Sequence record: OR062947.1
Strand: one strand, 5' to 3'
Length of the DNA: 64,000 nucleotides
From: Escherichia phage 348Ecol098PP
How positions within the stretch are numbered: position 1 is the stretch's first letter; every line of letters begins with the position of its first letter. The translations under genes and the position numbers were made by a program. The notes beneath the pieces were generated by a model, which worked only from the letters and a program-made list of their open reading frames with translations, searched no databases and was not told the origin of the DNA. This document shows positions 1 to 64,000 of the stretch, one piece after another.

Positions 1-1
1 T

Positions 2-532
2 ATGATTACTATTGGTGAAATCCTTCGTGTATCTCCTGCTTCTCGTTCTAAAGCTGCAGGTCGTCTGGTTGAAGTAGCAGGGCTTCGTACTAACGGCATG
101 GGACGTGTTAAAGAAGTTAAAGTTCGAATCATCCCCAGTTTTGGCGGACAAGATGCCCAGTATGCTTACGTAAGTCCTAAATTCCTGGAAAAACATATAC
201 GAGTCCAATTTGCTTCAAGCGAAGAAGTTGCACCTGCACACTTTGCTTCTGTTGAAGAAGTTGAATCACGTGATGGATACGTATGTGAATCCACTGAGCC
301 TAATGTACAGTTCAAATGGGCCCTTTGCAAAGGCGTTGAATTTATAACCGATAAAGAATTTGATTACATCGACGAATACGGTTATCCAAGCAAAACTGAT
401 ACTATGTGCGGCTTCATCAGCGACCAATGGGTTGAAGATGGTAAAAAGCTATACAATATTGTATTCTTAGGTGACTTCCGAGTTGTTGAAGAATCTGAAA
501 TCACTCGCTATGTGTCTCCACGTAAAGCTTAA
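2..532 (+). CDS. hypothetical early protein, tandem paralog A
   Basis: 176-aa ORF, ATG at 2; shares SxASRSKxAGxLVEV and GFISDQWVEDGxKLYNIVFxGxF motifs with the adjacent ORF 542-961; its promoter would lie upstream of the window. Confidence 0.5.
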   Translation: MITIGEILRVSPASRSKAAGRLVEVAGLRTNGMGRVKEVKVRIIPSFGGQDAQYAYVSPKFLEKHIRVQFASSEEVAPAHFASVEEVESRDGYVCESTEPNVQFKWALCKGVEFITDKEFDYIDEYGYPSKTDTMCGFISDQWVEDGKKLYNIVFLGDFRVVEESEITRYVSPRKA

Positions 533-541
533 GGAATTATT

Positions 542-961
542 ATGAATATTGCAAATCTCTCTATTGGTGATTATGTACACGTATCGGATGCTTCTCGCTC
601 TAAAGTTGCTGGTAAGTTGGTCGAAGTTCTTTCTGTGAGTGATCCGGTTTTTGGACGTAACGAAGTTAAAGTTAGTGACGCCGATGGTAACATTGGTTAC
701 GTTAAAAGCCAGTTCATCGAGCCAGAAGAACGCGCGTTCAAATGGAAACTGGGCAGATCAGTTTTAGTTGTAAAAGACTACGAGTTCACCATTGCCGCTG
801 CGACAGATGGAACACCGTGGACAACGAATCAAGTTGCTGGTTTTATTTCGGACCAATGGGTAGAAGATGGTGTTAAGCTTTATAACATCGTTTTCGCTGG
901 ACAGTTCATGGTAGTTCCTGAGTTCCAAATCAAAAAATATTGTCCAGCATCTTTTGCATAA
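542..961 (+). CDS. hypothetical early protein, tandem paralog B
   Basis: 139-aa ORF, RBS aagga upstream; clear paralog of ORF 2-532. Confidence 0.55.
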   Translation: MNIANLSIGDYVHVSDASRSKVAGKLVEVLSVSDPVFGRNEVKVSDADGNIGYVKSQFIEPEERAFKWKLGRSVLVVKDYEFTIAAATDGTPWTTNQVAGFISDQWVEDGVKLYNIVFAGQFMVVPEFQIKKYCPASFA

Positions 962-965
962 AGTT

Positions 966-1013
966 GTTTACTTCTCCTCTGGATTTGGTATTATATCCAT
1001 ATCAACCAGAGGA
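966..1013 (+). promoter_or_regulatory. T4-type early promoter inside a stem-loop
   Basis: GTTTAC at 966-971, 17-nt spacer, tattat at 989-994; 9-bp inverted repeat ctcctctgg (974-982) / ccagaggag (1005-1013) brackets the -10. Confidence 0.5.
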
Positions 1014-1020
1014 GAATAAT

Positions 1021-1545
1021 ATGTTAGTTTACCGCGTAGAACGTAGTTTTTGTACTCAACGTGAATCATTACCAGGAATTGCTATCAAAGACGGTAAAGC
1101 CGTCAGAATTTGGGAAACCTCTTGGAATAAAGAACCTCGTTCGCCATACGGTTGGTCGGGCACCGACAACTCTGAAGAAACATGGGAGTTCCTTGATAAG
1201 CATGGAATACTCTCAGGTAACTTCTACCATCATGGCGACAACTATAATGTCCCTAATCGTCCTACAGTAAATGAAGACAAACTCCTTGAACAAAATATCT
1301 TAAGATACTATAGAATTGATCACTCATTTGAATTGAGTGAAGATTGGGCCCAAGGGTTCTATTTTGGATTTGAAAGTGTTGACGCGGTTTATGCATGGTT
1401 TGATGACCAGGTGGATGTTGAACTCTTGAAAGCTAAAGGATACTACATCGCGGTCTATGAAGCGCCTGATTTCATCCTCGGAAGTTGTCAATTAATGTTC
1501 AGACGTTCATTGGCAGAACAAGTTGATTTTATTTTGCTAAAATGA
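1021..1545 (+). CDS. hypothetical early protein
   Basis: ATG at 1021 preceded by gaggag RBS; the track ORF 940-1545 begins with a non-ATG codon inside the promoter, so the start is trimmed to 1021. Confidence 0.55.
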   Translation: MLVYRVERSFCTQRESLPGIAIKDGKAVRIWETSWNKEPRSPYGWSGTDNSEETWEFLDKHGILSGNFYHHGDNYNVPNRPTVNEDKLLEQNILRYYRIDHSFELSEDWAQGFYFGFESVDAVYAWFDDQVDVELLKAKGYYIAVYEAPDFILGSCQLMFRRSLAEQVDFILLK

Positions 1546-1582
1546 TGTACAACAACTATGGTCTATGATACTATAGACCTAT
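1545..1582 (+). promoter_or_regulatory. early-promoter-like element with inverted repeat
   Basis: ATGTAC -35-like at 1545-1550, tatgatactatag -10 region; inverted repeat ggtctat/atagacc at 1557-1581. Confidence 0.35.
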
Positions 1583-1602
1583 CAAAACAAGAGGAGAATA
1601 TT

Positions 1603-1830
1603 ATGAAACGTCAAATCATTAAAAACGTAACTACTGATTCAAACATCGATGAGTTTGAAGATGTTCTGTTTAATCCTGATTTAGTTGTTGTACAGAAAAA
1701 CTGGACTGAATTTTTATGCTACACTGAAGTGGTTTACGTTTACGAAAAACTAGGCGATGAAATGCCTATCTATGGTATCTTCCGTGAAATCACTGAAAAT
1801 GGTACAACTTATTGGAAGGAAACTTACTAA
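1603..1830 (+). CDS. hypothetical early protein
   Basis: ATG at 1603 after gaggag RBS; the upstream part of track ORF 1558 overlaps the promoter. Confidence 0.55.
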
Positions 1831-2243
1831 TGGCTAATAAATTCCGCGTTAACTCATGGTACCAATTTATAGATAAACGTGCCCAAGAAGAGTTTATTAA
1901 AGACCACACTGATAATGGGATTTATGCACGACGTCTTGGCATGGAACCATTTAAAGTATTAGATGTTGACCATCTCGGACGTCCTACTAAAATTTTAACA
2001 TCTACTGGCACGGTTGGATACGCAACAGGCGGTGATATCCTTGATGAAAACTTTATCTGGCTCTCCACGAATGAAGCAGAGTTCTTTGACGAAGTTGAAA
2101 ATCCATATCAAGCGTCCGAAGAGCAAGATTCTAGTGAACTTGACGAATTGTCTGAATTTCCGGTGATGACGATTACTATCGAAAATAACGACCAGGCATG
2201 GTCTTTGTATCAAATGTTGAAAGCCCACTTTAAGGAACAATAA
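1830..2243 (+). CDS. hypothetical acidic early protein
   Basis: ATG at 1830 overlaps the previous stop (TAATG); acidic C-terminus. Confidence 0.5.
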
Positions 2244-2422
2244 TGCCGTTATACGACTATAAATGTCAATCTGAAGATTGTGGTCATGAATATGAAAAAA
2301 TTAAAAGGATTTCTGAACGAGAAAACGATGTTTGCCCTGAATGTCATCGTCTGTCTACTCGTCGGGTTTCTGCTCCTAAACATGTGAACGGTGGTTTTTA
2401 CGACTTACTTAAGAAGGGTTAA
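2243..2422 (+). CDS. small zinc-ribbon protein (CxxC...CxxC)
   Basis: 59-aa [40 protein letters not shown]..., start overlaps the upstream stop (TAATG); below the ORF-track size cutoff. Confidence 0.45.
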   Translation: MPLYDYKCQSEDCGHEYEKIKRISERENDVCPECHRLSTRRVSAPKHVNGGFYDLLKKG

Positions 2423-2424
2423 TT

Positions 2425-2850
2425 ATGGCTTTTAAAGGTTTTGAAGTTGGTAAGAAATATCGTATTATCAAAGGACAGGAAGATAATTTCTTGAGAATTC
2501 TTAATACGACTGGTAAGCGTCTTAATACTAATCTGCATACTACTTTATTGTCCAAAGATTTTATTGTGGAAGAGATGATTGGTTACGGCGTTTCGGTTAT
2601 TGCTGTAGAAGCCGTAGGCGATTATGGCCGAACTATTCATAGTATGCAAGGTGATATTCTGCTTTATGGTGCAGAATTTAAATTCTTTGAAGAAGTTCCG
2701 GAACCAGATACAGCTGTCGATTTCAAAAAAGGCTCTATAGAATTTGTTGATGGTTCGGTGATCGTATCAGGCGATGTGGTCATTACAGTTAAAAGTGAAC
2801 AAGGGCGTTTAGCTGCAATTGATGCACTTCAGAAAATTAAATTTAAATAA
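2425..2850 (+). CDS. hypothetical early protein
   Basis: 141-aa ORF followed directly by a terminator hairpin. Confidence 0.55.
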   Translation: MAFKGFEVGKKYRIIKGQEDNFLRILNTTGKRLNTNLHTTLLSKDFIVEEMIGYGVSVIAVEAVGDYGRTIHSMQGDILLYGAEFKFFEEVPEPDTAVDFKKGSIEFVDGSVIVSGDVVITVKSEQGRLAAIDALQKIKFK

Positions 2851-2868
2851 GGGCTTCGGCCCTTTTTG
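2851..2868 (+). terminator. rho-independent terminator (UUCG tetraloop)
   Basis: gggcTTCGgccc followed by ttttt. Confidence 0.6.
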
Positions 2869-2891
2869 CTTTAGATTTCGGATGATAGAAT
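2867..2891 (+). promoter_or_regulatory. putative MotA-dependent middle promoter for gene 39
   Basis: MotA-box-like tgcttta at 2867-2873, 12-nt spacer, tagaat at 2886-2891, 22 nt before the gene 39 ATG. Confidence 0.35.
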
Positions 2892-2913
2892 ACCTTCATA
2901 ACGAGGAGACAAC

Positions 2914-4731
2914 ATGATTAAAAATGAAATTAAGGTATTGTCAGATGTAGAACATATTAAGAAACGTAGTGGTATGTATATTGGTTCTTCTGCTAAAGAA
3001 GCACATGAGCGTTTTTTGTTTGGTAAATATCAACAAGTTGAATATGTTCCTGGTCTGGTTAAATTAATCGATGAGATTATTGACAACTCGGTTGATGAAG
3101 CTATTCGTACATCATTTAAGTTTGCAAATAAAATTGATGTGCAAATTAAAAATAATCAAGTTTCGGTGGAAGATAACGGACGTGGTATTCCTCAAGGTTT
3201 AGTTACCGACCAAACAGGTGAACAAATTCCTGGGCCTGTAGCAGCCTGGACTATTCCAAAGGCCGGTGGTAACTTTGGTGATGACTCTGAACGCAAGACT
3301 GGTGGTATGAACGGCGTCGGGAGTAGTTTAACTAATATCTTCTCTACGTTGTTTACAGGCATCACGTCAGATGGCGAAAATGAAATCACTGTTAACTGTT
3401 CAAACGGAATGGAAAACAAATCATGGTCTTCTAAGAAATCTAAAGGTAAAGGCACTAAAGTAATCTTCACTCCTGATTTCACTTCATTTGAAGAGCATAA
3501 TTTATCTCAAATTTATTTAGATATTACTTTAGACCGACTTCAAACATTGGCAGTCGTTTATCCTGATATCAAGTTCACATTTAATGGTAAAAAGGTTGAT
3601 GGTAATTTTAAACGATTTGCTAAACAATTTGGTGAAGATAACATCATTCAAGAAAATGATAAAGTCTCTATAGCATTCACAACATCACCAGATGGCTTCC
3701 GTCATTTAACTTATGTGAATAACATCCATACTAAAAATGGTGGCCATCATGTTGAATGTGTAATGGATGATATCTGCGAACATCTTTTGCCCGGTATTAA
3801 AAAGAAATATAAGGGTATTGAAGTCACTAAAGCTCGTGTTAAAGAATGCCTCACAATGTTGATGTTTATTAGAGACATGAGCAACATGCGTTTTGATTCT
3901 CAGACTAAAGAACGTTTAACGTCAACGTATGGTGATATTCGTAATCATATCCAATTAGATGCTAAGAAAATTGCTCAGGCACTTCTTAAAAACGAAGCCT
4001 TGATTATGCCTATTGTTGAAGCCGCATTAGCTCGTAAATTGGCGGCAGAAAAGGCTGCAGAAACTAAAGCAGCTAAAAAGGCAACTAAAGCTAAGGTTCA
4101 TAAACATATTAAAGCTAACCAATGTGGTAAAGATGCAGATACGACATTGTTCTTAACAGAAGGTGATTCTGCAATTGGTTATCTCATTGATGTTCGTGAC
4201 CGTGAACTACACGGCGGATTCCCATTACGTGGTAAGGTGATGAATAGCTGGGGTATGTCATATGCTGATATGATGAAGAACAAAGAGCTCTTTGATATCT
4301 GTGCTATCACGGGTCTTATTCTTGGTGAAAAGGCAGAGAATACGAACTATCGTAATATTGCAATTATGACCGATGCCGATCATGACGGTCTTGGAAGTAT
4401 CTATCCGGCTTTGCTTGCTTTCTTTAGTAATTGGCCTGAATTGTTTGAACAAGGACGTATTCGCTTTGTTAAAACACCTGTAATTATTGCACAAATTGGC
4501 AAAGCTCAAAAATGGTTTTATACTGTAGCTGAGTATGAAGAAGTTAAAGATACACTGCCTAAGCATAGTATTCGATACATCAAGGGATTAGGCTCCCTTG
4601 AAAAGTCAGAATATCGTGAAATGATTCAGAACCCTGTGTACGACGTAGTTAAACTTCCTGAAAATTGGAAAGAACTCTTTGAAATGTTGATGGGTGATGA
4701 TTCAGAACTTCGTAAAGAATGGATGTCCTAA
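2914..4731 (+). CDS. 39: DNA topoisomerase II large subunit, uninterrupted (T4 gp39 plus gp60 equivalent)
   Basis: 605-aa ORF with GHKL ATPase and Toprim motifs (NGRGIP, DADHDG); single ORF as recalled for T2-type phages, not split as in T4. Confidence 0.9.
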   Translation: MIKNEIKVLSDVEHIKKRSGMYIGSSAKEAHERFLFGKYQQVEYVPGLVKLIDEIIDNSVDEAIRTSFKFANKIDVQIKNNQVSVEDNGRGIPQGLVTDQTGEQIPGPVAAWTIPKAGGNFGDDSERKTGGMNGVGSSLTNIFSTLFTGITSDGENEITVNCSNGMENKSWSSKKSKGKGTKVIFTPDFTSFEEHNLSQIYLDITLDRLQTLAVVYPDIKFTFNGKKVDGNFKRFAKQFGEDNIIQENDKVSIAFTTSPDGFRHLTYVNNIHTKNGGHHVECVMDDICEHLLPGIKKKYKGIEVTKARVKECLTMLMFIRDMSNMRFDSQTKERLTSTYGDIRNHIQLDAKKIAQALLKNEALIMPIVEAALARKLAAEKAAETKAAKKATKAKVHKHIKANQCGKDADTTLFLTEGDSAIGYLIDVRDRELHGGFPLRGKVMNSWGMSYADMMKNKELFDICAITGLILGEKAENTNYRNIAIMTDADHDGLGSIYPALLAFFSNWPELFEQGRIRFVKTPVIIAQIGKAQKWFYTVAEYEEVKDTLPKHSIRYIKGLGSLEKSEYREMIQNPVYDVVKLPENWKELFEMLMGDDSELRKEWMS

Positions 4732-4756
4732 GCTCCTTCGGGAGCTTCATTTTAAT
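4731..4756 (+). terminator. rho-independent terminator
   Basis: agctccTTCGggagct followed by a T-rich tract. Confidence 0.55.
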
Positions 4757-4773
4757 TTTAATAAGGCTTAATT

Positions 4774-5874
4774 ATGAAAGTTATGTTTATCCCATCTCGT
4801 GCAGTCCCATTTAACCCAGAACGTGTACAAGGTGGTCTTGAAGCAGTACATTTAAATGTGTTGAAATATCTTGTGTCCATCGGTGCTGATATTGATTATA
4901 TCGGCTTTGATAATGACACATTTGGTGATTGGAAGGTTAATCATCATCCTGTTGGTCATCTGACTAAATTCAGTCTAGGTATGAGTTATACTATGGCTCG
5001 TAAGATTGTTGAACTGGCCGGCATCCATGAATACGATTTTGTTGTTACTATGGAACCGACTAAACTAACCGTTCAGGCAATTAAAGACGCAGGTCTCTCT
5101 AAAGTTCATAAGAATTTTATGGCAACACCATTTGAACCTGTATCTCGTGGCATTGTTCAAATTTGGGACCAGACTATTCAAATTCATAAGAATGGCGGTA
5201 AGAGTTATGCTCCTACTAAAGCCTTCCGTGAATTTGAACGCAAATATTGTTATATGACTTCAGGTCTGACTGACAAAATCGATTATGATTATTGGCGAGC
5301 AAATCCGTTGTTTGAAGCCGAAGATTATCCGGTTATTTGTTTGAATGAGAAACCTGAAGTTCTTCCGGCGACGGATCTGATTATTAGTGCACAACGTTAT
5401 GACACTAAAATGCGTCGTACTGATGTTGCTCTTGAAGCGATTAAAGCACTAGGCGAAAATGGTGCAGGATACTGTCCAAGCAAATGGGCGCCACCAGCTA
5501 AATATCCTGTTATTATCGATGCTCCACACAGTGAAATCATGGAACGTCTTAAAACAGCTAAAGCACTTATTAATACGTGTCCTGACACAGGTACGGTAGA
5601 GAATAGTTCTATTGAAGCCATCTCTAAAGGTGTCCCTGTAATCCAGTTAGTTTTTAAGGATTATCCTCATGCGACATTCGAATACGACCCAGATACTGTG
5701 CGTGTAGAAATTGATTCCTCTACTCCTAAGAAAGAAGTAGTTGCGCTTTACACAAAAGCTGTATTAGAATTCACTGACACATACGAAGCTCGAGTTAAAC
5801 GTGCTGAAGCAGTATGGAAGAAGTATAACCGAGATGCAGTTGTTGCGATGTGGGATAAAATCTTCACAGCGTAA
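4774..5874 (+). CDS. putative GT-B fold glycosyltransferase (family 1/4-like)
   Basis: 366-aa ORF; N-terminal MFIPSRAVPFNPERVQGGLEAVHLNVLKYL resembles the GT4 GG-x-E start, C-terminal TGTVENSSIEAISKGVPVI resembles the EA-x-G-PVI nucleotide-sugar motif; function inferred. Confidence 0.5.
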   Translation: MKVMFIPSRAVPFNPERVQGGLEAVHLNVLKYLVSIGADIDYIGFDNDTFGDWKVNHHPVGHLTKFSLGMSYTMARKIVELAGIHEYDFVVTMEPTKLTVQAIKDAGLSKVHKNFMATPFEPVSRGIVQIWDQTIQIHKNGGKSYAPTKAFREFERKYCYMTSGLTDKIDYDYWRANPLFEAEDYPVICLNEKPEVLPATDLIISAQRYDTKMRRTDVALEAIKALGENGAGYCPSKWAPPAKYPVIIDAPHSEIMERLKTAKALINTCPDTGTVENSSIEAISKGVPVIQLVFKDYPHATFEYDPDTVRVEIDSSTPKKEVVALYTKAVLEFTDTYEARVKRAEAVWKKYNRDAVVAMWDKIFTA

Positions 5875-5966
5875 ATCCTGAATAGCCTGAGGCACTATTA
5901 CACATAAGATGATAGATTATATGGTCTTTAGTAATAGTGCCCTAGGAATCTACTGAAGAGAATATT

Positions 5967-6167
5967 ATGAGAACATATAACGTGGACTTGGAACTTTTTG
6001 ATAAAGCGGTGCTCCGGGAATTCCGGCTTATCCAAAGATTTTTTGATATCGAATCAGCAGAGTCCTTTAAAGAACGCTTTAAAGAAATTCGATATAAAAT
6101 ACAAACCGATACAGCTACTAAAGAAGAACTTCTCGAAGTAGCAGAAATTTTTAAACGTAACTTGTGA
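5967..6167 (+). CDS. small protein upstream of rIIA (rIIA.1-like by position)
   Basis: 66-aa ORF with gaagag RBS, immediately upstream of rIIA. Confidence 0.5.
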   Translation: MRTYNVDLELFDKAVLREFRLIQRFFDIESAESFKERFKEIRYKIQTDTATKEELLEVAEIFKRNL

Positions 6168-6179
6168 TGAGAGAAAAAT

Positions 6180-8393
6180 ATGATTATTGAAACGGCTAAA
6201 GAAACGATTATTGGTTCAGGCGGTAAGAGCACAGCATTCACTATTCAAGGCAATAGCAAAGTTTATAAGATTTTGTCTAATGACCTTTATACAAACAAAG
6301 AATTGGCTTGTGTACGTGAATTAATCACAAACTGTATCGATGGACAAATTCTTAACGGTTGCACTGATAAGTTTATTGTTCAGGCTCCAGGTCGTTTAGA
6401 CCCACGTTTTGTAGTTCGAGACTTTGGTCCTGGTATGAGTGATTTCACCATTCGAGGTAATGACGAAGAGCCAGGAATCTATAACTCATATTTTGCTTCA
6501 ACTAAAACATCGAGTAATGATTTCATTGGTGGATTCGGACTCGGCTCTAAAGCTCCACTAGCATATACCGATACGTTTAACCTTACGTCTTATCACAACG
6601 GTGAAGTTCGTGGTTACGTAATCTACCAAGATGACACAGGTCCACAAATTAAGCCAACCTTTGTAGATAAGATGGGTCCTGATGACCGTACGGGTGTAGA
6701 AGTAGTTGTACCGGTTAACCCAGAAGATTTTGAAAAGTTCGCATCTGAAATTGCATATGTTATGCGTCCTCTAGGTGATATTGCAGAAGTTCGCGGTGTT
6801 AAAGATATTAAATACTTTCCTGAATTTGACGATGTATATTTGGCCAAGGAAGCTCCATGGGGTGAACGTGGTAATATCATGGCCGTTTATGGTGGTATTG
6901 TATATCCAATCGGAAGTGTTATTAAAGAACAAACATGGATGATGACACGATGCACTACAGCTTATATTAAATTCCCAATGGGTGAACTAGATGTTGCTCC
7001 GTCTCGCGAAGCATTGTCATTTGATAAACGTACAGTAGCAAATATCCATAAACGCGTTGCAGAAATCGATGCTAAATTGTTCGCTGAAGATTCTAAGAAA
7101 TGGATTGATTGTAAATACCCACGACATGTGTTCCGCGAAATTGATTCTCTTGGCTATACCGCTCGTAAATACATGGAAAAGGCCGGGTCTAATATTGAAT
7201 CACTGAAATACTCTAAAGAACAACTAACTTATTCTGAGTTGTACAAACGTTTTAAAATGGGACCTGAGTGGTGTAATCTTGGTGTCGTATACGATATCGT
7301 TGAATCCCCTCGTCTTCGTCGTATTCGTGAAAGTGGTAGCTCATCATCAACCATTTCAATTAACAGCCTGATTGGCATTAACATTAAAAACGTTGAAATT
7401 GTTATTGACGATGTTAAGGGACGCGTTCCATTAATGCGAGCTCTTAATTCAATTGAAATGTCTAAAGACGAGGTTAAATTATCCGGTAAAGTTCCACGCG
7501 GTTTTGGTAAAAGCGTACTATTCGTTGACCCTACAGACGAAGATGCAATGAAACTTCTGGAACGCCTTAAAGTTATCTTTGATGGCGACAACATTAACAT
7601 ATACAAGACTTCAGAGCTTTTACAAATCGTTAAGCCATGGATTGAAGTCAGGAAACGGACTAATGAGCCTCGTCCTAAATCCCCGAGTGCTCATCGATTC
7701 TTTAAGAATGAAAACGATGTTTGGGTATCAGAAGACCTCTTTATTCCGGCAAGTGAAGCAGATGAAATCCAAGGTTATGCTATAGTTCGTAATCGTTCTA
7801 ATGCTGAATGTCTTGACGCAGATAAAGGTTGGTTGAACTATGACTCCAATTTCTTGACCCGTATTGCTGATTTGTCAGGTATTAAAGAGTTCACTGTAGT
7901 TCGTCCACAGATTGCTAAGAAAGTTCGTAAACTTGGTGAAGTAGAATGCTTGTTCGAAAAATCAATTAATGACTATATTACGCTAATTGATAAAGTGGAT
8001 TATGATGAGTATGTATCACCAAGTCGTAGAGCACAGCCTTATTTGAATCATATTACTCGTAACGAAGAGCTTAACTTCCTTAGTAAGTATTTTAGCTCTA
8101 AGAACAAAGAAATCAGTAAAGACTTTGCAAAACTCTCAACAGTAAATAATCGTTGGGGATGGAATCGATTCGCAGGTGCTACTAATACAGACCTGAATAA
8201 GAAGTTAGAATTGTGTGCTAAAATTTTCGATAAGCTTAAAGATAATGCTTACGATAATGATGATAAAATGGTTATTGAATTCGAAACCAATTATCATATT
8301 GTGTCAGAATACATGGGACGACGTGGTACTCTTTCCAAAGAACAGGTCGCTCAAATCGTTAAATTCGTGAAGGCCGTGGAAGCGGCCAAATAA
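6180..8393 (+). CDS. rIIA: rIIA membrane-associated protector protein
   Basis: 737-aa ORF; N-terminus MIIETAKETIIGSGGKS...LYTNK...RELITNCIDG matches the recalled T4 rIIA start with its GHKL-like ATPase motif. Confidence 0.85.
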   Translation: MIIETAKETIIGSGGKSTAFTIQGNSKVYKILSNDLYTNKELACVRELITNCIDGQILNGCTDKFIVQAPGRLDPRFVVRDFGPGMSDFTIRGNDEEPGIYNSYFASTKTSSNDFIGGFGLGSKAPLAYTDTFNLTSYHNGEVRGYVIYQDDTGPQIKPTFVDKMGPDDRTGVEVVVPVNPEDFEKFASEIAYVMRPLGDIAEVRGVKDIKYFPEFDDVYLAKEAPWGERGNIMAVYGGIVYPIGSVIKEQTWMMTRCTTAYIKFPMGELDVAPSREALSFDKRTVANIHKRVAEIDAKLFAEDSKKWIDCKYPRHVFREIDSLGYTARKYMEKAGSNIESLKYSKEQLTYSELYKRFKMGPEWCNLGVVYDIVESPRLRRIRESGSSSSTISINSLIGINIKNVEIVIDDVKGRVPLMRALNSIEMSKDEVKLSGKVPRGFGKSVLFVDPTDEDAMKLLERLKVIFDGDNINIYKTSELLQIVKPWIEVRKRTNEPRPKSPSAHRFFKNENDVWVSEDLFIPASEADEIQGYAIVRNRSNAECLDADKGWLNYDSNFLTRIADLSGIKEFTVVRPQIAKKVRKLGEVECLFEKSINDYITLIDKVDYDEYVSPSRRAQPYLNHITRNEELNFLSKYFSSKNKEISKDFAKLSTVNNRWGWNRFAGATNTDLNKKLELCAKIFDKLKDNAYDNDDKMVIEFETNYHIVSEYMGRRGTLSKEQVAQIVKFVKAVEAAK

Positions 8394-8402
8394 GGAAACA
8401 TT

Positions 8403-9350
8403 ATGTACAATATTAAATGCTTGTCCCAAGAAGAACAGTTAGAAGCTTATGGCCTGGTTGAATCAGGCAAATGGACTCGTAAAGAAATTGCCGATTACTT
8501 CGACATTTCAACAGATACTCTTCGTAAGATTGTTAAGAATTTTAAAGCAGAAGGCGTTGTCCCTGAAGCAAACGATGCCTCTTATGTAATCGAAGAAGTT
8601 CCAGAAAATGATGAACCTATTATCGGCGGACATCGTCCTGAAATCGTATGGAACGCGTCATCTAAATTTATTTCAATTATTGAAGGACGCGTAGCATACA
8701 ATGCGACTCCATCAAGTCATGCAAATTTTGAAGAAATTAAAGCTAATCTGGTCGCAGGAAACCTTAATAAAGCTGTCGAACTTATTAACATCAAGAAAGC
8801 TATTAGTAAGTTTGTTGACGGTAATGTTGTTATTGAAGGTGGTAGTTTATTTTATCAAGGTATAGAGATTCGTTCTGGTCTGGTTAATCGTATTATTGAT
8901 TCTATGGAAAAAGGCGAAGACTTTAAATTCTATCTACCGTTCCTTGAAAACCTGTTAGAAAACCCAAGCGAAAAAGCTGTACAACGTTTATTCGACTTCT
9001 TGGTTGCAAATGATATTGAAATCACTGAAGATGGGCATTTCTACGCGTGGAAAGTAGTTCGTAAAGATTATTTAGATTGCTATAGCGGTACATTTGATAA
9101 CTCACCAGGTAAAGTTGTTTCAATGCCTCGTACTCGTGTTAACGATGATGATACACAAACCTGCTCCCGTGGTCTACATGTTTGCGCTAAATCTTATATT
9201 CGCCACTTTGGTTCAAGCTCAGATAAAGTTGTGAAAGTTAAAGTTCATCCACGTGATGTTGTATCCATCCCGGTTGACTATGGTGATGCTAAGATGCGCA
9301 CATGTCGTTATGAAGTAATTTCAGACGTTACTGAATTGTTTGCAGAATAA
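8403..9350 (+). CDS. rIIB: rIIB protein
   Basis: 315-aa ORF directly downstream of rIIA; size and position match T4 rIIB (312 aa). Confidence 0.8.
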   Translation: MYNIKCLSQEEQLEAYGLVESGKWTRKEIADYFDISTDTLRKIVKNFKAEGVVPEANDASYVIEEVPENDEPIIGGHRPEIVWNASSKFISIIEGRVAYNATPSSHANFEEIKANLVAGNLNKAVELINIKKAISKFVDGNVVIEGGSLFYQGIEIRSGLVNRIIDSMEKGEDFKFYLPFLENLLENPSEKAVQRLFDFLVANDIEITEDGHFYAWKVVRKDYLDCYSGTFDNSPGKVVSMPRTRVNDDDTQTCSRGLHVCAKSYIRHFGSSSDKVVKVKVHPRDVVSIPVDYGDAKMRTCRYEVISDVTELFAE

Positions 9351-9355
9351 TAATT

Positions 9356-9377
9356 GGGGACTTCGGTCCCCTTTTTT
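9356..9377 (+). terminator. rho-independent terminator
   Basis: ggggacTTCGgtcccc followed by tttttt. Confidence 0.65.
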
Positions 9378-9391
9378 CTTTAGGGGTAATT

Positions 9392-9679
9392 ATGATTCAT
9401 CCATTTGACGTATCAGAATCCAAAATTGCTAATCTTCGTGGTCATCATAAGTGTAAATCAGTTTATTGTGCTAAATTGGTAAAACATCCTGGCGATGCAC
9501 ACTACGGCTGGTTAGAATGCGACGAAGTTGTTATTGAAATTCCGCCTGTAGATGCAGAATATCTTGAAGAAGGTGACCGCATTTATTTTGGCGAACTACA
9601 CATCAGAGGTATCTATGGTAAAGACGAACTTGGGGCTGTTGAGGCTGAAGAATCTTCCGACATTTATCCTGTCGAATGA
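9392..9679 (+). CDS. hypothetical early protein
   Basis: 95-aa ORF with ggggtaatt RBS-like sequence; lies in the denB/ndd region. Confidence 0.45.
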   Translation: MIHPFDVSESKIANLRGHHKCKSVYCAKLVKHPGDAHYGWLECDEVVIEIPPVDAEYLEEGDRIYFGELHIRGIYGKDELGAVEAEESSDIYPVE

Positions 9680-9695
9680 GTTTTTGACTAGTGAA

Positions 9696-10172
9696 ATGAA
9701 GGTGAAGATTGCTGACACTGCTCGGTATTCCCTGAGCCAAAATCCTGGCCAAAACAAAGAAGATGTAGTTCGACGTTGTAAGGTTGCGGTCTTTGCAGAG
9801 TATGTAGTAGCAAATTGGCTAGACGGATATGTTAATAAAGGTATTGAAGATGTAGAAGACCCGTACACGTATGCATGGGACGTGTTAGCTCATCCTAAAT
9901 ACTGCGGGTTGCGTGTAGAAGTCAAGACACACCAGATAGATTCTAAATGGATTTCGGTTACCACAGGATACAGCGGTGATTATCCAGGTGGTAATGGAAT
10001 CAATATAGGGCCCTTCTTGAACCATCGAGTCGCAGATTGCATTATTATATTAGATGTCAAAGAAACCTCACCTGACGTCTTCTCTTATTCTATAAAGTTC
10101 GTGGGAGACCATGAAGACCTAAAGAAAATCGTCCGCAAGAGCAACTACAACGGGTGGTATCTTCAACTTTAA
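9696..10172 (+). CDS. hypothetical early protein (positional denB candidate, unverified)
   Basis: ATG at 9696 right after the upstream stop; track ORF 9552-10172 would overlap the upstream ORF by 128 nt, so the shorter start is preferred. Confidence 0.4.
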   Translation: MKVKIADTARYSLSQNPGQNKEDVVRRCKVAVFAEYVVANWLDGYVNKGIEDVEDPYTYAWDVLAHPKYCGLRVEVKTHQIDSKWISVTTGYSGDYPGGNGINIGPFLNHRVADCIIILDVKETSPDVFSYSIKFVGDHEDLKKIVRKSNYNGWYLQL

Positions 10173-10184
10173 TTTCATAAAAGT

Positions 10185-10215
10185 GTTTACAACTAAGTAG
10201 GACTATGATATAGTA
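10185..10215 (+). promoter_or_regulatory. T4-type early promoter inside a stem-loop
   Basis: GTTTAC at 10185-10190; inverted repeat gtaggacta/tagtcctat flanks the tatgatatag -10 region. Confidence 0.5.
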
Positions 10216-10240
10216 GTCCTATCTAAAAGAGGATAACATC

Positions 10241-10504
10241 ATGAAATTTAAATTTTTCTACGCAAAACATAAAGTAACAGGCGAATTTGTTTCAATGTAC
10301 AACACTGCAGATGACGAAGGGATGATTTATACCCATTTGGGTCTATCTCATTGGGACTCAGACGTGCCTTATATGTCATCTGAAGCCGAAATAACTCGTC
10401 TGGTTAATGGACATATGAACGACCATTTTAGTGTTATTCTTTCTAAAGACCTTAAAGAGGTTATCAACAAAGGATATATGGAACTCGCGGAAGTTGAGAT
10501 ATGA
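10241..10504 (+). CDS. hypothetical early protein
   Basis: 87-aa ORF with gagga RBS downstream of an early promoter. Confidence 0.55.
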   Translation: MKFKFFYAKHKVTGEFVSMYNTADDEGMIYTHLGLSHWDSDVPYMSSEAEITRLVNGHMNDHFSVILSKDLKEVINKGYMELAEVEI

Positions 10505-10587
10505 GCTCTAAAATGTGGATCGGAATATGGTTGCTTAGTATCCCTATGATTTGTATAGTATTTTCAATTGTATTGAGGTACTTATGA
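10501..10587 (+). CDS. small hydrophobic peptide (28 aa)
   Basis: MSSKMWIGIWLLSIPMICIVFSIVLRYL; start overlaps the upstream stop (ATGA); not in the ORF track. Confidence 0.3.
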   Translation: MSSKMWIGIWLLSIPMICIVFSIVLRYL

Positions 10588-10694
10588 AAAATGCACTTAT
10601 TATTGTACTAAGAACAATTTGTGATACGGGTTTTTACATCGCATGTTCGTTCACTGGATCATGGTTGGCTTTAACATATTTTAATGTAATTTAA
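10584..10694 (+). CDS. small hydrophobic peptide (36 aa)
   Basis: MKNALIIVLRTICDTGFYIACSFTGSWLALTYFNVI; ATGA overlap with the previous small ORF. Confidence 0.3.
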   Translation: MKNALIIVLRTICDTGFYIACSFTGSWLALTYFNVI

Positions 10695-10696
10695 TT

Positions 10697-10733
10697 GTTT
10701 ACAACAAGGTAGGATTATGGTATAGTAGTCCTA
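10697..10733 (+). promoter_or_regulatory. T4-type early promoter inside a stem-loop
   Basis: GTTTAC at 10697-10702; imperfect inverted repeat gtaggatta/tagtcctac around ttatggtatag. Confidence 0.5.
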
Positions 10734-10754
10734 CTGAAACATGAGGAACACAAA

Positions 10755-10955
10755 ATGGCTAAGCTTTTTAAAGATGTTGAAATTGGTGAAAAATTTGTCC
10801 TGAATAATGGTCAGCAGCTTATTCGTGTAGCTTCTATCGCCGGACAAACTCATAACTGTATCGCCCCAACGTGTTGGACTCGATTCTTTATTGAAGATGA
10901 CACTGAATGTTTAACTGTTGAAGAGCTTTTTGAACGTTCTGATATAGCCGAATAA
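10755..10955 (+). CDS. hypothetical early protein
   Basis: 66-aa ORF with gagga RBS. Confidence 0.5.
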   Translation: MAKLFKDVEIGEKFVLNNGQQLIRVASIAGQTHNCIAPTCWTRFFIEDDTECLTVEELFERSDIAE

Positions 10956-10957
10956 AA

Positions 10958-10994
10958 TTGTACAAACTCTTGAGAGCAGAGTATAATGCTCTCA
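10958..10994 (+). promoter_or_regulatory. early promoter inside a stem-loop
   Basis: TTGTAC -35-like, tataat at 10982-10987 flanked by gagagca/tgctctc. Confidence 0.45.
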
Positions 10995-11031
10995 TGGATT
11001 ACAAAAACATTAATCAATTGAGGAAATTAGC

Positions 11032-11478
11032 ATGTCCAAATATTTAACTCGTAAAGACCTTCTGGCAGTTGGCGGTGAAGTTGTTGCAGTAGTTCGTAAT
11101 GGCGAATACGGTTCTGAAGTTTCTAAAGAGTTTCGTTCTCGTGAAGGTTTTTACTTCTTTGTTAAAGGTTCATCTGACTGGCGTCAAGTTGCAGCACGAT
11201 TCTTTGTAGGACGTCAACGTTCTAAACAAGGGTTGGATGCAATTCTTTCTCACATTCGTCAAGGCCGTTCGCAACTAGCCCGTACTATGGGCACTAACAA
11301 TATTGAATATGATGTAATCTTTGTTGCAGCTAAGAACATGAAACCCCTGACTACTGGTTATGGTAAAGGACAATTGGCTCTGGCATTCACTCGCAATCAT
11401 ACATCAGAATATCAAACACTCACTGAAATGAACCGTCTTCTGGCAGATAATTTCAAATTCGTTCTGCAGAGTTACTAA
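11032..11478 (+). CDS. ndd: nucleoid disruption protein Ndd
   Basis: 148-aa ORF; FYFxVKG...[11 protein letters not shown]...[14 protein letters not shown]...[21 protein letters not shown]...NFKFVLQSY matches recalled T4 Ndd. Confidence 0.75.
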
Positions 11479-11486
11479 TTTATACG

Positions 11487-11518
11487 GGCCTATTAAGTTA
11501 GGCCTTTAATTTATTTTT
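11487..11518 (+). terminator. rho-independent terminator
   Basis: ggccta-ttaagt-taggcc hairpin followed by tttaatttattttt. Confidence 0.5.
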
Positions 11519-11530
11519 GAGGTAATTAAA

Positions 11531-11680
11531 ATGGTAGCATGGATTATTGCATTGCTGTGTTGGTCGTTTTTATTCGTTAACACTTTAGTTACAGGCGAAA
11601 CAACAGTATTTCAACAGGCTGTGTCACAAGGTACCTTAGCGGTCTTAGCTCTTCTTAACGTATTAAAAGGCGAGCAATGA
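11531..11680 (+). CDS. small membrane peptide (49 aa)
   Basis: MVAWIIALLCWSFLFVNTLVTGE...; hydrophobic; not in the ORF track. Confidence 0.35.
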   Translation: MVAWIIALLCWSFLFVNTLVTGETTVFQQAVSQGTLAVLALLNVLKGEQ

Positions 11681-11817
11681 TTAAGAAAATCTTAGCAGGA
11701 GCCTTCGGGCTCTTGTTTTTGCTTACGGTTCTGTACTACGGTGTGATGTTTGGGCTAATCCAAGTAGTGCTTTTCATTTCAGATGTTATAATGGTTATTC
11801 GTTCATTAATATGGTGA
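11677..11817 (+). CDS. small membrane peptide (46 aa)
   Basis: MIKKILAGAFGLLFLLTVLYYGVMFGLIQVV...; ATGA overlap with the previous ORF. Confidence 0.35.
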   Translation: MIKKILAGAFGLLFLLTVLYYGVMFGLIQVVLFISDVIMVIRSLIW

Positions 11818-11821
11818 AAAT

Positions 11822-13147
11822 ATGCAATTGAATTCTCGTAATCTAAAAAGTATTATTGATAACGAAGCCTTAGCATATGCGATGTACACCGTTGAAAACC
11901 GTGCAATCCCAAACATGATTGATGGATTTAAGCCGGTTCAACGTTTTGTGGTTCATCGTGCGTTAGATTTGGCTCGTGGTAATAAAGAAAAATTTCATAA
12001 ACTTGCGTCAATTGCAGGAGGTGTTGCAGATTTAGGTTATCATCATGGCGAATCTTCTGCACAAGATGCAGGTGCATTGATGGCTAACACATGGAACAAC
12101 AACTATCCGTTGTTAGATGGCCAAGGCAACTTTGGTTCTAGAACAGTCCAAAAAGCTGCAGCATCTCGTTATATTTTTGCTCGTGTAAGTAAAAATTTCT
12201 ATAACGTATATAAAGATACTGAATATGCTCCAGCTCATGAAGATAAAGAACACATTCCACCAAAATTCTATCTTCCTATTATTCCGACAGTTCTTTTGAA
12301 TGGTGTCTCTGGTATTGCAACCGGTTACGCAACAAATATTCTGCCTCATAGTTTTAAATCAGTCAAAAAGGCTGTATTACAAGCTCTTCAAGGTAAAAAT
12401 GTCACTAAGCCAAAAGTTGAATTCCCGGAATTCCGTGGTGAAGTACATGAAGTTGATGGGCGTTATGAGATTCACGGAACATATAAGTTCACATCTCGCA
12501 CTCAAATGCAGATAACTGAAATCCCATATAAATTCGACCGTGAAACGTATGTGAGTAAGGTTCTTGACCCGTTGGAAGACAAAGGTCTAATCTCATGGGA
12601 AGATGATTGTGGTGAACACGGCTTTGGGTTTAAGGTGAAGTTCCGTAAAGAGTACTCGCTTCCTGATGATGAAGAGCTACGTCATGAAAAAATCATGAAA
12701 GATTTTAGTCTCATCGAACGTCGTTCACAAAACATCACAGTGATTAATGAAAAGGGTAAATTAGCAGTCTATGATAACGTAGTGGACTTAATCAAAGATT
12801 TTGTTGAAGTCCGTAAGACTTACGTTCAGAAACGTATTGACAACAAAATCCTTGAATCTGAAAAAGCATTTAAACTGGCTTTTGCTAAGGCACACTTCAT
12901 CAAAAAAGTTATTACAGGTGAAATTGTGATTCAGGGCAAGACCCGTAAAGCTTTGACTGAAGAGCTAACACAAATCGAAATGTATAAAGAACATGTCGAT
13001 AAACTGGTAGGTCTTAACATCTTCCATATCACTTCCGACGAAGCACGTAAACTAGCAGAAGAAGCTAAAGCTAAGAAAGAAGAAAATGAGTATTGGAAGT
13101 CTACTGATGTGGTAACTGAGTATGTTAAAGATTTGGAGGCTCTATGA
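11822..13147 (+). CDS. 52: DNA topoisomerase II medium subunit (GyrA-like)
   Basis: 441-aa ORF; size and position match T4 gp52 (442 aa) and sequence matches recalled gp52. Confidence 0.85.
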   Translation: MQLNSRNLKSIIDNEALAYAMYTVENRAIPNMIDGFKPVQRFVVHRALDLARGNKEKFHKLASIAGGVADLGYHHGESSAQDAGALMANTWNNNYPLLDGQGNFGSRTVQKAAASRYIFARVSKNFYNVYKDTEYAPAHEDKEHIPPKFYLPIIPTVLLNGVSGIATGYATNILPHSFKSVKKAVLQALQGKNVTKPKVEFPEFRGEVHEVDGRYEIHGTYKFTSRTQMQITEIPYKFDRETYVSKVLDPLEDKGLISWEDDCGEHGFGFKVKFRKEYSLPDDEELRHEKIMKDFSLIERRSQNITVINEKGKLAVYDNVVDLIKDFVEVRKTYVQKRIDNKILESEKAFKLAFAKAHFIKKVITGEIVIQGKTRKALTEELTQIEMYKEHVDKLVGLNIFHITSDEARKLAEEAKAKKEENEYWKSTDVVTEYVKDLEAL

Positions 13148-13248
13148 GCCTTGGAGTCGAGTTCTTGTTACTATGTATCTTTGCTGTTATTCTAGGCCTG
13201 GCGACAGGCTTAGCTATAGGTTTAATAGCAGCCCACTTTAAAAAGTAA
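13144..13248 (+). CDS. small membrane peptide (34 aa)
   Basis: MSLGVEFLLLCIFAVILGLATGLAIGLIAAHFKK; ATGA overlap with the gene 52 stop, followed by a terminator. Confidence 0.35.
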   Translation: MSLGVEFLLLCIFAVILGLATGLAIGLIAAHFKK

Positions 13249-13269
13249 GGAACCTTCGGGTTCCTTTTT
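13249..13269 (+). terminator. rho-independent terminator
   Basis: ggaaccTTCGggttcc followed by ttttt. Confidence 0.65.
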
Positions 13270-13290
13270 GTGCATTTTTCTCACAAAACA

Positions 13291-13319
13291 GTTTACATGT
13301 GCTTCAAACATGATATTAT
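13291..13319 (+). promoter_or_regulatory. T4-type early promoter (motA)
   Basis: GTTTAC at 13291-13296, 17-nt spacer, tattat at 13314-13319. Confidence 0.55.
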
Positions 13320-13358
13320 AGACCTATCAAAACAAAACAACCGAATTGGAGAAATAAA

Positions 13359-13991
13359 ATGTCTAAAGTTGCTTACATCATCAAAGCTTCCGAAAACGCT
13401 CTTAATGAAAAAACTGCTGCAATAATGGTTTACATCATTAAGAACAACTTCACCACTGCTGCCAATGTCCGTGAAGCTCTGGAAGCGGAATACAATGCAT
13501 CGGTTGTTAACTCTAACATTGGTGTATTGATTAAGAAAGGTTTAGTCGAAAAATCTGGTGATGGACTTATAGCAACAGGCGAAGCAATGGATATTATCCA
13601 AAAAGCTGCAGACCTCTTTGCCCAAGAAAATGCTCCAGAACTTCTTCAGAAACGTAACACTAGAAAAGCACGTGGAGTTACTCCTGAAATGCATGAATTA
13701 GCAAACTTTGTTTTTGAAAATATTAAAGATAAAGTTGAAGTTAAAGAAATCGGTGAAAACCGTAGTAACTTGGAAGTTCGATTTGCAAAACGAGTTCTAG
13801 GTATTCGTCAGATCGAAATTCGTCGAGATGGTTCTCTTAGAATCTTTGCATACAACATGTCAGAAACTGAATCAAAGCTGTTTACTTCTCTTGAAAATGA
13901 TGTTAAGATTAAGATCGGTGGTAAATATACTTACATTGACTTCCCTAATGTGTCCAAAGAAATCATTACCCTTGTAACTAACGTACTGTGA
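13359..13991 (+). CDS. motA: middle-transcription activator MotA
   Basis: 210-aa ORF; MSKVAYIIKAS...VVNSNIGVLIKKGLVEKSGDGLI.TGEA...AQENAPELL.KR.TRKAR matches recalled T4 MotA. Confidence 0.85.
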   Translation: MSKVAYIIKASENALNEKTAAIMVYIIKNNFTTAANVREALEAEYNASVVNSNIGVLIKKGLVEKSGDGLIATGEAMDIIQKAADLFAQENAPELLQKRNTRKARGVTPEMHELANFVFENIKDKVEVKEIGENRSNLEVRFAKRVLGIRQIEIRRDGSLRIFAYNMSETESKLFTSLENDVKIKIGGKYTYIDFPNVSKEIITLVTNVL

Positions 13992-14001
13992 GGAATACAT
14001 A

Positions 14002-14331
14002 ATGAATAAGCTGAATATTATTAACGAACTTCGTAAATGTGCAGAACCTACTCAGGAAGGATGGGATATTTGGTACCACGGGGCTTATTTAGGGACAATT
14101 GTAAAGATTAAAGCAGGCCAATATATGGTTATTCGTGAAAATAATGACGCACCATTTGGCCTTCGTAAAAACTACATGGCAGCGATCAGTTCATTTGTTG
14201 ATGCCGCTTACGAAATCTATAAAGAAGATTATAAAGAATATCAGCAGTCACAACCGGTTATTCGTTCGATCGGTGTAAATAAACAAGCACAAAAATCTAT
14301 TTGGCAACGTATTAAGGAATGGTTTAAATGA
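14002..14331 (+). CDS. hypothetical protein
   Basis: 109-aa ORF with gagga RBS. Confidence 0.55.
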
Positions 14332-14789
14332 AATCATTTAAAGAACGTTTAGAGCTATTAGATTTGGCCTTGTCTCGTGAGACTCCTGAAAGTCTAGCAG
14401 AAAAATTCCAGTCCTACGGTTATAATTATTCTGCTGATGATGTAATGAATGAAGTTCCTGAAATCTGTTGGCAAACGTGCTATTGGAATAATGACCAAAA
14501 AGTTCAACGTGTTATAGTATGTGCAGCTAATAGGTTTAAATTGAAGAGTGGTGGAACTCTGGTTATTCCTGGAGTTCGTCATTACTCTAAAGATATGGCT
14601 GAAGTACTTGATATAGTTGGTCCTCAATTAGTCTCGCAACAAGTTTGTGGCGACGACCAAGGCTTTATTGACCAATACTCTAATTACTGGACTCGTGAAG
14701 AAGCAATGATTATTGCAACGTATGCTGGACAGGTACGTATTGAACGTGGCGGAAGCGAGAAAGAACTTTATTCAGAGGACCTTTATTAA
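14328..14789 (+). CDS. hypothetical Cys-rich protein
   Basis: 153-aa ORF, ATGA overlap with the upstream stop. Confidence 0.55.
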
Positions 14790-15070
14790 TGAATATTAAA
14801 CAACTCCAGAAAGATGCTATTGAATCACGTATCCAAGATATCAAACGTCTTAATCATATGATGGAAGAAAACTATGGTATGTATGCTAATCAGCCTGGTT
14901 GGGACGCTTTAGACCATCCTTATTTGGTTAATTTATGTAAAGGTGATACGTTAGCAATTATTCGTGATGGGTTAAAACCTTTCTTGCGTGACATGTATAT
15001 TAAAATGAACGAAGAAATTATTAGCTCGTTGCAATATCAATTAAGGAAATTAGATGATGAGAATAATTGA
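14789..15070 (+). CDS. hypothetical protein (size and position compatible with arn, unverified)
   Basis: 93-aa ORF, TAATG overlap with the upstream stop. Confidence 0.45.
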   Translation: MNIKQLQKDAIESRIQDIKRLNHMMEENYGMYANQPGWDALDHPYLVNLCKGDTLAIIRDGLKPFLRDMYIKMNEEIISSLQYQLRKLDDENN

Positions 15071-15272
15071 TTCTAAAGTAGATTATTTTAATTCTGTTAA
15101 TGATAAGAATAAAGCTTTAATTCGCCACTTTATTACTGAGATGGGATATACAGACTCTAAAGATTTGAAAGAGCACATTATCGAATGTTCTGTGGCTAAA
15201 AAGTTTTCTTTTACCGATAAATGTTTAAATGAGGTTATAAATCATTATGAACAATCTTGTAGCAAAACATGA
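15054..15272 (+). CDS. hypothetical protein
   Basis: 72-aa ORF. Confidence 0.45.
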   Translation: MMRIIDSKVDYFNSVNDKNKALIRHFITEMGYTDSKDLKEHIIECSVAKKFSFTDKCLNEVINHYEQSCSKT

Positions 15273-15355
15273 TTTCAATAAGGCTTCTGTTCATAAGGAC
15301 AAGAAGAAATCAGAACTTCAATCTAAACGTAAACAAAAACATAAGGGTAAAGACT

Positions 15356-15655
15356 ATGCTTACTAAAATCAAAGAAAATCCTGCAACTGAACTTGTTATT
15401 CGATGCGAAGAACTTGCAGAGCTTTATCAGGTTAACCGAGAAGTATATCGTAGTGTTGTTGCAGATATGGCAGACGAAGTATGTTCTCGTATTCCTTTTA
15501 GTGTTGATTTCAATCAAATGAAGCCTGGTGAAATCACTATCGTCTTTGGTTCTGACTATACTGAAGAACGGGCTCTTAATGTCCTAGAATATGAAATGTC
15601 ATTCTTTGACATACAGGATTACATTGATAGTTATAAGGAACGATATGAGTCATAA
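15356..15655 (+). CDS. hypothetical protein
   Basis: ATG at 15356 after aaggg RBS; the track ORF starts at 15269 but has no RBS there. Confidence 0.45.
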   Translation: MLTKIKENPATELVIRCEELAELYQVNREVYRSVVADMADEVCSRIPFSVDFNQMKPGEITIVFGSDYTEERALNVLEYEMSFFDIQDYIDSYKERYES

Positions 15656-15806
15656 TCTTCAGAACGTAGTAGAGGCCGAACGTGAGCGTGAGGCTTTAGT
15701 CTATAATGAACTATTAGTTCCGTTCTTGGCCTTACACTCGTACGAACAGGAAGACTATACCAATTACGTTAAAAGCGTAGAAAAAGCCGTTTACAATCAA
15801 CACTGA
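15645..15806 (+). CDS. hypothetical small protein
   Basis: 53-aa ORF, ATG at 15645 overlapping the upstream gene end. Confidence 0.35.
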   Translation: MSHNLQNVVEAEREREALVYNELLVPFLALHSYEQEDYTNYVKSVEKAVYNQH

Positions 15807-15852
15807 TAATGGTACTATACTCATATCAATTAAGTGGAATGAATAAAACGTT

Positions 15853-16125
15853 ATGAATAAAGACATTGAAATCGTACGTGAAATTATTACTATTGCTTCT
15901 ATTTTGATTAAATTCTCTAGGGAAGATATTGTTGAAGACCGAGCAAGTTTCATCGGATTCTTGAATGAGATTGGAATTAAAAAAGATGGTCGGCAGCTAA
16001 ATCAGAATTCTTTTAGAAAACTAATTACAAATTTAACTGCCGAAGAAAAGAAAACACTGATTAGTGAATTCAATGAAGGTTTTGAAAATATTTATCGTCA
16101 TTTAGCGATGTATTCTAACAACTAA
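15853..16125 (+). CDS. asiA: anti-sigma-70 factor AsiA
   Basis: 90-aa ORF; REIIT.ASILIKFSREDIVE.RA.FI.FLNEIG...KLNQNSFRK matches recalled T4 AsiA. Confidence 0.85.
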   Translation: MNKDIEIVREIITIASILIKFSREDIVEDRASFIGFLNEIGIKKDGRQLNQNSFRKLITNLTAEEKKTLISEFNEGFENIYRHLAMYSNN

Positions 16126-16785
16126 TTATTTAGCCCTTCCTAGTATTCGGACCGCTTGGTTGCATATAGCCGCTAAGCGATCTTCCTCAAGTATATTATT
16201 CCCCTTATACCAATACATCGTCACAGTTCCAGCATAGATGTTATCCAAATTAAAGTATGGACAACTATACATATAAGAAAGTTCGGCAGTTTTAGATTTT
16301 GTAGGCAAAAATGCAAATTCTGATTTAGACGAGAAATGACGGCCACTTAAATGAATTATATATTCATTGGCCGTTTTATCCACCGGGAACCCCCCAAGGG
16401 ACTTTTCAGAAATTGTGCTAGGCAGTTTGCCTTCATAAGCTATAAGGTCGACGAAATAATTTAAGTTTTTAGGTCTGAAAGAATACACAGCACTAAAATC
16501 TGCACCAGATGAGATATGAACTATTTGCAGTTGTTCTAGAGCCGCAGATTCAAAACGTAAAGCTCGTTCTTTTTGGATTATTTCAGTATAAGTATCATAC
16601 TTAGATCTTACATAATAATCCAGCAAAATACTTCCTTTGTACCATATTAGTGCCATTAGGAACAAAAGAATAATTACCGCTACTCGGGACATTAAAACCT
16701 TTCCAGTAGCGTTATCTTTGAAAATACGATCTAGCAACCCAAATAGAATATCACTAGGCGAAAATGACACTTTTGGTGTTGCCAT
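16126..16785 (-). CDS. t: holin T
   Basis: 219-aa ORF; ISFSPSDILFG.LDR.FKDNATGKVL.SRVAV...SCPYFNLDNIYAGT.TMYWY...RILGRAK matches recalled T4 holin. Confidence 0.9.
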   Translation of the reverse strand: MATPKVSFSPSDILFGLLDRIFKDNATGKVLMSRVAVIILLFLMALIWYKGSILLDYYVRSKYDTYTEIIQKERALRFESAALEQLQIVHISSGADFSAVYSFRPKNLNYFVDLIAYEGKLPSTISEKSLGGFPVDKTANEYIIHLSGRHFSSKSEFAFLPTKSKTAELSYMYSCPYFNLDNIYAGTVTMYWYKGNNILEEDRLAAICNQAVRILGRAK

Positions 16786-16794
16786 AATACCTCC

Positions 16795-17346
16795 TTACTT
16801 AAAGATATTTATAATTCGTTTAACAAGTGATTTGCTTTCAAGGTCAGGGAATTTAGGGAATTCGCCGCCAAGATGTTCATGTTTTTCTAAAAGGGCAAAG
16901 AATTTTTTGAGCTCTTTAAATTTTCGTTTTTCTTCTCTATTAGCAACCTCTGCATCAATAAGAGAACTTAAAACGCTGAATAATTTATAGAGTTCATGAA
17001 TTTTCTTATCACGTTGAACTACGCGTTTATATGCTTCATCTTCCTTCCACCCGTCGTCGGTCCAAATGTCAAATTCGCCAGGTTCTTCTGTAGTAACATT
17101 TTGAAGAGCACCTGGAGTGTCAATAACAATTTTTTGCTTATCATAAGTCCATACTGTTTTTCCACGATGGTCTTCAACGTATACCCATTCTTGTTCGCGT
17201 TCATCAAATACAACAGCATAGCCTTCTTTAGGGTCTAAAGGTTTTTTTGGTGTCGAATGAGCCGGAAATCCTACGCCTTTTAATGGTTTATAATTTTCTT
17301 CTTTGTAAAATTCTTTTGTATCGAAATAAAAGTGATAAATTTTCAT
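16795..17346 (-). CDS. 38: long tail fibre assembly chaperone gp38 (T4-type)
   Basis: 183-aa ORF; MKIYH.YFDTKEFYKEENYKP...EPGEFDIWTDDGWKEDE...FALLEKHEHLGGEFP matches recalled T4 gp38. Confidence 0.85.
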   Translation of the reverse strand: MKIYHFYFDTKEFYKEENYKPLKGVGFPAHSTPKKPLDPKEGYAVVFDEREQEWVYVEDHRGKTVWTYDKQKIVIDTPGALQNVTTEEPGEFDIWTDDGWKEDEAYKRVVQRDKKIHELYKLFSVLSSLIDAEVANREEKRKFKELKKFFALLEKHEHLGGEFPKFPDLESKSLVKRIINIFK

Positions 17347-17373
17347 ATTCAGAAGGGGCCGAAGCCCCTCTCC

Positions 17374-20300
17374 TTATGCTAAACGAACGATATAGTTAAA
17401 AGCAATGTTTTTAACTGTGTTTTCTGTATTACCTGTACTATTTACAGTGATAGTATGACCGTGCGAACCAATTGCTACCGAGTGGGTATGAGCACCAATA
17501 CCTACAGTATGTGTATGGGCACCAATACCTACAGTATGCGCGTGGTTACCTGTGGTATTTGTAGTTCCAGACCAAGAGTGCGTATGGTTACCTTCTGTCG
17601 ATGACTTTGCAATATATTGGCCTATACCAGGCACGATTTTGTCGCTCGTGGCAAAAGAAAGAACCTGGGTTCCGCTAATTGCAGTAGCTCCATTAGGATA
17701 TATTCCTGTTGGTTGATTATTAGGACCCCTTGGACCGGTCTGTGAGTGTTGGTGGTTCCCTGCTGCGCCAGTAGTACCACTAACGCTATGGTTATGGTTA
17801 CCTGTTGTGTTGCTGGTTTTAGTACCATAATCGAATGATGAGGTGGTTTTAGTACCATAATCGAATGATGAGGTGGTTTTAGTACCCAAATCTGTGCTTG
17901 ATGCACTTGCACTATGGCTATGAGACTTAATACCATCAGCTTCTGTACTTAATACAGCACGCCCGGATGGTTTACCCTTGATAGTTTGACCACGCATATC
18001 AGGCAGAGCGCCGGAAGGATACACCGCAGCTAACTTAGGATACAAGTCAGTATCAAACGTCTGGCCTTCCATGATGGCATAACCTTCAGGAGGTGTATCA
18101 GTAGGCCAAGGAATCGGAGCACCAATTGGGTAACTCGAGACAATATCCGTCTTAAGGTTATTTATTGTGGTATTCAAGTTAGCAAAATTACCAGTGCCGC
18201 CAGTGATGTTACCATCAGTACCGAATTGAGCATTACCAACTTTTAATGGTTTTGAAAAAAGAACATCGTCGGTTCTAAATGCAACCCCATGACCTAATGC
18301 ATTATTATATAAGTTAAGTTCATCTGAACTACCACTCCCATTACCAACGTACCATTTAACCGTATTAGCTTTTTTACCCTGAATATAAACAGCGTTGGTC
18401 AATGAAGCCGAGTTAATAATAAGCGCGGCGTTATTAGCGTTAATTGTGATAGCTTGCCCTGATGTTGTTCCACTAGTTTCTACTTTAAATCTTCCACCAC
18501 CGATATCAACATCATGATCCATGGAAACTTTACCAGTACTTAATGTAATATAGAACGGACGTAAATTAGAAATACCACCTGATTCACCAGCATTCTGCGG
18601 GGTTGGAATAATATAAAGCTTATCTTCAGAACGACGGAAAATAGCACCGTATTCGGCATTCCAAATTCTTAATGCATCAGCAGTTCCGCCAATTTTAACT
18701 TGTCCAGTAATAGAAGAACCACCTTGGACAAACAAACCATTAGACATGGTAACATTACCACCAAAAGAACCTGTACCAGAGGCACTTATATTTCCGAGCC
18801 CGACAATATGTCCAGTTTCTACAGTACCATTAAATTTAAAGTTAACCGGACCTACTGTTTGACCTGATGCAGGAGCAGTGCGTTGTGCATAAAAATAATA
18901 TCCATGCCCGTCAGCTAATTCAAAAACTGTTTCACGAGTACGAGCGCCAGATGCGTTAAATGAATTACCCCACGCTTTAATAGATACATAACTTTTATTC
19001 TGACCTGCACGAGTACCACCAGCCCACAGTATAGTTTTAGTACCATCTACTGCTGTAGGAGCGTCAAGTTGAATACCATCGGGTCTAGCGCCAGTAAGAA
19101 CTAATCCGTTATCAAATTTAATTCTTTGTATTGAAGATACTGTTCCGTCCGCTCTAATAGCAACGCTATTGGAACCGGTTTTAATATCTAAAATTCCTGG
19201 GTCAACAATAAGCCCTTCGGCCATACTAACGGACATACGACCTGTACCACGGAAATAGTGATACATTTTAGAATTACTGTTATAACCGATATGAGTTTGT
19301 CCATCACCGTTATTATTTCCATCAACATCAGTACGCGCAGTAAACATTGCTTGGTTGTTATTTGGGTAATCCCAAGTAGTACCAGAATTGCGGCTATAAC
19401 CGACCATCAATTTCTTAGTGCTGTTAATACCGTTATTCAAAATGGTAGCGGATGAAATACCGTTAGCCATGAAATCAATAACACCGTCGCGGACCCATTT
19501 AATACCTGTATCGTTATCACCAATGGCAATACCAATAGAAATAGCTGAATCCAAAGGATAACGTCCATTTGTACCATTATCAGGAAGACCTACTGAAATA
19601 GATTTACCTGCAGTAATACGCCCACTAGTATCAAACGCCCATTGGAAAGATTCCGGACCTATACCAGTCCACCAAGAAATTTCTTGTGGCTTTCCTGAAC
19701 GACAATCAGCTATTTCATGGAAAATACTAGAAGTATTCGAAGCCCGCATCTTACGGAGGTAGTTAAGACCATTTGTATTACGGTCAGAGCCATCTGCCGG
19801 TGGATTATAAATCCACATAGGTAAAGAAACCCAATCGTATCCAATGTTAGCATTAGCTACAAATGTTTTTGTACTAAAATTAATATTTTTAGTAACAATT
19901 TCAGGACCGGTGATAATACCATTAGCAGAGTTTATATTGCCTGAAGCAGAAATATTACCGGTACGAACTTCAATACTACCAGAATCTACGATGAAATTAC
20001 CATTTCGATTAAAAGTCCAATATTTCGAATCACCAGCTTCATTAATATAGTGAAATTTAAAACTACCTTCGTTTACTAATGTACCAGCAGAAAAAGTACC
20101 GTCTTTATAACGCTGCTTAATCAGAGGATGGTATTCTGATACTGAGGTAGCAGAGCTCAAATCCGTAAAGATAGGAGCTTTATTTAGGTGTTGATTTGCC
20201 CACGCGCCATTTCCAGCAGTTTTTGGCAAGAATTCAATATACTTTCCTGCATAAACAAACTGGTTTCCATTAAGATTATATGTACCGTTTTGTAAATAAT

Positions 20301-20499
20301 CACCATTTTGAGTTACATTACCGTTAATATCCCCGCCCTTAGCAAAGCCTAGGCTAATAATATTACCGAGGTCATCTTTAGTAAAAAGAGTTCGATCTTT
20401 TAAGTTTATCGCTAATTCGCCTTCGGCTAATTGTGCTGCAGTAGGATTAACTCCTGCCACTTTGCTTCTTTTAAATTGTATCTGTTTTAATGTAGCCAT
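17374..20499 (-). CDS. 37: long tail fibre distal subunit gp37 (receptor-binding, His-box type)
   Basis: 1041-aa ORF; C-terminal GNHxH His-box repeats ([25 protein letters not shown]); position between genes 36 and 38. Confidence 0.9.
17487..17540. repeat. tandem 27-bp direct repeat (two copies, 3 mismatches) inside gene 37
   Basis: tatgagcaccaatacctacagtatgtg / tatgggcaccaatacctacagtatgcg; encodes the duplicated His-box segment. Confidence 0.7.
17821..17880. repeat. perfect tandem 30-bp duplication inside gene 37
   Basis: agtaccataatcgaatgatgaggtggtttt twice; encodes [10 protein letters not shown] twice. Confidence 0.85.
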
Positions 20500-20507
20500 A
20501 AGTCCTC

Positions 20508-21173
20508 TTAATAATAGCCGAAATCTTGAACAGAATCCTTAATTACGATTTGGTCGAAACGAGGAACATGATTAGCCTCAGACGCCGGATTCTGTGAGAA
20601 AAAGTTTGGTGCTGTTAAAGTACCAGTCATGGTATCGCCAGAACGCAATACACGGGAATTTGCGTTATCCGTAACAATATTTATTCGTCCATCAACATAA
20701 TCTTTTCTTGTGAGATCATTTGCTGCAACTGGAGCAGTCATATCGCTTCTTACTTGTCCTGAAGCAGATACAACGCCTTTTGTATTAATATCACCATTAC
20801 GTGTATTGATTACTACAGTTCTACCCGCTGTTCCTTGTGATGATTTAAAACCAATACCATACCATGAAACAATATCAATATTTGCTGTAACAAAAGTAGC
20901 TGCATCACCGTTACCAGGAAAAATACCGCTTTGGTTTGTATTGTTTATAGCATATGGTATTTGCACGCCACTGTTAAATGTTACCTTTGAAGCGTAAGTA
21001 CCACCATTAGCTTTAGAAACGAAATCATTATCAGCAGCTTGCGGTTTATTATATTCTGAATAGAGTTTAAACGTTTTATACAGGACGTCATCACCTGCTG
21101 GCATTAAAGGGAAATTACCTTGATGCCATATAACAGCACCGCCAGTTGTACTACCAGCTTTTAAATCGGCCAT
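20508..21173 (-). CDS. 36: long tail fibre distal connector gp36
   Basis: 221-aa ORF between genes 35 and 37; size matches T4 gp36. Confidence 0.85.
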
Positions 21174-21197
21174 AGTTGTCTCCTTATATGTATACCA

Positions 21198-21205
21198 TAT
21201 TTATA
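21198..21205 (-). promoter_or_regulatory. late promoter TATAAATA for gene 36
   Basis: Plus-strand tatttata at 21198-21205 is TATAAATA on the minus strand, about 25 nt before the gene 36 start. Confidence 0.6.
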
Positions 21206-21212
21206 CAAAAAT

Positions 21213-21230
21213 GGGAGACCGAAGTCTCCC
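21213..21230 (-). terminator. terminator hairpin after gene 35
   Basis: Minus-strand gggagacTTCGgtctccc followed by attttt. Confidence 0.5.
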
Positions 21231-21235
21231 TAAAT

Positions 21236-22363
21236 TTATTCTGATGCTTCTTTAAATTCTTGTCCAAATACCTTACCAGTATCAGTTGAAGATTGAGTAG
21301 GTAATGTCATTATGTCTGGGGCACTTAAAGACTCTGAAACATAATTTACACGAATACCATTTATACCAAACTCGGCAGGTTTTGAAACGCTTCCATTACA
21401 TGATACTTCAGTGAATATAACGTTTCTTAATCCACCTTGCCCGACTGGAGCTGTACGATAACAATAAATCGTGAACCCGTCGGCATCAGCAGGAATTTCT
21501 ATGTAGTCTTCATATATCTTCCATTCACCTGCAGTCCCATCAAAGTTTATATCCTTAAATGAAATAGGTGAAGTAGAAGGAGATTTAAAGAAACGAATAG
21601 AAAGTCGTGTCGTCCCTTGTGCTAACAAATCGGCATTGGCCATTAGTTGGAATTTCATATAAAGGAAATCTCCAGGCTTCAATTTATACCCAGCGAGAGG
21701 TGTAATAATGGATGTTGTAGGCATCCTTTTAATTTCATTATTAGTACCTCCAATGGCAGATAAAAATGTGTCTGACGATTCATACGTACGACTAGGGAAG
21801 CCGGTAGCACCAATATCATCGATCGTGTCGTACACAACATCAAGTGGTGTACTATAGTCGGTTGAAGTTTTCTTATTACTATACTTAATATGTTCTAGTG
21901 CTATAGCATTCTTACCAGAAATATAAAATGCCGAATAAGAAATGTCCACTATATTTAAAACTTGTTGAGCTAATGGAATAGCAGAACTCCCAGCTTTAGT
22001 AAACCATGCGAGAACTTCAGGAGGAAAGTTTGTTTTAGCGTTAGTAACAAGAGCAAATATAAAATTTGAAGCATATGTGTCCATGAAAGTAACAAATGCA
22101 CTTGACGTGGCGTCGTTTTCAGTAGAGAAATTATATGACTTAGATTCAACTACTGCACCTGTTGTAGGATTTATTACACGAACGTTTAATCCAACGGAAA
22201 AAACCTGGGACCCAAGTGGATTATCTTGGAACTTAATATAAGTAGGAGATGTTGATAGCGGACAAGATCCCGCTATACTTAATTTAAATCGTACTGAATT
22301 GCTTTCCGATAAAAATGGCGTTTGGACGTATCCTTGTCCAAACTTAGCCATAAATTTTTCCAT
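21236..22363 (-). CDS. 35: long tail fibre hinge connector gp35
   Basis: 375-aa ORF between genes 34 and 36; size matches T4 gp35 (372 aa). Confidence 0.85.
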   Translation of the reverse strand: MEKFMAKFGQGYVQTPFLSESNSVRFKLSIAGSCPLSTSPTYIKFQDNPLGSQVFSVGLNVRVINPTTGAVVESKSYNFSTENDATSSAFVTFMDTYASNFIFALVTNAKTNFPPEVLAWFTKAGSSAIPLAQQVLNIVDISYSAFYISGKNAIALEHIKYSNKKTSTDYSTPLDVVYDTIDDIGATGFPSRTYESSDTFLSAIGGTNNEIKRMPTTSIITPLAGYKLKPGDFLYMKFQLMANADLLAQGTTRLSIRFFKSPSTSPISFKDINFDGTAGEWKIYEDYIEIPADADGFTIYCYRTAPVGQGGLRNVIFTEVSCNGSVSKPAEFGINGIRVNYVSESLSAPDIMTLPTQSSTDTGKVFGQEFKEASE

Positions 22364-22371
22364 AATACCTC

Positions 22372-25300
22372 TTATTCAATCCACTCGAATTTAACAGATT
22401 TATTCACAGGGTCTGGAATAATGCGGACATTACCAATCCTTAAGAAATCCCTTATTGTCAAGTTTCCGATTGTTGCATTATCAGAAGGTAAAGCACCAAT
22501 ATCAGAAGGTTGAGGAGGGTTTCCACCATCAAATACCTGAACAAAACTTGACCAAGAATTTTTAGTTTTCTGCCATGTACGTGTCCAACGGGTTGTACGT
22601 GCTTCTGGAGTTGTTGGATAAGTAATCCAATCTTGGTAAAGTGAATCAAGTGTATTACCAAACTGAGTCAATGTACCAGGAGATTTAACTTCTTCGCCAC
22701 GTTCTAAGTATGGAAGCCCGGTCACTTCATTAGTTTTTTCAACCATTTTAAAATAACCTGGGAACTGGTTATAAGTAGCTGAATCGTTAATATCGATTGA
22801 CCAGAATCCTACAGTATCAGATGTTGGCGCACGAGTATATAAATCAGATGTTTTAATACCCTGAGAACGAATTCTCGAGTTAACTGTTAAACCACCTGAA
22901 TTTATAGTAGCACCTTTGGCAATGATTAAGCCTTCAGCAATCGTTACTTGGCCAGATACATTATTAATAGCTAAAGGACGTAATCCACTAAATCCACCAG
23001 TCTGGCCTCCTGGATGGGTTAGCAAAAAATAGGTATTAGTGCCATCATTGCGAATAAGGAATCCGTAATCACCACTAATTGCTCTGAAAGCATTTGCAGA
23101 CTTGCTAATGAATTCACCATTGGCTGTAACTGAACTACCAAATGTTGCAACGCCATTCGCATTTAAAGAACCTGAAGCGTTAACATTTATCGGCATCACA
23201 GTACCGTTAACGCTAAACGTTATATTCCCAGCTTTATTACGTTGAGAATAAAAGTGATTAGACGTTTCATCGCCAACTTCAAATATCGTAGAACGACTTG
23301 TATCAGAACCACCAGCGAATTGGTTACCCCATACTCTGATATTCATAGTTTGAAACGGGTTATTTCCAGTTTGTGGTCCTTTTTCAAATATCAAACGAGT
23401 TGAAGCACCTGTATTACGAATAGTAAATGTGCTATTAGCAGCTAAAGAACCACCAAATTCACCAGTACTAGATGATACAAGAGGGGCACTCAGATTCGTT
23501 TGTTGGGTTAAGGTTAGTGAACCATTAACTGTCTGGGCGATGTCCCTACGAATGAACTGAGATGAATCTAGACCATCCAATAAATTACTATCTACAGCTT
23601 TTGCTTTTAATGGCAGATAATTTGCTAATACACGGTTTAATTCATATGGTGATACTGCATAGCTATTTTTCTCATATGATTCTAATGGCTGTGTTGAACC
23701 TACCGTATCATTACCAATGAACGTAATTGAACCAGATGAAGTTTTAACAAAACCTCTTATCGCAGTAGTAGCAGCCCATGTTGGTTCGTTCTGGACAATC
23801 CATTTTAAATTCTTAGGAGATACAGCAGTATTAGCAGAAGTTCCTGTTATAGTTTCAGCCTGAGTAGCAACCTTAATTACGCCTTCAGACGTTTCAGTGG
23901 ACTTAGTCCCTAAAAGCTTTTTAGGAGTAATAAGAACATCATCTAAAGTTCCTGCATTAGATTCTGCCTGGGTCGCTACGCGAAGTGTACCACGTTGTGT
24001 TTCATTTGCTTTAGAAATATCAAGAGTATAATGGTTCCACAAGGTTCCTTCTTCAATAAGTCCGGAATCAGAATTAACACTGGTACGGTCAGAAGAATCA
24101 AAATGAGTTTTAATTTTCAGTGGAGTCGAGATACGAGTATCATCAGTTCCAGTATCAAATTCAACTTGCGTAGCAAGTTCGGCTATGCCGGATAATCCTT
24201 CCGTAGCTTTCCTATCATTTAACGTCTTAGGCGTTACTGCACGTGTATAATCAGTCCCAGCATTAGTTTCTGCTTGCGTAGCAATTTCAATTAAACCAAT
24301 ACGTCCATCAGTAGAAGTTTTCTTATGTAGTGTTTCAGGAGTTACTACAGCGTGAGAATAACCTGCTTGTGATTGGCCAGCAATTACTTCACTATCGACA
24401 GCTAAAATTACTGCACCTTGTTGAGCATAAGTTGCTTTATATTGGTCAAGGGCTTTAGGAGAAATAGTTAAATTATTTACGGTTTTATTATAAACGTTAG
24501 TGCCTGCAGCCCCACGAGTTTCAGCAGGAGTGGCAGAAGTAGTTGATACATATTTAACTATACCCGATAGTGTTTCGGAACCCTGACGTGCCTGTAATTT
24601 CTTAGGTGTAATAATCGTTGTGTCATCAAGACCAGCATCGGTTTCAGCCTGAGTAGCAATTTCAGCAAGACCGCGACGAGTTTCAGTTGCTGTACGCTCA
24701 TTTAGTTTTTTAGGCGTAACAATAGTATCGTCCACAAATGCTGCTGTGGAATTCTGGTTAACTTGTGCTGTTGTAGCAATTTTAGCGATACCACGTCGAG
24801 CTTCAGTTGCTGTACGATTTGCCAACGTTTCAGGAGTAATAGCCACTTCTTTAGCTGGAGTATTCTCTAAATCAACATTTGCTTGCGCTTGAGTAGCAAG
24901 AGCAATAACACCTAAACGAGCTCGTGTAGCATCAGTTCCAGCATCAACACGTTCTACCGTAGGGACATTCTGTTGCACAACCCAATAACGTGTACCAGCA
25001 ACGGTGTCTTCGATATACGCTAATTCTAATACAGGAACATATGAAGTAGTGCCATTGAATTCTAGTTCAGTAACAGAGACCCATTGAGCATCAGGTGGAT
25101 ATTCAGAACGTTTAGGGAACTGAAGCAATGCAACAGAAGAAGCAATTGTATCACCTTCGGCAGCTTTAATTTTTACTGTTTGGCCTTTACGCATGTAGTT
25201 CATTGAAATTTTAACAGTGTCACCACTCAAAATTCCGGAAGGCAGCGTAAGATTAATAGTTCCGGCTGTAGCGTTATTTGTGCCAAAAATAAGAACTTCT

Positions 25301-26247
25301 TCATTTGGACGAATATTTGAATCCGCACGGATAATACGAAGACGCGATTTCTGGTCGCCTTCCCATATACGCCATAAACTATTTGCAGCATCAAAAACAA
25401 AAAACGCGTCAGAGTCATTTCTGCCTTCGGCAATATGAGTCCCGACTTCACCAATAGACGTTGTATCATCAAATGTTTTAACAATTGTATGATACAGTGG
25501 GTTTAATTTATCTAAATCAACTAGGTGGATTATATCACCATTGTTAGCATTACGTGGAAGTGTAATGTTGATTGGCGCTGCACTAGTAAAACGACGAACG
25601 ATAAAATCATTTGCTTGTGCTTGATATGGTGCCGCAGGTGTAACAGTGATTGATTCTTTACCATAATCTATAATATACATCTGCCACAAACGATTACTAA
25701 ACACAAACAATAGTTGTGAACGCGGACGCGTCATTAAAACTGTACGAACCTGTTCACCTCTAAAGTTTAAAATACTCTGCACAGACGCGTTAATCTGTAC
25801 TTTAACTGTCCCGGTTCTTCCACCAATATCAGCCAAAACAATAGTGTCACCATCAACCGGCGCATTTGGCAACGTGAAAACCATATCATTGCCGGCACCA
25901 GTGTTAACCGAAATAGATTCACCTGAAGAAAGTTGATAAGTCCCAGAAGCGACAGTTATCCATTGTGCATCAGTACGAACTGCACGCCATTGTAAAAGGT
26001 TAAATGCCCCGGAAGGAGACACGATATCATTTATTGCTTGATATAAACGGTTGTCATAAAGAACAACAAATCCTTTGTTATATCCACGCGTAGAATCATA
26101 TACTTGAACGGTGTTTTCTTGTACCAGGAAGTCAACGTTTACGCCATCAGTACCTACTGTACGGTCGGCTAATGCTACGTTAACAATCTTGTCGCCACCG
26201 GCGTCCAGACCGTCTTCGGCTCTGAACTTACGTTTGATGTCGGCCAT
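22372..26247 (-). CDS. 34: long tail fibre proximal subunit gp34
   Basis: 1291-aa ORF (T4 gp34 is 1289 aa); repeated ...IATQAE.NAGTDDT...TPKKL segments. Confidence 0.9.
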   Translation of the reverse strand: MADIKRKFRAEDGLDAGGDKIVNVALADRTVGTDGVNVDFLVQENTVQVYDSTRGYNKGFVVLYDNRLYQAINDIVSPSGAFNLLQWRAVRTDAQWITVASGTYQLSSGESISVNTGAGNDMVFTLPNAPVDGDTIVLADIGGRTGTVKVQINASVQSILNFRGEQVRTVLMTRPRSQLLFVFSNRLWQMYIIDYGKESITVTPAAPYQAQANDFIVRRFTSAAPINITLPRNANNGDIIHLVDLDKLNPLYHTIVKTFDDTTSIGEVGTHIAEGRNDSDAFFVFDAANSLWRIWEGDQKSRLRIIRADSNIRPNEEVLIFGTNNATAGTINLTLPSGILSGDTVKISMNYMRKGQTVKIKAAEGDTIASSVALLQFPKRSEYPPDAQWVSVTELEFNGTTSYVPVLELAYIEDTVAGTRYWVVQQNVPTVERVDAGTDATRARLGVIALATQAQANVDLENTPAKEVAITPETLANRTATEARRGIAKIATTAQVNQNSTAAFVDDTIVTPKKLNERTATETRRGLAEIATQAETDAGLDDTTIITPKKLQARQGSETLSGIVKYVSTTSATPAETRGAAGTNVYNKTVNNLTISPKALDQYKATYAQQGAVILAVDSEVIAGQSQAGYSHAVVTPETLHKKTSTDGRIGLIEIATQAETNAGTDYTRAVTPKTLNDRKATEGLSGIAELATQVEFDTGTDDTRISTPLKIKTHFDSSDRTSVNSDSGLIEEGTLWNHYTLDISKANETQRGTLRVATQAESNAGTLDDVLITPKKLLGTKSTETSEGVIKVATQAETITGTSANTAVSPKNLKWIVQNEPTWAATTAIRGFVKTSSGSITFIGNDTVGSTQPLESYEKNSYAVSPYELNRVLANYLPLKAKAVDSNLLDGLDSSQFIRRDIAQTVNGSLTLTQQTNLSAPLVSSSTGEFGGSLAANSTFTIRNTGASTRLIFEKGPQTGNNPFQTMNIRVWGNQFAGGSDTSRSTIFEVGDETSNHFYSQRNKAGNITFSVNGTVMPINVNASGSLNANGVATFGSSVTANGEFISKSANAFRAISGDYGFLIRNDGTNTYFLLTHPGGQTGGFSGLRPLAINNVSGQVTIAEGLIIAKGATINSGGLTVNSRIRSQGIKTSDLYTRAPTSDTVGFWSIDINDSATYNQFPGYFKMVEKTNEVTGLPYLERGEEVKSPGTLTQFGNTLDSLYQDWITYPTTPEARTTRWTRTWQKTKNSWSSFVQVFDGGNPPQPSDIGALPSDNATIGNLTIRDFLRIGNVRIIPDPVNKSVKFEWIE

Positions 26248-26277
26248 TCGTTTTTCCTTTATTGTTTCAATAATACT

Positions 26278-26285
26278 TATTTATA
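26278..26285 (-). promoter_or_regulatory. late promoter TATAAATA for gene 34
   Basis: Reverse complement of plus-strand tatttata, about 30 nt before the gene 34 start. Confidence 0.6.
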
Positions 26286-26288
26286 CCA

Positions 26289-26318
26289 GTTTACGCTTTC
26301 AAATGAGTGTGTTACTAT
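26289..26318 (+). promoter_or_regulatory. T4-type early promoter (rnh)
   Basis: GTTTAC at 26289-26294, gtgttactatag -10 region; divergent from the gene 34 late promoter. Confidence 0.5.
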
Positions 26319-26350
26319 AGTCAAGTTGACTAACTGAACAAGAGGTTCAT

Positions 26351-27268
26351 ATGGATTTAGAAATGATGTTGGATGAAGATTACAAAGAAGGTATTGCACT
26401 TGCTGACTTTAGTAACATTGCATTAGCAGCCGCGTTAAACAACTTTGAAGACGGTGATAAAATTACTGTTCCAATGGTTCGACATGTAATCTTGAATTCA
26501 ATTCGTAAAAACGTAGTGATGTTCCGTAAGCAAGGCTATACAAAATTTGTATTGTGTATGGATAATGCTACTTCAGGTTATTGGCGTCGTGACTTTGCTT
26601 ACTATTACAAGAAAAATCGTAAAACCGATCGTGAAGCTTCAAAGTGGGATTGGGAAGGATATTTTACTGCACTCCATCAAGTTGTTGATGAGATTAAGAA
26701 ATACATGCCATACGTTGTAATGGATATTGACAAGTATGAAGCGGATGACCATATTGGTGTATTAACTAAATATTTGTCATTAGCTGGTCATAAGGTATGT
26801 ATTGTTGCATCAGATGGTGACTTTACACAATTACACAAATATCCTAACGTTAAACAGTGGTCGCCACCACAGAAAAAATGGGTTAAAATTAAGAACGGTT
26901 CTGCTGAAATTGATTGCATGACTAAAATTCTTAAAGGTGACCGTAAGGATGGTGTCGCATCGGTTCGAGTTCGTGGCGACTTCTGGTTTACCAGAGTTGA
27001 AGGTGAACGAACTCCAAGCATGAAAACATCAATTATTGAAGCAATTGCTAACGACCGTTCTCAAGCTGAAGTATTATTAAGTGCAGAAGAATATAAACGG
27101 TATCAAGAAAATTTGGTTCTCATTGATTTTGATTATATCCCTGATAATATTGCTTCAACCATTATAGAGTATTATAACTCATATAAACCACAACCTAAAG
27201 GCAAGATTTATTCATACTTTGTAAAATCTGGTCTTTCTAAATTAACAAGTGTAATTAATGAATTCTGA
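26351..27268 (+). CDS. rnh: RNase H (5'-3' exonuclease, FEN family)
   Basis: 305-aa ORF, same length as T4 RNase H; FEN-like acidic motifs; position after the tail-fibre module. Confidence 0.85.
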   Translation: MDLEMMLDEDYKEGIALADFSNIALAAALNNFEDGDKITVPMVRHVILNSIRKNVVMFRKQGYTKFVLCMDNATSGYWRRDFAYYYKKNRKTDREASKWDWEGYFTALHQVVDEIKKYMPYVVMDIDKYEADDHIGVLTKYLSLAGHKVCIVASDGDFTQLHKYPNVKQWSPPQKKWVKIKNGSAEIDCMTKILKGDRKDGVASVRVRGDFWFTRVEGERTPSMKTSIIEAIANDRSQAEVLLSAEEYKRYQENLVLIDFDYIPDNIASTIIEYYNSYKPQPKGKIYSYFVKSGLSKLTSVINEF

Positions 27269-27275
27269 GGTAAAC

Positions 27276-27545
27276 ATGGCTAAGAAAGAAGCAGTTGAAT
27301 TTAATCAAGATGTGCATGGTGAAGAACTGGCTAAACTAGTCAAGGAAGCTTCCGATAACAAACTTAAAATTTCTGGTTATAATGAACTGATTAAAGACAT
27401 TCGTACTCGTGCTAAAGAAGAGCTTGGTGTCGATGGAAAAATGTTTAATCGTTTGTTAGCTCTTTATCATAAAGACGCTCGTGACCAATTTGAAGCTGAA
27501 AATGAAGAGGTAGTCGAGCTTTATGACACAGTTTTCACTAAGTGA
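27276..27545 (+). CDS. dsbA: double-stranded DNA binding protein DsbA
   Basis: 89 aa from the ATG at 27276 (gagg RBS), matching T4 DsbA length; the track ORF starts earlier. Confidence 0.7.
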   Translation: MAKKEAVEFNQDVHGEELAKLVKEASDNKLKISGYNELIKDIRTRAKEELGVDGKMFNRLLALYHKDARDQFEAENEEVVELYDTVFTK

Positions 27546-27861
27546 TATTAAACCGGTTGATGAGGCCGGTTTATCTGAACAAGAATTAGCAGTAAAACAC
27601 GATAAAGATGATATCGCTAAATTGCTTGACCGACAAGAAAACGGATTCATTATAGAATCCATGGTTGAACAATTTGGTATGTCTTATTTAGAAGCAACAA
27701 CTGCGTTCTTGGAAGAAAATTCTATTCCAGAAACACAATTTGCTAAATTTATTCCTACAGGAATTGTTGAAAAAATTACAAGCGAAGCAATTGACGAAAA
27801 CATGCTTCGCCCGTCAGTTGCTCGTGGTGAAAAAACTAATACGTTAGATTTCTTATTATGA
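27523..27861 (+). CDS. 33: late transcription co-activator gp33
   Basis: 112-aa ORF; LLDRQENGFIIE.MVE.FGMSYLEATTAFLEENSIPETQFAKFIP matches recalled T4 gp33. Confidence 0.85.
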   Translation: MTQFSLSDIKPVDEAGLSEQELAVKHDKDDIAKLLDRQENGFIIESMVEQFGMSYLEATTAFLEENSIPETQFAKFIPTGIVEKITSEAIDENMLRPSVARGEKTNTLDFLL

Positions 27862-28541
27862 AATACGTTGTGTATAAAACTACCAATAAAATAAATGGTA
27901 AAATTTATATAGGCGTACACAAAAAACATAAAGAGAAAGATTGGTATATTGGATCAGGCCGCGCTATATTAGCGGCCAAAGCTAAATATGGACTAAAAAA
28001 TTTTTATACCGAAATTCTTTATGAATATGATAATGACAAGGACGCCTATAAAAAAGAAGCAGAATTGGTTAATGAAGATTTTGTTTTGCGAACTGATACT
28101 TATAACTTAGTTCCCGGTGGTAAAGGTGGCCCTGGTAAAAAACAAAGTGATGAAGCTAAAAGGGCTATTTCACTTTCTAAATTAGGTAAACCTAGATCTG
28201 AAGAGACTAAGGCTAAAGTATCTAAAACCAGATTAGAAAGAAAAATACCATCCCCTAATAAGGGTAAGAAACTATCTGAAGCTCATAAATTAGCTTTGAG
28301 TAAAGTCCGAAAAGGGCGAAAAACGAATAAGCCGATGCCTGATTCAACCAAAGAAGCTCTTAGAATAGCAAATTCAAAGCCGCATTCTAAAGAAAGAACT
28401 ATTAAAAAACAAAAACCTATAATTATTGATGGTATAAAATACTCATCATGCACAGAAGTTTCGGATGTTTTTAATATTTCTGCATCTCTAGTTACGTATA
28501 GACTTAAATCTTCAAAATGGCCTGGATGGAACTATGATTAA
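27858..28541 (+). CDS. free-standing GIY-YIG homing endonuclease (Seg-like)
   Basis: 227-aa ORF; N-terminal VYKTTNKINGKIYIGVH (GIY-YIG class), NUMOD3-like repeats (GKK.SEAHK), C-terminus IIIDGIKYSSCTEVSDVFNISASLVTYRLKS resembles the I-TevI DNA-binding tail. Confidence 0.75.
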   Translation: MKYVVYKTTNKINGKIYIGVHKKHKEKDWYIGSGRAILAAKAKYGLKNFYTEILYEYDNDKDAYKKEAELVNEDFVLRTDTYNLVPGGKGGPGKKQSDEAKRAISLSKLGKPRSEETKAKVSKTRLERKIPSPNKGKKLSEAHKLALSKVRKGRKTNKPMPDSTKEALRIANSKPHSKERTIKKQKPIIIDGIKYSSCTEVSDVFNISASLVTYRLKSSKWPGWNYD

Positions 28542-29187
28542 AATACGCATGCCTCCTGACGGAGAACGTTATATTAACGGTAAATCAGTATATAAACTAT
28601 ACTTGATGTGCAAAAACCACTTTGGTGGTCGGTATGACGTAATCAAATATAACTGGTGCATGCGTGTTTCGGATAATGCGTATCAAAAACGTCGAGATAA
28701 ATATTTCTTTGAAAAACTAGCAGAGAAATATAAATTGAAGGAACTCACCTTGATATTCATAAGCAACTTAGTTGCTAACCAAGACGCATGGATTGGTGAG
28801 ATATCAGACGCTGATGCATTAGTTTTCTATAGGGAATATATTGGACGACTAAAACAAGCTAAAGAGACGTTTGCTGAAGACGTACGTAACATCTACTATT
28901 TCAGTAAGAAAGTTGAAGTTAGTGCGCTTCAAGAGATATTTGATTATAATAATAAAGTTCAGTCGAGCTACATATTTAAATTGCTACAAAGCAATATAAT
29001 TTCATTTGAAACTTTCTTATTGTTGGACTCGTTTTTGAATATTATAGATAAGCACGACGAACTCACCGATAACTTAGTCTGGCAAAATTATTCTACCAAA
29101 TTAAAGGCATATCGAAAAATACTTCAAATCGATAGAAATGCTGCTAAGAAATTGTTCATAGAAACAATCAAATCATGTAAGTATTAA
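28534..29187 (+). CDS. 59: helicase loader gp59
   Basis: 217-aa ORF, same length as T4 gp59; directly upstream of gene 32. Confidence 0.8.
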   Translation: MIKIRMPPDGERYINGKSVYKLYLMCKNHFGGRYDVIKYNWCMRVSDNAYQKRRDKYFFEKLAEKYKLKELTLIFISNLVANQDAWIGEISDADALVFYREYIGRLKQAKETFAEDVRNIYYFSKKVEVSALQEIFDYNNKVQSSYIFKLLQSNIISFETFLLLDSFLNIIDKHDELTDNLVWQNYSTKLKAYRKILQIDRNAAKKLFIETIKSCKY

Positions 29188-29303
29188 GCTTTATTTCTTG
29201 TGTGTTAAAATTACTTTATAAATAAAACATACCAGCTACGAGGTATAAGTGTCGTAGCAACCAACTGTAAATAAATTAAATAATCTAAATAAAGGTAAAT
29301 ATA
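29188..29303 (+). promoter_or_regulatory. gene 32 leader: late promoter TATAAATA (29217-29224), candidate pseudoknot stem and AU-rich translational operator
   Basis: tataaata at 29217-29224; stem gctacg (29235-29240) / cgtagc (29253-29258); UAAAUAAAUUAAAUAAUCUAAAUAAA tract before the ATG. Confidence 0.55.
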
Positions 29304-30206
29304 ATGTTTAAACGTAAATCTACTGCTGACCTCGCTGCTCAAATGGCTAAACTGAATGGTAACAAAGGTTTCTCTTCAGAAGATAAAGGCGAATGGAAGC
29401 TGAAGCTAGATGCATCCGGTAATGGTCAAGCGGTAATTCGTTTCTTGCCAGCAAAAACTGATGATGCACTACCATTTGCAATTCTTGTTAACCACGGTTT
29501 CAAGAAAAATGGTAAATGGTATATTGAAAATTGCTCTTCTACACACGGTGATTATGACTCTTGTCCTGTATGTCAGTACATTAGTAAAAATGACCTGTAC
29601 AATACTAACAAAAATGAATATTCTCAACTGAAACGTAAAACTTCTTATTGGGCTAATATTCTGGTTGTTAAAGACCCTCAAGCTCCAGATAACGAAGGTA
29701 AAGTATTTAAATATCGTTTCGGTAAAAAGATTTGGGACAAAATCAATGCAATGATTGCTGTTGATACCGAAATGGGTGAAACTCCAGTTGATGTTACTTG
29801 TCCGTTTGAAGGTGCCAACTTCGTTCTGAAAGCTAAGCAGGTTTCTGGTTTTAGCAACTATGACGAATCTAAATTCTTGGGTCAATCTGAAATTCCTCGT
29901 ATTAATGACGAAGCATTCCAGAAAGAACTATATGACCAGATGGTAGATCTTACTACTTTGACGGCTAAAGACCAGTTCAAATCCTTTGAAAAATTAAATG
30001 AATCTTTCGCTAAGGTTCTTGGTACTGCCGCTCTTGGTGGTGCAGCAGCCGCAGCAGCTTCTGTTGCAGATAAAGTTGCTTCTGACCTTGACGATTTTGA
30101 TAAAGACATGGAAGCCTTTAGTTCTGCAAAAACTGAAGATGACTTCATGAGCTCTACCTCATCCTCTGATGATGGTGACCTCGATGACCTGTTAGCTGGT
30201 CTATAA
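29304..30206 (+). CDS. 32: single-stranded DNA binding protein gp32
   Basis: 300-aa ORF; [36 protein letters not shown]...RFLP, zinc site C-x-H...C...C, acidic C-terminal tail. Confidence 0.9.
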
Positions 30207-30212
30207 TAAATT

Positions 30213-30234
30213 GGGAGACTTCGGTCTCCCTTTT
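30213..30234 (+). terminator. rho-independent terminator
   Basis: gggagacTTCGgtctccc followed by tttt. Confidence 0.65.
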
Positions 30235-30261
30235 GAGTATCTGTAAATTGCCGAAAAAGTT

Positions 30262-30290
30262 GTTTACTTCTTCCCTGGATGTGTTAGTAT
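30262..30290 (+). promoter_or_regulatory. T4-type early promoter
   Basis: GTTTAC at 30262-30267, 17-nt spacer, tagtat at 30285-30290. Confidence 0.5.
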
Positions 30291-30319
30291 AGACCTATCA
30301 ACAACATGAGGAAATCAAA

Positions 30320-30724
30320 ATGGAAATCGGAAAATCTTATATCATTAACCCTTTATTTAAAGATGACTTTGTTCAAGAAGCACCACACAATAACGCTAAG
30401 ATGTTAAAATTGATTGAACTCCACGGGCCTAGTTTTGTTGTAAACGGAATGGAACCTGATTATGATAGCGATACGTCAAACGTAGTAAGTGTAACTATGG
30501 AAGATGGTACTGTATGTTCTGCCGGTGGTGAAATTGAAACTTATTTTGAGATTTATCCTGACGAGTTCAAATACTTTATTGAGTACTTTACTGAGGTAAC
30601 TTTAGAAAAGCCTCAACCTACTAACGAAGGTATAACTTTAGGTGTAACAAAAATCCATTGTATCGTAGATGAAACCAACGTCGACGAAATCATCAAACTT
30701 TTGCAAAAAACTTTTAAAAAGTAG
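30320..30724 (+). CDS. hypothetical protein (frd.3 position)
   Basis: 134-aa ORF with gagga RBS. Confidence 0.55.
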   Translation: MEIGKSYIINPLFKDDFVQEAPHNNAKMLKLIELHGPSFVVNGMEPDYDSDTSNVVSVTMEDGTVCSAGGEIETYFEIYPDEFKYFIEYFTEVTLEKPQPTNEGITLGVTKIHCIVDETNVDEIIKLLQKTFKK

Positions 30725-30762
30725 TGTACAATCAGATAGGGTTATGTTATAGTAGCCCTATC
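30724..30762 (+). promoter_or_regulatory. early promoter-like element inside a stem-loop
   Basis: GTGTAC -35-like; inverted repeat gataggg/ccctatc around ttatgttatag. Confidence 0.4.
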
Positions 30763-30788
30763 AAATCAAAAGTGAAGCGGAGAATAAA

Positions 30789-31037
30789 ATGAGATTGCAA
30801 CGCCAGAGCATCAAAGATTCGGAAGTTAGAGGTAAATGGTACTTCAACATCGTCGGTAAAGACGCTGAACTCCTTGAACAAGCTGAAGAAGCTTTACGAG
30901 AAATGGGTTGGAACGAAGAATGTGATGGATGTCCACTCTACGAAGATGGTGAAAGTGCAGGATTCTGGATTTATCATTCTGACGTCGATCAGTTTAAAGC
31001 TGATTGGAAAGTTGTTAAGAAAAATCTGAGGAAATAA
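30789..31037 (+). CDS. hypothetical protein (frd.2 position)
   Basis: 82-aa ORF with RBS. Confidence 0.5.
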   Translation: MRLQRQSIKDSEVRGKWYFNIVGKDAELLEQAEEALREMGWNEECDGCPLYEDGESAGFWIYHSDVDQFKADWKVVKKNLRK

Positions 31038-31039
31038 TT

Positions 31040-31288
31040 ATGAATGTTGTTGTTGAATACTCTCAAGGCGCTGATGTCGGATATGAAGTTTATACTTCAG
31101 TTAATTTAGACCATCCGGATTTGGCCGAATTCATTGGCGACGCATTTGATTTGTCTGGGCGATACACAACAAAACCTCGCGTTTGTGTTATAACATTTGA
31201 CCCGACCGACGGCTGTCAAATCCAGACTGATTTGGTTTCTTCTAAATCACAAATCCAAAAAGTTATTAAAGGACTTAAAAATGCTTAA
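31040..31288 (+). CDS. hypothetical protein (frd.1 position)
   Basis: 82-aa ORF with gagga RBS. Confidence 0.5.
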   Translation: MNVVVEYSQGADVGYEVYTSVNLDHPDLAEFIGDAFDLSGRYTTKPRVCVITFDPTDGCQIQTDLVSSKSQIQKVIKGLKNA

Positions 31289-31868
31289 ATTAGTATTCGC
31301 ATGTGCTCCGACTAAAACAGTTGATGATAAGCTGGAATATGCTTTTGGATTAGGTGATGGACTTCCATGGAAGCATATCAAACAAGATATGAGTAACTTT
31401 GTTGCTCGCACTAAAAACACTGTAATGGTTATGGGTGCTAAGACTTTTGCATCATTACCTCGTCTACTCCAAGACCGTACTCATGTGGTTGTCACTGATA
31501 TGGCCAGAAAACTGCCTAGGACTAAAACCAACGAACTTGCACGGTTCTATATCACCCAATCTGAATTTATTACCTTGGTAACAGGTGGTGAAATTAACCT
31601 GTTTAGCCCTGCAACTGATGTACCGTTTAAACTTTCTACTGAACATGTTGATGTATCTGTTATCGGCGGTCCTGCTTTATTAAAACAAGCACTGCCTTAT
31701 GCCGATGAAATCGTGATGACTAAAATCATTAAGAAATGTCGTGTTAATTCCGATGTTCAACTTGATAAAGATTTCGTCCAAGATATTATGCTTCAACGTT
31801 CTATGGTAGAATCTCATTACTACAGAATCGATGAACTCACCGAAATTACTGAGAGCGTGTATAAATGA
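31281..31868 (+). CDS. frd: dihydrofolate reductase
   Basis: 195 aa from the ATG at 31281; MLKLVFACAPTK...FGLGDGLPWKHIKQDM resembles the DHFR N-terminus; immediately upstream of td. Confidence 0.8.
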   Translation: MLKLVFACAPTKTVDDKLEYAFGLGDGLPWKHIKQDMSNFVARTKNTVMVMGAKTFASLPRLLQDRTHVVVTDMARKLPRTKTNELARFYITQSEFITLVTGGEINLFSPATDVPFKLSTEHVDVSVIGGPALLKQALPYADEIVMTKIIKKCRVNSDVQLDKDFVQDIMLQRSMVESHYYRIDELTEITESVYK

Positions 31869-32413
31869 AACAATACCAATACCTGATTAATGATATCCTA
31901 GAAAATGGTTATGAAACAGACGACCGTACAGGTACCGGCACTATTGCCCTGTTCGGAACTAAATTGCGATGGGATCTGACTAAAGGATTCCCTGCGGTAA
32001 CAACTAAGAAATTAGCATGGAAAGCTTGTATTGCCGAGCTATTATGGTTCATGTCTGGTTCTACCAATGTTAATGATTTGCGTATTCGTACTCATGGTAG
32101 TCTTATTCAAGGTAAAACTATTTGGGACGACAACTATGAAAATCAGGCAAAAGACCTTGGATATCATAGCGGCGAACTTGGTCCTATTTATGGTAAGCAA
32201 TGGCGTGATTTCGGCGGTGTAGACCAATTGGTCAAAACTATCGACCGTATTAAAGCTCTTCCTAATGATCGTCGTCAAATAGTTTCTGCATGGAACCCGG
32301 CCGAAATTGACCAAATGGCTCTTCCTCCTTGTCATATGTTCTATCAATTTAATGTGCGTAATGGTCATCTTGATTTACAATGGTACCAACGAAGTGTTGA
32401 TGTTTTCTTAGGT
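31865..32413 (+). CDS. td: thymidylate synthase, exon 1 (codons 1-183)
   Basis: TS motifs (RTGTGT, PPCH.FYQF); the ORF ends at a UAA that is the first triplet of the intron. Confidence 0.85.
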
Positions 32414-33429
32414 TAATTTAGGCCTAGGTATAAGGCGACTTATACTTGTAATCTATCTAAACGGGGAACCTCTCTAGTAGACAATCCCGTGCTAAATTGT
32501 AGGACTACCCTTTAATAAATACTTCTATATAAAAAGAGGTGTTTATGAAAAGCGGAATTTATCAGATTAAAAACACTTTAAACGGTAAAGTGTATGTTGG
32601 AAGTGCTAAAGATTTTGAGAAAAGATGGAAGAGACATTTTAAAGACCTTGAAAACGGTGTTCACTCTTCTATAAAATTTCAAAGGTCTTTTAATAAACAT
32701 GGTAATGTTTTTGAATGCTCTGTACTGGAAGAAATTCCATATGAGAAAGATTTGATTATTGAACGAGAAAATTTTTGGATTAAAGAGCTAAATTCTAAAA
32801 TTAATGGATATAATATTGCTGATGCGTCTTTTGGCGATGTGCTTTCAAATCATCCATTAAAAGAAGAAATTGCTAAGAAACGAGCTGAAACTGTTAAAGC
32901 TAAGATGCTTAAGCTTGGTCCTGATGGTCGGAAAGCTCTTTATGGTAAACACGGAAGTAAAAATGGCCGATGGAATCCAGAAAACCACAAGTTTTGTAAA
33001 TGCGGTGTTCGCATACCATCTTCGGCCGATACTTGTGGAAAGTGCCGAAAACGTTCAGGTGAAAATAACCCGTTCTTTAATCACAAACATTCAGAAAAAA
33101 CTAAAACTAAACTATCTGAAAAGATGAAAGGCAAAAAGCCAGCTAACATCAAAAAGATTTCATGCGATGGGATTATTTTTGAATGTGCAGCCGATGCGGC
33201 TAGACATTTTGAAATTTCATCAGGATTAGTTACTTACCGTGTAAAATCTGATAAGTGGAATTGGTTCTACATAAATGCCTAACGACTATCCCTTTAGGGA
33301 GTAGGGTCAAGTGACTCGAAACGATAGACAACTTGCTTTAACAAGTTGGAGATATAGTCTGCTCTGCATGGTGACATGCAGCTGGATATAATTCCGGGAT
33401 AAGATTAACGACCTTATCTGAACATAATG
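32414..33429 (+). mobile_element. group I self-splicing intron in td (1016 nt)
   Basis: Begins uaauu.aggccu..guauaaggugacuuauacuuguaaucuaucuaaacgggga and ends ...cuuaucugaacauaauG before exon 2 cuaccguu, as recalled for the T4 td intron; length is exactly 1016. Confidence 0.85.
32545..33282 (+). CDS. I-TevI: intron-encoded GIY-YIG homing endonuclease I-TevI
   Basis: 245 aa; MKSGIYQIKNTLNGKVYVGSAKDFEKRWKRH, zinc finger CKCG...CGKC, C-terminal VTYRVKSDKWNWFYINA, near-identical to recalled T4 I-TevI. Confidence 0.85.
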   Translation: MKSGIYQIKNTLNGKVYVGSAKDFEKRWKRHFKDLENGVHSSIKFQRSFNKHGNVFECSVLEEIPYEKDLIIERENFWIKELNSKINGYNIADASFGDVLSNHPLKEEIAKKRAETVKAKMLKLGPDGRKALYGKHGSKNGRWNPENHKFCKCGVRIPSSADTCGKCRKRSGENNPFFNHKHSEKTKTKLSEKMKGKKPANIKKISCDGIIFECAADAARHFEISSGLVTYRVKSDKWNWFYINA

Positions 33430-33741
33430 CTACCGTTCAACATTGCCTCGTACGCTGCCTTGACGCATATTGTAGCGAAGATGTGTAACCTTATCCCAGG
33501 TGATTTAGTGTTCTCAGGCGGCAACACGCATATCTACAGCAATCATGTAGAACAATGCAAAGAAGTTCTTCGTCGTGAACCTAAAGAGTTATGTTCTCTT
33601 GAAATTAATTGGCCTAGTAATTTTGAGAATTGGCCTACAAAAATCCAAATGGACTGGGTTACTGGAACGATGACATATTCTGATTTCGTTCTTAAAAATT
33701 ACGAATCACATCCAGCTATCAAAGCTAAAATGGCGGTATAA
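33430..33741 (+). CDS. td: thymidylate synthase, exon 2 (codons 184-286)
   Basis: Continues in frame as LPFNIASYA...; exon 1 plus exon 2 gives 286 aa, the T4 TS length. Confidence 0.85.
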   Translation, partial: LPFNIASYAALTHIVAKMCNLIPGDLVFSGGNTHIYSNHVEQCKEVLRREPKELCSLEINWPSNFENWPTKIQMDWVTGTMTYSDFVLKNYESHPAIKAKMAV

Positions 33742-33742
33742 A

Positions 33743-33997
33743 ATGATTTTACGTTTTATTAATTCATATGGCACCACAATTTTTGAAATGAAAAATCCTA
33801 CCGAACTAGATATCCCTTCACCGAATAGTGAAATCACAGTCAAAGGTGAACGATTCATTTGCTATTCACATGAACGAATTTATGAATATCGTGAATTTTG
33901 TGGTGGTTACGGTATGGAAAAAGAACCATTGGTTTATTTCGATATCACGGTCTTGACACCTAAAGAATACGAAGAAATTATTGCTGAGGATAATTAA
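33743..33997 (+). CDS. hypothetical protein
   Basis: 84-aa ORF between td and nrdA. Confidence 0.45.
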   Translation: MILRFINSYGTTIFEMKNPTELDIPSPNSEITVKGERFICYSHERIYEYREFCGGYGMEKEPLVYFDITVLTPKEYEEIIAEDN

Positions 33998-34084
33998 CGC
34001 TTCAGTTTAAAAGTGTATAATAAATTAACGGGATAAATACTATCCCGTTTGGAGTAATGTCTATCAACCTATACTGAGGACTAT

Positions 34085-36340
34085 ATGCAAGTAACTAAGA
34101 GCAGTGGTGTATCCCAAAATTTTGATGCACAGAAAATTATTCAAGTCTTAACTTGGCAATGTGAAGGAACACAAATTGACCCATATGAATTGTACGAAGA
34201 AATTAAGACCCATCTTGTTGACGGGATGAGCACCAAAGATATCCAGAAGATTTGTATTAAAGTTGCAGCTAACTCGATTTCTGTCGAAGAACCTGATTAT
34301 CAGTATGTCGCCGCCAAAGGGCTAATGTTTGCACTTCGTAAAGATGTATATGGGCAGTTTGAACCGCCTGCTTTTATCGACCATATTTCTTATTGTGTTA
34401 ATGAAGGCAAATATGACCCTGAGCTGTTGTCTCAATATTCAGCAGAAGAAATCATTTATCTCGATTCACAGATTAAACATGAGCGAGATTTTGACCTGAC
34501 TTATGCTGGTGCTATGCAGCTTAAAGAAAAATACCTGGTTAAAGATAAAACAACTGGGAAGATTTATGAAACTCCCCAGTTTGCTATCATGGCCATTGGC
34601 ATGGCCTTACACCAAGACGAAACTCATGACCGTTTGAAACATATTATTCGTTTTTATGATGCCGTTTCTACTCATCAAGTTTCATTGCCTACCCCAATTA
34701 TGGCAGGTGCTCGTACTCCAACTCGCCAGTTCTCTAGTTGTGTAGTTATTGAAGCAGGTGATTCGTTAAAATCTATTAACAAAACTTCAGCATCAATTAT
34801 TGAATATATTTCTAAACGAGCTGGTATCGGTATCAACGTTGGTATGCTTCGTGCAGAAGGTTCTAAGATCGGTATGGGTGAAGTTCGACATACAGGTGTT
34901 ATTCCATTCTGGAAACATTTCCAAACTGCAGTAAAATCTTGTTCTCAAGGTGGTATTCGTGGTGGTGCTGCTACAGCGTATTATCCGATGTGGCACTTAG
35001 AAGTAGAGAACCTATTAGTTCTGAAAAATAACAAAGGCGTGGATGAAAACCGTATTCGTCATATGGACTACGGAATTCAGATTAATGACCTTATGATGGA
35101 ACGCCTTGGTAAAAATGATTATATTACTTTATTTAGCCCTCACGAAATGTCAGGCGAACTATACTACTCGTTCTTTGAAGATCAAGATAAATTCCGTGAG
35201 CTTTATGAGAAAGCTGAAAAAGACCCGTCAATCAGAAAGAAAAGAATCAAAGCACTAGAACTCTTTGAATTGTTCATGACTGAACGTTCTGGCACTGCTC
35301 GAATTTATCCACAGTTTGTTGATAACACGAATAACTACACTCCATTTATTCGTGAAAAAGCTCCAATTCGTCAGAGTAACTTATGTTGTGAAATCGCTAT
35401 TCCAACTAATGATGTGAATGGTCCTGATGCTGAAATTGGTTTATGCACATTATCTGCTTTTGTATTAGATAAATTTGATTGGCAAGACCAAGATAAAATT
35501 AATGAACTTGCTGAAGTACAAGTACGTGCACTTGATAACCTGTTAGACTATCAAGATTATCCGGTTCCAGAAGCTTTAAAAGCTAAAAAGCGTCGAAACC
35601 TCGGTGTTGGTGTTACGAACTATGCCGCATGGTTAGCTTCCAACTTTGCTTCATATGAAGACGCTAACGATTTGACTCATGAATTGTTTGAGAGATTGCA
35701 ATATGGCCTTATCAAAGCATCAATCAAACTCGCCAAAGAAAAAGGATGTTGCGAGTATTATTCAGACACTAAATGGTCTAGAGGCGAATTACCTATCGAC
35801 TGGTACAATAAAAAGATTGACCAAATCGCAGCCCCGAACTACGTCTGTGACTGGGAAGAACTTCGAGCTGAACTCAAAGAACATGGAATTCGTAACTCAA
35901 CGTTGTCTGCACTCATGCCTTGTGAGTCAAGCAGTCAAGTATCGAACTCTACAAATGGGATTGAGCCACCACGCGGTCCAGTAAGTATTAAAGAATCTAA
36001 AGAAGGCAACTTCCGACAGGTTGTTCCTAATATCGAACATAACATGAGTCTTTACGACTATGCGTGGAAACTTGCTAAGAAAGGTAATAAACCTTATTTG
36101 ACCCAAGTTGCTATCATGTTGAAATGGGTGTGCCAATCTGCTTCTGCTAATACTTACTATGACCCTGCAGTATTTGAGAAAGGTAAAGTGCCAATGTCAG
36201 TAATGCTTGACGATCTGCTTTACTTCTGGTACTTTGGCGGAAAAAACCTCTACTATCATAACACTCGTGATGGGTCTGGTACAGACGACTATGAATTAGA
36301 AACACCTAAAGCAGAAGATTGTTCTGCTTGTAAGCTTTAA
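34085..36340 (+). CDS. nrdA: ribonucleoside-diphosphate reductase alpha subunit
   Basis: 751-aa ORF with class I RNR motifs (ATP-cone N-terminus, catalytic NLCCEI, C-terminal CSACKL). Confidence 0.9.
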   Translation: MQVTKSSGVSQNFDAQKIIQVLTWQCEGTQIDPYELYEEIKTHLVDGMSTKDIQKICIKVAANSISVEEPDYQYVAAKGLMFALRKDVYGQFEPPAFIDHISYCVNEGKYDPELLSQYSAEEIIYLDSQIKHERDFDLTYAGAMQLKEKYLVKDKTTGKIYETPQFAIMAIGMALHQDETHDRLKHIIRFYDAVSTHQVSLPTPIMAGARTPTRQFSSCVVIEAGDSLKSINKTSASIIEYISKRAGIGINVGMLRAEGSKIGMGEVRHTGVIPFWKHFQTAVKSCSQGGIRGGAATAYYPMWHLEVENLLVLKNNKGVDENRIRHMDYGIQINDLMMERLGKNDYITLFSPHEMSGELYYSFFEDQDKFRELYEKAEKDPSIRKKRIKALELFELFMTERSGTARIYPQFVDNTNNYTPFIREKAPIRQSNLCCEIAIPTNDVNGPDAEIGLCTLSAFVLDKFDWQDQDKINELAEVQVRALDNLLDYQDYPVPEALKAKKRRNLGVGVTNYAAWLASNFASYEDANDLTHELFERLQYGLIKASIKLAKEKGCCEYYSDTKWSRGELPIDWYNKKIDQIAAPNYVCDWEELRAELKEHGIRNSTLSALMPCESSSQVSNSTNGIEPPRGPVSIKESKEGNFRQVVPNIEHNMSLYDYAWKLAKKGNKPYLTQVAIMLKWVCQSASANTYYDPAVFEKGKVPMSVMLDDLLYFWYFGGKNLYYHNTRDGSGTDDYELETPKAEDCSACKL

Positions 36341-36394
36341 GACTTTTTATTATAATTTACTCATGGATGAGTTAATAACTAAGTGAGAAATATA

Positions 36395-37070
36395 ATGAGT
36401 ACAGTTTTTAACACACAACAAGTCGATGTTTTGAATGAACCGATGTTCTTTGGTTCTGGTCTTGGCCTTGCACGTTACGATATTCAACGACATAAAGTTT
36501 TTGAAGAGCTTATCGAAAAGCAGCTCTCGTTCTTTTGGCGTCCCGAGGAAGTAAACTTGATGTTGGATTCGGCCCAGTTTAATAAGCTTCCACAGTTCCA
36601 ACAGGACATCTTTACCAACAACCTTAAGTATCAATCATTATTAGATTCTATCCAAGGTAGAGCACCATCTGCGGTACTTATGTCATTGCTTTCAGACCCT
36701 TCATTAGATACATGGGTTGCTACATGGACTTTCAGTGAAACTATTCACTCTCGTTCATATACTCATATTATGCGAAATCTTTATACAGATCCATCGAAGG
36801 TGTTTGATGAGATTGTATTAGATGAAGCTATTATGAAGCGTGCCGAATCTATCGGACGATATTATGATGATGTTCTGGTTAAAGCTCGTTATTGGGAAAA
36901 CGCTAAAGCTGATATCGAATACCAAAAAGAAATTAATGCAGACGAAGACGTTATTGAAGATGCTATTGAGCATGAGACATATTGGAAGCGTGAGCTAATG
37001 AAATCTCTTTACCTTTGCCTCCATGTAATCAACGCATTGGAAGCTATTCGTTTTTATGTATCTTTTGCGT
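36395..37070 (+). CDS. nrdB: ribonucleotide reductase beta subunit, exon 1
   Basis: ATG at 36395; matches recalled T4 NrdB through ...LEAIRFYVSFA; the last exon nucleotide T37070 starts the split Cys codon. Confidence 0.8.
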
Positions 37071-38161
37071 AAAATGCGCCTTTAAACGGTAACGTTTATC
37101 GAAAACTCCTTTAATTGCTGGAAAGTCCTTTATAGGAAAACTAGCAGCCAAGGTTTTGCTTGCACCTTTAATTAGTATAATATAAATATGATTATACTTT
37201 TAAGAGGATGCACAATTGAACTATAGAAAAATTTGGATAGATGCTAACGGACCTATACCTAAAGATTCTGATGGAAGAACATACGAAATCCATCATAAAG
37301 ACGGTAACCGTGAAAATAATGATTTAGATAATTTGATGTGCCTTTCTATACAGGAACATTATGATATACATTTAGCTCAAAAAGATTACCAGGCTTGTCA
37401 TGCTATAAAGCTTAGAATGAAATATTCTCCTGAAGAAATTTCTGAATTAGCTTCTAAAGCCGCAAAATCTAGAGAAATCCAGATTTTTAATATCCCTGAA
37501 GTACGAGCTAAAAATATTGCCTCTATTAAATCTAAGATAGAAAATGGTACATTTCATCTTTTAGGTGGTGAAATACAACGTAAATCTAATTTAAATAGAG
37601 TTGCATTAGGTATACATAATTTTCAACAAGCTGAGCATGTTGCAAAAGTCAAAGAACGTAATATTGCAGCTATAAAAGAAGGTACTCATGTATTTTGCGG
37701 TGGTAAAATGCAGTCAGAAACTCAATCAAAACGGGTAAATGACGGTTCACATCATTTCTTATCAGAAGACCATAAGAAAAGAACATCAGCAAAAACATTA
37801 GAAATGGTTAAGAACGGGACCCATCCTGCACAAAAAGAAATCACATGTGATTTCTGCGGTCACATTGGTAAAGGTCCTGGATTTTATCTAAAACATAATG
37901 ACAGATGTAAATTAAATCCAAATAGAATTCAATTGAATTGTCCATATTGTGATAAGAAAGATTTATCACCATCAACATATAAACGATGGCACGGCGACAA
38001 TTGCAAAGCAAGGTTCAACGACTAGTCTTCGGACGTAGGGTCAAGCGACTCGAAATGGGGAGAATCCCTCTGGGATTGTGATATAGTCTGGTCTGCATAG
38101 TAATATGTAGCAGTTCATAAGAGAACGGGTTGAGAATTAGCGAGCTCAATCGAACATAACG
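37071..38161 (+). mobile_element. group I intron in nrdB (about 1091 nt) carrying an HNH endonuclease ORF
   Basis: Interrupts NrdB between ...YVSFA and C-TFNFHKNMEIMEG; ends in G before exon 2 gtaccttt; boundaries inferred from the protein junction, so plus or minus a few nt. Confidence 0.75.
37216..38025 (+). CDS. I-TevIII: intron-encoded HNH homing endonuclease (full-length I-TevIII-like)
   Basis: 269-aa ORF with HNH motif EIHHKDGNRENNDLDNL and C-terminal Cys clusters; apparent TTG start at 37216 after aagagg RBS. Confidence 0.7.
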   Translation: MNYRKIWIDANGPIPKDSDGRTYEIHHKDGNRENNDLDNLMCLSIQEHYDIHLAQKDYQACHAIKLRMKYSPEEISELASKAAKSREIQIFNIPEVRAKNIASIKSKIENGTFHLLGGEIQRKSNLNRVALGIHNFQQAEHVAKVKERNIAAIKEGTHVFCGGKMQSETQSKRVNDGSHHFLSEDHKKRTSAKTLEMVKNGTHPAQKEITCDFCGHIGKGPGFYLKHNDRCKLNPNRIQLNCPYCDKKDLSPSTYKRWHGDNCKARFND

Positions 38162-38664
38162 GTACCTTTAACTTCCATAAGAACATGGAAATCATGGAAG
38201 GTAATGCCAAGATTATGAAGTTCATTGCTCGTGATGAACAGCTCCACCTCAAGGGCACTCAATATATTATTCGTGCTTTACAAGATGGCGAAGACGGTGA
38301 TGAATGGGTCAAAATTGCTCAAGAGTGTGAACAAGAAGCAGTTGATATTTTCATGGAAGTTAACGCTCAAGAAAAAGAATGGGCTGAACACTTGTTTAAA
38401 GATGGTGCTCTTCCAGGTCTAAATGTTAAAATCCTAAGTGAATTTGTGGATTATCTTACCGTGTCTCGTATGCGTAGTTGTGGTCTGCCATGTCCTCTTA
38501 AAGACGTATCAACTCGTCATCCTATTCCATGGATTCGTGAGTATTTGAACTCTGATTTGGTTCAAGCAGCTCCTCAGGAAGTTGAAATCAGTTCTTATCT
38601 TGTCGCACAAATTGATAATGATGTAGACCAAAATGTAATCAATTCATACAAAAAATATTTCTAA
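38162..38664 (+). CDS. nrdB: ribonucleotide reductase beta subunit, exon 2
   Basis: In-frame continuation (C)TFNFHKNMEIMEGNAKIMKFIARDEQLHLKGTQYIIR; combined protein about 392 aa. Confidence 0.8.
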
Positions 38665-38668
38665 GGAC

Positions 38669-38690
38669 GGGACTTCGGTCCCACTTTATT
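38669..38690 (+). terminator. UUCG-tetraloop hairpin, weak terminator or RNA stability element
   Basis: gggacTTCGgtccc followed by actttatt, directly before the denA ATG. Confidence 0.4.
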
Positions 38691-39101
38691 ATGAAAGATA
38701 TTGCCGCCGAATATTCCTTTATTAAATATACAGAATTGGAGCTATTAGAAGATGCAACAATTAAAACAGTTGATGTCCCTAATAAGAAAAATGTCATATA
38801 CGCTATTGCTATAGATGACGAACTTGTGTATATTGGTAAAACCAAGAATTTAAAGAAACGCATTAACTATTATCGAACAGCCATAAATCGAAAAGACCAG
38901 ACTTCAGATTCAAGAAAATCACTTATGATTTTGGATGCCTTAATGCAAGGCAAAAAGGTTGAATTCTGGGCCCGCCAATGTTTTGACCTTTCAGTCACCA
39001 ACGAACTTGGTTCAATGACCATCGCAACAATGGACCTTGAAGAACCGCTTTTTATCAAAAAGTTCAACCCGCCTTGGAATATCCAACATAAGAAAAAGTA
39101 G
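38691..39101 (+). CDS. denA: endonuclease II
   Basis: 136-aa ORF, same length as T4 DenA; GIY-YIG-like VIYAIAIDDELVYIGKT; position between nrdB and rnlA. Confidence 0.75.
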   Translation: MKDIAAEYSFIKYTELELLEDATIKTVDVPNKKNVIYAIAIDDELVYIGKTKNLKKRINYYRTAINRKDQTSDSRKSLMILDALMQGKKVEFWARQCFDLSVTNELGSMTIATMDLEEPLFIKKFNPPWNIQHKKK

Positions 39102-39130
39102 TTTACATACCACAAGGATTGTGGTACAAT
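39101..39130 (+). promoter_or_regulatory. T4-type early promoter inside a palindrome
   Basis: GTTTAC at 39101-39106; palindrome taccacaa-gga-ttgtggta; tacaat at 39125-39130. Confidence 0.5.
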
Positions 39131-39148
39131 TTAAAAAAAACTAACTGA

Positions 39149-40282
<1,134 letters not shown>

Positions 40283-40344
40283 TGGTTTACAAACACCAAG
40301 GAAGGTGTTACTATGGCTTTTATCAACAACACGAGGAGAAAATT

Positions 40345-40845
40345 ATGAATATGCAATTGATTACTAACGATATGGTCGTAACCGCTTTTGGAGACACAAC
40401 TGACGGAATCCGGGTCTTTAAGAAAGGACGTCCAGTTGGTTATCTTACGGACCTACGTGTTACACTAGCGAAAAATGCTAAAAAGAAGTTAAAGCAAAAG
40501 GAATATTCAACACGTTACACCGAAGAGAAACGTGAAGCGATGCCGGAAGCAGTTAATGCCATGGTAGAATTTCTTCAAAACAATTTGACTAAATATGACG
40601 CTAATGTGTTCATTAATATTAGTCAACCAAACGTACATATCGCAGGTATAAAATTCTACATTATTTGCGACCCTCTTACCGACAAATTCAACCGTCTCGG
40701 AATCTCAAGTCCATATCATACAGCAGAAGAGTTGTGTGTATTGTTTGAATCGTACAAAATCCAGTGTGATGGTTTGAAAACCGTTCTTATCAATGGATTG
40801 TCCCGAGATGAAATCATTGAGATTATTAAAACATGCTTAAAGTAA
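40345..40845 (+). CDS. alc: Alc, inhibitor of host transcription
   Basis: 166 aa from the ATG at 40345 (aggag RBS); size and position match T4 alc; sequence identity not verified from memory. Confidence 0.55.
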   Translation: MNMQLITNDMVVTAFGDTTDGIRVFKKGRPVGYLTDLRVTLAKNAKKKLKQKEYSTRYTEEKREAMPEAVNAMVEFLQNNLTKYDANVFINISQPNVHIAGIKFYIICDPLTDKFNRLGISSPYHTAEELCVLFESYKIQCDGLKTVLINGLSRDEIIEIIKTCLK

Positions 40846-41189
40846 ATCCTATTTACGCTATAGTAGCAGCTTTTGCTCTAGTTTCTACGGTAACAATAGT
40901 TGTCTTAAACAACAAAGTTGATTCGTTGAATACTGAATTAGCTTCTGTCAAAGAGACCGCTAAAAACAATGCTAAAGTATTAGACGACTTCAAGGTTCAA
41001 TATCAGTCAATCGAAGAAATGACTTATAAGAACCGTGTTTTAGTTGACCAACTTAAGGCCGAAAATGAAAAGCTCCGTAAGGATTCGAAGAAGAAGAACG
41101 TGGTGGCAAGTAAACCAGGATTGGTCGAAAAACAAATCAACAGGTCCTTCGATTCCTTTGCAGAAGACCTCAGGAAGCTCTCAGAATGA
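40833..41189 (+). CDS. pseT.3: i-spanin (Rz-like): N-terminal TM helix plus coiled coil
   Basis: 118 aa; hydrophobic N-terminus IYAIVAAFALVSTVTIVVL then charged coiled-coil-like region; lies between alc and pseT where T4 encodes its spanins. Confidence 0.55.
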   Translation: MLKVNPIYAIVAAFALVSTVTIVVLNNKVDSLNTELASVKETAKNNAKVLDDFKVQYQSIEEMTYKNRVLVDQLKAENEKLRKDSKKKNVVASKPGLVEKQINRSFDSFAEDLRKLSE

Positions 41190-41476
41190 TTAAATTAACC
41201 GCAGTTGTATTATCTATTGGCATTTTGGCTGGATGTGCCCAGGATGTGCCCTTAAGCCCTAAAGAAACTTTACATCCGCCATGGCCAGAATCTATTGTTG
41301 AATATAACCAGAAATGGCAAGTAAAGGTTATTGATGGTAATCCGTGGGTTGGAATGCCATTTGAAGACTCTCAAGAATTTCGTATCTGGTTAAACGACGT
41401 AAAAAGATATGTACATGACCAGAAGACTATGTTATGTTATTATCGTAGTGGTTTAAAAGAGGAAAAATGTCAATGA
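41186..41476 (+). CDS. pseT.2: o-spanin (Rz1-like outer-membrane lipoprotein)
   Basis: 96 aa; signal peptide with lipobox LAGC (MIKLTAVVLSIGILAGCAQ); ATGA overlap with the i-spanin. Confidence 0.55.
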   Translation: MIKLTAVVLSIGILAGCAQDVPLSPKETLHPPWPESIVEYNQKWQVKVIDGNPWVGMPFEDSQEFRIWLNDVKRYVHDQKTMLCYYRSGLKEEKCQ

Positions 41477-41691
41477 CTAAAGAACAGCATGAATACATTA
41501 AAGGGCTTATCTATGAATCTGAAATGGCGGCTATGATTTATGGACGCCAGATTCAACGATTAGAATCTTTGCCTCCGACTAATGACCGCTTGTTAGTTCA
41601 GTCTCGTGCTAATCTGAAAAATGAATATCAGAATAAGTGGGCAGTAGCGACTAAAGCTCTTCATGAGTATATTGAATCTTTAGTAAAATAG
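41467..41691 (+). CDS. hypothetical protein
   Basis: 74-aa ORF. Confidence 0.45.
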   Translation: MSMTKEQHEYIKGLIYESEMAAMIYGRQIQRLESLPPTNDRLLVQSRANLKNEYQNKWAVATKALHEYIESLVK

Positions 41692-41720
41692 TTTACAAAC
41701 TCTCGGGAGCAGAGTATAAT
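41691..41720 (+). promoter_or_regulatory. T4-type early promoter inside a stem-loop
   Basis: GTTTAC at 41691-41696; tataat at 41715-41720 flanked by ggagca/tgctcc. Confidence 0.5.
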
Positions 41721-41748
41721 GCTCCTATGGATAATTGAGGAAATCTAA

Positions 41749-42047
41749 ATGAAAACATTACTAGAGAATTACATCAAACGGTCTGATGAGTATATTGATA
41801 TCTGCCGTGGAATGTCACTTGTCGATTATGACAAAGATGCAGCAAAGGCACTAGATGAAGCAGGTAAAGCTCTTCGTAAAGCTGCTAAAGAAAAAGGGTT
41901 GGATTTGCAACAACTCAAAAGTCATATGATTAAATTTATTTCTTCAAACGTTAGAAGTACGTCAATTAATAAAAACGTTGCTGAAATTAATAAAGACCGG
42001 CGCGAGCATAACATTCGTATTCTTGAAACTTTCTTAGGAATAAAATA

Positions 42048-42048
<1 letters not shown>
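41749..42048 (+). CDS. hypothetical protein
   Basis: 99-aa ORF with gagga RBS. Confidence 0.5.
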
Positions 42049-43134
<1,086 letters not shown>

Positions 43135-43135
<1 letters not shown>

Positions 43136-43326
43136 TGAAACGATTATATGAAGTGATTGAGGCCATCGAACGGCATAAAGAATATTTGTTTGTAGCCTGG
43201 CCTTTAGTAAATGGACAGTTCGGTATTGATGTGCTGGACTATGAGCATGAAGAACGTTTGGACGGTGGTATATTTGATAACGTCGACCAGGCAATTGAAT
43301 GGTTAAATGAAAACTATGTACGATAA
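43135..43326 (+). CDS. hypothetical protein
   Basis: 63-aa ORF, TAATG overlap with the pseT stop. Confidence 0.45.
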
Positions 43327-43531
43327 ACATCATGAAATCGAAGATGAAGCATACAAAATGCTTCGTAAACTAGTGGGACTTAATATGAGTCCTACATTAA
43401 TCAACAAACTCGCAGGAATTCGTAATGATCTGAATACTCGTTACAAAGGCGAATATCATGTAGAGTTTGTTCCTGTAGGTGAACCGACCGAGCGATTTGT
43501 TGTTCGAGTTAAAGTAAATACTGTACACTGA
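43307..43531 (+). CDS. hypothetical protein
   Basis: 74-aa ORF. Confidence 0.45.
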   Translation: MKTMYDKHHEIEDEAYKMLRKLVGLNMSPTLINKLAGIRNDLNTRYKGEYHVEFVPVGEPTERFVVRVKVNTVH

Positions 43532-43538
43532 GGTAATT

Positions 43539-43814
43539 ATGTTCCCAACTTATTCTGAAATTGTAAAGGTAGTCTTCAGTCAGATTATTGCTAATAATAT
43601 GTTTGAAGTGCTTGATAATGCAGCCGAACTCAGAGTTCATGCTCAACTAACTCATGTACTCAATGCTTTGCTCCCAGACCAAGTAGATTCTATTGCTATT
43701 ACTCTTCTCCCTGGGTCTGCACACGTCATAGTGGTATTTGATCTTGACGGCGATTTAGTTATCCAATGTGATATCAATTTCGGTACACAAAAAATTGAAT
43801 GCAAAGCAATTTAA
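43539..43814 (+). CDS. hypothetical protein
   Basis: 91-aa ORF. Confidence 0.45.
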   Translation: MFPTYSEIVKVVFSQIIANNMFEVLDNAAELRVHAQLTHVLNALLPDQVDSIAITLLPGSAHVIVVFDLDGDLVIQCDINFGTQKIECKAI

Positions 43815-43816
43815 TG

Positions 43817-43850
43817 GTTTACAACATGGTGGAGTTGTGATACTATAACT
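43817..43850 (+). promoter_or_regulatory. T4-type early promoter inside a stem-loop
   Basis: GTTTAC at 43817-43822; imperfect inverted repeat ggtggagtt/aactctacc around gtgatactata. Confidence 0.45.
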
Positions 43851-43874
43851 CTACCAACAAATGAGGAAATAGAA

Positions 43875-44111
43875 ATGCTAAGTGAAAACCCAATTACAGT
43901 ACACGAATTTCAGATTAAAGTAAAAGAATTTGCTCAAGCACTCATCAATAAAGTGTCTGAACGTTTCCAAGATGCAACATTACGAGTTATTCAAGAATCT
44001 CCACGTTCTTTTCTCATAATCGTTAATCCTAAAGATGGTGACCAAATTACTAATCTTAAATTAGGCAGTGATGGTCTTGTTGAAGCAACTCGAGTATATG
44101 GAACACTATAA
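43875..44111 (+). CDS. hypothetical protein
   Basis: 78-aa ORF with gagga RBS. Confidence 0.5.
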   Translation: MLSENPITVHEFQIKVKEFAQALINKVSERFQDATLRVIQESPRSFLIIVNPKDGDQITNLKLGSDGLVEATRVYGTL

Positions 44112-44231
44112 TGAGAGCTATCTCATTACTATCGAGAATGGTCATAAATCTGAGCACTACCAACTTAGCCTGTCTAATCCGGTTAAAGGTATTGTTGAAT
44201 CAGAATCTGTTTATATCTCCTAAGGATTGTT

Positions 44232-45224
44232 ATGTTACCTGTCGTCAGAAAACTTATTTCTCCAAAAGAACTGGCTGAGATTATTCCTTTGTCGGAAGCT
44301 TACGCATCACAAGTGGCTTCTCATCGTGAACAAGTTAATTCGATTATGAACGGTGAAGACCCACGCAAACTTATTGTTGTAGGTCCTTGTTCAATTCATG
44401 ACCCTATTGCTGCTGTTGAATACGGCAAACGTCTGGCTGAACTTCAAACTCGTCTTCCTAATGTTCTGTTAGTGATGCGCGTTTATTTTGAAAAGCCTCG
44501 AACTACCGTAGGTTGGAAAGGTCTTGTAAATGATCCATATCTTGACGGAAGTTTTGATATGAACCACGGTCTTATAGTTGCACGAACATTGTGTCGTAAA
44601 CTTCTACGTATGGGACTTCCATTAGCAACTGAAGTATTAGACCCATTCACGATTAAGTATCTTTCTGGTATTTTCTCATGGGTTGCTATTGGCGCCCGTA
44701 CGACTGAAAGTCAGACACATCGTGAAATTGCTTCAGGTCTACCGATGTGCGTAGGCTTCAAGAACGCAACCAGTGGTTCTATTAAAGTAGCTACAGACGC
44801 GATGTATAGTGCCGCCTGGCCTCATCGGTATATGGGTATGGACGTCGATGGTACTGTAGGCATTGTTGAAGCTGAAGGTAATCAGAATACGCATATCATA
44901 TTGCGTGGCGGGACCAACGGCCCGAACTATCATTCTTCTGATATTCAAGAAGCTTCTAACAAAGCAAGTGCAGTAGGTCTGAATCATTATGTAATGGTTG
45001 ACTGTAGCCATGCAAACGCTGCTGGGCATTATAGCAATCAAATTGGTATTGGTAAAAATTTAGCAGCTAATGATTTGGTCAAAGGAATTATGATAGAATC
45101 ATTCCTACATGAAGGAAATCAAAAAATTTCTGATAATATGTCCTATGGCGTTTCCATTACCGATGCGTGCATCAGTTGGGAACAAACTAAAGAGCTGTTA
45201 ACTTATATTAATAAGGTTCAATAA
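44232..45224 (+). CDS. 3-deoxy-7-phosphoheptulonate (DAHP) synthase, class I (AroG/AroF/AroH-like)
   Basis: 330-aa ORF; GPCSIHD, FEKPRTTVGWKGL, GARTTESQTHRE, VDCSHANA, ESFLHEGNQ, SITDACISWE match recalled E. coli AroG signature and metal/PEP-binding positions; stop overlaps the cd start. Confidence 0.8.
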   Translation: MLPVVRKLISPKELAEIIPLSEAYASQVASHREQVNSIMNGEDPRKLIVVGPCSIHDPIAAVEYGKRLAELQTRLPNVLLVMRVYFEKPRTTVGWKGLVNDPYLDGSFDMNHGLIVARTLCRKLLRMGLPLATEVLDPFTIKYLSGIFSWVAIGARTTESQTHREIASGLPMCVGFKNATSGSIKVATDAMYSAAWPHRYMGMDVDGTVGIVEAEGNQNTHIILRGGTNGPNYHSSDIQEASNKASAVGLNHYVMVDCSHANAAGHYSNQIGIGKNLAANDLVKGIMIESFLHEGNQKISDNMSYGVSITDACISWEQTKELLTYINKVQ

Positions 45225-45805
45225 TGAAAGCTAGCACATATCTTCAAATTGCTTATTTGATTTCTCAAGAATCAAAATGTTGTTCATGGAAAGTTGGTGC
45301 CGTCATTGAAAAAGATGGACGCATTATTTCTACAGGTTATAATGGCTCTCCTTCAGGTGGTACAAACTGTTGCGAACATGCGTCCGAAAACGGCTGGTTG
45401 AAGAATAAACCAAGCCCGGTCATCGTTGCTGGGCATAAAGAAGGCACTACAGCATTTGGACGGGCAGATAATTTTGTTTTGGCTAAAGAACATCGGGCTG
45501 CTCATAGTGCATGGTCTGCTAATAACGAAATCCATGCAGAATTGAATGCAATTTTGTTCGCAGCTCGTAAAGGTAATTCTATTGAAGGTGCTACGTTATA
45601 TACTACGCTTTCTCCGTGTCCTGATTGCACTAAAGCTATCACACAATCAGGCATTAAAAAGGTCGTATATGCAGAATTATATGACCGGTCTCCTGAAAAT
45701 TGGGCAGACATTCTAAAACAAGCTGGTATTGAAGTAATTCAGTACTCTCGTAATAATCTTCGTTCTCTGAATTGGGAACAAATCCGAAACTTTTGTGGTG
45801 AATAA
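45224..45805 (+). CDS. cd: dCMP deaminase
   Basis: 193-aa ORF, same length as T4 Cd; zinc-binding HAE...PCxxC deaminase motifs. Confidence 0.85.
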   Translation: MKASTYLQIAYLISQESKCCSWKVGAVIEKDGRIISTGYNGSPSGGTNCCEHASENGWLKNKPSPVIVAGHKEGTTAFGRADNFVLAKEHRAAHSAWSANNEIHAELNAILFAARKGNSIEGATLYTTLSPCPDCTKAITQSGIKKVVYAELYDRSPENWADILKQAGIEVIQYSRNNLRSLNWEQIRNFCGE

Positions 45806-45806
45806 T

Positions 45807-46103
45807 ATGATTTTAACTGAACAAGAAACTATGGTTCTTCGTGAACGTATTAAAACTATTCTGTCTGTAGGCGTTCATCGTGTTGTATTTGAAAAGGCTA
45901 ATGGTGATGTTCGTACGATGTTTGCTTCTCGTGATGAACTTGAAGTCAAATATGAAAATAGAAATCCAGCAACAGAAGTTCGTTCTGAACCTCGTGAATC
46001 AGTTCGAGCATTCGATACCGAGTTAGGTCAGTGGCGTTCTTTCCGCCTTGATAAAGTAATTTCGGTTGATGGTACTCCGGTAGAACGTTTGCTTCTTATG
46101 TAA
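45807..46103 (+). CDS. hypothetical protein
   Basis: 98 aa from the ATG at 45807, just after the cd stop. Confidence 0.5.
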   Translation: MILTEQETMVLRERIKTILSVGVHRVVFEKANGDVRTMFASRDELEVKYENRNPATEVRSEPRESVRAFDTELGQWRSFRLDKVISVDGTPVERLLLM

Positions 46104-46160
46104 TATGCTTTACGAATAGTATGGTATTATTAATCTATCGTCAAACAACAAGGAAATAAG

Positions 46161-46493
46161 ATGTCTGAAGTACAACTCCCAATTCGTGCTGTTGGTGAAT
46201 ATGTCATTCTGGTTTCTGAACCCGCTCAAGCAGGTGATGAAGAAGTTACCGAATCAGGACTTGTGATTGGTAAACGTGTTCAAGGTGAAGTTCCTGAACT
46301 ATGTGTAGTTCATTCTGTAGGTCCTGATGTTCCTGAAGGTTTTGTTGAAGTTGGTGATTTGACTCCACTACCAGTTGGACAAATTCGAAATGTTCCACAT
46401 CCATTTGTGGCTTTGGGACTTAAACAACCTAAAGAAATTAAACAGAAATTCGTAACATGCCACTATAAAGCTATTCCGTGTCTTTATAAGTGA
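46161..46493 (+). CDS. 31: co-chaperonin gp31 (GroES-like)
   Basis: 110-aa ORF near-identical to recalled T4 gp31 ([29 protein letters not shown]...[15 protein letters not shown]). Confidence 0.9.
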
Positions 46494-46501
46494 TATAAAT
46501 A
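46494..46501 (+). promoter_or_regulatory. late promoter TATAAATA upstream of rIII
   Basis: Exact tataaata, about 115 nt upstream of the rIII ATG. Confidence 0.5.
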
Positions 46502-46617
46502 ACTATATGAAGAGAACACTCTTCTAAGCGGTAGCCTACAACTGAGAGACTTGTCGAAAGAAGGTGAAATTCAGACGAACGTGGCTACTAAATATTATCT
46601 CGAATTGAGAATTTAAA

Positions 46618-46866
46618 ATGATTAAACAATTACAACACGCTCTTGAACTGCAACGAAACGCATGGAATAATGGTCATGAAAACTACGGCGCATCTATTGA
46701 TGTTGAAGCCGAAGCTCTTGAAATCCTTCGTTATTTCAAACATCTGAACCCGGTCCAGGCAGCTTTGGCTTCTGAACTTGAAGCAAAAGATGAACTGAAA
46801 TATGCTAAGCCTTTGGCTTCTGCAGCTCGTAAAGCAGTACGTCATTTTGTTATTACCCTGAAATAA
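46618..46866 (+). CDS. rIII: rIII lysis-inhibition accessory protein
   Basis: 82-aa ORF near-identical to recalled T4 RIII (MIKQLQHALELQRNAWNNGHENYGASIDVEAEALEILRYFKHLNP...). Confidence 0.9.
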   Translation: MIKQLQHALELQRNAWNNGHENYGASIDVEAEALEILRYFKHLNPVQAALASELEAKDELKYAKPLASAARKAVRHFVITLK

Positions 46867-47060
46867 GTGTTAGGTGAGTCACTACCTTAGTGCGAAGTTA
46901 AAATCGAGGAGCCGTCGAACTATGTTTTACGGTGTACCTCTTGAATGTTGACGAGGTTTATGGTTATCCTGTCGTTAAATATCCAAAACCTATGTTCCCT
47001 TCGAGGGCTTGCGCAGGCAATGTCAATAAGTCCTGCATTTTCATTTAAAGAGAATTTATA

Positions 47061-47240
47061 ATGGCAAAACAAGCTAAAGCAAAGAAAGCAGTTGAAAAGA
47101 AAGTTGATGGTACCTCTAAACGCGCTGGATACAAGCGTGGGTCGAACTATCGTATTAATCAAACAGTTGAGAAGATCATGCGCAGAGCACGTGCAGTTCT
47201 TCGAGATGATGCTTCTCGTTTTGGAAAGGTTATTGCATAA
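47061..47240 (+). CDS. small highly basic protein (59 aa)
   Basis: MAKQAKAKKAVEKKVDGTSKRAGYKRGSNYRINQTVEKIMRRARAVLRDDASRFGKVIA; followed by a strong terminator; not in the ORF track. Confidence 0.45.
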   Translation: MAKQAKAKKAVEKKVDGTSKRAGYKRGSNYRINQTVEKIMRRARAVLRDDASRFGKVIA

Positions 47241-47245
47241 TTTTA

Positions 47246-47267
47246 GGGAGACTTCGGTCTCCCTTTT
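47246..47267 (+). terminator. rho-independent terminator
   Basis: gggagacTTCGgtctccc followed by tttt; identical hairpin to the one at 30213. Confidence 0.65.
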
Positions 47268-47299
47268 GTGCGTTTAGGGCAGAAAAAGTTTAAAAAGAT

Positions 47300-47328
47300 G
47301 TTTACTCTCCTGTAGGATGTGTTACTAT
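47300..47328 (+). promoter_or_regulatory. T4-type early promoter
   Basis: GTTTAC at 47300-47305, gtgttactatag -10 region. Confidence 0.5.
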
Positions 47329-47370
47329 AGACTTGTACCACCTAATCGATAAAACAAACCGGAGAACAAA

Positions 47371-47739
47371 ATGAAAATCAATCTGAACTCATACATCAAA
47401 TGTAAAGACCACGACGGTTATAAAGCTATCGAAATTAAAGAATTCCAGTGGATGTTATACAAAGAGCAATTTGAGTTCGTAGGTTGTATGACCCCTGAAG
47501 GACCTTCAGATGATTTCTCTTGGAAAATTGTGTTAGCAAACTTTTTCACAGGTGACACATACGAATTAAAAACTATTATTACCGGTAAAATTCGTTCAGA
47601 AACATATGTTGACGAAGAAACTGGTTACTCTGAAGATGTTACATGGTATCAAAATGGACGCATTACAGCAGATAACCTGATCGAAAAAATGAAAGCCAAA
47701 GGTGTTTTAAATTTAGACAATTGGATTAAAGTTGCATAA
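47371..47739 (+). CDS. hypothetical protein
   Basis: 122-aa ORF with ggaga RBS. Confidence 0.55.
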   Translation: MKINLNSYIKCKDHDGYKAIEIKEFQWMLYKEQFEFVGCMTPEGPSDDFSWKIVLANFFTGDTYELKTIITGKIRSETYVDEETGYSEDVTWYQNGRITADNLIEKMKAKGVLNLDNWIKVA

Positions 47740-47743
47740 AACA

Positions 47744-47772
47744 GTTTACTTTGGTACAGGTTATGTTATTAT
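47744..47772 (+). promoter_or_regulatory. T4-type early promoter inside a stem-loop
   Basis: GTTTAC at 47744-47749, tattat at 47767-47772; inverted repeat ggtacagg (47753-47760) / cctgtacc (47776-47783). Confidence 0.5.
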
Positions 47773-47813
47773 AGACCTGTACCAACAAACAACTTAAACA
47801 TCTGGAGAATAAA

Positions 47814-48179
47814 ATGAACTACATCAACTTCGAACGTAAATATGTTTCTAACGGTATCGCTGGTTCTTCTGAAGTTATTTGCTTATGGAAACACGAAAAC
47901 GGTACAGTTTGTGAAATCGAACAGTGCATGACTCCTAATTACGTTTATATGCGATTTGAAAACGGCATCACGGTTTCAATCACGATGGAAGGTTCAAATT
48001 TTAAAATTGCATTAGATGATGATTTCCGTCAGCGTGATTTAGGTACTCATCCTTGCTGGAACGGTGTTAATCGTAAACTTCTGGTTAAAACTTGGATTCG
48101 TCATATCCTGAGTAACCGAGCTAAACCTGAACATCTCGAAGCAATCTTTGATGTAGTTCTTAATGAATTCGATATCTAA
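47814..48179 (+). CDS. hypothetical protein
   Basis: 121-aa ORF with ggaga RBS. Confidence 0.55.
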   Translation: MNYINFERKYVSNGIAGSSEVICLWKHENGTVCEIEQCMTPNYVYMRFENGITVSITMEGSNFKIALDDDFRQRDLGTHPCWNGVNRKLLVKTWIRHILSNRAKPEHLEAIFDVVLNEFDI

Positions 48180-48214
48180 TTTAACTGGGAGCCGAAGCTC
48201 CCACTGAGGAAATT

Positions 48215-48829
48215 ATGTTTAAAGTTAATACTTTTTATAAAATGAATTTTAAAAATGGGGATATTACTCCACGCCTTAAAAACATGTTCTCATATGACCT
48301 TATCGAGCCTTTTGAAGTTTTAGAAGTTACTGATGCCGGCTCGGTTTGTGAAATTAGAACTTCTGAAGGTAAAATTTATCAGGCAGGTGTTGGTAAATTC
48401 AGTAATTGTTTTTCTTTAATATTCTCGACCGATTTAGATGAGCATTTTATTGAATGTCCTAACCCTAAGGTCTATGAAGTTCCACAACAAGAAACTAAGA
48501 AAAATGGTCCGCACGAATATACGAAGGTTGAAACTCCTCATGGCGTGATGTGGCGTCATAACTCTCCTTTTGGAAGTAAAGGAACATTTGCTCAACCGTC
48601 TAAACCGTATGACGATGAAAAATACGTCGTCGTCTTTTTATCTGAACAGGGCACTCAAGACCGTGGATGCCAACGAAGTGGTTTACTAAGTGAACTTGAA
48701 GCTCATAACCAAGCACGTGAATTCGTTGAGAAAAATCCTGGTTCTGAAGCTCTAGTCATGAAAGCAATTACTCAATATATCACTGCTCAACCTGTTGTTC
48801 ATCCGGTAGAAATTAATTTCGTTAAGTAG
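48215..48829 (+). CDS. hypothetical protein
   Basis: 204-aa ORF with gagga RBS. Confidence 0.55.
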   Translation: MFKVNTFYKMNFKNGDITPRLKNMFSYDLIEPFEVLEVTDAGSVCEIRTSEGKIYQAGVGKFSNCFSLIFSTDLDEHFIECPNPKVYEVPQQETKKNGPHEYTKVETPHGVMWRHNSPFGSKGTFAQPSKPYDDEKYVVVFLSEQGTQDRGCQRSGLLSELEAHNQAREFVEKNPGSEALVMKAITQYITAQPVVHPVEINFVK

Positions 48830-48859
48830 TTTACATCCAAGGACGGATTAGAGTATAAT
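48829..48859 (+). promoter_or_regulatory. T4-type early promoter
   Basis: GTTTAC at 48829-48834, tataat at 48854-48859. Confidence 0.45.
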
Positions 48860-48883
48860 GATTTCTTTAGTAAGTGGAAAAAT

Positions 48884-49081
48884 ATGAAATTTTTAATAGC
48901 ACAAACGGTCCAATTAAAAGGTGTTGGAATCCCTGGGATGATTTTTAAAGTTCTCCATGAATTTAAAACCGCCGCTGTAATTATCAATGAAGCGTATGCT
49001 GTTCAATGGGTTGATGGGACTTCTGACATACGTATGGGTAAAGAGTTATCTCCTATTAAAGGGTTGAAACATGTTGAATAA
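48884..49081 (+). CDS. hypothetical protein
   Basis: 65-aa ORF. Confidence 0.45.
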   Translation: MKFLIAQTVQLKGVGIPGMIFKVLHEFKTAAVIINEAYAVQWVDGTSDIRMGKELSPIKGLKHVE

Positions 49082-49283
49082 ATTAATCCAGAAATTGTTA
49101 GGCACGGAAATGGTCGAAGTTACTTATCGTGTGACTGACTGCTCGCCTATTCATCCACAGGATGAACCGTATATCAAGACAATTAAAATGCTTAAAAATG
49201 ACGGTGGTTTATCCATTGAAGACCGTCTGCCTAGTTACGGTCATTGGGCAGATGTTGAAATTATAAGTGTTAAAGATGCCTGA
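49071..49283 (+). CDS. hypothetical protein
   Basis: 70-aa ORF. Confidence 0.45.
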   Translation: MLNKLIQKLLGTEMVEVTYRVTDCSPIHPQDEPYIKTIKMLKNDGGLSIEDRLPSYGHWADVEIISVKDA

Positions 49284-49734
49284 ATTAGAAATAAGAAGTA
49301 ATTTCAAGTGGCCGTCATGCGCATTAAGTAACTTTGCTCAATGGCCTTTTGTTATGGATGGTATTCAATTCGGAGGTCTTGAAGGATTTCTCCAAGGATG
49401 TAAGGTGAAAAATGTTGAACAACAAAGACGTATATTTGGGTTGTCTGGATTGGCTGCACAGCAAGCTGGAAGGTCTTATGCAAGAGCTCAGGACCGTGGG
49501 ACCCTCTTCTGGTTAGGAGTTCCATTTTCAAGATACTCTGAAGCGTGGAAAGAATTATACACAAATGCATATTTTGAAGCCGCGATCCAAAACAAGGGGT
49601 TTCGTGATGCCTTACAAGCCTCTAAAGGAAAAATTTTGAAGCACAGCATGGCCAGCCACCTAACAAAAGATGATACAATACTAACCGAAGCTGAATTTAT
49701 TGATGTGTTAAACCTATTAAGAGACTCTTTATGA
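49276..49734 (+). CDS. hypothetical protein
   Basis: 152 aa from the ATG at 49276. Confidence 0.5.
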   Translation: MPELEIRSNFKWPSCALSNFAQWPFVMDGIQFGGLEGFLQGCKVKNVEQQRRIFGLSGLAAQQAGRSYARAQDRGTLFWLGVPFSRYSEAWKELYTNAYFEAAIQNKGFRDALQASKGKILKHSMASHLTKDDTILTEAEFIDVLNLLRDSL

Positions 49735-50555
49735 AGCCTACTATTTTGACTGATATTGATGGTGTATGTTTAAGCTGGCAATCTGGACTTCCTTATTTTG
49801 CCCAAAAATATAATCTTCCATTAGAACATATTTTAAAAATGATTCAGGACGAAAAATTTATTTCTCCTGGTAAACTATTCAATACCGACGATAACCTTGG
49901 TAAACAATTAATAGAAAAATATAATCGCTCTGATTTTATTCGTTACTTAGCGCCTTATTCGGATGCTCTTCGAGTTATCAATAAACTAAAAGAAGACTAT
50001 AATTTTGTAGCCGTGACGGCGCTAGGTGATTCAATTGATGCTCGATTGAATAGACAATTTAACTTGAATGCTTTGTTCCCAGGCGCTTTCTCTGAAGTAA
50101 TGATGTGTGGTCATGATTCTTCAAAGGAACAATTATTTGAACTAGCTAAAACAAAATATAACGTGATTTGTTACGTTGACGATTTAGCTCATCATTGTGA
50201 CCATGCGGCAGAAATTCTTAATGTACCGATTTATTGGTTGGCTCGTGGTGAACGTGATGCCATTCCTCGTACTGCACAACGTGTACACACGTGGGATGAT
50301 ATTGAATCTCGTTTGGTTCCACCTGAGCATAATTCAGATTCAGATCGTGAAGACCTTTTAAAACGATTGGCGGATTTGCTTAAAGAATCTGGTGCAACAA
50401 GTCCAGGCGCATGGCCTAATCAAATTGGTGGCCCCTCGACAACACGTACTCCATATACCTGGCGAACCCCAGGACCAACCGATATGCAGCCATGGTGGAC
50501 GATTCAAAACTTTCCTTTAGATTCGTCCAAATGGACTTGGTCTACAAATTGTTAA
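49731..50555 (+). CDS. HAD-superfamily hydrolase-like protein with unusual W/P/T-rich C-terminal tail
   Basis: 274-aa ORF; N-terminal LTDIDGVCL is a HAD motif I (DxDG[VT]); last 60 aa ...GAWPNQIGGPSTTRTPYTWRTPGPTDMQPWWTIQNFPLDSSKWTWSTNC are compositionally atypical. Confidence 0.5.
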   Translation: MKPTILTDIDGVCLSWQSGLPYFAQKYNLPLEHILKMIQDEKFISPGKLFNTDDNLGKQLIEKYNRSDFIRYLAPYSDALRVINKLKEDYNFVAVTALGDSIDARLNRQFNLNALFPGAFSEVMMCGHDSSKEQLFELAKTKYNVICYVDDLAHHCDHAAEILNVPIYWLARGERDAIPRTAQRVHTWDDIESRLVPPEHNSDSDREDLLKRLADLLKESGATSPGAWPNQIGGPSTTRTPYTWRTPGPTDMQPWWTIQNFPLDSSKWTWSTNC

Positions 50556-50564
50556 GGGTTAATT

Positions 50565-50834
50565 ATGTTTGTAGTTCATGATATTACAGATGGCAAAAAC
50601 ACAACGCGTGACTACGGTCACGTTAACATGTTCTTTCGAGACTGGCCAATGTTTCGTTCAGTAAAAGACGCAGAAATATTTAAAGAGTGTGTTGAACAAG
50701 GGTTCATCTACATTTCAGAATATTATGTTGAAGGTCTCGGTAAATGGATTACCACTTATCAGAAAACGCTGAAATCGCTTCTAGATGAAGTGGCTTATAA
50801 TAGAACCGTAACCAAAATCGAGGACATCAAATGA
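50565..50834 (+). CDS. hypothetical protein
   Basis: 89-aa ORF. Confidence 0.5.
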   Translation: MFVVHDITDGKNTTRDYGHVNMFFRDWPMFRSVKDAEIFKECVEQGFIYISEYYVEGLGKWITTYQKTLKSLLDEVAYNRTVTKIEDIK

Positions 50835-52324
50835 TTTTAGATATTTTAAACCAAATAGCTGCGATCGGTTCTACTAAAACAAAACAAGAAATCCTTAAGA
50901 AAAATAAGGACAACAAATTACTTGAACGTGTGTATCGTTTAACATATGCACGTGGTATCCAGTATTATATTAAGAAATGGCCAGGACCGGGTGAAAGGTC
51001 TCAAGCATATGGTCTTCTTGAATTAGATGACATGTTGGATTTTATTGAGTTCACATTAGCCACTCGTAAACTCACCGGTAATGCTGCAATTAAAGAGCTC
51101 ATGGGTTATATCGCTGATGGTAAACCTGATGATGTAGAAGTCCTTCGTCGTGTAATGATGCGCGACCTTGAAGTAGGTGCTTCAGTGTCTATCGCGAATA
51201 AGGTGTGGCCTGGACTTATTCAATTGCAACCACAGATGTTAGCATCTGCATATGATGAGAAATTGATTACTAAAAATATTAAATGGCCCGCATTTGCCCA
51301 ATTAAAAGCAGATGGTGCTCGTTGTTTCGCTGAAGTTCGCGATGATGGTGTTCAATTCTTTTCTCGTGCTGGTAACGAATACCATGGTCTTACTCTATTA
51401 GCGGATGAACTAATGGAAATGACTAAAGAAGCTCGTGAAAGACACCCTAATGGGGTTTTAATCGACGGTGAATTAGTTTATCATTCATTCGATATTAAAA
51501 AGGCTGTGAGCTCAGGAAATGACCTGTCGTTCTTATTTGGTGATAATGAAGAATCCGAAGAAGTACAAGTTGCAGACCGTAGCACTTCAAATGGTTTAGC
51601 AAATAAATCTCTTCAAGGGACTATTTCTCCTAAAGAAGCGGAAGGTATGGTTCTTCAAGCCTGGGACTATGTTCCTTTAGATGAAGTCTATTCTGACGGC
51701 AAAATTAAAGGTCAGAAATACGATGTTCGTTTTGCTGCTCTTGAAAATATGGCTGAAGGCTTTAAGCGAATTGAGCCAATTGAAAATCAGTTAGTTCGTA
51801 ATCTTGACGAAGCTAAAGTAGTTTATAAAAAATATGTTGACCAAGGTCTTGAAGGTATTATCCTTAAAAACCGTGATTCATATTGGGAAAACAAACGCTC
51901 TAAGAACCTAATTAAATTTAAAGAAGTTATTGATATCGCTTTAGAAGTTGTAGGATACTATGAACACTCTAAAGACCCTAACAAATTAGGTGGTGTCGAA
52001 CTCGTATCACGTTGTCGTCGTATTACAACCGATTGTGGTTCAGGGTTTAAAGATACAACTCATAAAACAGTTGACGGTGTAAAGGTTCTTATTCCTTTAG
52101 ACGAGCGTCATGATTTAGACCGTGAACGATTAATGACCGAAGCTCGTGAAGGTAAATTAATTGGACGTATCGCTGATTGTGAATGTAATGGTTGGGTTCA
52201 TTCTAAAGGCCGTGAAGGTACTGTAGGTATTTTCCTTCCAATTATTAAAGGGTTCCGTTTTGATAAAACAGAAGCGGATTCGTTTGAAGACGTATTTGGA
52301 CCGTGGTCCCAGACAGGTTTATAA
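50831..52324 (+). CDS. 30: ATP-dependent DNA ligase
   Basis: 497-aa ORF; MILDILNQIAAIGSTK..., adenylation motif KADGARCF, matches recalled T4 DNA ligase. Confidence 0.9.
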   Translation: MILDILNQIAAIGSTKTKQEILKKNKDNKLLERVYRLTYARGIQYYIKKWPGPGERSQAYGLLELDDMLDFIEFTLATRKLTGNAAIKELMGYIADGKPDDVEVLRRVMMRDLEVGASVSIANKVWPGLIQLQPQMLASAYDEKLITKNIKWPAFAQLKADGARCFAEVRDDGVQFFSRAGNEYHGLTLLADELMEMTKEARERHPNGVLIDGELVYHSFDIKKAVSSGNDLSFLFGDNEESEEVQVADRSTSNGLANKSLQGTISPKEAEGMVLQAWDYVPLDEVYSDGKIKGQKYDVRFAALENMAEGFKRIEPIENQLVRNLDEAKVVYKKYVDQGLEGIILKNRDSYWENKRSKNLIKFKEVIDIALEVVGYYEHSKDPNKLGGVELVSRCRRITTDCGSGFKDTTHKTVDGVKVLIPLDERHDLDRERLMTEAREGKLIGRIADCECNGWVHSKGREGTVGIFLPIIKGFRFDKTEADSFEDVFGPWSQTGL

Positions 52325-52512
52325 TGAAAGCTTATTTAGAAACAGTTATTGTAGCTAAGAAGGATGGTGGAGATGTTTCCACCTCTTGCTCTCAGATTAT
52401 ATTAGATTTTCCTAATAACGATTCCTATCATATTTTTATGGACAATTTCGATAAGTACGAAAAAGGCTCTAATTTTGAAGTTTATCGTACTTTGCTTCCG
52501 ATTGTGGATTAA
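52324..52512 (+). CDS. hypothetical small protein
   Basis: 62 aa, ATG overlaps the ligase stop (TAATG); followed by a terminator. Confidence 0.45.
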   Translation: MKAYLETVIVAKKDGGDVSTSCSQIILDFPNNDSYHIFMDNFDKYEKGSNFEVYRTLLPIVD

Positions 52513-52532
52513 GAGCCTTCGGGCTCTTTTTG
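52512..52532 (+). terminator. rho-independent terminator
   Basis: gagccTTCGggctc followed by ttttt. Confidence 0.6.
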
Positions 52533-52567
52533 GCATAAATATAAATTATTACTAAAAGGAAAACACT

Positions 52568-54655
52568 ATGTCTGAACAATTAAATGAAGTGTTTGAATCT
52601 GAAGGCAGTCTTCCTGTCGTCAATTTGAACCCTAAAGCTAAAGTTCCACAAGTCTGGAAAATTGGTGATATCGATACAAATATTGTAGTTCGTTTATTCT
52701 CTTACCTTTCCGAAGGCGACGCTGTAAAACAAGTTAAACTTGGCGACAAATACGCTCATGTTGTTATTATGAGTCTGTCTGAAAAGGGTAATCTCGCTGA
52801 ATTGAAAAATGGCCTTGGTCCTGCTCCTATTGATGCAATCAACACCATTTTCAATACAGTATATGAACAAGTTAAAGCTCTTCGTATGGATGCAGTTCTG
52901 TTCCGATTCCCTACCAAGAAATTGAAAGGACGTGGACAACAGCTTCAAACTCTTCTTGCTCGTTTAGTTTCTACTAAAACCGGTGGTCGTTTTAAAGTAT
53001 TGTCGGCAATGTATCAATTCACAGGTAAACACACCTATGTGATGATGGTTCGTAAAAATGCCAACATTGAAGATATTAAAGGCGTCCCTAACATTAATAC
53101 AGAGTTATACACGAAAGTAGATTCTGATGTTGGCGAAGTTTATGTGAGTAAAAAGACCGGCGAAACGGTCACCAAAGAAACGGCTATCGCCGGTTCTATT
53201 GCTGCTGTAGAAGAAAAACGTAAAGATAAGCCTGTTATTGCTCGTACTAAAATTTCTCGTCGTGCTATTGCAGCAAGTCAATCTTTAGAAGCTGACCGCC
53301 AAGAAGGTGAGTTATTCCAGAAATACGAAAATTCTGCTAAAGAAGTTAGTGGCCCAGCTACAGCCGAATTACTTCCTGAAGCATATGAAATCGTACTAGC
53401 CCAAGCATCATCCACAGCAAAAGGCACTTTAGTTGCTGATATCGAAAATAAGATTTATAATCGTATTGATGAATCCTTTAGATTTGCTGATGAAGTTTCT
53501 TATGGTAGTGTTATTAAGCCAACTTTAGAAAAGTTTGCTAAGAAAATTAAAACTGAAAAAACAACATCTGTTAAAGCATTAGCTGCTTTTGTTGAAGCTG
53601 CAAACGAAATTGCGGACTCTATTAAAGACGAATGGTTTGAAGATTTTAGACGTGATAATTTCCAACTGGCCGACGATGTTTTAGCTGAAGTATCTGAAAA
53701 AACTTGGAAACAACGTAAATCAGCGTTCTTGTCTAATGTGATGTATACTTATGCACGAGAATCGGCTAGAGGCACCTTTAATATAACAATGAATCGGGAC
53801 CCTAAACAATACTCTGTTGCTGAAAAACGAGCTATTCGTGAATATGCCTCTTCTGCGTATACCGATATCAATAATATGTTGTTAGGTCGTTATAAACCAG
53901 ATTTTTACGATGTTGCGGATGAAGATGAAGTTAAACGCGCTATTGATGGTCTTGATTCGGCGTTTTTAAATGGAGACCGTTTACCTGAAGGACTAACGTT
54001 ATATAGAGCTCAGTCTATCAGAATGCCTATTTACGAAGCAATGGTTAAAAATAAGGTATTCTACTTCAGAAACTATGTTTCCACTTCACTAGCTCCTATT
54101 ATTTTCGGCGGGTTTAAAGAGAACGTTGCCCTTGGACTTGCTCCTGAAGAAGTTCGCAAAGAGCTTAACATTGATAATAATGACGAAGGTGTTACTATTT
54201 CTCCTAGTCAAGTAAGAACAGCTATGCATGCACCAGACCAAATCCGTGTTAACGTTGGATGGGCTATTGATGGCGCCCATAAAGTTAACGTGATTTATCC
54301 AGGACAGTTGAGTAATCACCCTAATGAGCAAGAAATTATTTTGCCTAGAGGCATTCTCTTGCAGATAAATAAAATTACAGATGCGTCATCTGACACTGGT
54401 GCAGGTTTAGAATCCAACCTTAAATTTATTCAAGCTGAAGTCATGTCCTCGGACCAGTTGGACGAAGCTGTCATTTACGATGGTGATGTTCTCATGGAAA
54501 CAGGCGAGGTGGTTGCTATGACGGGTGAAATCGAATCAGATGAGCCGGTATCGTTCGCCTCATTTGTAGAAAAAACTAGTGCTCCTAAAGGATTGAAATT
54601 GTTAGCATCTTTAATGGATTTAGAATCAGTTCCGTTTAAATTTGTCCAAGGATAG
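52568..54655 (+). CDS. alt: ADP-ribosyltransferase Alt
   Basis: 695-aa ORF adjacent to the ligase as in T4; R-S-E ADP-ribosyltransferase triad (TLYRAQ, YVSTSL, EQEIILPRG); late-promoter-like tataaatt at 52540-52547. Confidence 0.7.
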   Translation: MSEQLNEVFESEGSLPVVNLNPKAKVPQVWKIGDIDTNIVVRLFSYLSEGDAVKQVKLGDKYAHVVIMSLSEKGNLAELKNGLGPAPIDAINTIFNTVYEQVKALRMDAVLFRFPTKKLKGRGQQLQTLLARLVSTKTGGRFKVLSAMYQFTGKHTYVMMVRKNANIEDIKGVPNINTELYTKVDSDVGEVYVSKKTGETVTKETAIAGSIAAVEEKRKDKPVIARTKISRRAIAASQSLEADRQEGELFQKYENSAKEVSGPATAELLPEAYEIVLAQASSTAKGTLVADIENKIYNRIDESFRFADEVSYGSVIKPTLEKFAKKIKTEKTTSVKALAAFVEAANEIADSIKDEWFEDFRRDNFQLADDVLAEVSEKTWKQRKSAFLSNVMYTYARESARGTFNITMNRDPKQYSVAEKRAIREYASSAYTDINNMLLGRYKPDFYDVADEDEVKRAIDGLDSAFLNGDRLPEGLTLYRAQSIRMPIYEAMVKNKVFYFRNYVSTSLAPIIFGGFKENVALGLAPEEVRKELNIDNNDEGVTISPSQVRTAMHAPDQIRVNVGWAIDGAHKVNVIYPGQLSNHPNEQEIILPRGILLQINKITDASSDTGAGLESNLKFIQAEVMSSDQLDEAVIYDGDVLMETGEVVAMTGEIESDEPVSFASFVEKTSAPKGLKLLASLMDLESVPFKFVQG

Positions 54656-54684
54656 TTTACAAACACATGGATGTGTGATACTAT
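54655..54684 (+). promoter_or_regulatory. T4-type early promoter
   Basis: GTTTAC at 54655-54660, gtgtgatactat -10 region. Confidence 0.45.
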
Positions 54685-54713
54685 CATCCCATCAACAACA
54701 TGAGGAAAACGTT

Positions 54714-55007
54714 ATGAAATCTATGCTTCGCTTTAATGGTCAAGAACTAGTAGTTGAAGATGCTATCCCAGCGGATGATGTTTTTAACGAAGCTGTGATT
54801 GACGAATTGAATCGAGTATTCCCAGGTGCATTCCATATTGCTATGGAACCTCTTAAAAACTTTCGTGACCCTGAGCACACTGATCAAATTTTTATCGGTG
54901 TAGTGACAGGTCATTTAGAAACAGAGGTACCAATGGTCGTATTAGTTAAATACTCTAAAGATGATACTCCATTCCGAGCACCAGCATTCCTTTCATTCCG
55001 TAAATAA
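54714..55007 (+). CDS. hypothetical protein
   Basis: 97 aa from the ATG at 54714 (gagga RBS). Confidence 0.5.
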   Translation: MKSMLRFNGQELVVEDAIPADDVFNEAVIDELNRVFPGAFHIAMEPLKNFRDPEHTDQIFIGVVTGHLETEVPMVVLVKYSKDDTPFRAPAFLSFRK

Positions 55008-55021
55008 ACCCCTAAAGGGAG

Positions 55022-55044
55022 ACGTTGTCTCCCTTTTTCTTATA
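55022..55044. terminator. hairpin terminator between convergent transcription units
   Basis: gggagac-gtt-gtctccc followed by tttttc; lies between the plus-strand ORF end and the gene 54 end. Confidence 0.55.
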
Positions 55045-56002
55045 GTCCTAAAACTCTTGACGCAGAATTCACCACACCTGTCAATGTGTTTATATTAGAC
55101 ACACCTCCAGCGGTCCCACCTAATCTAGAAAGTCTTGATACTGCACTTCCTAGACCAGAATCATTCTGATTATTTCCAAACATTCCTGAAACACTACTAA
55201 TAAGTCCTGATTCCAACCATTCTAAAGCAGCCTGTCTATTTACAGCACCTGATTGCATAACGCGATAAGCAAATGTTACATCAAAAACTGTTATCTGATT
55301 ATCACCATCATACGTTAACTCAGGAGAAGAGACACTAACAGGAATACATCCGGTGAACATGACAGCGGTATGTGGTAAACCATTTCGCGCATGTAAATTA
55401 ACCTGAATATCTGCTTCGACGTCTTGTGGTAAAGCGCGAAGACCTGTTACAGGGTCTTGGACCGAGTTTACCCAGTCTTGCATTGCTCTAAAGTTAGATG
55501 CTTCGGAATCCATTCTAAAGCTTATTACTAATGGGTCCATTTCTCGGCCGGTAATTCGGATGTTCGGTGAGTTATAGTTGAAATCCGTTTCATAAGATAA
55601 TCGGTTCTCAGGCATTTTTACAGAATAAATCATTAAACCTGTATTATTATATGCCATATTGAAGAAGTCTATCAGATAAGATCCTACTGTGAACTCACCT
55701 AACAAGCTTTGTACCGTACGTTGACTCATTGCTCCAATCAGATATTTACTTATACCTGATTTTCGAATTAATTTCTGTGTTCCTGCTGTAATCAGGGTTG
55801 TTACGCCCTGATTGATATCACCTTGAGTCAATCCTAGCCAATCGGAATCCAACCCTAAGTTATTATAAGCAAAACTACCAATTGACGAAATTAGCGAAGA
55901 CGATTTGGTTGATGGTGTAGTAGCAAATACACAACTAAACATATTGTTTCGTTGGAAATCTGCATTTATAGCTTGGTTATTAAATTCTTCTAAAGAGTAC
56001 AT
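55040..56002 (-). CDS. 54: baseplate tail-tube initiator gp54
   Basis: 320-aa ORF, same length as T4 gp54; last gene of the 51-27-28-29-48-54 order. Confidence 0.8.
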   Translation of the reverse strand: MYSLEEFNNQAINADFQRNNMFSCVFATTPSTKSSSLISSIGSFAYNNLGLDSDWLGLTQGDINQGVTTLITAGTQKLIRKSGISKYLIGAMSQRTVQSLLGEFTVGSYLIDFFNMAYNNTGLMIYSVKMPENRLSYETDFNYNSPNIRITGREMDPLVISFRMDSEASNFRAMQDWVNSVQDPVTGLRALPQDVEADIQVNLHARNGLPHTAVMFTGCIPVSVSSPELTYDGDNQITVFDVTFAYRVMQSGAVNRQAALEWLESGLISSVSGMFGNNQNDSGLGSAVSRLSRLGGTAGGVSNINTLTGVVNSASRVLGL

Positions 56003-57111
56003 TAGAAAGTCCCCGCATAAAGTGAAGAACGGTTTAATGTAATAATTTCTCGCATTGTTATCTCTAACGTAAATGTTGATGGTAAGTTAGGAGCAACAGC
56101 GAGACCATTAAATTGTCCATTTGGAGTTTTATCAAAACGTACGCTTTGAATTTGACATGGGCCAAATACATCAGTTAACCCGTCAAATTTAGACGTGTGT
56201 CCAAAGTTTTTAACCATCCAAATTGTAGGGTTGCTTACAACTAATACATTTGTTAATGACGCAGTAATCTTTTCAAACAATGTCTTATTTTTTACTGCAT
56301 CATCTGGTGTCATAGGCTCAATAAACGTTGAACGGTACCATTCGTCTAAATAACTTTTAATCTCTTGGGCGTACTGTGATTTACCGGTCTCACCATATGA
56401 GAAATAGTTAAAATACTGGTAAATGTTTATAATAGCCATAAGGTCTTCAGTTGAACGCGGAGTTAAATCCCATGTAAAGACTTTGGTACGGTTCTCAGCA
56501 CCACCGTACATACTACGAGAAGTCGTATAAATCTGTTCGTTATTATCAGCCATAAGCCCTTGAGTAATAGAATCTAATGCACCAAAAACTGCAGTAGAAG
56601 CAATGTTACTTAAAACACCCGTAGCAGTACCTCCACCTTTAGTAATAAGGCTATCACCGATATCATTAAAACGATGTGAAGTTGTATCAACGTCAGATTT
56701 GGAACGTGGCAAAAGTATATTAGCAACAGGAGTTTTATTTATAGTAGATTTATTAGCTCCGGCAGGAAGCAACCCATTAGAGAATTTAGTCACTGCATCT
56801 TTCACATTATCAGTTAAATCTGATATGATACCATTAGATGAAGTCCCGGCGTATGCCGGACGTAAATTCCTGAGGGATCCTGAATCGCGTGCAGACATAT
56901 TGTACGCGGTAAATAATAATCCATTCTTATAAAGGTCTGTTACCTGGAAGTCTCCTGTGGAGTCATTTCCGGCTGCTCTTCCTGTAGGAAATTGAGCAAC
57001 ATAAGTTTTAGTAGTTGTTTCGGTTTTAGTGCTTTGCCCAGCACTTTCTGAGACTGGGATTGCTTTATTTAAATCCTTTGCATCTACTACTATTTCTTTT
57101 ACACTAATCAT
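56002..57111 (-). CDS. 48: baseplate tail-tube cap gp48
   Basis: 369-aa ORF (T4 gp48 is 364 aa), between genes 29 and 54. Confidence 0.8.
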   Translation of the reverse strand: MISVKEIVVDAKDLNKAIPVSESAGQSTKTETTTKTYVAQFPTGRAAGNDSTGDFQVTDLYKNGLLFTAYNMSARDSGSLRNLRPAYAGTSSNGIISDLTDNVKDAVTKFSNGLLPAGANKSTINKTPVANILLPRSKSDVDTTSHRFNDIGDSLITKGGGTATGVLSNIASTAVFGALDSITQGLMADNNEQIYTTSRSMYGGAENRTKVFTWDLTPRSTEDLMAIINIYQYFNYFSYGETGKSQYAQEIKSYLDEWYRSTFIEPMTPDDAVKNKTLFEKITASLTNVLVVSNPTIWMVKNFGHTSKFDGLTDVFGPCQIQSVRFDKTPNGQFNGLAVAPNLPSTFTLEITMREIITLNRSSLYAGTF

Positions 57112-57119
57112 AATAATCC

Positions 57120-58892
57120 TTAATTAACACCGGTGGCATGGAAAATTCCAGGAGCCGTTGTACTTGTTACAGGGGTCATATTCTGGACTACGGTATTCTT
57201 TTTGACGACATTATTTGTGTTACTAATCGCCGCTACCGGTTGCTGTTGTTTAGATTCAGAAGCACGTCCTTTCTCTATTGACTGAACTTGTTTTGCTTCC
57301 GGAGATTTAGACGAAGATTCAGGCTTAACTGTTGTCTGAGCCTTTTTGGCTTCAGCCATTTTATTATTTAGCTTTTCAAATCTAGCATCTAATTCCTTTT
57401 TAACAACAGGAGTTTTATTAAGTTCAGGGTCTTTAATAAGTTTACTTAAATCGGCATAAGACTTCTCGACGTTTTTAGCATTTTCTGGATTAGTCATATC
57501 GATTTTATCGATATAATCCTCAAATCTAACCAGTGCCGCACGAGTTTCATTAGCTTTTATATACGCCTCTTTACGCTCCTCTTCAGGTAACTCTTTTAAT
57601 TTTGCCGATTCCGCAGCACGCTCATCGCTTGTACTAAACTCTTCTTTATTGTCATTACCACGAACCCAGTTAGTAACGAATGTTTTGCCGCGTTGTAACA
57701 TATCAAGACCTTTAGAAACGGTTCCTAATTCCCCATCGTCACGTTTCATTTGATATTTAGCGACTTTCTCTTGGTCTTCTTTCTTTAATTTGTTCCCAGT
57801 AGTTTCTTGGAATCCTTCCAAAGCACGTCCTTCTATTTCGTCCGCTGTATCGCCAAAACCTATAGCACGCAATATAGAAGCAGAGAGTTTAGCCATTCCT
57901 AATTGAATTAGTTCACCTAAGTTCATTAATGCTGTTCCTACACCTTTGACAATAGCAACGGTTAAACCACCCCAGTCTCCAGCTTCCCACAATTGTTTTA
58001 TAGAGTCAATAGAAGTGAATATATCACTTAAGAATTTACCCCACTCTTTAGCTTCATCGGAGAATTTAGTAAAGTTTTCATCAAATAAATCCCAGGCAGA
58101 AGTGAACTTGTCTGTCCAATATTTGAAATGGACTATCAATAAATCAATACCGATAACAATACCAAGAATAAGTGCGGCCATTTTTGCTGCTTCAATAGCA
58201 GCCGTTATAGTGTATTTGAAAAGCATTCCAGCAATTCTGTCTGAAATTGATATTGATTTATTAAACCCGGTTTGAACTGTTTTGGTGAGCATTGCAATTT
58301 TATCGCTCAATTTAAAGCTAATTCCGCCTTTAGAATCGGAAGTAGAATTAGCACTTTCTTGAACCGGGGCTGGGAAGAAATCTTCGTCTGGCTTATTATC
58401 AATCTTTTCAGGTGTAGGGAATGCTTTAAACAACTCGTCAGAAGTTTCATTCTCAACCACTTTAACAGGTATTGCGTTCTCAATTACTTCAAGAGAGGTG
58501 CCTCCTGTATTTTGAATAGCGGTAGATGTTTGTAATTTTTGCTCTAATAATGTAGCTAATCGGTCTAACTTAGAGCTTATTGCACTAGAAACTTCGTTTA
58601 TACTTTTAGTGACTTCAGTTTGTTTTTCAATAACTTCTGCGATAAGCTCTGTGCCTTCAGCAGTATTATCTGTCGAATTCTTTAAGTCTCCAATTGATTC
58701 AATAATTCCATTGCCTTTATCTTCCACACTTTGTGATGTGAGTTCAGACGCGGCTTGGACATCGTCTAGTTTTGATGAAATGTCATTCAATGCTTCTAAT
58801 GAATCGGTAGCTGCTGTTGCAGCTACTTTTTGTGGTTTATTATCGGCAATGACCTTATTTCTACGCATGGATTTCATTTCTTCAGGTTTCAT
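57120..58892 (-). CDS. 29: tail tape measure/baseplate hub protein gp29
   Basis: 590-aa ORF, same length as T4 gp29; coiled-coil-rich. Confidence 0.8.
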   Translation of the reverse strand: MKPEEMKSMRRNKVIADNKPQKVAATAATDSLEALNDISSKLDDVQAASELTSQSVEDKGNGIIESIGDLKNSTDNTAEGTELIAEVIEKQTEVTKSINEVSSAISSKLDRLATLLEQKLQTSTAIQNTGGTSLEVIENAIPVKVVENETSDELFKAFPTPEKIDNKPDEDFFPAPVQESANSTSDSKGGISFKLSDKIAMLTKTVQTGFNKSISISDRIAGMLFKYTITAAIEAAKMAALILGIVIGIDLLIVHFKYWTDKFTSAWDLFDENFTKFSDEAKEWGKFLSDIFTSIDSIKQLWEAGDWGGLTVAIVKGVGTALMNLGELIQLGMAKLSASILRAIGFGDTADEIEGRALEGFQETTGNKLKKEDQEKVAKYQMKRDDGELGTVSKGLDMLQRGKTFVTNWVRGNDNKEEFSTSDERAAESAKLKELPEEERKEAYIKANETRAALVRFEDYIDKIDMTNPENAKNVEKSYADLSKLIKDPELNKTPVVKKELDARFEKLNNKMAEAKKAQTTVKPESSSKSPEAKQVQSIEKGRASESKQQQPVAAISNTNNVVKKNTVVQNMTPVTSTTAPGIFHATGVN

Positions 58893-59422
58893 TCAAGCAA
58901 TCCAATAATTTCTGCTATACCCTTAATAGGACCATTAGGGCCTGGAATAGCAATAGTTGTCGAAAGGTCTTCTGCCCATTTGATTACAAAAGCAGGCATC
59001 TCAAGGAAAGAAATTTCTTTCTCTTCGTCATTAACTTTTATTAAGCAATTTGATAGCATTTCACTGATTGTAGCGAATTGTTCAAATTTGCCTGGAGGTC
59101 TAAAATAAAAAGTATTACCTTGAAATTGGAATTCTGTTCGTTGGCATACATAGACGTCATCTAGTTTATATGTGAATCCATCTTTTTCAACTTCAGACTT
59201 AAGTTTGTTATTAAATTCCAATATGTGTAGACATGCAAAATCAAAATCTGCGGGACTCATATTTTTACAAATAGAATCAGCTAAGATTTTCATGTTTTCA
59301 TCAGGACCTTTAACGTCCTTTAAAAGATTATAATGTTTGAGCCCTAATTTAGGAATCATTACCTTTTTATTAGACTGTGGTAGAATTATTTTCTTTAGAG
59401 GTAGAATCAGATTTAAGTTCAT
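58889..59422 (-). CDS. 28: baseplate hub distal subunit gp28
   Basis: 177-aa ORF, same length as T4 gp28; overlaps the gene 27 end. Confidence 0.75.
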
Positions 59423-60542
59423 TTTTAACCTTAACTGGGTTAACAGGTTCTAACACCATTGAGTTGGTAAACATGTACAGATGAGTTTGTGAGTTGTTAT
59501 TTGATAACTCATGAATAACTTCATCTACGTAAAATTCGGATTTGAATTGGTTCTTTTGGTCAACAAATATAATTTTAGTAGCAGGAGTTATGTTAAAATT
59601 ACCTGTAGTAGTGCATTTAGCATATCCGTCATATTGAGCCATTGTCTGAAGACGACTTGCTTCTTCAAATCCATTACGATAGGTCATTTCCGAATATCCA
59701 CCGGATCTTGACACAAGAATAGCATTATCACCATCGCCTGTAACAATAACCGGAATAGATGTATCTAAAAATGAATGAGCGAATATCGTGGCGTTTTTAA
59801 TAGGGTCTCTTGTAAATTGGTTAGCTTTAGTCATCCAGGTGAAATCCCATACTAATGGATACTCAAGCTCTTGAATATACTGACCTACGGTATTTGGCTC
59901 ACCTACAATCATCTTAATGCCTTCCTGACCAATAAGAGTATCGTAGTCAATCATGTTTACGCCTAAAATATCTTGCCATACGAATACGAACTTATCACTC
60001 GCTGTAGCAAGTCCTAATTCTCTGACATATGCCAAATAATCATCAAATGTGCTTGTCCAAGGAATATCAGGAACATAAGCATTAATAGTGTTTATTGGCG
60101 GAGTAATTAACGTACGGTCTTTATATATGACACCTAACATTTCACGTATAGATTCTCCTGCGTCTGGGAAGAATGGTCGCCCAAATTTAAGGTTCTCTAT
60201 AGAATGTATTGTTCCAAGCTCAATTGCAATAATATTGTCACCTTTTGAGTCCACAGACACAGAATAATGTCTACATCCGTAAATTCGAGTTCTAACTTGG
60301 AGAGGTGTGTTTGAATTTGAAACAGAGATTTGGACTATCTGTCTACCATCCATTTTAGTGTGGATGTTTTTAGTGTCATAAAATTGAAGAATCCCTTCAT
60401 TTCTTCCATATAGCGAATCTCGCATGGTTAAAGTTGTTATTGTTGCCGCGAGTTCAACGTATCTATTTTCTTGCCAAGCCGAATAATCTTGATATAATTT
60501 AACGCTTAAGTTAGGATATCCTGGACGTTGGAATACTGTCAT
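59370..60542 (-). CDS. 27: baseplate hub subunit gp27
   Basis: 390-aa ORF; [12 protein letters not shown]...[29 protein letters not shown] matches recalled T4 gp27. Confidence 0.9.
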
Positions 60543-61291
60543 TTTTTATGGTCCTTTTCTACTAATGTTAAAGCAATACCACGTTCAACAGGAATCATTT
60601 GCATAATAGAATCCAATGTGTATTGACTCTTTACTAGTGAATGGTTTATCTGATAGAATGTAAAAATCTCATCAGGGTTAACTAACAATTTAAAAACCTC
60701 TAAGATATCAGTATATGTTTTAACATGACGTTCACAACAACCTAATCTAAGGGTCAAATTAATAGGGTTCATAGAAGCAATAACCTTCTCGAGCGAGTCA
60801 ATGTCTATTGCTTCTATTACTTGGATTTGGTTCTCTTCAGTCAAATCATTCCATGGATACCATTCATCATTATAATATATTTCTTTTATGTTTTCACTTA
60901 TCATTAATGCTTTGTTGTCATAAAACTTTTCAGGGAAAGAAAAACGTATTTTTATACCAGCAACATCAAGTTCAGGTTCGACTAGTTCTTTTTGATATAT
61001 CTCAAATGGAGCAGTTTTTTCTTTAGAGCATTTAGGGCAAGTGAAAATAACGGGAACTTTTGTTTTGCCTATAGAGCCTGCAAAAACTTGCAGGAATATA
61101 AATGGTTGCCATGTTTTAGGGTACTCGCCAAAATAATCATCAATCAGATCGGCAATTATTTCTTTTTGTTCTTGCGGCGAACGATGTTCGATATCATTTC
61201 TAACTAGTAAAAAGTCTCTATAATCCGCCACAGTGAACGGCTTAAAACGATGAACACCATCCGGTAATTTACAACGAATTATATTAGCCAT
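60539..61291 (-). CDS. 51: baseplate hub assembly catalyst gp51
   Basis: 250-aa ORF (T4 gp51 is 249 aa), divergent from gene 26. Confidence 0.75.
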
Positions 61292-61308
61292 AATTACTCC
61301 TTTTCTAT

Positions 61309-61320
61309 TATTTATAAATA
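61309..61320. promoter_or_regulatory. divergent overlapping late promoters (TATTTATAAATA)
   Basis: Plus-strand tataaata at 61313-61320 serves gene 26; its reverse complement at 61309-61316 serves gene 51. Confidence 0.6.
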
Positions 61321-61338
61321 CACAATAAAGGAGTTAAC

Positions 61339-61965
61339 ATGTTCAAATATACGTTTACCGTACGTTTAGGCGATAAAGAAGTGAATTGTAGAGCCTTTAC
61401 TTTAAAAGAATATTTAGGACTCATAGGTGCGCGGGCTACCGGTACTATTGAATCAGCAGTGAACAATATTATCACTAATTGCTCTAACGCTAAAAACTTG
61501 ACTAAACAAGAAGCCGAGTTATTGTTGGTAAATCTGTGGGCACATTCATTAGGTGAAGTGAATCAAGAACACACCTGGAATTGTTCCTGTGGGCATTCAT
61601 TTCAAGTCTATATGAATTTATTGCACACTCAATTAGATGAACAGGCCGATCCCTGGTATTCGTTCAGTGGCATTAAAATTAAGTTCCGTCAACCTAAATT
61701 ATTTGATGATAAAAATATCGCATTAATGATTGCTTCATGTATTGAGGCCGTTTTTGTCAACGGAGAGTCCATCCCTGTTGAAGATTTAACTGAAGCAGAA
61801 ATAAACGACCTTTACGGCCTTATAACAGAAGATGACATGATCAATATTAAAAATCTTTTGGTATCGCCATCAATTTATCTGGCAACCCCTATCAAATGTC
61901 CCAAATGTGGGACGTCACACGTTCACACAATACGAGGCCTCAAAGAATTCTTTGAGTTACTATAA
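61339..61965 (+). CDS. 26: baseplate hub subunit gp26
   Basis: 208-aa ORF, same length as T4 gp26; aagga RBS. Confidence 0.75.
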   Translation: MFKYTFTVRLGDKEVNCRAFTLKEYLGLIGARATGTIESAVNNIITNCSNAKNLTKQEAELLLVNLWAHSLGEVNQEHTWNCSCGHSFQVYMNLLHTQLDEQADPWYSFSGIKIKFRQPKLFDDKNIALMIASCIEAVFVNGESIPVEDLTEAEINDLYGLITEDDMINIKNLLVSPSIYLATPIKCPKCGTSHVHTIRGLKEFFELL

Positions 61966-62363
61966 TGTCTAATATCAATAAACTTTATTCAGATATCGAC
62001 CCAGAAATGCGTATGGATTGGAACAAGGACGTTGCTCGTTCTGTAGGACTTCGTTCTATTAAAAATAGTCTTCTTGGCATAGTGACAACTAGAAAAGGCT
62101 CACGCCCCTTCGACCCTGAATTTGGATGCGATTTGGTCGACGAACTTTTCGAGAACATGACACCGCTTACAGCCGATACGATTGAGCGTAATATCCAGGC
62201 AGCCGTCCGCAACTATGAGCCGCGCATCGACAAACTTTCTGTAAGTGTAACGCCAGTATATGATGACTATACAGTTATAGTAGAGATTAGATTTTCGGTC
62301 GTAGATAACCCTGATGATATCGAACAAATCAAACTTCAGTTAGCATCAAGCAATAGAGTGTAA
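61965..62363 (+). CDS. 25: baseplate wedge/sheath initiator gp25
   Basis: 132-aa ORF, same length as T4 gp25; TAATG overlap with gene 26. Confidence 0.8.
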   Translation: MSNINKLYSDIDPEMRMDWNKDVARSVGLRSIKNSLLGIVTTRKGSRPFDPEFGCDLVDELFENMTPLTADTIERNIQAAVRNYEPRIDKLSVSVTPVYDDYTVIVEIRFSVVDNPDDIEQIKLQLASSNRV

Positions 62364-62388
62364 TGCTTCAGGGCAACCTATGTATAAT
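62364..62388 (+). promoter_or_regulatory. MotA-dependent middle promoter for uvsY
   Basis: MotA box tgcttca at 62364-62370, 12-nt spacer, tataat at 62383-62388. Confidence 0.55.
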
Positions 62389-62443
62389 GGTTTTAGGTCC
62401 TTCCGATACAGCCGGGAGATTATTAGTTAAAAGAGAGAATATT

Positions 62444-62857
62444 ATGAAGCTGGAAGATTTACAGGAAGAGTTAGACGCAGACTTAGCTATTGATACGACA
62501 AAGTTGCAATACGAGACGGCGAATAATGTTAAGTTATACAGCAAATGGCTACGTAAGCACTCATTTATTCGTAAAGAAATGTTGCGTATAGAGACTCAGA
62601 AGAAAACTGCTCTAAAAGCGAGATTAGACTACTACTCGGGACGAGGTGACGGTGATGAATTCAGTATGGACCGATACGAGAAATCTGAAATGAAAACTGT
62701 CCTGGCTGCAGATAAAGATGTGCTTAAAATAGAGACTACTTTACAATACTGGGGAATTTTACTTGAGTTCTGTAGTGGTGCACTTGACGCAGTTAAGTCT
62801 CGTAGTTTTGCACTTAAACATATCCAGGATATGCGAGAATTTGAAGCGGGGCAATAA
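62444..62857 (+). CDS. uvsY: recombination mediator UvsY
   Basis: 137 aa from the ATG at 62444; LEDLQEEL...KLQYE.ANNV.LYSKWL.KHS.I.KEMLRIE.QKK.ALKARLDYYSGRGDGDEFSMDRYEKSEMKTVL matches recalled T4 UvsY. Confidence 0.9.
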   Translation: MKLEDLQEELDADLAIDTTKLQYETANNVKLYSKWLRKHSFIRKEMLRIETQKKTALKARLDYYSGRGDGDEFSMDRYEKSEMKTVLAADKDVLKIETTLQYWGILLEFCSGALDAVKSRSFALKHIQDMREFEAGQ

Positions 62858-63081
62858 TGCGTTATTCAATTGAAGATGCCTTTAATAATGATGAAGAATT
62901 TGAAACTGAAATTAAATTCTTAATGGAAAAGTATCGTCTACGTCGTCAGGATATTCGTATCCTGGCAGACCACCCTTGTGGCGAAGACGTCCTTTATATT
63001 AAAGGGAAGTTTGCCGGGTACATCGACGAGTATTTTTATACAAAAGATATGGGTATCGATATGTGCATGCGAGTGGTATAA
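62857..63081 (+). CDS. hypothetical protein
   Basis: 74-aa ORF, TAATG overlap with the uvsY stop. Confidence 0.5.
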   Translation: MRYSIEDAFNNDEEFETEIKFLMEKYRLRRQDIRILADHPCGEDVLYIKGKFAGYIDEYFYTKDMGIDMCMRVV

Positions 63082-63123
63082 ATAGATATGTAATTTCAAC
63101 TTAGGAGGCAATCATGTCAGATA

Positions 63124-63291
63124 AGATTTGTGTTGTCTGTAAAACTCCAATCGATTCTGCATTGGTTGTTGAAACAGACAAAGGTCCAGCACATCCTGGT
63201 CCTTGTTATAATTATGTCCAACAATTACCGGTTTCTGAAAGTTCAGAAGAGCAATTGAACGAAACCCAACTTTTACTATAGTGTTACCTTT
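63124..63291 (+). CDS. small Cys-containing protein (55 aa)
   Basis: MSDKICVVCKTPIDSALVVETDKGPAHPGPCYNYV... preceded by strong RBS aggagg; preferred over the antisense track ORF 63112-63318. Confidence 0.45.
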
Positions 63292-63307
63292 TTTGCCTAT
63301 GGTTTTT

Positions 63308-63337
63308 GGCCCTTCCAAAAAGGTCGGGCCTTTTTTT
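63308..63337. terminator. hairpin terminator between convergent genes
   Basis: ggccc...gggcc stem followed by ttttttt. Confidence 0.5.
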
Positions 63338-63339
63338 AA

Positions 63340-63573
63340 TTAGAAGTCTTCTTCCTCATCCTCATCATCGTCGCCTTCAAGTTCGGCACGCTTACCTGCT
63401 AAGGCATCCCTGACAGAAATATCATCTGTATCTTTTAATTCCGTTTCTTTTATACGTTTCTTATAATAAGCTTCCAATTCTTCAAGCCCTTCTAAGGTAT
63501 GACAACTAGCAATTTTACCCATGAATTCGTCAATAGATGCTTCGTATAAAAATTGTTTAAATTCAAGTACCAT
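63340..63573 (-). CDS. uvsW.1: UvsW.1, small acidic partner of UvsW helicase
   Basis: 77-aa ORF with acidic tail DDDEDEEEDF; size matches T4 UvsW.1 (76 aa); directly downstream of uvsW. Confidence 0.75.
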   Translation of the reverse strand: MVLEFKQFLYEASIDEFMGKIASCHTLEGLEELEAYYKKRIKETELKDTDDISVRDALAGKRAELEGDDDEDEEEDF

Positions 63574-63598
63574 TTTTATCTCCTAAGGGCCGAAGCCC

Positions 63599-64000
63599 TT
63601 ATAAATTAATTGTTTTCATTACATAGTTAAATTTCTCATCAGCGTAACGTTGGATACGATCAATACCGTGTTTTAACAAGTAATTAAGATGAGTATACTT
63701 CTTTTTAGTATTTAATGATTTAGGTTTTACACCTGCGTCATCGATGAGATCCCAAACTGTAGCAACAGCTTTAGAACCATGCTTACGAAGCACGCGACCT
63801 ACGGTTTGAAGTACGATAATTTTTGATTTAACACCATGGGCAAAAATAACATGATGAAGATTCTTGACTGAAATACCAGTAGAGAATACTCCATATGATG
63901 CGACAATAATAATGCCTTTACCATTTTCTGCCATGACTTTAAGCGCGTTACGTGTTTCAGTATCAACTTCACCTGATACGTAATAAACTTTTTCGTATCC
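63599..64000 (-). CDS. uvsW: UvsW helicase, C-terminal part only (gene start lies beyond the window end)
   Basis: Frame stays open to position 64000; helicase motif VI QTVGRVLR; C-terminal ...LNYLLKHGIDRIQRYADEKFNY.MKT.NL matches recalled T4 UvsW. Confidence 0.8.
   Translation of the reverse strand, partial: GYEKVYYVSGEVDTETRNALKVMAENGKGIIIVASYGVFSTGISVKNLHHVIFAHGVKSKIIVLQTVGRVLRKHGSKAVATVWDLIDDAGVKPKSLNTKKKYTHLNYLLKHGIDRIQRYADEKFNYVMKTINL

Follow-up and report, generated by a model that had tools for sequence, protein, structure and literature searches.

The two in-frame tandem repeats near the end of gene 37 of Escherichia phage 348Ecol098PP, one with a period of 30 bp and the other of 27 bp, probably make up, one half each, a single structural module of the needle formed by a T4-type gp37, their copy numbers coupled to each other by the register of the needle stem. 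The phage is a Mosigvirus. Structures of this kind are known, and the pair is an ordinary feature of this fibre, not a host-range switch. The analysis adds one small and perhaps new point: that 'FDYG' and 'TDLG' units in the ascending arm of the stem, and 'His boxes' in the descending arm, expand together in states that we write as 32/3, 42/4 and 52/5 (ascending gap in residues/number of boxes). All positions refer to the window, by which we mean the whole 64-kb stretch of DNA that was analysed.

Gene 37 (17374–20499, minus strand, from the ORF list and its translation) encodes the long tail fibre distal subunit, of 1041 aa. The protein matches the Pfam domains Collar (PF07484, E = 1.5e-11) and gp37_trimer (PF20744, E = 4.1e-11) as well as phrog_1699 (E = 4e-241), and is aligned by phmmer to T4 gp37 (2xgf_A, E = 3.9e-89, query residues 30–308). 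Eight HxH motifs occur in it, at residues 860, 902, 916, 972, 986, 995, 1004 and 1013 (spacing 42, 14, 56, 14, 9, 9, 9), and all seven T4 motifs are kept in the alignment to 2XGF. The product is a T4-type gp37 with a C-terminal needle; octahedral coordination of Fe2+ by the HxH histidines of a trimer is putative. The neighbouring genes lie on the same strand in the order g36, g37, g38 and t, as in annotated relatives. They encode gp36 (20508–21173; Pfam Phage_T4_gp36), the 183-aa gene 38 product (16795–17346) and holin T (16126–16785; Pfam Phage_holin_T). The gene 38 product is a T4-type tail fibre assembly chaperone (Pfam Caudo_TAP, E = 7.6e-5; phrog_105, 'tail fiber assembly', E = 2.4e-49) whose counterpart in phage S143_2 is annotated as T4 gp38-like. 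The preliminary description had paired gp37 with a T4-type gp38 chaperone, and these matches bear it out. Between genes 37 and 38, where the annotations of relatives place a terminator, a simple scan detected none. In T2-type systems gp38 is a larger adhesin that sits at the fibre tip and carries glycine-rich motifs, and gp37 has no receptor-binding needle of its own. Such a system is ruled out here: the gene 38 product matches tail-fibre assembly families only, and the needle in gp37 is complete.

In T4 gp37 the stem comprises residues 882–931 and 960–1009, the tip residues 932–959, and there are seven iron sites (PMC6957217). Alignment to 2XGF divides the needle of 348Ecol098PP in the same way, with all of its parts on the minus strand. 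The ascending arm (residues 859–918; 17746–17925) has 60 aa to the 50 of T4, and carries the HxH motifs H860/862 (17914–17922), H902/904 (17788–17796) and H916/918 (17746–17754). The distal tip, or head, subdomain follows (residues 919–965; 17605–17745), with 47 aa to the 28 of T4. The descending arm (residues 966–1024; 17428–17604), with 59 aa to T4's 50, carries H972, H986, H995, H1004 and H1013. The two fibres are thus alike in their collar domain, up-and-down HxH needle stem, distal tip subdomain and downstream gp38-type chaperone, and the last 17 aa are identical. They differ in the number of HxH motifs (seven in T4, eight here), in the length of the arms (10 aa more in the ascending and 9 aa more in the descending arm of 348Ecol098PP) and in the tip, where the sequences are unrelated as well as unequal in length.

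Both repeats belong, by this alignment, to the conserved needle stem, outside the receptor-contacting tip subdomain. The residues of T4 that contact the receptor (929–953) fall in the distal tip subdomain (PMC6957217), and residues 919–965, which are present in single copy, are presumed to be the hypervariable, receptor-contacting part in 348Ecol098PP. Over 119 T-even clusters, conservation is 0.91–0.97 in the blocks that bear the repeats and 0.20–0.41 in residues 923–962 between them, and among relatives the gap from the third to the fourth HxH motif ranges from 35 to 60 aa. The 'receptor-binding tip' in which the preliminary description located the repeats is apt if the term is taken loosely, for all of the C-terminal fragment that was crystallised, but not for the distal tip subdomain, since it is the stem that holds the repeats. 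An AlphaFold2 monomer of residues 773–1041, built from a 66-sequence alignment, is confident in the collar alone (mean pLDDT 62, pTM 0.31), and a Foldseek search with this poor model, which returned 2xgf_A first (E = 2.9e-15, TM 0.31–0.37), is uninformative on the register of the stem.

The 30-bp repeat consists of two units (17821–17880, minus strand) of ten residues each, K874–T883 and K884–T893. The unit at 17851–17880 is the same as that at 17821–17850, without a single difference; on the coding strand it reads AAAACCACCTCATCATTCGATTATGGTACT, and, being in frame, the pair encodes the same 10-aa peptide twice. Tandem Repeats Finder (TRF) extends the array to 17814–17886 (period 30, 2.4 copies, 100% matches, score 146), a partial third copy running down to 17814. 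In the alignment to 2XGF the second unit coincides exactly with a 10-aa gap; T4 has one unit. The 27-bp repeat belongs to a run of four successive nine-residue His boxes in the descending arm (17437–17544, minus strand; TRF and alignment to 2XGF): HAHTVGIGA (17518–17544), HTHTVGIGA (17491–17517), HTHSVAIGS (17464–17490) and HGHTITVNS (17437–17463). Nucleotide differences from box to box are 4, 8, 10 and 18. TRF reports the array as 17467–17538 (period 27, 2.7 copies, 84% matches, score 88), and in the phase used by the preliminary description the copies at 17512–17538 and 17485–17511 differ at 2 of 27 nt. Here too the addition is exact: HTHTVGIGA coincides with a 9-aa gap against 2XGF, T4 having three boxes where 348Ecol098PP has four. 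Both repeats had been described before. The perfect 30-bp duplication lies where it was placed, on the minus strand within the ORF, and the imperfect 27-bp repeat given as 17487–17540, encoding a duplicated His box, is real and spans the first and second boxes, though not in their phase. At a TRF score of at least 50, the entire window holds three tandem repeats, and these arrays are two of them.

We propose the following explanation. Each chain of the trimer would climb the stem, make the receptor-contacting tip, and return antiparallel to itself, and the HxH motifs of the three chains would come together in a stack of metal (Fe2+) sites that follows the axis. Compared with T4, the stem of 348Ecol098PP has one more 10-residue unit in the ascending arm and one more 9-residue His box in the descending arm, presumably at the same axial level. 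A published contact suggests this pairing. Residue G921 of T4 touches F970 (PMC6957217), which gives an antiparallel rule of i + j ~1891, and by this rule the T4 unit, 897–906, faces residues 985–994, within the run of His boxes. That the two insertions face each other in 348Ecol098PP is what we infer from this one contact together with the spacing of the motifs. The arms stay matched with the double addition (60 + 59 residues here, 50 + 50 in T4), and the stem gains an eighth HxH site and a predicted ~3 nm in length. Along the axis, the eight sites of ascending (A) and descending (D) motifs would be expected in the order A-D-D-D-D-A-D-A. Metal at the eighth site, the lengthening itself, and the misfolding of variants in which a change in one arm is uncompensated in the other would all be expected on this arrangement. 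The form with two units and four boxes, which is the common one in the genera Mosigvirus, Tequatrovirus and Dhakavirus, would be old, with selection on stem register keeping both copy numbers together. Host specificity would vary by way of the tip subdomain, which stands in single copy where the arms meet, and the conserved stem sequences that flank the tip would be sites of homologous exchange.

Evidence that the two numbers are coupled comes from some 500 homologues, in which ascending gaps of 32, 42 and 52 aa pair, with very few exceptions, with three, four and five nine-spaced His boxes. Counting proteins and translated loci, 185 sequences have a gap of 32 aa and three boxes, and 206 have a gap of 41–42 aa and four, the latter state being over-represented since the homologues were collected as best-scoring matches to a query with two units and four boxes. 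A gap of 52 occurs with five boxes in L224, L273, L292, P0240 and P0241, and among more distant fibres (L177–L179) gaps of 54 and 44 pair with five and four boxes. The expansions are of different types, some by a 10-aa FDYG unit, others by a 20-aa TDLG+FDYG double unit or by units of TDLG type, which speaks for independent origins. When a tree was built from the flanking sequences, Fitch parsimony required at least seven changes, a rough count given that the tree rests on 113 columns and is confounded by recombination. Exceptions are a metagenome contig (L001/L085; IMGVR_UViG_3300030021_000020) with two units and three boxes, a state that may be real or an assembly collapse; P0337, with a gap of 32 and four nine-spaced boxes, whose distal layout is another one, the 14-spaced HxH pair being absent; and P0316 and P0345, which have internal deletions. 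Linkage does not explain the co-variation, because the arms recombine separately: in 348Ecol098PP the closest relative is S143_2 for the collar (97.5%) and the tip (94.3%) and JM17 for the descending arm (93.2%), and the ascending arm is at most 86.7% identical to that of any relative. That unit and box numbers nonetheless change together suggests that structure constrains them and that neither is free to expand or contract.

The same rule, in the states 32/3, 42/4 and 52/5, is found in the Stf-like side tail fibres of lambdoid and other enterobacterial prophages, which resemble 348Ecol098PP gp37 in collar, stem and C-terminus at 55–70% identity. These fibres differ from it in their N-terminal shafts (Pfam PF03335, PF03406, PF08400 and others) and in being prophage-encoded rather than T-even. 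Nearer relatives, the gp37s of S143_2, JM17, vB_EcoM-172859UKE1, JK42 and ESCO10 (Mosigvirus, Tequatrovirus and Dhakavirus), share the layout of two units, four boxes and eight HxH motifs (spacing 42, 14, x, 14, 9, 9, 9). The gp37s of these genera are unlike that of 348Ecol098PP in the sequence and length of the tip, and mostly in that their 30-bp units differ from each other at 3–8 nt.

Identity between the units is confined to 348Ecol098PP, ESCO10 and a VR25-like contig (0 of 30 nt differ), each with a unit sequence of its own; in each of 31 other haplotypes, between 3 and 11 of the 30 nt are not the same in unit 2 as in unit 1. The number is eight in 308Ecol101PP and F31, and every one of these differences is synonymous. 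The perfect identity in 348Ecol098PP is a sign that the units were recently homogenised while their number stayed the same, for which gene conversion, or a cycle of slippage or unequal crossing-over, may be responsible. The earlier suggestion that the repeats are substrates for slippage and recombination survives in this part: the copies appear to interact, as the three homogenised lineages and rare deletions ending in His boxes attest. It does not extend to a change in copy number.

The preliminary description went further, and saw in changes of repeat number a mechanism of host-range variation, to be checked by comparing copy number among relatives, where constancy would count against it. 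Constancy is largely what the comparison gave. The state of two units and four boxes (gap 41/42) is present in 117 of 119 T-even gp37 protein clusters, the closest relative compared being 94% identical in protein, and the other state among T-even phages is that of T4, with one unit and three boxes. A spread of 281 phage records was sampled as well, and every match whose alignment takes in 86% or more of the query has the same span in the record as in the query. Of 16 T-even tips inspected at the DNA level, all have two units and 15 have four boxes, the metagenome contig L085, with three, being the exception. No three-unit form was found in the T-even sets examined, or by a synthetic protein query with three units and five boxes, which retrieved mostly short prophage fragments and two prophage-type proteins in state 52/5; a degenerate pattern scan for three tandem FDYG units was applied to viral contigs.

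These results bear directly on the reading of the repeats as a contingency-type device, in which slipped-strand mispairing or unequal recombination often changes the number of units or boxes and so alters receptor recognition and host range. The DNA is suited to it: the units are highly identical and misalignable (100% for the 30-bp repeat, which is perfect across 73 bp, and all but 2 of 27 nt for the other), the homogenised pairs in three lineages show that copies interact, and rare variants have deletions that end in His boxes (L001/L085 and P0345). Laboratory-selected duplications of a related kind are also said to exist. Those of Tetart et al. 1996 (J Mol Biol 258:726, by title a report that small adhesin domain duplications expand the T4 host range) were reportedly in-frame and tandem, lay in C-terminal gene 37 and involved His boxes. 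They resemble the present repeats in these respects, and indicate that such a duplication can be viable, but they reportedly repeat the receptor-recognising segment itself. In 348Ecol098PP that segment, residues 919–965, is present once, and the repeats are fixed, conserved elements of the stem. Against a contingency device, moreover, copy number hardly differs among the relatives compared, the repeats occupy those stretches of the needle that are conserved best, with the hypervariable region between them, the contact residues known from T4 are in the tip subdomain (PMC6957217), and, as the two numbers co-vary, a single slip would give a mismatched stem. We consider such a device unlikely, and repeat number finds no support as a mechanism of host-range variation. 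There is a slim chance that, in homogenised lineages such as that of 348Ecol098PP, slippage gives rise to variants of one or three units often enough to be measured, whether or not the His boxes change to match, and that some of these have shorter or longer needles and altered adsorption or host range. If real, they would amount to a built-in mechanism of length variation, with products too transient or rare to appear in databases.

A further possibility, to which we give roughly even odds, is that the stem sequences matter mainly as DNA, as homology anchors for the swapping of tip cassettes between phages and prophages, and that the numbers of repeats are incidental. Many megablast matches to the C-terminal 927 bp fall in two pieces that cover 72–81% of the query, which fits a divergent tip that does not align; the tip and the descending arm have different nearest relatives, as given above; and thousands of enterobacterial prophage tail-fibre proteins have these stem sequences joined to differing N-terminal parts. 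Recombination between conserved motifs is reportedly what Tetart et al. proposed in 1998. What a role as anchors leaves unexplained is the joint change in the two arms and the prevalence of matched states. It is compatible with the structural module and fits alongside it rather than replacing it. That the 30-bp duplication is a product of faulty assembly or sequencing, or a chance similarity, is improbable in the extreme. Nothing specific speaks for it, beyond the exact gp37 being on record from one contig (P0121). We reject it on the grounds that the two-unit layout and reading frame are common to all close relatives examined, that perfect unit pairs of other sequence occur in two more independently sequenced phage genomes, and that the TRF score of 146 at 100% identity belongs to one of just three tandem repeats in 64 kb.

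For 348Ecol098PP and its relatives, the interpretation of the repeats as a structural module of the stem means that host-range engineering and prediction should be aimed at residues 919–965, and not at the repeats. As resistant hosts, ompA and wbbD mutants are reported in the source paper on this phage. Should a trimer structure bear it out, the co-expansion rule would mark out a modular rung in the metal-binding needle, would provide a simple rule for the design of longer or shorter fibres, and would make it possible to predict from sequence alone how many metal sites each fibre has.

Gene 37 of this phage (17374-20499, minus strand) is an open reading frame (ORF) whose translation gives the distal subunit of the long tail fibre, 1041 amino acids (aa) in length. 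Domain searches find in the product a phage tail collar domain and the gp37 trimerisation region, and it matches phrog_1699, ‘long tail fiber protein distal subunit’, with an E-value of 4e-241. Its 608 C-terminal residues, the part that was searched, are 100% identical to the deposited 1041-aa long-tail fibre protein of 348Ecol098PP, a Mosigvirus (accession OR062947; genome 170,844 bp; PMC11510089). A gp36 homologue lies upstream; downstream lie holin T and a T4 gp38-type chaperone of tail-fibre assembly, 183 aa long, the partner that the preliminary description had named. Between the stop codon of gene 37 and the start codon of gene 38 are 27 bp that contain a GC-rich hairpin, GGGGCCGAAGCCCC, at 17350-17373, and a putative transcriptional terminator is annotated at the equivalent position in the relatives G2469 and WFbE185. 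A simple terminator scan returned no match at this hairpin, because its stem lacks a following T run. Upstream of gene 36, a 375-aa ORF (21236-22363, minus strand) sits where gp35, which forms the hinge of the fibre, would be expected. Residues 58-129 of this ORF match Pfam family PF15711, ‘Interleukin-like EMT inducer’ (ILEI; E 4.7e-7), a name that one would not expect on a protein of a phage fibre.

Comparison with relatives shows gene 37 to be mosaic on a fine scale. The 608 C-terminal residues are 94% identical to those of phage vB_EcoM-172859UKE1. Across the whole gene at the DNA level, the records of widest coverage are just 83-84% identical, and matches of 88-90% span 75-83% of it, in several pieces. 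Over the final 270 codons, the closest relative switches from segment to segment.

Two in-frame tandem repeats had been reported near the end of gene 37, and both are genuine. The 30-bp repeat has two units of identical sequence (17851-17880 and 17821-17850), both encoding the same 10-aa peptide, of the ‘FDYG’ type; Tandem Repeats Finder (TRF) places the array at 17814-17886 (period 30, 2.4 copies, 100% matches). The imperfect 27-bp repeat, which encodes 9-residue HxH repeats or ‘His boxes’, is reported at 17467-17538 (period 27, 2.7 copies, 84% matches), and its first two copies, in the phase originally described, differ at 2 of 27 nucleotides. These are two of only three tandem repeats in the 64-kb window with a TRF score of at least 50. 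The third is at 34521-34557 (period 19, 2.0 copies, 84% matches).

The needle of T4 gp37 comprises residues 882-1009: a stem of two 50-residue arms, one ascending (882-931) and one descending (960-1009), and a tip subdomain between them (932-959). Seven iron atoms lie along it, and residues intolerant of alanine, receptor-contact residues included, cluster at 929-953 (PMC6957217). The C-terminal 279 residues of the window gp37 align to the solved T4 tip, 2XGF (E 3.9e-89), with two clean gaps in T4, one of 10 aa (the second 10-aa unit) and one of 9 aa (HTHTVGIGA); the segment between the gaps is longer in the window and unrelated in sequence to T4. T4 boundaries transferred through this alignment give an ascending arm of 60 aa (859-918), a tip of 47 aa (919-965) and a descending arm of 59 aa (966-1024). 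Eight HxH motifs are present, spaced 42, 14, 56, 14, 9, 9 and 9 residues apart (32, 14, 37, 14, 9 and 9 in T4). Together, transferred boundaries and spacing indicate that both repeats are stem elements, one per arm, outside the receptor-contacting end. Their earlier placement in the receptor-binding tip thus holds for the C-terminal needle, but not for the end that contacts the receptor. A monomer AlphaFold2 model was poor (mean pLDDT 62, pTM 0.31) and uninformative on register; its best structural match was 2xgf_A, with a TM of just 0.31-0.37.

The numbers of units and boxes change together. Two quantities were measured in proteins retrieved by three database searches and in loci translated from viral contigs: the ‘ascending gap’ (the distance from first to second HxH, which holds the units) and how many nine-spaced HxH boxes follow one another at the C-terminal end. 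Gaps of 32 aa accompany three boxes (185 sequences), and gaps of 41-42 aa accompany four (206 sequences). Gaps of 52 aa accompany five, in homologues that end alike in ...NIAFNY[IL]VRLA (loci L224, L273 and L292; proteins P0240 and P0241). Among more distant fibres, L179 combines a 44-aa gap with four boxes, and L177 and L178 combine 54 aa with five. The latter two (IMGVR_UViG_2974557342_000001 and IMGVR_UViG_3300045988_001525) are 408-aa tail-fibre proteins ending in ...SYVVY[VI]WKRVA; they have four xFDxG units inside the gap and obey the pairing rule of the gp37 family. The expansions are of different types: a 10-aa FDYG unit, a 20-aa TDLG+FDYG double unit, and TDLG-type units. Parsimony on a tree of flanking sequences gives at least seven changes of state, a rough figure because the flanks are short and recombining. 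Linkage does not account for the association, because the two arms have separate histories. The descending arm is closest to phage JM17 (93.2%), and no relative exceeds 86.7% identity to the ascending arm; for collar and tip the nearest relative is S143_2 (97.5% and 94.3%).

A geometric reading of the needle would fit this pairing. In T4 gp37, G921 contacts F970 (PMC6957217), and hence an antiparallel rule, i+j of about 1891, follows. With the descending boxes mapped onto the ascending axis, the T4 metal sites would fall, counted in residues from the first HxH, at approximately 0, 10, 19, 28, 32, 42 and 46 (arm order A-D-D-D-A-D-A). Those of the window, which has an additional unit and an additional box, would fall at 0, 10, 19, 28, 37, 42, 51 and 56 (A-D-D-D-D-A-D-A). 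The additional unit would span precisely the additional box; if just three boxes accompanied a 42-aa gap, a descending site would lie level with the second ascending site.

One homologue is a clear mismatch. This T-even-like gp37 (L001/L085; IMGVR_UViG_3300030021_000020), on a 10.5-kb metagenome contig, has a 42-aa gap, two FDYG units and three boxes. It could be a genuine product of slippage or a defective gene, or its 27-bp repeat could have collapsed during assembly. P0337 combines a 32-aa gap with four boxes and, since it is without the 14-spaced HxH pair, has a different distal layout. Internal deletions occur in P0316 and P0345, in one of the two with ends in His boxes, and P0319 keeps the spacing with one His changed to Asn. 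These variants show that box-to-box recombination occurs and that its products are rare. Separately, four IMG/VR contigs (L238, L265, L185 and L232) encode 9 to 12 uninterrupted 9-residue HxH boxes (e.g. HTHNISIPS|HTHNVSVPN) and no FDYG-type partner motif; they may be single-arm metal-binding fibres. Other matches to this pattern (e.g. L187 and L260) are apparently low-complexity sequence rather than real proteins.

The preliminary description had proposed that the repeats could vary host range through changes in copy number. Among T-even clusters, 117 of 119 have the 41/42-aa gap with four boxes, two have the T4 state, and none is mismatched. T-even tips compared as DNA have two units in all 16 cases and four boxes in 15, the exception being metagenome contig L085. 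The unit region is matched by 281 phage records; in a spread sample of these, all rows whose alignment covered 86% or more of the query had spans of equal length in record and query, and T4 and RB59 aligned through the first unit only. No three-unit T-even form was found among the T-even relatives examined. An invariant copy number, which that description had named as evidence against itself, is largely what relatives display, the nearest one compared being 94% identical in protein. Conservation, taken as the fraction of 119 aligned T-even gp37 clusters sharing the window's residue, is 0.91-0.97 in the repeat-bearing blocks and just 0.20-0.41 at residues 923-962, and the third and fourth HxH lie between 35 and 60 aa apart. 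Variation is concentrated between the repeats, not within them, and the interpretation as a host-range switch is largely not supported.

The perfect identity of the 30-bp units is uncommon. Of the 34 distinct two-unit haplotypes compared as DNA, three have identical units 1 and 2, and in all others the units differ by 3-11 nucleotides. The three (the window, the Dhakavirus ESCO10, and a VR25-like contig) have different unit sequences. Window and ESCO10 units are two positions apart, and each difference is common to both copies within a phage, a pattern that requires at least two homogenisation events. In phages 308Ecol101PP and F31 both units encode the same peptide, yet 8 of 30 nucleotides differ, all synonymously. 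Hence the two-unit state is old. A few lineages have homogenised their units recently, through gene conversion or a cycle of slippage or unequal crossover that left copy number unchanged. Recombinational activity, as originally suggested, is thus favoured by three homogenised lineages, but copy-number diversity as its product is not.

Repeats in gene 37 are a known kind of feature, and the present observation of them is real. The His-box region was reportedly discussed by Tetart et al. in 1996 and 1998 as a site of duplication and exchange. Most sequenced relatives share the layout seen in the window, and metal sites of the HxH type are well documented, both for gp37 and for fibres related to it (PMC6957217; PMC11705849). 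The rule of matched expansion, of units together with boxes, is a modest structural-evolutionary point.

Follow-up and report, generated by a model that had tools for sequence, protein, structure and literature searches.

A Seg-type GIY-YIG gene, probably a homing endonuclease, between genes 33 and 59 of T4-like phages, and its linked substitution patch in gene 59

Among T4-like phages, therapy phages included, differences in gene content and localized marker exclusion come mainly from free-standing homing endonucleases. The targets of T4 SegF and SegG are found hundreds of bp from the insertion point. Intronless homing is established for T4 SegF, SegG, SegB and mobE (PMC2988022). In SegF and SegG, the cut site is in the adjacent essential gene, donor and recipient differ there, and flanking markers are co-converted (PMC2988022; PMC535899). 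Here we describe a gene, hereafter seg, lying exactly between the essential genes 33 and 59 of Escherichia phage 348Ecol098PP (OR062947.1), an RB69-like Mosigvirus. The window, meaning the whole stretch of DNA analyzed, has 64,000 nucleotides. The mechanism that we propose for seg is that of SegF and SegG, with a predicted target 15 to 92 bp from the insertion point, much nearer than theirs.

We consider it likely that this ORF is a functional free-standing Seg-type GIY-YIG homing endonuclease gene that spreads by intronless homing. The basis is sequence comparison, namely a precise presence/absence polymorphism, a linked patch in gene 59, purifying selection and lateral transfer; from these we infer that it cleaves, where it cuts and that it is inherited preferentially. 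Its class is well known, the gene is an ordinary member of it, and the label "homing endonuclease" already existed in GenBank for this uncharacterized gene.

Relation to described endonucleases

The closest T4 paralogue is SegD, which is about 39-42% identical in aa along its whole length and has the same three-part layout and Seg-type motif H..D.Y.GSG. However, SegD sits between genes 23 and 24, and segD is antisense to its neighbors (PMC2988022) whereas seg is co-oriented with its own. Since the identity is only about 40%, we regard both as paralogues and not as orthologues. The next-best matches are SegD-position orthologues of Klebsiella, Enterobacter and Cronobacter phages (about 37-38%). 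I-TevI, from the T4 td intron, shares the GIY-YIG fold and a closely similar C-terminal helix-turn-helix with the motif LVTYR(L/V)KS.KW. Unlike it, seg is free-standing, has no Arg27/His31 helix and no zinc finger, and carries a NUMOD3-like linker, the overall identity being about 24-27%. An I-TevI orthologue is present elsewhere in the window (32545-33282).

Two other names were tried and rejected. T4 SegG is found on the other side of gene 59 and targets gene 32, but the 59-32 spacer of the window has just about 117 nt, and the seg protein shows about 16% identity to T4 SegG in alignment. SegH is the label in the GenBank note of Shf125875, but SegH-annotated proteins are about 34% identical and come from another locus, such as that beside the class III RNR activase in phage F2; the RB3/U5-type SegH adjoins nrdG.

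The protein is 100% identical at the aa level to the products of PHB12 and phi25-307 genes labelled "homing endonuclease" or "Seg-like", and the identical protein occurs in dozens of metagenome contigs (50 blocks). Orthologues at the 33/59 junction, with 47-57% aa identity and the same start and stop overlaps, are found in Dhakavirus, Karamvirus, Winklervirus and one unsampled lineage. Those annotated, all from other genera, are in Serratia phage LC53 (gp244, UYM28897.1), CHI14, Kosakonia Kc304, Escherichia phages AnYang, IME540 and LQ5, and Enterobacter phage KMB20. Some are of a short form (197-204 aa) lacking a 34-column linker block and one linker repeat. Where relatives without seg were compared, these orthologues also have a seg-linked patch in gene 59 (KMB20 gene 59 was left out). 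We found no experimental characterization of the annotated orthologues in the literature, and the sole description found of the 33/59 gene is a comparative note on LC53, in which presence is variable (LC53 and Kc304 vs Virsaitis27; PMC10132071). An IMG/VR search with the seg protein gave no close relative, only distant homologues (at most 44% in short segments).

Gene borders, protein domains and expression

The locus has the following features, positions being those of the window.

27523..27861, + strand: gene 33, late-transcription co-activator, upstream flank (Pfam Trans_coact/gp33, 3.5e-26)
27858..28541, + strand: seg-like ORF of 227 aa plus stop, ATG start (ORF list); free-standing GIY-YIG homing endonuclease gene
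28534..29187, + strand: gene 59, helicase loader, downstream flank and predicted target gene (Pfam, SNP tables)
27858..27861, + strand: ATGA, overlap of the seg start codon and the TGA stop of gene 33 (sequence)
28534..28541, + strand: ATGATTAA, gene 59 start, in overlap with the end of seg (final codon GAT, stop TAA; sequence)
27858..28533, no strand: 676-bp insertion relative to the empty 33/59 junction (alignment with NRG-P0074; 13 loci with seg vs 11 without)
27822..27861, + strand: weak predicted RNA hairpin pairing the seg start codon with the 3' end of gene 33 (RNA fold)

The preliminary description had given this ORF at 27858-28541 as 227 aa, overlapping the gene 33 stop through ATGA and the gene 59 start at its end, and all of this holds. 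Gene 59 was identified by T4_Gp59_N (1.9e-49) and T4_Gp59_C (2.1e-44) in Pfam, which also places the DsbA, RNase H and gp32 genes outside the 33-seg-59 block. The seg stop TAA (28539-28541) is contained in ATGATTAA, so that the stop codon comes from gene 59 sequence, and the same 8-nt overlap is present in loci L003, L090 and L092. The insertion edges show TATGA on both sides, and ATGATTAA in the Dhakavirus and Winklervirus orthologues.

The protein has three parts, encoded as follows.

27858..28133, + strand: GIY-YIG catalytic domain, aa 1-92 (family profile against 1mk0, invariant columns, AlphaFold2, Foldseek)
28134..28385, + strand: basic linker with four NUMOD3-like helices, aa 98-108, 115-127, 141-151 and 162-173 (Pfam, model)
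28404..28535, + strand: I-TevI-type C-terminal helix-turn-helix DNA-binding domain, aa 183-226 (Pfam PF20987, 1i3j, Foldseek)

The GIY-YIG module and the I-TevI-like C-terminus, proposed earlier from the sequence alone, are borne out by Pfam, PHROG, the family profile and AlphaFold2/Foldseek, and the NUMOD3-like repeats proposed with them have a marginal score. PF20987 (I-TevI_DNA-bd) matches aa 183-226 (42.6 bits, cut-off 27, E 5.7e-11). NUMOD3 (PF07460) reaches 20.8 bits against 20.4, no single stretch passing alone, SegE_GIY-YIG stays slightly under its cut-off (22 vs 25 bits), and PHROG 314 "homing endonuclease" is matched at 1.2e-55. A single-sequence phmmer search against PDB found the DNA-binding domain only, and the catalytic domain required a family profile, with which the I-TevI catalytic domain (1mk0, E 6e-4) could be aligned to aa 2-86 and the I-TevI DNA-binding domain (1i3j, E 2e-9) to aa 157-226. 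The AlphaFold2 model (pLDDT 90.9) gave Foldseek matches to both I-TevI domains at probability 1.0. The top match of the catalytic domain, 1mk0/1ln0 (probability 1.0, TM by target 0.65), points to the alpha/beta GIY-YIG fold, with strands at 2-10, 16-23 and 49-57 and helices at 35-44 and 60-70, and the linker is modeled as four short basic helices in the NUMOD3-like region.

In the catalytic domain, we recognize Tyr6, Tyr17-Ile-Gly19, His21, Asp28, Tyr30, Gly32-Ser33-Gly34, Glu67 and Asn83. Motif 1 reads V-V-Y(6) and not G-I-Y, whereas motif 2 is an exact Y17-I-G19. Tyr6 and Tyr17 align to I-TevI Y6 and Y17, the motifs being invariant in 17 orthologues and at least 90% conserved in 119 homologues; the same 119 show no variation at Glu67 and Asn83, which align to I-TevI E75 (the E75A position in 1mk0) and N90. 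The expectation of intact GIY/YIG/Arg/Glu residues thus stands for Tyr6, Tyr17, Gly19, Glu67 and, in addition, Asn83, all kept in orthologues, but not for the arginine. No counterpart of I-TevI Arg27 could be aligned by HMM or MAFFT, the I-TevI RWKRHF falling in a gap, and no Arg between Gly19 and Lys43 is conserved in the 17 orthologues or the 119 homologues. T4 SegA, SegD, SegE and SegF are likewise without it and share H-x(6-9)-D-x-Y-x-G-S-G, so the missing arginine is a feature of the Seg subgroup and not decay. SegA, SegE and SegF are listed as active enzymes in a T4 review (PMC2988022), and no statement on an Arg27 equivalent in Seg proteins was found in the literature.

The seg gene has no recognizable promoter or Shine-Dalgarno of its own and would probably be transcribed on dsbA-33-59-32 messages. 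The promoter classes scanned were sigma-70-like sites, no more frequent than in shuffled sequence (22 vs 16.5 +/- 3.4 in the promoter and terminator scan), and the late promoter TATAAATA, of which there is none near or upstream of seg. Translation would be coupled to gene 33 through ATGA, and termination at ATGATTAA would re-couple gene 59. The hairpin at the seg start, with z = -1.9 for a 131-nt fragment and a G-U-rich stem in the predicted fold, could enforce the first coupling. No notable RNA fold was seen at the gene 59 start (z = +1.2), and Rfam gave no match at the gathering threshold in 26000-35000.

Empty sites, allele distribution and the patch in gene 59

In Mosigvirus, the precise 676-bp insert is found in 28 of 154 GenBank records, the other 126 having no seg. 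The gene is present in 4 of about 49 Dhakavirus records, 5 of 10 Winklervirus records and 1 of 33 Karamvirus records. The empty site is clean, with ATGA joining gene 33 directly to gene 59. A gp59 search of IMG/VR, covering 22 diverse junctions, showed both genes abutting in 20 of the 21 T4-like loci where gene 33 was found, as they do in T4, the exception (L014) having the insert. The two genes share 4 nt in T4, where segG occupies the 59-32 interval (PMC535899), in keeping with the T4 gene order given in the preliminary description. Its reading of seg as an independent insertion survives the synteny comparison, endonuclease-minus alleles being the majority (126/154 Mosigvirus records, most of Dhakavirus and Karamvirus) or, in Winklervirus, half. 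A chance reading frame or a mis-assembly has a probability close to nil, given the strong family matches, the 28 independent GenBank genomes, the dozens of contigs and the purifying selection.

The gene is infrequent in most genera, with 3-18% of the records in Mosigvirus, Dhakavirus and Karamvirus, which shows that it is not sweeping, and the copy in AV116 is frameshifted, so decay does occur. Both observations are compatible with an immobile relic, that is, an old vertical insertion followed by repeated losses, or with a domesticated DNA-binding or nuclease protein, the patch in gene 59 being mere linkage. Across the same genera, gp33 and RNase H diverge to a similar degree as the seg orthologues (47-57% aa), which also fits a long residence. 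We consider such an origin very unlikely, however, since the catalytic residues are kept and dN/dS is 0.11 against the Shf125875 and JK42 alleles, a value indicating that seg is under purifying selection. Furthermore, L090 and L092 agree at 93-100% of positions in the 5' 470 nt of seg but at only 78-87% in the flanks, and their C-terminal domain is swapped. A 5' module so much more alike than its flanks points to a recent transfer, and this one lineage pair shows, by its identities, lateral transfer and domain shuffling. The block formed by seg and the patch is also found on many flanking haplotypes, and linkage alone would not predict a localized hyper-divergence in a conserved essential gene.

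That hyper-divergence is the seg-linked patch.

28560..28625, no strand: seg-linked patch, gene 59 nt 27-92, predicted target and self-immunity region (SNP tables, 71-nt probe)

In four independent lineage comparisons, all fixed differences between alleles with and without seg are in gene 59 nt ~13-93, and none was found in gene 33 or in the remaining gene 59. The patch is less conserved than the rest of the gene in Mosigvirus (89% vs 95-96% identity), Dhakavirus (77-84% vs 95-98%), Winklervirus (72-73% vs 100%) and Karamvirus (75% vs 98%). Winklervirus has 22 fixed differences within a stretch of 51 nt. The chance of the clustering seen in gene 59 is at most 2e-7. Its position varies by genus, the Mosigvirus core being at nt 60-92, the Dhakavirus patch at nt 15-78 and the Winklervirus patch at nt 28-80. 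The seg-bearing Mosigvirus alleles examined, from 16 loci, all share five core sites (28593, 28615, 28617, 28624 and 28625), by which gp59 has N28/G31 in place of Q28/N31. A set of 9 sites fixed in all of these alleles was too strong a claim, as the divergent Shf125875 and JK42 share only the five. Polymorphisms within about 200 bp on either side segregate in both allele classes alike, indicating that the seg and patch block sits on many backgrounds.

The 71-nt patch probe is bimodal in Mosigvirus, with 58 derived and 96 ancestral records, the ancestral state being that of T4 and other genera. The derived patch occurs in all 28 records with seg, and seg is missing from all 96 ancestral ones (Fisher p = 7e-15). 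The derived patch is also present in 30 of the 126 records without seg, e.g. NRG-P0074. Import of the Mosigvirus patch from a known genus finds no support, since the derived bases, notably the GG giving Gly31, are absent from every sampled lineage.

These data predict a target region at the 5' end of gene 59, nt ~15-92. The suggestion that the endonuclease may drive marker exclusion or gene conversion of its flanking genes gains support from the linked patch in four lineages. The patch could also be hitch-hiking from a single insertion per lineage, or compensate an altered translation of gene 59. Along these lines, the recognition site may span the 33/59 junction, in the manner of intron-encoded enzymes, immunity arising when the insertion splits it, with the patch hitch-hiking, co-converted or compensating the coupling of gene 59 to seg. 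Nucleases with the I-TevI-type architecture are linked to cleavage no more than about 25 bp from the insertion site (PMC2988022), the patch starts just 15-27 bp from the junction, and the translation context of gene 59 does differ in seg-bearing genomes. A junction site is nevertheless unlikely in our view: the patch appears in four lineages with different substitutions in each, amino-acid changes included, and the derived form is retained in the 30 seg-less records, where 33-59 coupling is restored, while the ancestral form accompanies seg in none (0/96). Compensation, in turn, is hard to reconcile with the Mosigvirus core, since nt 60-92 are beyond a ribosome footprint.

Proposed homing cycle and its meaning

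If seg spreads by homing with a target inside gene 59, the cycle may be as follows. In a co-infection of phages with and without seg, the protein would bind DNA via its C-terminal helix-turn-helix domain and the NUMOD3-like helices, and the GIY-YIG domain would cut both strands of the recipient gene 59 within its first ~90 bp. Phage recombination would then repair the break on the seg-bearing template, copying the 676-bp insert and the 5' patch of the donor gene 59. We propose that the seg-bearing Mosigvirus genome is immune because its own gene 59 patch is substituted (Q28N, N31G and silent changes). Repair tracts ending between the patch and the insert, or a later precise loss of the insert, would leave empty and probably resistant alleles.

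More tentatively, and with rather less than even confidence, we suggest a locus-specific Seg lineage persisting at 33/59 in at least five Tevenvirinae lineages. It would be made of a nuclease gene and a portable immunity patch (gene 59 codons ~5-31), the patch being able to survive alone and the nuclease and DNA-binding modules being re-assorted between lineages.

Therapy candidates include many isolates of Mosigvirus, Dhakavirus, Winklervirus and Karamvirus. For Mosigvirus, we predict that sensitive alleles are RB69-type (gp59 Q28/N31) and resistant alleles N28/G31, with the target in gene 59 nt ~15-92, and natural controls are at hand in phages with seg, empty and sensitive, or empty and resistant. 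Phages with seg include PHB12, phi25-307 and the BASEL phage PaulHMueller, and empty N28/G31 alleles are those of NRG-P0074 and G53. The DNA of RB69-type phages is modified with arabinosyl-hmC (PMC6024577). The gene would add a new specificity to the few characterized Seg enzymes and a case of nuclease and DNA-binding domains shuffled between orthologues, with no concept changed. If nuclease and patch do form a two-part unit, nature would offer here a system of unusually dense sampling, in which sensitive, invaded and resistant-empty alleles are observed together, and which could serve for tests of the homing cycle and of the effect of endonuclease-driven allele replacement on gp59 function or co-infection compatibility.

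An endonuclease gene at the junction of genes 33 and 59

The ORF (seg) and its two neighbours are arranged as follows:

27523..27861, + strand: gene 33 (gp33; Pfam Trans_coact, 3.5e-26)
27858..28541, + strand: seg, ATG start, 227 aa
28534..29187, + strand: gene 59 (gp59; Pfam T4_Gp59_N, 1.9e-49, and T4_Gp59_C, 2.1e-44)

An ATGA tetranucleotide is common to the seg ATG and the gene 33 TGA stop, while the seg TAA stop (28539-28541) falls within ATGATTAA, the start of the gene 59 ORF. The coordinates, overlaps and gene names of the preliminary description agree with the ORF read-out, the sequence and Pfam results for the neighbours. In the wider neighbourhood, Pfam places RNase H and DsbA upstream and gp32 downstream. 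The dsbA start codon is uncertain: the longest ORF begins at 27258 (27258-27545, 95 aa) and overlaps rnh, most GenBank relatives have an 89-aa form starting 18 nt further downstream, and Shf125875 has the 95-aa form. Gene 32 (29304-30206) is mosaic among near-identical phages (loci L001, L002 and L004), its product being 99.7% identical to that of L004 and only ~92.5-92.8% to those of NRG-P0074 and PHB12, in a comparison where rnh, dsbA, 33 and 59 are 99-100% identical. The divergence of the phage 6phi8 SSB from NRG-P0074 was remarked in a 2026 paper (PMC13600099).

Over the 1.9-kb dsbA-59 stretch, the window shares 96.5-99.1% identity with Mosigvirus (RB69-like) phages, PHB12 and phi25-307 among them. 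This stretch matched 173 records, 28 of them with full coverage; the remaining close matches (>=95%) come in two pieces with 65% coverage, corresponding to records without the ORF. At the NRG-P0074 junction (TTCTTATTATGATTAAAATACGC), a single ATGA holds both the stop codon of gene 33 and the start codon of gene 59, and the window differs by a 676-bp insertion with TATGA at both bounds, confirmed by alignment of 13 loci with the insert (seg+) and 11 without it (seg-). In T4, genes 33 and 59 overlap by 4 nt and segG lies between 59 and 32 (also PMC535899). Of 21 T4-like IMG/VR loci in which gene 33 could be located, 20 have the two genes abutting, and the exception (L014) has the insert. Endonuclease-minus alleles exist, with seg+ in 28 of 154 Mosigvirus records. 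The finding is real, and the reading in the preliminary description, an independent endonuclease insertion, holds.

Several Dhakavirus phages have another ORF directly downstream of gene 59, where segG would lie. The LHE83 copy (L118, 1800-2403) carries the annotation 'homing endonuclease' and overlaps the stop codon of gene 59, and in IME540, MX01 and Bp7 it encodes a hypothetical protein of ~205 aa (L003, 3845-4462; L119 and L120, 1818-2403). Gene 59 can thus have a mobile endonuclease gene on each side.

Protein architecture and relation to Seg enzymes

Pfam detected I-TevI_DNA-bd above threshold (aa 183-226, 5.7e-11), NUMOD3 marginally (20.8 bits vs a cut-off of 20.4) and SegE_GIY-YIG just under the cut-off (22 vs 25 bits), and PHROG 314, 'homing endonuclease', matched at 1.2e-55. 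With a family profile built from 17 orthologues, the I-TevI catalytic domain (1mk0) aligns with aa 2-86 (E 6e-4) and its DNA-binding domain (1i3j) with aa 157-226 (E 2e-9). The AlphaFold2 model from 119 homologues (mean pLDDT 90.9) has a beta-beta-alpha-beta-alpha core (aa 1-76), a linker of four short helices (98-108, 115-127, 141-151 and 162-173) and a C-terminus (188-226) formed by a beta-hairpin and a helix-turn-helix. The only meaningful Foldseek matches in the PDB were the two I-TevI domains, catalytic and DNA-binding, and I-HmuI (probability 0.98-1.0).

Conservation extends to Tyr6, Tyr17, Gly19, Glu67 and Asn83, the last two being invariant in the 119 homologues, but no counterpart of I-TevI Arg27, a superfamily feature, could be aligned in the endonuclease. 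Where I-TevI has the helix bearing Arg27/His31, this protein has a loop containing H21 ... D28-x-Y30-x-G32-S33-G34, a motif type also found in T4 SegA, SegD, SegE and SegF. Since SegA, E and F are among the active enzymes in a review of T4 mobile elements (PMC2988022), we take the missing Arg27 to be characteristic of the Seg subgroup and not a mark of inactivation.

Orthologues have a long (227-236 aa) or a short form (197-204 aa). The short ones lack a 34-column block (alignment A2, columns 157-190, orthologues P0008-P0015) equivalent to residues ~156-189, i.e. linker helix four plus the stretch that follows, which may change the spacing between binding and cleavage sites.

The closest T4 paralogue is SegD, located between genes 23 and 24 (~39-42% identity); SegG is ~16% identical in alignment, and 'SegH' ~34%, at another locus next to nrdG. 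The GenBank note of Shf125875 ('SegH; similar to RB3 segH'; L127, 901-1584) is therefore a similarity-based misnomer. The ORF encodes a free-standing GIY-YIG homing endonuclease of the Seg type, a SegD paralogue distinct from SegG and SegH.

The window also contains an I-TevI orthologue, in a split gene:

31865-33741: thymidylate synthase gene
ending at 32416: exon 1 (...QRSVDVFLG)
32545-33282: I-TevI orthologue ORF, inside the ~1-kb insert
from ~33430: exon 2 (LPFNIASYA...)

As this ORF is near-identical to T4 I-TevI (MKSGIYQIKNTLNGKVYVG...), the insert is a td group I intron; an Rfam scan of 26000-35000 at the gathering threshold gave no match to group I introns.

Distribution, expression and movement

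Full-length homologues with 47-57% identity form a distinct clade, the next matches having <=46% and mostly partial coverage. All its members occupy the same junction and overlap gene 33 by 4 nt and gene 59 by 8 nt, as in the window, the clade being specific for the 33/59 junction of Tevenvirinae:

Dhakavirus: seg+ IME540, LQ5, AnYang (4 of ~49 records)
Winklervirus: seg+ CHI14, CBH8, Kc304, LC53 (5 of 10 records)
Karamvirus: seg+ KMB20 (1 of 33 records)
Unsampled metagenomic lineage: seg+ L090

LC53 gp244 (UYM28897.1) is known to be present in LC53 and Kc304 and absent from Virsaitis27 (PMC10132071). Dhakavirus and Winklervirus inserts have the direct repeat ATGATTAA on both flanks, so that the endonuclease ORF opens with the first gene 59 codons (M-I-K).

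Upstream of seg we found neither a late promoter (TATAAATA) nor a Shine-Dalgarno sequence, and sigma-70-like sites nearby were not above chance. In a weak hairpin (z = -1.9), the start codon could base-pair with part of gene 33. T4 free-standing endonuclease genes typically overlap the ORF upstream and have no recognisable region for translation initiation (PMC2988022). The seg- phages have the same upstream sequence and ATGA at the 33/59 overlap, through which gene 33 would be coupled to gene 59; in seg+ phages, seg would assume this coupling and its stop within ATGATTAA would re-couple gene 59.

Between the window allele and those of Shf125875 and JK42, dN/dS is 0.11, with a dS of ~0.15, similar to the flanks, which points to purifying selection on a functional gene. 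Decay does occur, since the AV116 copy (L130, 901-1585) has a +1 frameshift (1-nt insertion near nt 307) and its only annotation is a hypothetical protein of 138 aa from the C-terminal part. Polymorphisms up to ~200 bp on either side are found in both seg+ and seg- alleles, placing seg and its linked gene 59 substitutions on many backgrounds. Flanking genes of L090 and Karamvirus L092 are 78-87% identical; within seg, identity is 93-100% over the initial ~470 nt and only 48-71% in the 3' part, which encodes the DNA-binding domain. The L090 enzyme is a chimera at the protein level, its N-terminal 155 aa being 98-100% identical to the Karamvirus type and its C-terminal domain 79% to the Dhakavirus type. 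Taken together, these comparisons show that the gene was recently transferred between lineages and that its domains were shuffled.

A seg-linked patch in gene 59

The main new result is a patch of seg-linked substitutions in gene 59. In the Mosigvirus alignment (13 seg+ and 11 seg- loci), gene 33 has no fixed seg+/seg- differences, and nine sites within gene 59 nt 27-92 (28560-28625) are identical in 13/13 seg+ loci, whereas 9 of 11 seg- loci have the other base. In the more divergent seg+ phages Shf125875 and JK42, only five core sites (28593, 28615, 28617, 28624 and 28625) agree with the other seg+ alleles, which give gp59 Asn28/Gly31 instead of Gln28/Asn31. A 71-nt patch probe separated the 154 Mosigvirus records into 58 at >=97.2% and 96, including RB69, at <=91.5%, with none between. 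All 28 seg+ records belong to the first group (Fisher's exact test, p = 7e-15). As T4 and other genera have the seg- state, the seg+ state is derived. The pattern is independently repeated in three further lineages, with a chance probability of such clustering <2e-7 in each case tested.

Identity in the gene 59 patch and in the rest of the gene, by lineage
Lineage; nt 13-93; rest of gene 59; differences
Mosigvirus; 89%; 95-96%; 5 core sites, nt 60-92
Dhakavirus; 77-84%; 95-98%; 9 fixed, all nt 15-78
Winklervirus; 72-73%; 100%; 22 fixed, all nt 28-80
Karamvirus L092 vs CC31-type L008; 75%; 98%

T4 free-standing endonucleases cut in an adjacent essential gene, where the carrier genome differs, and this difference is co-converted along with the endonuclease gene (PMC2988022). 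The patch has this signature. We predict that the enzyme most likely targets the first ~90 bp of gene 59 in phages carrying the ancestral allele; the carrier genome would owe its immunity to the substituted patch. The derived patch without the insert in 30 seg- records (including NRG-P0074, G53, mobillu, a20 and the LF82 series) makes them candidates for resistant empty alleles, which short conversion tracts could produce, as could a precise loss of the insert.

The label 'homing endonuclease' was already in GenBank records and variable presence is mentioned in one paper; we found no functional characterisation of the 33/59 endonuclease in the literature. The gene itself is of modest interest, and it offers a sharp, easily tested target prediction.

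Follow-up and report, generated by a model that had tools for sequence, protein, structure and literature searches.

An RB3-type nrdB group I intron with an intact I-TevIII reading frame and a predicted UUG start codon in Escherichia phage 348Ecol098PP

The nrdB intron of phage RB3 and the endonuclease encoded in it, I-TevIII, go back to Eddy & Gold 1991, as cited in PMC2988022, and the enzyme itself was characterised by Robbins et al. 2007 (PMC1865063). In the RB3 enzyme, alanine mutants of H26, H27, N39 and H48 lose cleavage activity, the pairs C211/C214 and C242/C245 are required for zinc and DNA binding according to mutagenesis and zinc stoichiometry, and cleavage takes place at -14/-16 (PMC1865063). 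Phage T4 (NC_000866) has the same intron at the same insertion site, with the same core and the same regulatory region including the TTG start, but its copy is 598 nt long, a 491-nt deletion (window positions 37276-37766) having removed the HNH motif and shifted the frame, and its record annotates a 97-codon remnant read from an ATG in another frame. The td intron of T4, encoding I-TevI, resembles these introns in having a late promoter inside a hairpin that hides the Shine-Dalgarno sequence (SD), a homing-site-like sequence at that promoter and an ORF tail that runs into P6/P7 (PMC2988022). I-TevI is, however, a GIY-YIG monomer with an AUG start, whereas I-TevIII is an HNH dimer with a UUG start, and operator binding and hairpin control have been demonstrated for I-TevI only, not for I-TevIII. 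More distant are the free-standing "I-TevIII-like" HNH genes of Gelderlandvirus STP4-a and Winklervirus X20, which share a homologous HNH N-terminal domain (29-49% identity) with one C-terminal zinc finger but differ in being 201 aa long, starting with ATG and lying outside introns, between the head genes gp68 and gp21.

Here, we analysed a 64,000-nt stretch of Escherichia phage 348Ecol098PP (OR062947.1), referred to as the window; all features described below are on its plus strand. We conclude that the element interrupting nrdB in this phage is almost certainly a mobile group I intron, namely the RB3-type nrdB intron of the T4 family, carrying an intact I-TevIII HNH homing endonuclease, and none of the evidence gathered here contradicts this identification. 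A first-pass annotation made from the letters had read the locus in the same way; its interpretation is supported by our results apart from the suggested effect of the UUG on expression, and direct reading of the sequence recovered every feature that it had claimed where it had placed them.

The interrupted nrdB gene and the intron fold

In OR062947.1, nrdB spans 36395..38664 and is split after T37070. An NrdB-like ORF opens at ATG 36395 and runs into a stop at 37070-37072, right past ...RFYVSFA, and the NrdB frame picks up at 38162 (GT ACC TTT AAC..., i.e., (C)TFNFHKNMEIMEG) and ends at 38664. Exon 1 thus occupies 36395..37070, its last base, T, being the first of a split Cys codon as judged from the ORF and the in-frame splice product, and exon 2 occupies 38162..38664, beginning with the GT that finishes the Cys codon and containing the stop codon. 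When 36395..37070 and 38162..38664 are joined, they form 1179 nt in frame that encode 392 aa with no internal stop, colinear with nrdB of APCEc01 and other relatives in which the gene lacks the intron. With the Cys codon divided T/GT, U is the last base of the 5' exon, and the 1091 nt between the exons end in G, in keeping with the group I rule. The first-pass annotation had described a break of about 1091 nt between an Ala and a Cys residue; the size and the location of the break hold, but it falls within the Cys codon rather than between the two. The RB3 and APCEc01 records likewise have an annotated nrdB.

The intron (37071..38161, 1091 nt) was delimited using half matches to RF00028, ORF-less derivatives, lengths and covariation. 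Its length and insertion site equal those of RB3, AV111 and Ozark. A whole-window Rfam search at the gathering threshold returned no single match for the intron, because the ORF-bearing loop of ~860 nt splits the RF00028 model. Searched alone, the 3' half scored 33.9 bits (E 1.4e-6) and the 5' half 19.2 bits against RF00028, for which the gathering score is 50 bits, and two natural ORF-less derivatives exceeded that score (PD112, 68.6 bits; DCP80, 74.1 bits). The core of PD112 is identical to that of the window intron, and that of DCP80 is ~8% divergent. Overall, the core outside the ORF loop (246 nt compared) is identical in the window, RB3, U5, Ozark and PD112.

Helices P2 to P9.2 were laid out from Rfam alignments and inspection. 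P1 (37067..37079), assigned by reading the sequence alone, would pair exon GCGU at 37067-70 with intron GCGC at 37076-79, U37070 and G37076 forming a wobble pair at the 5' splice site; DCP80 could form this pairing as well. It is followed by the P2 hairpin (37084..37097; 37084-88 with 37093-97), which closes a GUAA loop and has compensatory double changes in 3/5 pairs. The 5' core (37106..37149), placed from the Rfam alignment and fully paired (100%) in the covariation count, comprises the 5' strand of P3 (37106-09), P4 (37116-21 with 37141-46), P5 (37126-29 with 37134-37, one compensatory pair) and the 5' strand of P6 (37147-49). Beyond the ORF loop, the P6 3' strand (38012-14), J6/7 and the P7 5' strand (38020-24) fall in 38012..38024, where AAGGUUCAACGACUA was aligned to the Rfam consensus. 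Next come P7.1 (38025-27 with 38032-34, UUCG loop) and P7.2 (38038-42 with 38047-51, with a compensatory pair), together 38025..38051; these are extra helices typical of subgroup IA2, the class of the T4 introns. The 3' core (38059..38110) holds the P3 3' strand (38059-62), P8 (38064-68 with 38072-76), J8/7 and the P7 3' strand (38084-88), together with P9 (38093-99 with 38104-10, GUAA loop), all placed from the Rfam alignment and covariation. At the 3' end (38113..38161) lie P9.1 (38113-16 with 38123-26), P9.2 (38128-34 with 38145-51, two compensatory pairs) and the terminal G38161.

We counted pairs over nine distinct core variants. Across 58 pairs, 98.3% of the cells were paired, the unpaired cells being all in P7.1 and resulting from a one-column index offset, so that P7.1 was read by eye. 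Double compensatory changes occurred in eight pairs (three in P2, two in P9.2 and one each in P5, P7.2 and P9), while 0/500 shuffles were as good and no slid register gave any double change. Helices P3, P4, P6 and P7 do not vary among the core variants and are therefore uninformative alone. The locus shows a U at the 5' exon end paired to G in P1, a terminal G and a reading frame restored on excision, as group I introns do, and the identical core of RB3 and T4 is reported to splice. Judging from this fold, the pre-mRNA would form a P1-P9.2 ribozyme in which guanosine would attack after U37070, the terminal G38161 would set the 3' splice site, and exon ligation would yield the 392-aa NrdB.

The I-TevIII reading frame

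The P6 loop contains the I-TevIII ORF (37216..38025; 269 codons, TTG start, TAG stop), recognised by ORF reading, Pfam and alignment. Pfam detected HNH_3 in it with an E of 6e-13; the catalytic HNH motif with H26, H27, N39 and H48 aligns at 37291..37359; and a regular expression located two CX2CX12-13HX3C zinc fingers (37846..38004; residues 211-231 and 242-263) in the DNA-binding and dimerisation region. An intact HNH frame with C-terminal Cys clusters, as described in the first-pass annotation, is hence present. The window protein keeps 8/8 of the mutationally defined residues (H26, H27, N39, H48, C211, C214, C242 and C245). Aligned with RB3 over 269/269 residues, it is 98.5-98.9% identical and differs by the substitutions D23Y, D117G and I142V, with no frameshift relative to the functional enzyme, the defect that the annotation had named as one that would overturn its reading. 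D23Y sits three residues from H26. A tyrosine at position 23 is also found in S16, STP4-a and X20 and matches the family consensus, which makes D23 of RB3 the outlier. Compared with the S16 copy (88.8% amino acid identity), dN/dS is 0.12, which shows the full-length ORF to be under purifying selection. By these sequence comparisons, a 269-codon ORF that is 98.5% identical to an enzyme already characterised and has a dN/dS of 0.12 is far beyond what chance would be expected to give.

At the nucleotide level, the window intron resembles that of RB3 (KM606994) in gene, site and 1091-nt length, and the core and the region of promoter, hairpin, SD and TTG are identical; only 8 nt differ, all within the ORF. 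AV111 (Mosigvirus, OR352941) shares the backbone of the window phage, encodes exactly the same I-TevIII protein and differs by 2 nt in the intron, and the intron of Ozark (Tequatrovirus, MT682713) differs by 7 nt. None of these four copies of 1091 nt (the window, RB3, AV111 and Ozark) bears an ORF lesion. Other relatives do: beside the 491-nt deletion of T4, deletions of 504 nt in AV109 (intron 592 nt), 664 nt in SG1 (420 nt) and 785 nt in both PD112 (304 nt) and DCP80 (309 nt), the last two removing the whole ORF, were observed, as well as a 2-nt frameshift in U5 (1083 nt) and a 1-nt insertion directly after the TTG in EI (1090 nt). The T4-type deletion is absent from the window, where 37276-37766 is present in an intron of the full 1091 nt. 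The statement in the first-pass annotation that T4 retains a truncated I-TevIII and RB3 the full-length 269-aa form holds both in the alignments and in the annotations of the deposited records, the window having the intact form.

Searching with tblastn, we found 128 phage records that match I-TevIII, among which 87 span 80% or more of the protein, almost all with 97-99% identity. The element described here adds one more copy to a system that has been characterised in depth and as such is already known. Its discovery value is small, given that the element, the enzyme, the cleavage chemistry, the regulation model and the defective T4 derivative are all textbook matters and that these 87 records hold a full-length copy. 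A PDB sequence search detected no solved structure of an I-TevIII relative. Pfam also reported a match to FlgM at residues 74-117 (26.5 bits against a cut-off of 25), which we judged spurious, as it falls in the protease-sensitive helical linker and nothing in its surroundings supports it.

Start codon and predicted expression control

The Shine-Dalgarno sequence AAGAGG (37202..37207) was read 8 nt before the TTG at 37216. The I-TevIII frame is shut by TAA at 37201-37203, five codons upstream, and is open only from 37204; the TTG at 37216 is the sole ATG, GTG or TTG ahead of codon 41, which is the next in-frame ATG. Initiation at Met41 would lose H26, H27 and N39, i.e., three of the four catalytic residues. 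Additionally, the deposited RB3 CDS for I-TevIII uses this TTG, with identical surrounding sequence, as its start, and the residue numbering of PMC1865063 (H26, H27, N39, H48, C211 and so on) fits only a count from this codon. With the frame closed upstream and the same TTG used in the RB3 CDS, the claim that TTG 37216 is the first in-frame start after AAGAGG is borne out. The nearby ATG at 37208 is out of frame, as had also been claimed, and meets a stop after three codons (ATG CAC AAT TGA, 37208..37219); it abuts the SD with a 0-nt spacer, and its TGA overlaps the TTG (TTGA). Relative to the aligned N[YH]RKIW block, the ATG of the free-standing homologues lies only four residues further upstream, which indicates that the N-terminal boundary is right. 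Translation would thus probably begin at UUG 37216, the only viable start. This start codon is the accepted annotation, already present in the RB3 record, and not a new observation. Among the papers searched, which included PMC1865063 and PMC2988022, none mentions a UUG/TTG start of I-TevIII, and the locus serves as a reminder that this start has apparently never been the subject of an experiment.

RB3, AV111, Ozark and T4 all have the TTG in the same unchanged context, the codon is conserved in every intact copy read, and it is kept in the divergent S16 copy, where codon 2 differs synonymously. We consider this conservation to be weak evidence for possible selection on a weak start, because the bases adjoin a hairpin and lie in a 7-nt repeat, and nearly all copies are >98% identical there. 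When IMG/VR and JGI metagenomes were scanned for versions of the start context with ATG or GTG, a single contig with the T4-type deletion was all that came up, so that there was no natural start-codon variation to exploit.

The start lies at the edge of a predicted hairpin (37152..37222; -21.5 kcal/mol, z -2.7) in which AGAGG (37203-07) would pair with CCUUU (37165-69) and UGCA with UGCA, the G of UUG also being paired. A T4 late-promoter motif, TATAAATA, was read within the hairpin at 37181..37188. A transcript from ~37194, the start inferred at 6-7 nt past TATAAATA, lacks the 5' arm of the hairpin and folds at only -4.3 kcal/mol. Just upstream of the promoter, 37154..37175 is an operator-like copy of the homing site, identical at 17/22 positions to -8..+13 of the intron-less junction, a match that 1/300 shuffles equalled. 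Late promoters upstream of the intron ORFs, a hairpin model for I-TevI/II/III and a putative I-TevIII operator have all been proposed previously (PMC2988022), and 37154-37175 appears to correspond to that putative operator. At the other end of the ORF, the last five codons and the TAG overlap the P6 3' strand, J6/7 and the P7 5' strand; the I-TevI ORF tail likewise overlaps the td core, where premature translation impairs splicing (PMC2988022).

Taken with the published model for T4 intron ORFs, these elements suggest that in early and middle nrdB transcripts the hairpin would bury the SD and part of the start codon, and that late in infection the TATAAATA promoter inside the hairpin would give a transcript devoid of the 5' arm, with the SD freed. 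The weak UUG, the hairpin and the homing-site-like operator would probably hold ribosomes and endonuclease levels low, and translation reaching the ORF tail would be expected to compete with ribozyme folding. It is plausible that the UUG start keeps endonuclease expression low, as had been suggested for this locus, which by analogy would fit the multilayer repression of T4 intron endonucleases. A further step, that the UUG, perhaps acting with the mini-ORF, is a selected third translational restraint in addition to the SD hairpin and the putative operator and protects nrdB splicing, is a tentative proposal that we regard as less probable than its opposite. Such a restraint would keep ribosomes out of P6/J6-7/P7, where the last five codons and the stop lie. 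If it exists, a UUG-to-AUG change should raise I-TevIII and lower nrdB splicing, like deletion of the hairpin for I-TevI/td.

Ribosomes might also reach the frame without initiating directly at UUG 37216, either by translating the mini-ORF from AUG 37208 and re-initiating at the overlapping UUG (UUGA), or by starting at a near-cognate AUU (37231) or AUA (37237). The overlap of the mini-ORF stop with the UUG is the geometry of coupled translation elsewhere, and the mini-ORF is conserved in all copies read, but this conservation cannot discriminate between the readings, the whole region being nearly invariant. AUG 37208 has a 0-nt spacer to the SD as against 8 nt for the UUG, and a 0-nt spacer is unfavourable for initiation in E. 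coli. A near-cognate start finds some precedent in phage EI, whose copy carries the 1-nt insertion behind the TTG and has ATT as its annotated start codon; that insertion may, however, be a sequencing error or a real defect, and initiation at AUU or AUA would cut into the conserved RKIW block, to which the N-termini of STP4-a and X20 align. We therefore think it improbable that either route replaces direct initiation, and retain the UUG at 37216 as the start of I-TevIII.

Mosaic nrdB exons and the origin of the intron

The 10 kb flanking the intron is Mosigvirus-like, matching AV110 and others at 97-98%, and no mobE lies between nrdA and nrdB in the window, unlike in T4 and in RB3, the latter being a Tequatrovirus with mobE where the window phage is a Mosigvirus without it. 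We compared the nrdB exons with Ozark, an intron-bearing Tequatrovirus, as donor reference and APCEc01, an intron-less Mosigvirus, as backbone reference, which gave 260 distinguishing sites. The window is APCEc01-type at 242/260 of these, Ozark-type at 17/260 and neither at 1/260. Of the Ozark-type sites, 14 follow one another between -55 and +23 (window 37016..38184) and make up the only run; the remaining three are scattered over nrdB nt 75-93. The backbone-type sites nearest to the run are at -75 and +98 (38259). Outside the converted tract, the exons of Ozark are ~20-25% divergent.

The run defines an upstream co-converted exon tract (37016..37070; donor-type polymorphisms at -55..-1), which includes the equivalent of the I-TevIII cut at -14/-16 (~37054-37056), and a downstream one (38162..38184; +1..+23). 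All homing-site polymorphisms between APCEc01 and the window (-4, -1, +2, +17 and +23) are inside the converted tract. At the MobE nick region (nrdB nt 114-131), the sequence is of the backbone type. The mosaic pattern indicates that a Mosigvirus backbone gained the intron with 78-171 nt of flanking exon from an Ozark-like Tequatrovirus donor, and the tract is the footprint that would be expected of I-TevIII-initiated homing, in which repair from an intron-bearing allele would copy in the intron together with flanking exon. Co-conversion of flanking exon has been reviewed (PMC2988022). The locus would accordingly represent a natural case of cross-genus homing, from Tequatrovirus to Mosigvirus, with a short and sharply bounded co-conversion tract. 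Transfer of such introns across phages is reportedly known from the work of Sandegren & Sjoberg 2004.

Within the upstream tract, 37016-37040 (25 nt with 10 synonymous differences) was considered as a unique patch that might confer nuclease resistance. This candidate was rejected, as the patch matches at 100% in Ozark, G2285, WilhelmHis and AV119/120, all of them intron-bearing, does not include the -14/-16 cut site and is a long way from the MobE nick. Because it is common to intron-bearing phages and off the cut and nick sites, we read it as co-converted donor sequence. In this patch (-55..-31), the window is identical to Ozark and differs from RB3 and from AV111, the latter carrying the common, non-Ozark-type sequence.

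T-even phages recombine very frequently, and small synonymous patches occur elsewhere in this nrdB, so that the Tequatrovirus-type block could have entered by ordinary homologous recombination between co-infecting phages, with no initiation by an endonuclease. We judge this to be unlikely, considering that the donor tract, with its short 78-171 nt of exon, encloses the intron exactly and holds the I-TevIII cleavage position, and that the differences of APCEc01 at -4, -1, +2, +17 and +23 are the expected signature of co-conversion (PMC2988022). Homing initiated by I-TevIII remains our preferred account of the block.

That the intron splices while its ORF is a decaying relic, with an endonuclease dead as in T4, and that the intron persists only by descent or by hitch-hiking on MobE-type homing in trans, is very improbable: decay is frequent in the family (491-, 504-, 664- and 785-nt deletions and 1-2-nt frameshifts in relatives) and one of the three substitutions relative to the tested RB3 enzyme is beside the HNH histidines, but the ORF has its full length, none of the eight residues defined by mutation is missing and dN/dS against S16 is 0.12, Y23 is the state in S16, STP4-a and X20 with RB3 D23 as the exception, mobE is missing between nrdA and nrdB, and it is around the I-TevIII cut and the insertion site that conversion is centred, the MobE nick region being backbone-type.

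For an RB3-type intron with an intact I-TevIII, the correct annotation of this locus is a single spliced nrdB plus I-TevIII with a TTG start. We noticed that many deposited records instead show two "NrdB fragments" and a "hypothetical protein".

Excision of the ORF from the nrdB intron

The ORF of I-TevIII (37216-38025), the HNH homing endonuclease encoded within the nrdB group I intron, is flanked by a 7-nt direct repeat, ACAATTG, at 37212-37218 and 37997-38003, the first copy of which contains the TTG start codon. In the introns of phages PD112 and DCP80, the ORF has been removed by an exact 785-nt deletion running from one ACAATTG copy to the other, leaving a residual ORF of 10 codons (MHNCK[A/T]RFND). 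The late promoter (37181-37188), the SD-burying hairpin (37152-37222) and the SD sequence (37202-37207) are still there in both ORF-less introns, now without use. Given the exact repeat-to-repeat deletions, and an intron core identity of ~100% for PD112 and only ~92% for DCP80, either the 785-nt deletion arose repeatedly via microhomology, or the ORF-less form spread and diverged.

Compared with intron-bearing relatives, the segment holding the late promoter and the hairpin loop (37176-37190) is an indel hot spot. Insertions of 3-5 nt occur there in S16, AV109 and DCP80, and TATAAATA is lost through a deletion of 6 nt in U5, SG1 and an IMG/VR contig. The I-TevIII ORF is defective in all three carriers of this promoter deletion, and promoter loss seems to go along with endonuclease loss.

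Synonymous patches in nrdB and the nrdA-nrdB spacer

We noticed that nrdB exon 1 carries, at 37016-37040 (positions -55 to -31 from the intron insertion site), 10 synonymous third-position differences within 25 nt, as referenced to RB3, T4, AV111, APCEc01 and MM02. These five phages mutually agree over the interval although they are 20-25% divergent elsewhere, a uniformity that crosses genera. The variant patch is 100% common to Ozark, G2285, WilhelmHis and AV119/120, every one of which is intron-bearing; we take it to be donor sequence.

Against the three closest Mosigvirus relatives, two smaller synonymous patches were found, one at 36469-36490 (nrdB nt 75-96; 5 differences in 22 nt) and one in exon 2 at 38571-38577 (3 differences in 7 nt). 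MobE, a free-standing endonuclease, nicks nrdB in a region that has been mapped, and the former patch is ~30 nt upstream of it. The nrdA-nrdB gap spans only 54 nt (36341-36394), with a sigma-70-like TTGTAA-17-TATAAT at 36328-36356. The window has no free-standing endonuclease at this site, whereas it is filled by mobE in T4, RB3 and S16, and by hef in U5 and SG1.

The middle region of I-TevIII and its annotation

Residues ~111-205 of I-TevIII (37546-37830) consist of five tandem repeats of ~22 residues each, occupying the whole stretch from the HNH domain to the zinc fingers. A G-[T/S/I]-H motif is present in each (NGTFHLL, LGIHNFQ, EGTHVFC, DGSHHFL and NGTHPAQ), and Pfam gave no match over the repeat region. 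These repeats may be repeated DNA-binding modules. A borderline and probably spurious Pfam match to the FlgM anti-sigma-28 factor at residues 74-117 (37435-37566; 26.5 bits vs a cut-off of 25, E = 7.6e-6) maps to the protease-sensitive linker.

Many records annotate nrdB as two 'NrdB' CDSs and I-TevIII as hypothetical, and that of S16 has a nested second ORF within I-TevIII. In Klebsiella phage EI (1640-1665), an additional A directly follows the TTG on its 3' side, and the annotation has I-TevIII start at an ATT codon.

What the first reader, a model, noticed from the sequence alone, without database searches (positions are those of the whole stretch)
44232..45224. Phage-encoded class-I DAHP synthase (AroG-like) translationally coupled to dCMP deaminase
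A 330-aa ORF carries the signature and metal/PEP-binding residues of 3-deoxy-7-phosphoheptulonate synthase (GPCSIHD, KPRTTVGWKGL, GARTTES, CSHANA, ESFLHEGNQ, SITDACISWE), so it looks catalytically intact. It sits in the pseT-cd hyperplastic region, where T4 as I recall it has only small cd.x ORFs, and its stop overlaps the cd start. Codon usage looks AT-rich and phage-like by eye, suggesting long residence. Hypothesis: an auxiliary metabolic gene that forces carbon into the shikimate pathway (chorismate to pABA to folate) to support the folate-dependent frd/td/hm-dCMP reactions encoded nearby, or to escape host feedback control. It is about 8 residues shorter at the N-terminus than AroG, a region tied to allostery in the host enzymes. 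I cannot tell from memory whether relatives already carry this annotation.
Basis: partly seen in the sequence, partly recalled or inferred. Interest (0 to 1): 0.65.

Follow-up and report, generated by a model that had tools for sequence, protein, structure and literature searches.

The report
Phage DAHP synthase, feedback pocket remodelled
A T4-like (Mosigvirus) phage carries an intact copy of the enzyme that opens the aromatic amino-acid (shikimate) pathway; the gene is real but already annotated in well over a hundred phage genomes. The one fresh point is that the site where end products switch off the bacterial enzyme has been rebuilt in the phage version.

Summary
The ORF at 44232..45224 (+, 330 aa) is real. 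It is a type I-alpha 3-deoxy-7-phosphoheptulonate (DAHP) synthase: Pfam PF00793 E=1e-75, TIGR00034 428 bits, 51% identity to E. coli AroF, AlphaFold model TM 0.96 to solved DAH7PS. All 14 metal, PEP and E4P residues checked are conserved. Its stop overlaps the cd start (TAATG).

It is not new. The window is a Mosigvirus, 99.2% identical here to vB_EcoM-172859UKE1. A homologue occurs in 212 phage records, 139 at >=95% identity, with many annotated as DAHP synthase/aroF/AroG, and it defines PHROG 5045.

It sits in the same pseT-cd slot in five T4-like genera. It forms one old clade (200/200 bootstrap) next to gammaproteobacterial AroF, with phage-like codon use and between-genus dN/dS of 0.14-0.21. 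RB69 and about ten other Mosigvirus records lack it.

The added value concerns allostery. Only six alignment columns separate phage from cellular enzymes, and five lie in the known inhibitor pocket (P=4e-7). The N-terminal inhibitor-binding segment is also deleted.

Best reading: an active early-expressed enzyme that escapes Phe/Tyr/Trp feedback. The folate purpose is untested. I found no experimental study. Interest is low to moderate.

The parts
44232..45224 (+). DAHP synthase gene (330 aa, type I-alpha, AroF-like, phage clade)
   Evidence: ORF. Pfam PF00793 1.1e-75; TIGR00034 427.7 bits; PRK12755 456.2 bits; phrog_5045 1.5e-181. 14/14 catalytic residues conserved. AF2 pLDDT 92.7, TM 0.96 to DAH7PS structures.
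44221..44226 (+). Shine-Dalgarno-like TAAGGA, 5 nt before the ATG; it overlaps the stop codon of the small upstream ORF
   Evidence: Read directly from the sequence. Function inferred.
45222..45226 (+). TAATG stop/start overlap between DAHP synthase and cd; AAGG at 45213-45216 could serve as the cd ribosome-binding site
   Evidence: Sequence. Coupling is inferred, not shown.
45224..45805 (+). cd, dCMP deaminase (193 aa)
   Evidence: Pfam PF00383 1.6e-26; phrog_174 1.1e-74. Annotated as cd in relatives.
43818..43846 (+). Sigma-70-like site TTTACA-17-TACTAT with TG, between the cd.3 and cd.2 homologues; candidate early promoter for cd.2, DAHP synthase and cd
   Evidence: Consensus scan, 9/12; the region as a whole has no more sites than its shuffles. 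T4 carries an annotated early promoter between cd.3 and cd.2. No + strand terminator-like site in 41000-47500. Weak evidence.
43875..44111 (+). cd.2 homologue (DUF7320), left neighbour; in RB69 it abuts cd directly
   Evidence: Pfam PF24005 1.5e-35. RB69 annotation and blastn.
44127..45220 (+). 1,094-bp segment absent from RB69 (the spacer plus DAHP synthase)
   Evidence: blastn of window against RB69: 41000-44126 aligns at 97.4% and 45221-47998 at 88.9%, with the RB69 ends overlapping by 19 nt.
44108..44126 (+). Left copy of an imperfect 19-nt direct repeat (ATAATGAGAGCTATCTCAT), a look-alike of the cd start
   Evidence: Alignment of the two junctions and the RB69 junction.
45221..45239 (+). 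Right copy of the direct repeat (ATAATGAAAGCTAGCACAT), the true cd start

Best explanation
The gene encodes a catalytically competent type I-alpha DAHP synthase (PEP + erythrose-4-phosphate -> DAHP + Pi). An ancestor of the Enterobacterales-infecting T4-like phages took it once, long ago, from an AroF-type gammaproteobacterial gene. It is probably transcribed early, in the same unit as cd (inferred).

The phage lineage kept the active site but rebuilt the allosteric inhibitor pocket. In AroG numbering the changes are P150->I141, Q151->K142, D155->G146, S180->P171, F209->Y200 and T223->A214. It also lost the N-terminal residues that close that pocket from the neighbouring subunit. The enzyme should therefore no longer be shut off by Tyr, Phe or Trp.

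During infection, host gene expression is off (established T4 biology, not tested here). The host isoenzymes are also feedback-inhibited whenever aromatic amino acids are present. The phage enzyme would then keep the one committed, regulated step of the shikimate pathway open, and the six later steps would be left to surviving host enzymes.

Shown here: identity, intact catalytic residues, fold, clade history, purifying selection, pocket remodelling. Inferred: enzymatic activity, feedback insensitivity, early expression, benefit to the phage. Which chorismate-derived product matters (aromatic amino acids, folate/pABA, quinones) is not known.
For: Identity: Pfam, NCBIfam and PHROG hits far above cut-offs; 51% identity to E. 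coli AroF; PDB AroF 6agm E=1.5e-104; AF2 model pLDDT 92.7 with TM 0.96 and rmsd 1.3-1.5 A to E. coli and N. meningitidis DAH7PS.

Catalysis: AroG C61, R92, K97, P98, R99, T100, G163, A164, R165, K186, R234, H268, E302 and D326 are all conserved in the window protein. Thirteen of them are invariant in all 32 phage-like sequences examined; T100 is Ser in one.

Selection and age: between-genus dN/dS is 0.14-0.21 with dS 1.2-1.9. GC3 is 0.29, like neighbouring phage genes and unlike the host's 0.51-0.57. The window's private substitutions (N181S, V223I, V309I) are conservative. The 30 phage-type sequences are monophyletic in 200/200 NJ bootstraps, and the next larger clade adds E. coli AroF. The nearest cellular proteins are only about 50-55% identical.

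Synteny: the gene lies between pseT/cd.x and cd in Mosigvirus, Marfavirus, Winklervirus, Bragavirus and Kanagawavirus, and in an uncultured T4-like contig.

Allostery: an unbiased scan of all 330 positions finds only six columns that separate the 30 phage from the 98 cellular sequences. These are AroG 150, 151, 155, 180, 209 and 223. Five of the six fall in a 14-position list of inhibitor-site and feedback-resistance positions taken from the literature (hypergeometric P=3.7e-7). That literature reports the following (PMC9529685): AroG P150L is completely Phe-resistant; S180F and F209A/S are resistant; Q151 and S180 contact the inhibitor's main chain; D155 stabilises the site. Phage proteins have 8-12 residues before the conserved Pro (AroG P19), against at least 16 in every cellular sequence, so the equivalents of AroG D6/D7 and AroF N7/N8 are missing. 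Deleting Ile11 of AroF alone gives a feedback-resistant enzyme (PMC10729320).

Expression: no + strand terminator-like site between 41000 and 47500. A sigma-70-like site lies where T4 has an annotated early promoter.
Against: No activity or inhibition data exist for any phage member in the literature I could search.

The exact replacements (I, K, G, P, Y, A) have not been tested. Resistance is known for other substitutions at these positions.

Several pocket residues are retained (AroG D146, L179, and Gly at 211 as in AroF). The pocket positions are more conserved than the rest of the protein within the phage clade (entropy 0.39 against 1.00). That fits a pocket that still does something, not one that was simply abandoned.

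The 98 cellular comparators are the best hits to the phage query, so they are biased towards AroF-like enzymes.

The gene is dispensable for plaque formation: RB69, several mar005P1 records, JK36, JK42, moha and ECO111 5-P lack it, and G53 carries a frameshifting duplication.

Within Mosigvirus there are too few changes to show current constraint.

The promoter assignment rests on a weak consensus match.
Confidence: 0.6

Rival explanations
1. Re-tuned regulation rather than lost regulation. The pocket was rebuilt to bind a different effector (for example a nucleotide-pool or infection-state metabolite), or to lock a particular quaternary state. The phage enzyme would then still be allosteric, but would listen to a phage-relevant signal.
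For: The six clade-defining replacements are nearly fixed (29-30 of 30) across a clade whose members are as little as 53% identical. The former inhibitor-site positions have lower entropy than the rest of the protein (0.39 against 1.00; Mann-Whitney p=0.026). Q->K and F->Y add a charge and a hydroxyl inside the pocket, which is not what random decay would give. The beta6a/beta6b hairpin that forms the site is retained in the model.
Against: These positions also lie at or near the subunit interface (knowledge of AroG structures, not measured here), so conservation may be structural. The N-terminal lid of the pocket is gone. No candidate ligand is indicated by anything in the sequence.
Confidence: 0.17
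2. One reading: the enzyme exists to raise chorismate, then pABA, then folate supply for the phage's folate-dependent dTMP and hm-dCMP synthesis.
For: The gene is packed against cd and lies in the nucleotide-metabolism half of the genome (frd, td, nrdAB about 6-11 kb upstream). It is probably co-transcribed with cd. A deregulated first step would raise flux to all chorismate products.
Against: Adjacency to cd is not conserved: small ORFs intervene in Winklervirus and Bragavirus. The slot is simply the variable cd.1 position of T4. No pab or fol gene is annotated in the corresponding stretch of the closest relative. Folate is catalytic and recycled by frd, so the demand is tiny compared with the flux through DAHP synthase (general biochemistry). 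RB69 makes the same modified DNA without the gene (the DNA chemistry is from my own knowledge).
Confidence: 0.12
3. Substrate drain rather than product supply: an unregulated DAHP synthase is used to pull PEP and erythrose-4-phosphate out of central metabolism. This would rebalance the non-oxidative pentose-phosphate pathway or the PTS in the infected cell.
For: Only the first enzyme of the pathway is phage-encoded. Loss of feedback control would make it an open sink. Analogy with cyanophage pentose-phosphate auxiliary genes (my own knowledge).
Against: No direct evidence. The stoichiometric effect of removing E4P on ribose-5-phosphate supply is ambiguous. Draining PEP would cost energy the phage needs.
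Confidence: 0.06
4. A passenger with no current function in this phage: a moron kept by linkage in a hyperplastic region.
For: Presence/absence polymorphism inside one genus, and even one species. One genome has a frameshifting 55-nt duplication. Within Mosigvirus, 5-6 nonsynonymous against 1-2 synonymous differences.
Against: Between genera dN/dS is 0.14-0.21, and all catalytic residues are kept over saturating synonymous divergence. About 139 of roughly 150 Mosigvirus-type records keep it intact. The window's own changes are conservative.
Confidence: 0.05

Closest known systems
DAHP synthase genes already annotated in Mosigvirus and other T4-like phages (PHROG phrog_5045; e.g. vB_EcoM-172859UKE1 QZI80077.1, JK45, O157 typing phage 3 'aroF', Shf125875 'AroG', PhAPEC2, APCEc01, HX01)
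   Same: 97.6-99.1% amino-acid identity, same length, same position, same TAATG junction with cd. The PHROG profile matches end to end at E=1.5e-181.
   Different: Nothing of substance: three conservative private substitutions. The database labels 'Tyr-sensitive' and 'AroG' attached to some of these genes are probably wrong in the light.
E. coli AroF, Tyr-sensitive DAHP synthase (PDB 6agm/6agl)
   Same: Best solved relative: E=1.5e-104, 51% identity. Same catalytic residues, same fold, Gly at the AroG-S211 position as in Tyr-type enzymes. It belongs to the next larger clade in the NJ tree.
   Different: The phage protein lacks AroF residues 1-9 and replaces P151, Q152, D156, S181, F210 and T224 (AroF numbering). 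It has 5- and 3-residue deletions near the C-terminal third and is 26 residues shorter overall.
Engineered or selected feedback-resistant DAHP synthases (AroG P150L, S180F, F209A, D146N; AroF delta-Ile11)
   Same: The changes hit the same positions or segment: 150, 180, 209 and the N-terminus.
   Different: The natural phage variant combines six fixed substitutions with an N-terminal deletion. It uses different residues (I, K, G, P, Y, A), and its kinetics are untested.
T4 cd.1 / RB69 cd.2-cd junction (the same genomic slot without the gene)
   Same: Same flanking genes and the same stop/start overlap architecture.
   Different: T4 has a 112-aa ORF of unknown function there. RB69 has nothing. 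The window has 1,094 extra bases flanked by an imperfect 19-nt repeat.

Membership tests
DAHP synthase, type I-alpha (Pfam PF00793; NCBIfam TIGR00034 aroFGH) | Profile score above the curated cut-offs | tested here: met
   PF00793 254.5 bits (cut-off 25.5); TIGR00034 427.7 bits (173.2); PRK12755 456.2 bits (343).
DAHP synthase, type I-alpha (Pfam PF00793; NCBIfam TIGR00034 aroFGH) | Metal ligands Cys-His-Glu-Asp (AroG C61, H268, E302, D326) | tested here: met
   C53, H260, E289, D311; conserved in 32/32 phage-like and 93/93 other sequences.
DAHP synthase, type I-alpha (Pfam PF00793; NCBIfam TIGR00034 aroFGH) | PEP/E4P binding residues: KPRT motif, R92, G163-A164-R165, K186, R234 | tested here: met
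   K88-P89-R90-T91, R83, G154-A155-R156, K177, R225.
DAHP synthase, type I-alpha (Pfam PF00793; NCBIfam TIGR00034 aroFGH) | (beta/alpha)8 barrel with the extra beta6a/beta6b hairpin | tested here: met
   AF2 model pLDDT 92.7, strands 198-203 and 209-214 present. Foldseek TM 0.96, rmsd 1.3-1.5 A to 1kfl, 1qr7, 4hso and others.
DAHP synthase, type I-alpha (Pfam PF00793; NCBIfam TIGR00034 aroFGH) | Catalyses PEP + E4P -> DAHP | not testable with these tools
   Needs an enzyme assay or complementation of an aroFGH mutant.
Feedback-regulated isoenzymes AroF / AroG / AroH (NCBIfam NF006723 and NF009396, as listed) | Score above the isoenzyme-specific cut-off | tested here: not met
   AroG model NF006723: 365 bits against a cut-off of 568. 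AroH model NF009396: 385.1 bits against 463.
Feedback-regulated isoenzymes AroF / AroG / AroH (NCBIfam NF006723 and NF009396, as listed) | Inhibitor pocket residues (AroG P150, Q151, D155, S180, F209) | tested here: not met
   I141, K142, G146, P171, Y200 in the window protein and in 29-30 of 30 phage-clade sequences. Q, S and F are in 97-98 of 98 cellular sequences.
Feedback-regulated isoenzymes AroF / AroG / AroH (NCBIfam NF006723 and NF009396, as listed) | N-terminal extension carrying inhibitor-contact residues (AroG D6/D7, AroF N8/I11 region) | tested here: not met
   8-12 residues precede the conserved Pro in the phage clade, against at least 16 in all cellular sequences; the D6/D7 columns are gaps in 30/30. 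That D6/D7 contact the inhibitor is from my memory of the 1KFL paper. The Ile11 deletion result is cited.
Feedback-regulated isoenzymes AroF / AroG / AroH (NCBIfam NF006723 and NF009396, as listed) | Inhibition by Tyr, Phe or Trp | not testable with these tools
   Needs kinetics.
KDO8P synthase (KdsA; shares Pfam PF00793, and LPS synthesis is mentioned for the phiC120 homologue) | Best match to a KdsA model | tested here: not met
   The only NCBIfam hits are DAHP synthase models. The best PDB sequence and fold matches listed are all DAH7PS. The phiC120 paper's 'lipopolysaccharide' remark reflects the shared Pfam family only.
PHROG phrog_5045 (phage phospho-2-dehydro-3-deoxyheptonate aldolase, AMG category) | Full-length profile match | tested here: met
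   E=1.5e-181, residues 1-330 on profile positions 8-337 of 341.

The most novel reading that the evidence does not exclude
The phage clade is a naturally evolved DAHP synthase whose allosteric pocket was not merely disabled but converted. It was rebuilt once and then held almost invariant for the whole history of the clade. It would bind a new effector, or fix a new oligomeric state, so that entry into the shikimate pathway becomes governed by a phage-relevant signal instead of by aromatic amino acids.
Probability: 0.12. Interest if true: 0.6.

Novelty: already known. Interest (0 to 1): 0.3.

Why it matters
As a gene call it adds nothing. The same protein is deposited and named in more than a hundred T4-like phage genomes and has its own PHROG family.

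What remains open, and appears untouched experimentally, is why lytic T4-like coliphages keep the gate enzyme of aromatic biosynthesis. The residue analysis turns that into a sharp, cheap test. The phage enzyme is predicted to be active but blind to Tyr, Phe and Trp.

If that holds, it would be a natural example of a virus removing a host feedback brake at a committed metabolic step. It would also be a ready-made feedback-resistant DAHP synthase scaffold for aromatic-compound production.

Natural isolates with and without the gene (RB69, the two kinds of mar005P1 record) offer near-isogenic pairs for fitness tests. The database labels 'Tyr-sensitive aroF' and 'AroG' on these genes are probably misleading.

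Tried and rejected
(1) Literature. Ten full-text searches looked for any study of a phage DAHP synthase. They gave only passing mentions: phiC120 ORF 64, Klebsiella phage KLB31, and metagenomic shikimate-pathway auxiliary genes that are not this enzyme. One hit was an artefact of accession prefixes. Two reviews held no AroF N8K, P148L or Q152I data, so those mutants, recalled from memory, are not used as evidence.

(2) Independent acquisitions by unrelated phages. The non-T4-like hits in the phage collection are not usable. 'Acinetobacter phage MD-2021a' is a bacterial contig with cobS and cobT next to the gene. One record is a Salmonella chromosome. MT836486 and Pseudomonas phage Y13 are UNVERIFIED, unannotated, high-GC sequences. 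So I could not test for convergent pocket loss.

(3) Within-genus dN/dS. Only 6-8 differences, so uninformative.

(4) Biopython NJ with bootstraps timed out. I replaced it with a numpy implementation.

(5) MotA-box middle promoter for the gene. The only nearby + strand boxes are inside the gene (44727) and before gene 31 (46104). None lies upstream of the gene.

(6) Recent capture from the host. Rejected: 51% identity to E. coli AroF, saturated dS, ameliorated GC3.

(7) KDO8P synthase reading. Rejected.

(8) Decaying pseudogene in this window. Rejected: intact ORF, conservative private changes.
Full report
OBSERVATION. The ORF is there as described. The ORF listing gives 44232..45224 on the + strand, 330 aa, ATG start. 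The stop TAA (45222-45224) shares its last base with the ATG of the next ORF (45224..45805), giving TAATG.

That next ORF is a dCMP deaminase: PF00383 1.6e-26, phrog_174 1.1e-74. Upstream are pseT (42236..43135; HAD_PNKP 7.8e-59 plus AAA_33) and four or five small cd.x-type ORFs. Downstream are the 31.1 homologue (WYL_2) and the gene 31 co-chaperonin (Cpn10).

The start codon is the first possible one after an in-frame stop (TGA at 44196-44198, read). The short N-terminus is therefore real.

IDENTITY. The protein matches the following.
- Pfam DAHP_synth_1 at 1.1e-75.
- NCBIfam TIGR00034 (aroFGH) at 427.7 bits against a cut-off of 173.2.
- PRK12755 at 456.2 bits against a cut-off of 343.

It stays below the cut-offs of the AroG model (365 against 568) and the AroH model (385 against 463). 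The best solved relative is E. coli Tyr-sensitive AroF (6agm, E=1.5e-104). Identity to E. coli K-12 AroG, AroF and AroH is 48%, 51% and 45%.

An AlphaFold2 model built on 42 sequences has mean pLDDT 92.7 and pTM 0.91. It superposes on E. coli and N. meningitidis DAH7PS structures with TM 0.96 and rmsd 1.3-1.5 A. The only low-confidence stretch is residues 91-95. By my recollection, this loop is also mobile in the crystal structures.

In a 128-sequence alignment I checked fourteen residues: the four metal ligands plus ten PEP/E4P-site residues (KPRT, R92, G163-A164-R165, K186, R234). All are conserved in the window protein. Thirteen are invariant in every phage-like sequence; T100 is Ser in one. 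So it is a type I-alpha DAHP synthase that looks catalytically competent. It is not a KDO8P synthase, although the two share the Pfam family.

WHERE THE WINDOW COMES FROM, AND WHETHER THIS IS KNOWN. The 3.5-kb neighbourhood is 99.2% identical to Escherichia phage vB_EcoM-172859UKE1 (Straboviridae, Tevenvirinae, Mosigvirus). It is 98.0-98.5% identical to the other 29 records listed.

tblastn finds a homologue in 212 phage records:
- 139 at 95% identity or more (Mosigvirus-type);
- 47 at 60-80% (Klebsiella, Serratia, Enterobacter, Edwardsiella, Erwinia and others);
- 26 below 60% (Proteus and others).

[quoted passage not shown] PHROGs has a dedicated family, phrog_5045, filed under auxiliary metabolic genes, and the protein matches it end to end at 1.5e-181.

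Two papers mention such genes in passing. One covers phiC120 ORF 64. The other covers the Kanagawavirus KLB31, with the hypothesis that it helps make aromatic amino acids. In ten full-text searches I found no enzymology, genetics or metabolomics on any phage member. As a gene call the finding is already known.

HISTORY OF THE GENE. The gene occupies the same slot, between pseT/cd.x and cd, in the following:
- Mosigvirus;
- Marfavirus F48;
- Winklervirus CHI14;
- Bragavirus PM2;
- Kanagawavirus Entb_45 and PEi26;
- an uncultured T4-like contig whose protein is only 57% identical.

It abuts cd in Mosigvirus, Marfavirus, Kanagawavirus and that uncultured contig. One small ORF intervenes in Winklervirus and two in Bragavirus. 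T4 has the 112-aa cd.1 there.

In a search of 5.8 billion proteins, the 27 closest full-length hits belong to phages or phage-like contigs (56-98% identity, 319-343 aa). The nearest cellular proteins are about 50-55% identical. One of these I checked sits next to nfuA- and metH-like genes.

In an NJ tree the 30 phage-type sequences form one clade in 200 of 200 bootstraps. The next larger clade adds E. coli AroF and other gammaproteobacterial AroF proteins. This tree is simple, and the sister relationship itself was not bootstrapped.

Between genera dN/dS is 0.14-0.21, with dS of 1.2-1.9, which is saturating. GC3 is 0.29, like pseT (0.33) and cd (0.26), and unlike E. coli aroF/G/H (0.51-0.57). 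All of this points to one ancient acquisition from an AroF-type gene, followed by long residence under purifying selection.

THE GENE IS ACCESSORY. RB69, the type Mosigvirus, lacks it: cd.2 abuts cd. blastn shows that window 44127-45220 (1,094 bp) has no counterpart in RB69. The two flanks align at 97.4% and 88.9%.

Both junctions carry an imperfect 19-nt direct repeat that includes the TAATG. The copies are ATAATGAGAGCTATCTCAT at 44108-44126 and ATAATGAAAGCTAGCACAT at 45221-45239. This fits either a deletion between the repeats in the RB69 line or an old insertion that duplicated the cd start.

The uninterrupted RB69-type junction occurs in 11 records: RB69 twice, ECO111 5-P, five mar005P1 records, JK36, JK42 and moha. 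That compares with 139 records carrying the gene. Another genome labelled Mosigvirus mar005p1 (OZ035759) does carry it. In vB_EcoM_G53 a 55-nt tandem duplication breaks the frame.

Within Mosigvirus there are only 6-8 differences per pair, too few for a selection test. The window's three private changes (N181S, V223I, V309I) are conservative and seen elsewhere in the family.

THE NEW POINT: THE ALLOSTERIC SITE. I scanned all 330 alignment positions for columns where the 30 phage-clade sequences and the 98 cellular sequences have different, nearly fixed residues. Only six qualified:
- AroG P150 -> I141;
- Q151 -> K142;
- D155 -> G146;
- S180 -> P171;
- F209 -> Y200;
- T223 -> A214.

The review PMC9529685 bears on five of these positions. 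It lists Q151, D155, S180 and F209 among the inhibitor-site residues. It reports AroG P150L as completely Phe-resistant and S180F and F209A/S as resistant. It states that the Q151 and S180 side chains hold the main chain of the bound Phe or Tyr.

I took fourteen positions from that review as the set of inhibitor-site or feedback-resistance positions. Five of six hits in that set has a hypergeometric probability of 3.7e-7.

In addition, every phage-clade protein has only 8-12 residues before the conserved Pro (AroG P19), against 16 or more in every cellular sequence. The columns of AroG D6/D7 (AroF N7/N8) are therefore empty. Removing Ile11 alone makes AroF feedback-resistant. That D6/D7 contact the inhibitor from the neighbouring subunit is my recollection of the 1KFL work, not something tested here.

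So the active site is untouched while the inhibitor site is systematically altered. The straightforward prediction is an enzyme that aromatic amino acids cannot switch off.

There is a caveat that cuts the other way. Within the phage clade the former pocket positions are more conserved than the rest of the protein (mean entropy 0.39 against 1.00, p=0.026). The pocket was thus rebuilt once and then kept, not left to drift. It may be structurally constrained at the subunit interface, or it may bind something else. The cellular comparison set is also biased towards AroF-like proteins, because it came from the best hits to the phage query.

EXPRESSION. No terminator-like site lies on the + strand between 41000 and 47500. 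The best sigma-70-like sites on that strand are at 41692-41720 (11/12) and at 43818-43846 (9/12, with TG). The second lies between the cd.3 and cd.2 homologues, where the T4 record marks an early promoter.

The number of promoter-like matches in the region equals the shuffled expectation, so this is weak evidence. MotA boxes are enriched in the window (26 against 9.2 expected). None is placed to serve this gene; the one at 46104 precedes gene 31.

A TAAGGA lies 5 nt before the ATG, and an AAGG lies 7 nt before the cd ATG. Early co-transcription with cd and translational coupling are plausible inferences, no more. The same TAATG junction joins cd.2 and cd in RB69, so it is ordinary T4 gene packing.

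FUNCTION. The best-supported account has four parts.
- The protein is an active DAHP synthase, made early.
- It has lost the canonical Tyr/Phe/Trp feedback.
- It therefore keeps the committed, regulated step of the shikimate pathway open in the infected cell.
- The remaining steps rely on host enzymes.

I put this at about 0.6, combining roughly 0.9 for activity and 0.65-0.7 for insensitivity. Which downstream product matters is unknown.

- adjacency to cd is not conserved;
- the slot is a generic variable site;
- no pab or fol gene is annotated in the matching 64 kb of the closest relative;
- folate demand is catalytic;
- RB69 manages without the gene.

Other rivals are a re-tuned allosteric site (0.17), a PEP/E4P drain (0.06) and a functionless passenger (0.05).

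VERDICT.

On novelty, the gene is already known as an annotation. The remodelled inhibitor pocket appears unreported in the literature I could search, and it is a modest, testable addition. Interest is 0.3.

Noticed in passing
window 44108-44126 and 45221-45239; RB69 NC_004928 134236-134254 (L010): The 1,094-bp DAHP synthase segment missing from RB69 is bracketed by an imperfect 19-nt direct repeat that includes the TAATG stop/start. The left copy starts a 55-codon ORF (44111..44278, 'MRAIS...') that mimics the cd start ('MKAST...'). It looks like the scar of an old insertion, or the substrate for the deletion seen in RB69-type genomes.
   Followed up: partly
L014 (vB_EcoM_G53, MK327943.1) 1234-2281: In this Mosigvirus the DAHP synthase carries a 55-nt tandem duplication (repeating ...NYHSSDIQEASNKASAVG...) that shifts the frame. 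The record marks it only as a misc_feature. This is either a natural knockout or an assembly error.
   Followed up: partly
records LR027383/86/87/90/91 versus OZ035759 (hits H94-H97, H101, H112): Genomes labelled as the same species (Mosigvirus mar005p1) differ in presence of the gene. The LR0273xx records have the uninterrupted cd.2-cd junction, while OZ035759 has the gene. They would be natural near-isogenic comparators.
   Followed up: no
window 45795-46103 (31.1 homologue), 45224-45805 (cd), 42236-43135 (pseT): Neighbouring genes are mis-named in several deposited relatives. The 31.1 homologue (Pfam WYL_2, SH3-like barrel) is called 'tail fiber protein'. cd is called 'ribD riboflavin biosynthesis protein', 'tRNA-specific adenosine deaminase' or 'ComEB'. 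pseT is called 'zeta toxin' or 'AAA family ATPase'.
   Followed up: partly
L011 (Shigella phage JK45, MK962757.1): JK45 is filed in NCBI taxonomy under Tequatrovirus ('Tequatrovirus jaykay'), yet this 3.5-kb region is 98.5% identical to Mosigvirus genomes and carries the Mosigvirus-type DAHP synthase. That suggests a misclassification or a mosaic genome.
   Followed up: no
phage collection records CAKLQF020000009.1 / CAKLQH020000056.1, AGRM01000002.1, OQ572414.1 (L019), MT836486.1 (L020): Several 'phage' records with DAHP synthase hits are not credible phage DNA. The Acinetobacter 'phage' contig has cobS and cobT beside aroF, and one record is a Salmonella chromosome scaffold. Pseudomonas phage Y13 and MT836486 are UNVERIFIED, high-GC and unannotated. 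The Y13 copy also has non-canonical pocket residues (A, G, G and H at AroG 150, 151, 180 and 209).
   Followed up: partly
whole window (26 sites; e.g. 46104-46112 before gene 31): The T4 MotA-box consensus WWTGCTTYA occurs 26 times against 9.2 +/- 2.8 expected from shuffles. This is consistent with T4-type middle promoters being used by this Mosigvirus.
   Followed up: no
RB69 L010 11743-12252 versus window 45224-45805: RB69 cd is annotated at 510 nt (169 aa), although its first 30 codons are identical to the 193-aa cd here and in T4. The right flank aligns at only 88.9% with length differences, so RB69 cd differs further along or is annotated short.
   Followed up: no
window 44068-44223: A 51-codon ORF overlaps the 3' end of cd.2 and ends 8 nt before the DAHP synthase start. 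It is annotated as a hypothetical protein, with differing starts, in UKE1, JK45 and O157 typing phage 3. Kanagawavirus has only a 9-nt spacer here, so the ORF may not be a real gene.
   Followed up: no
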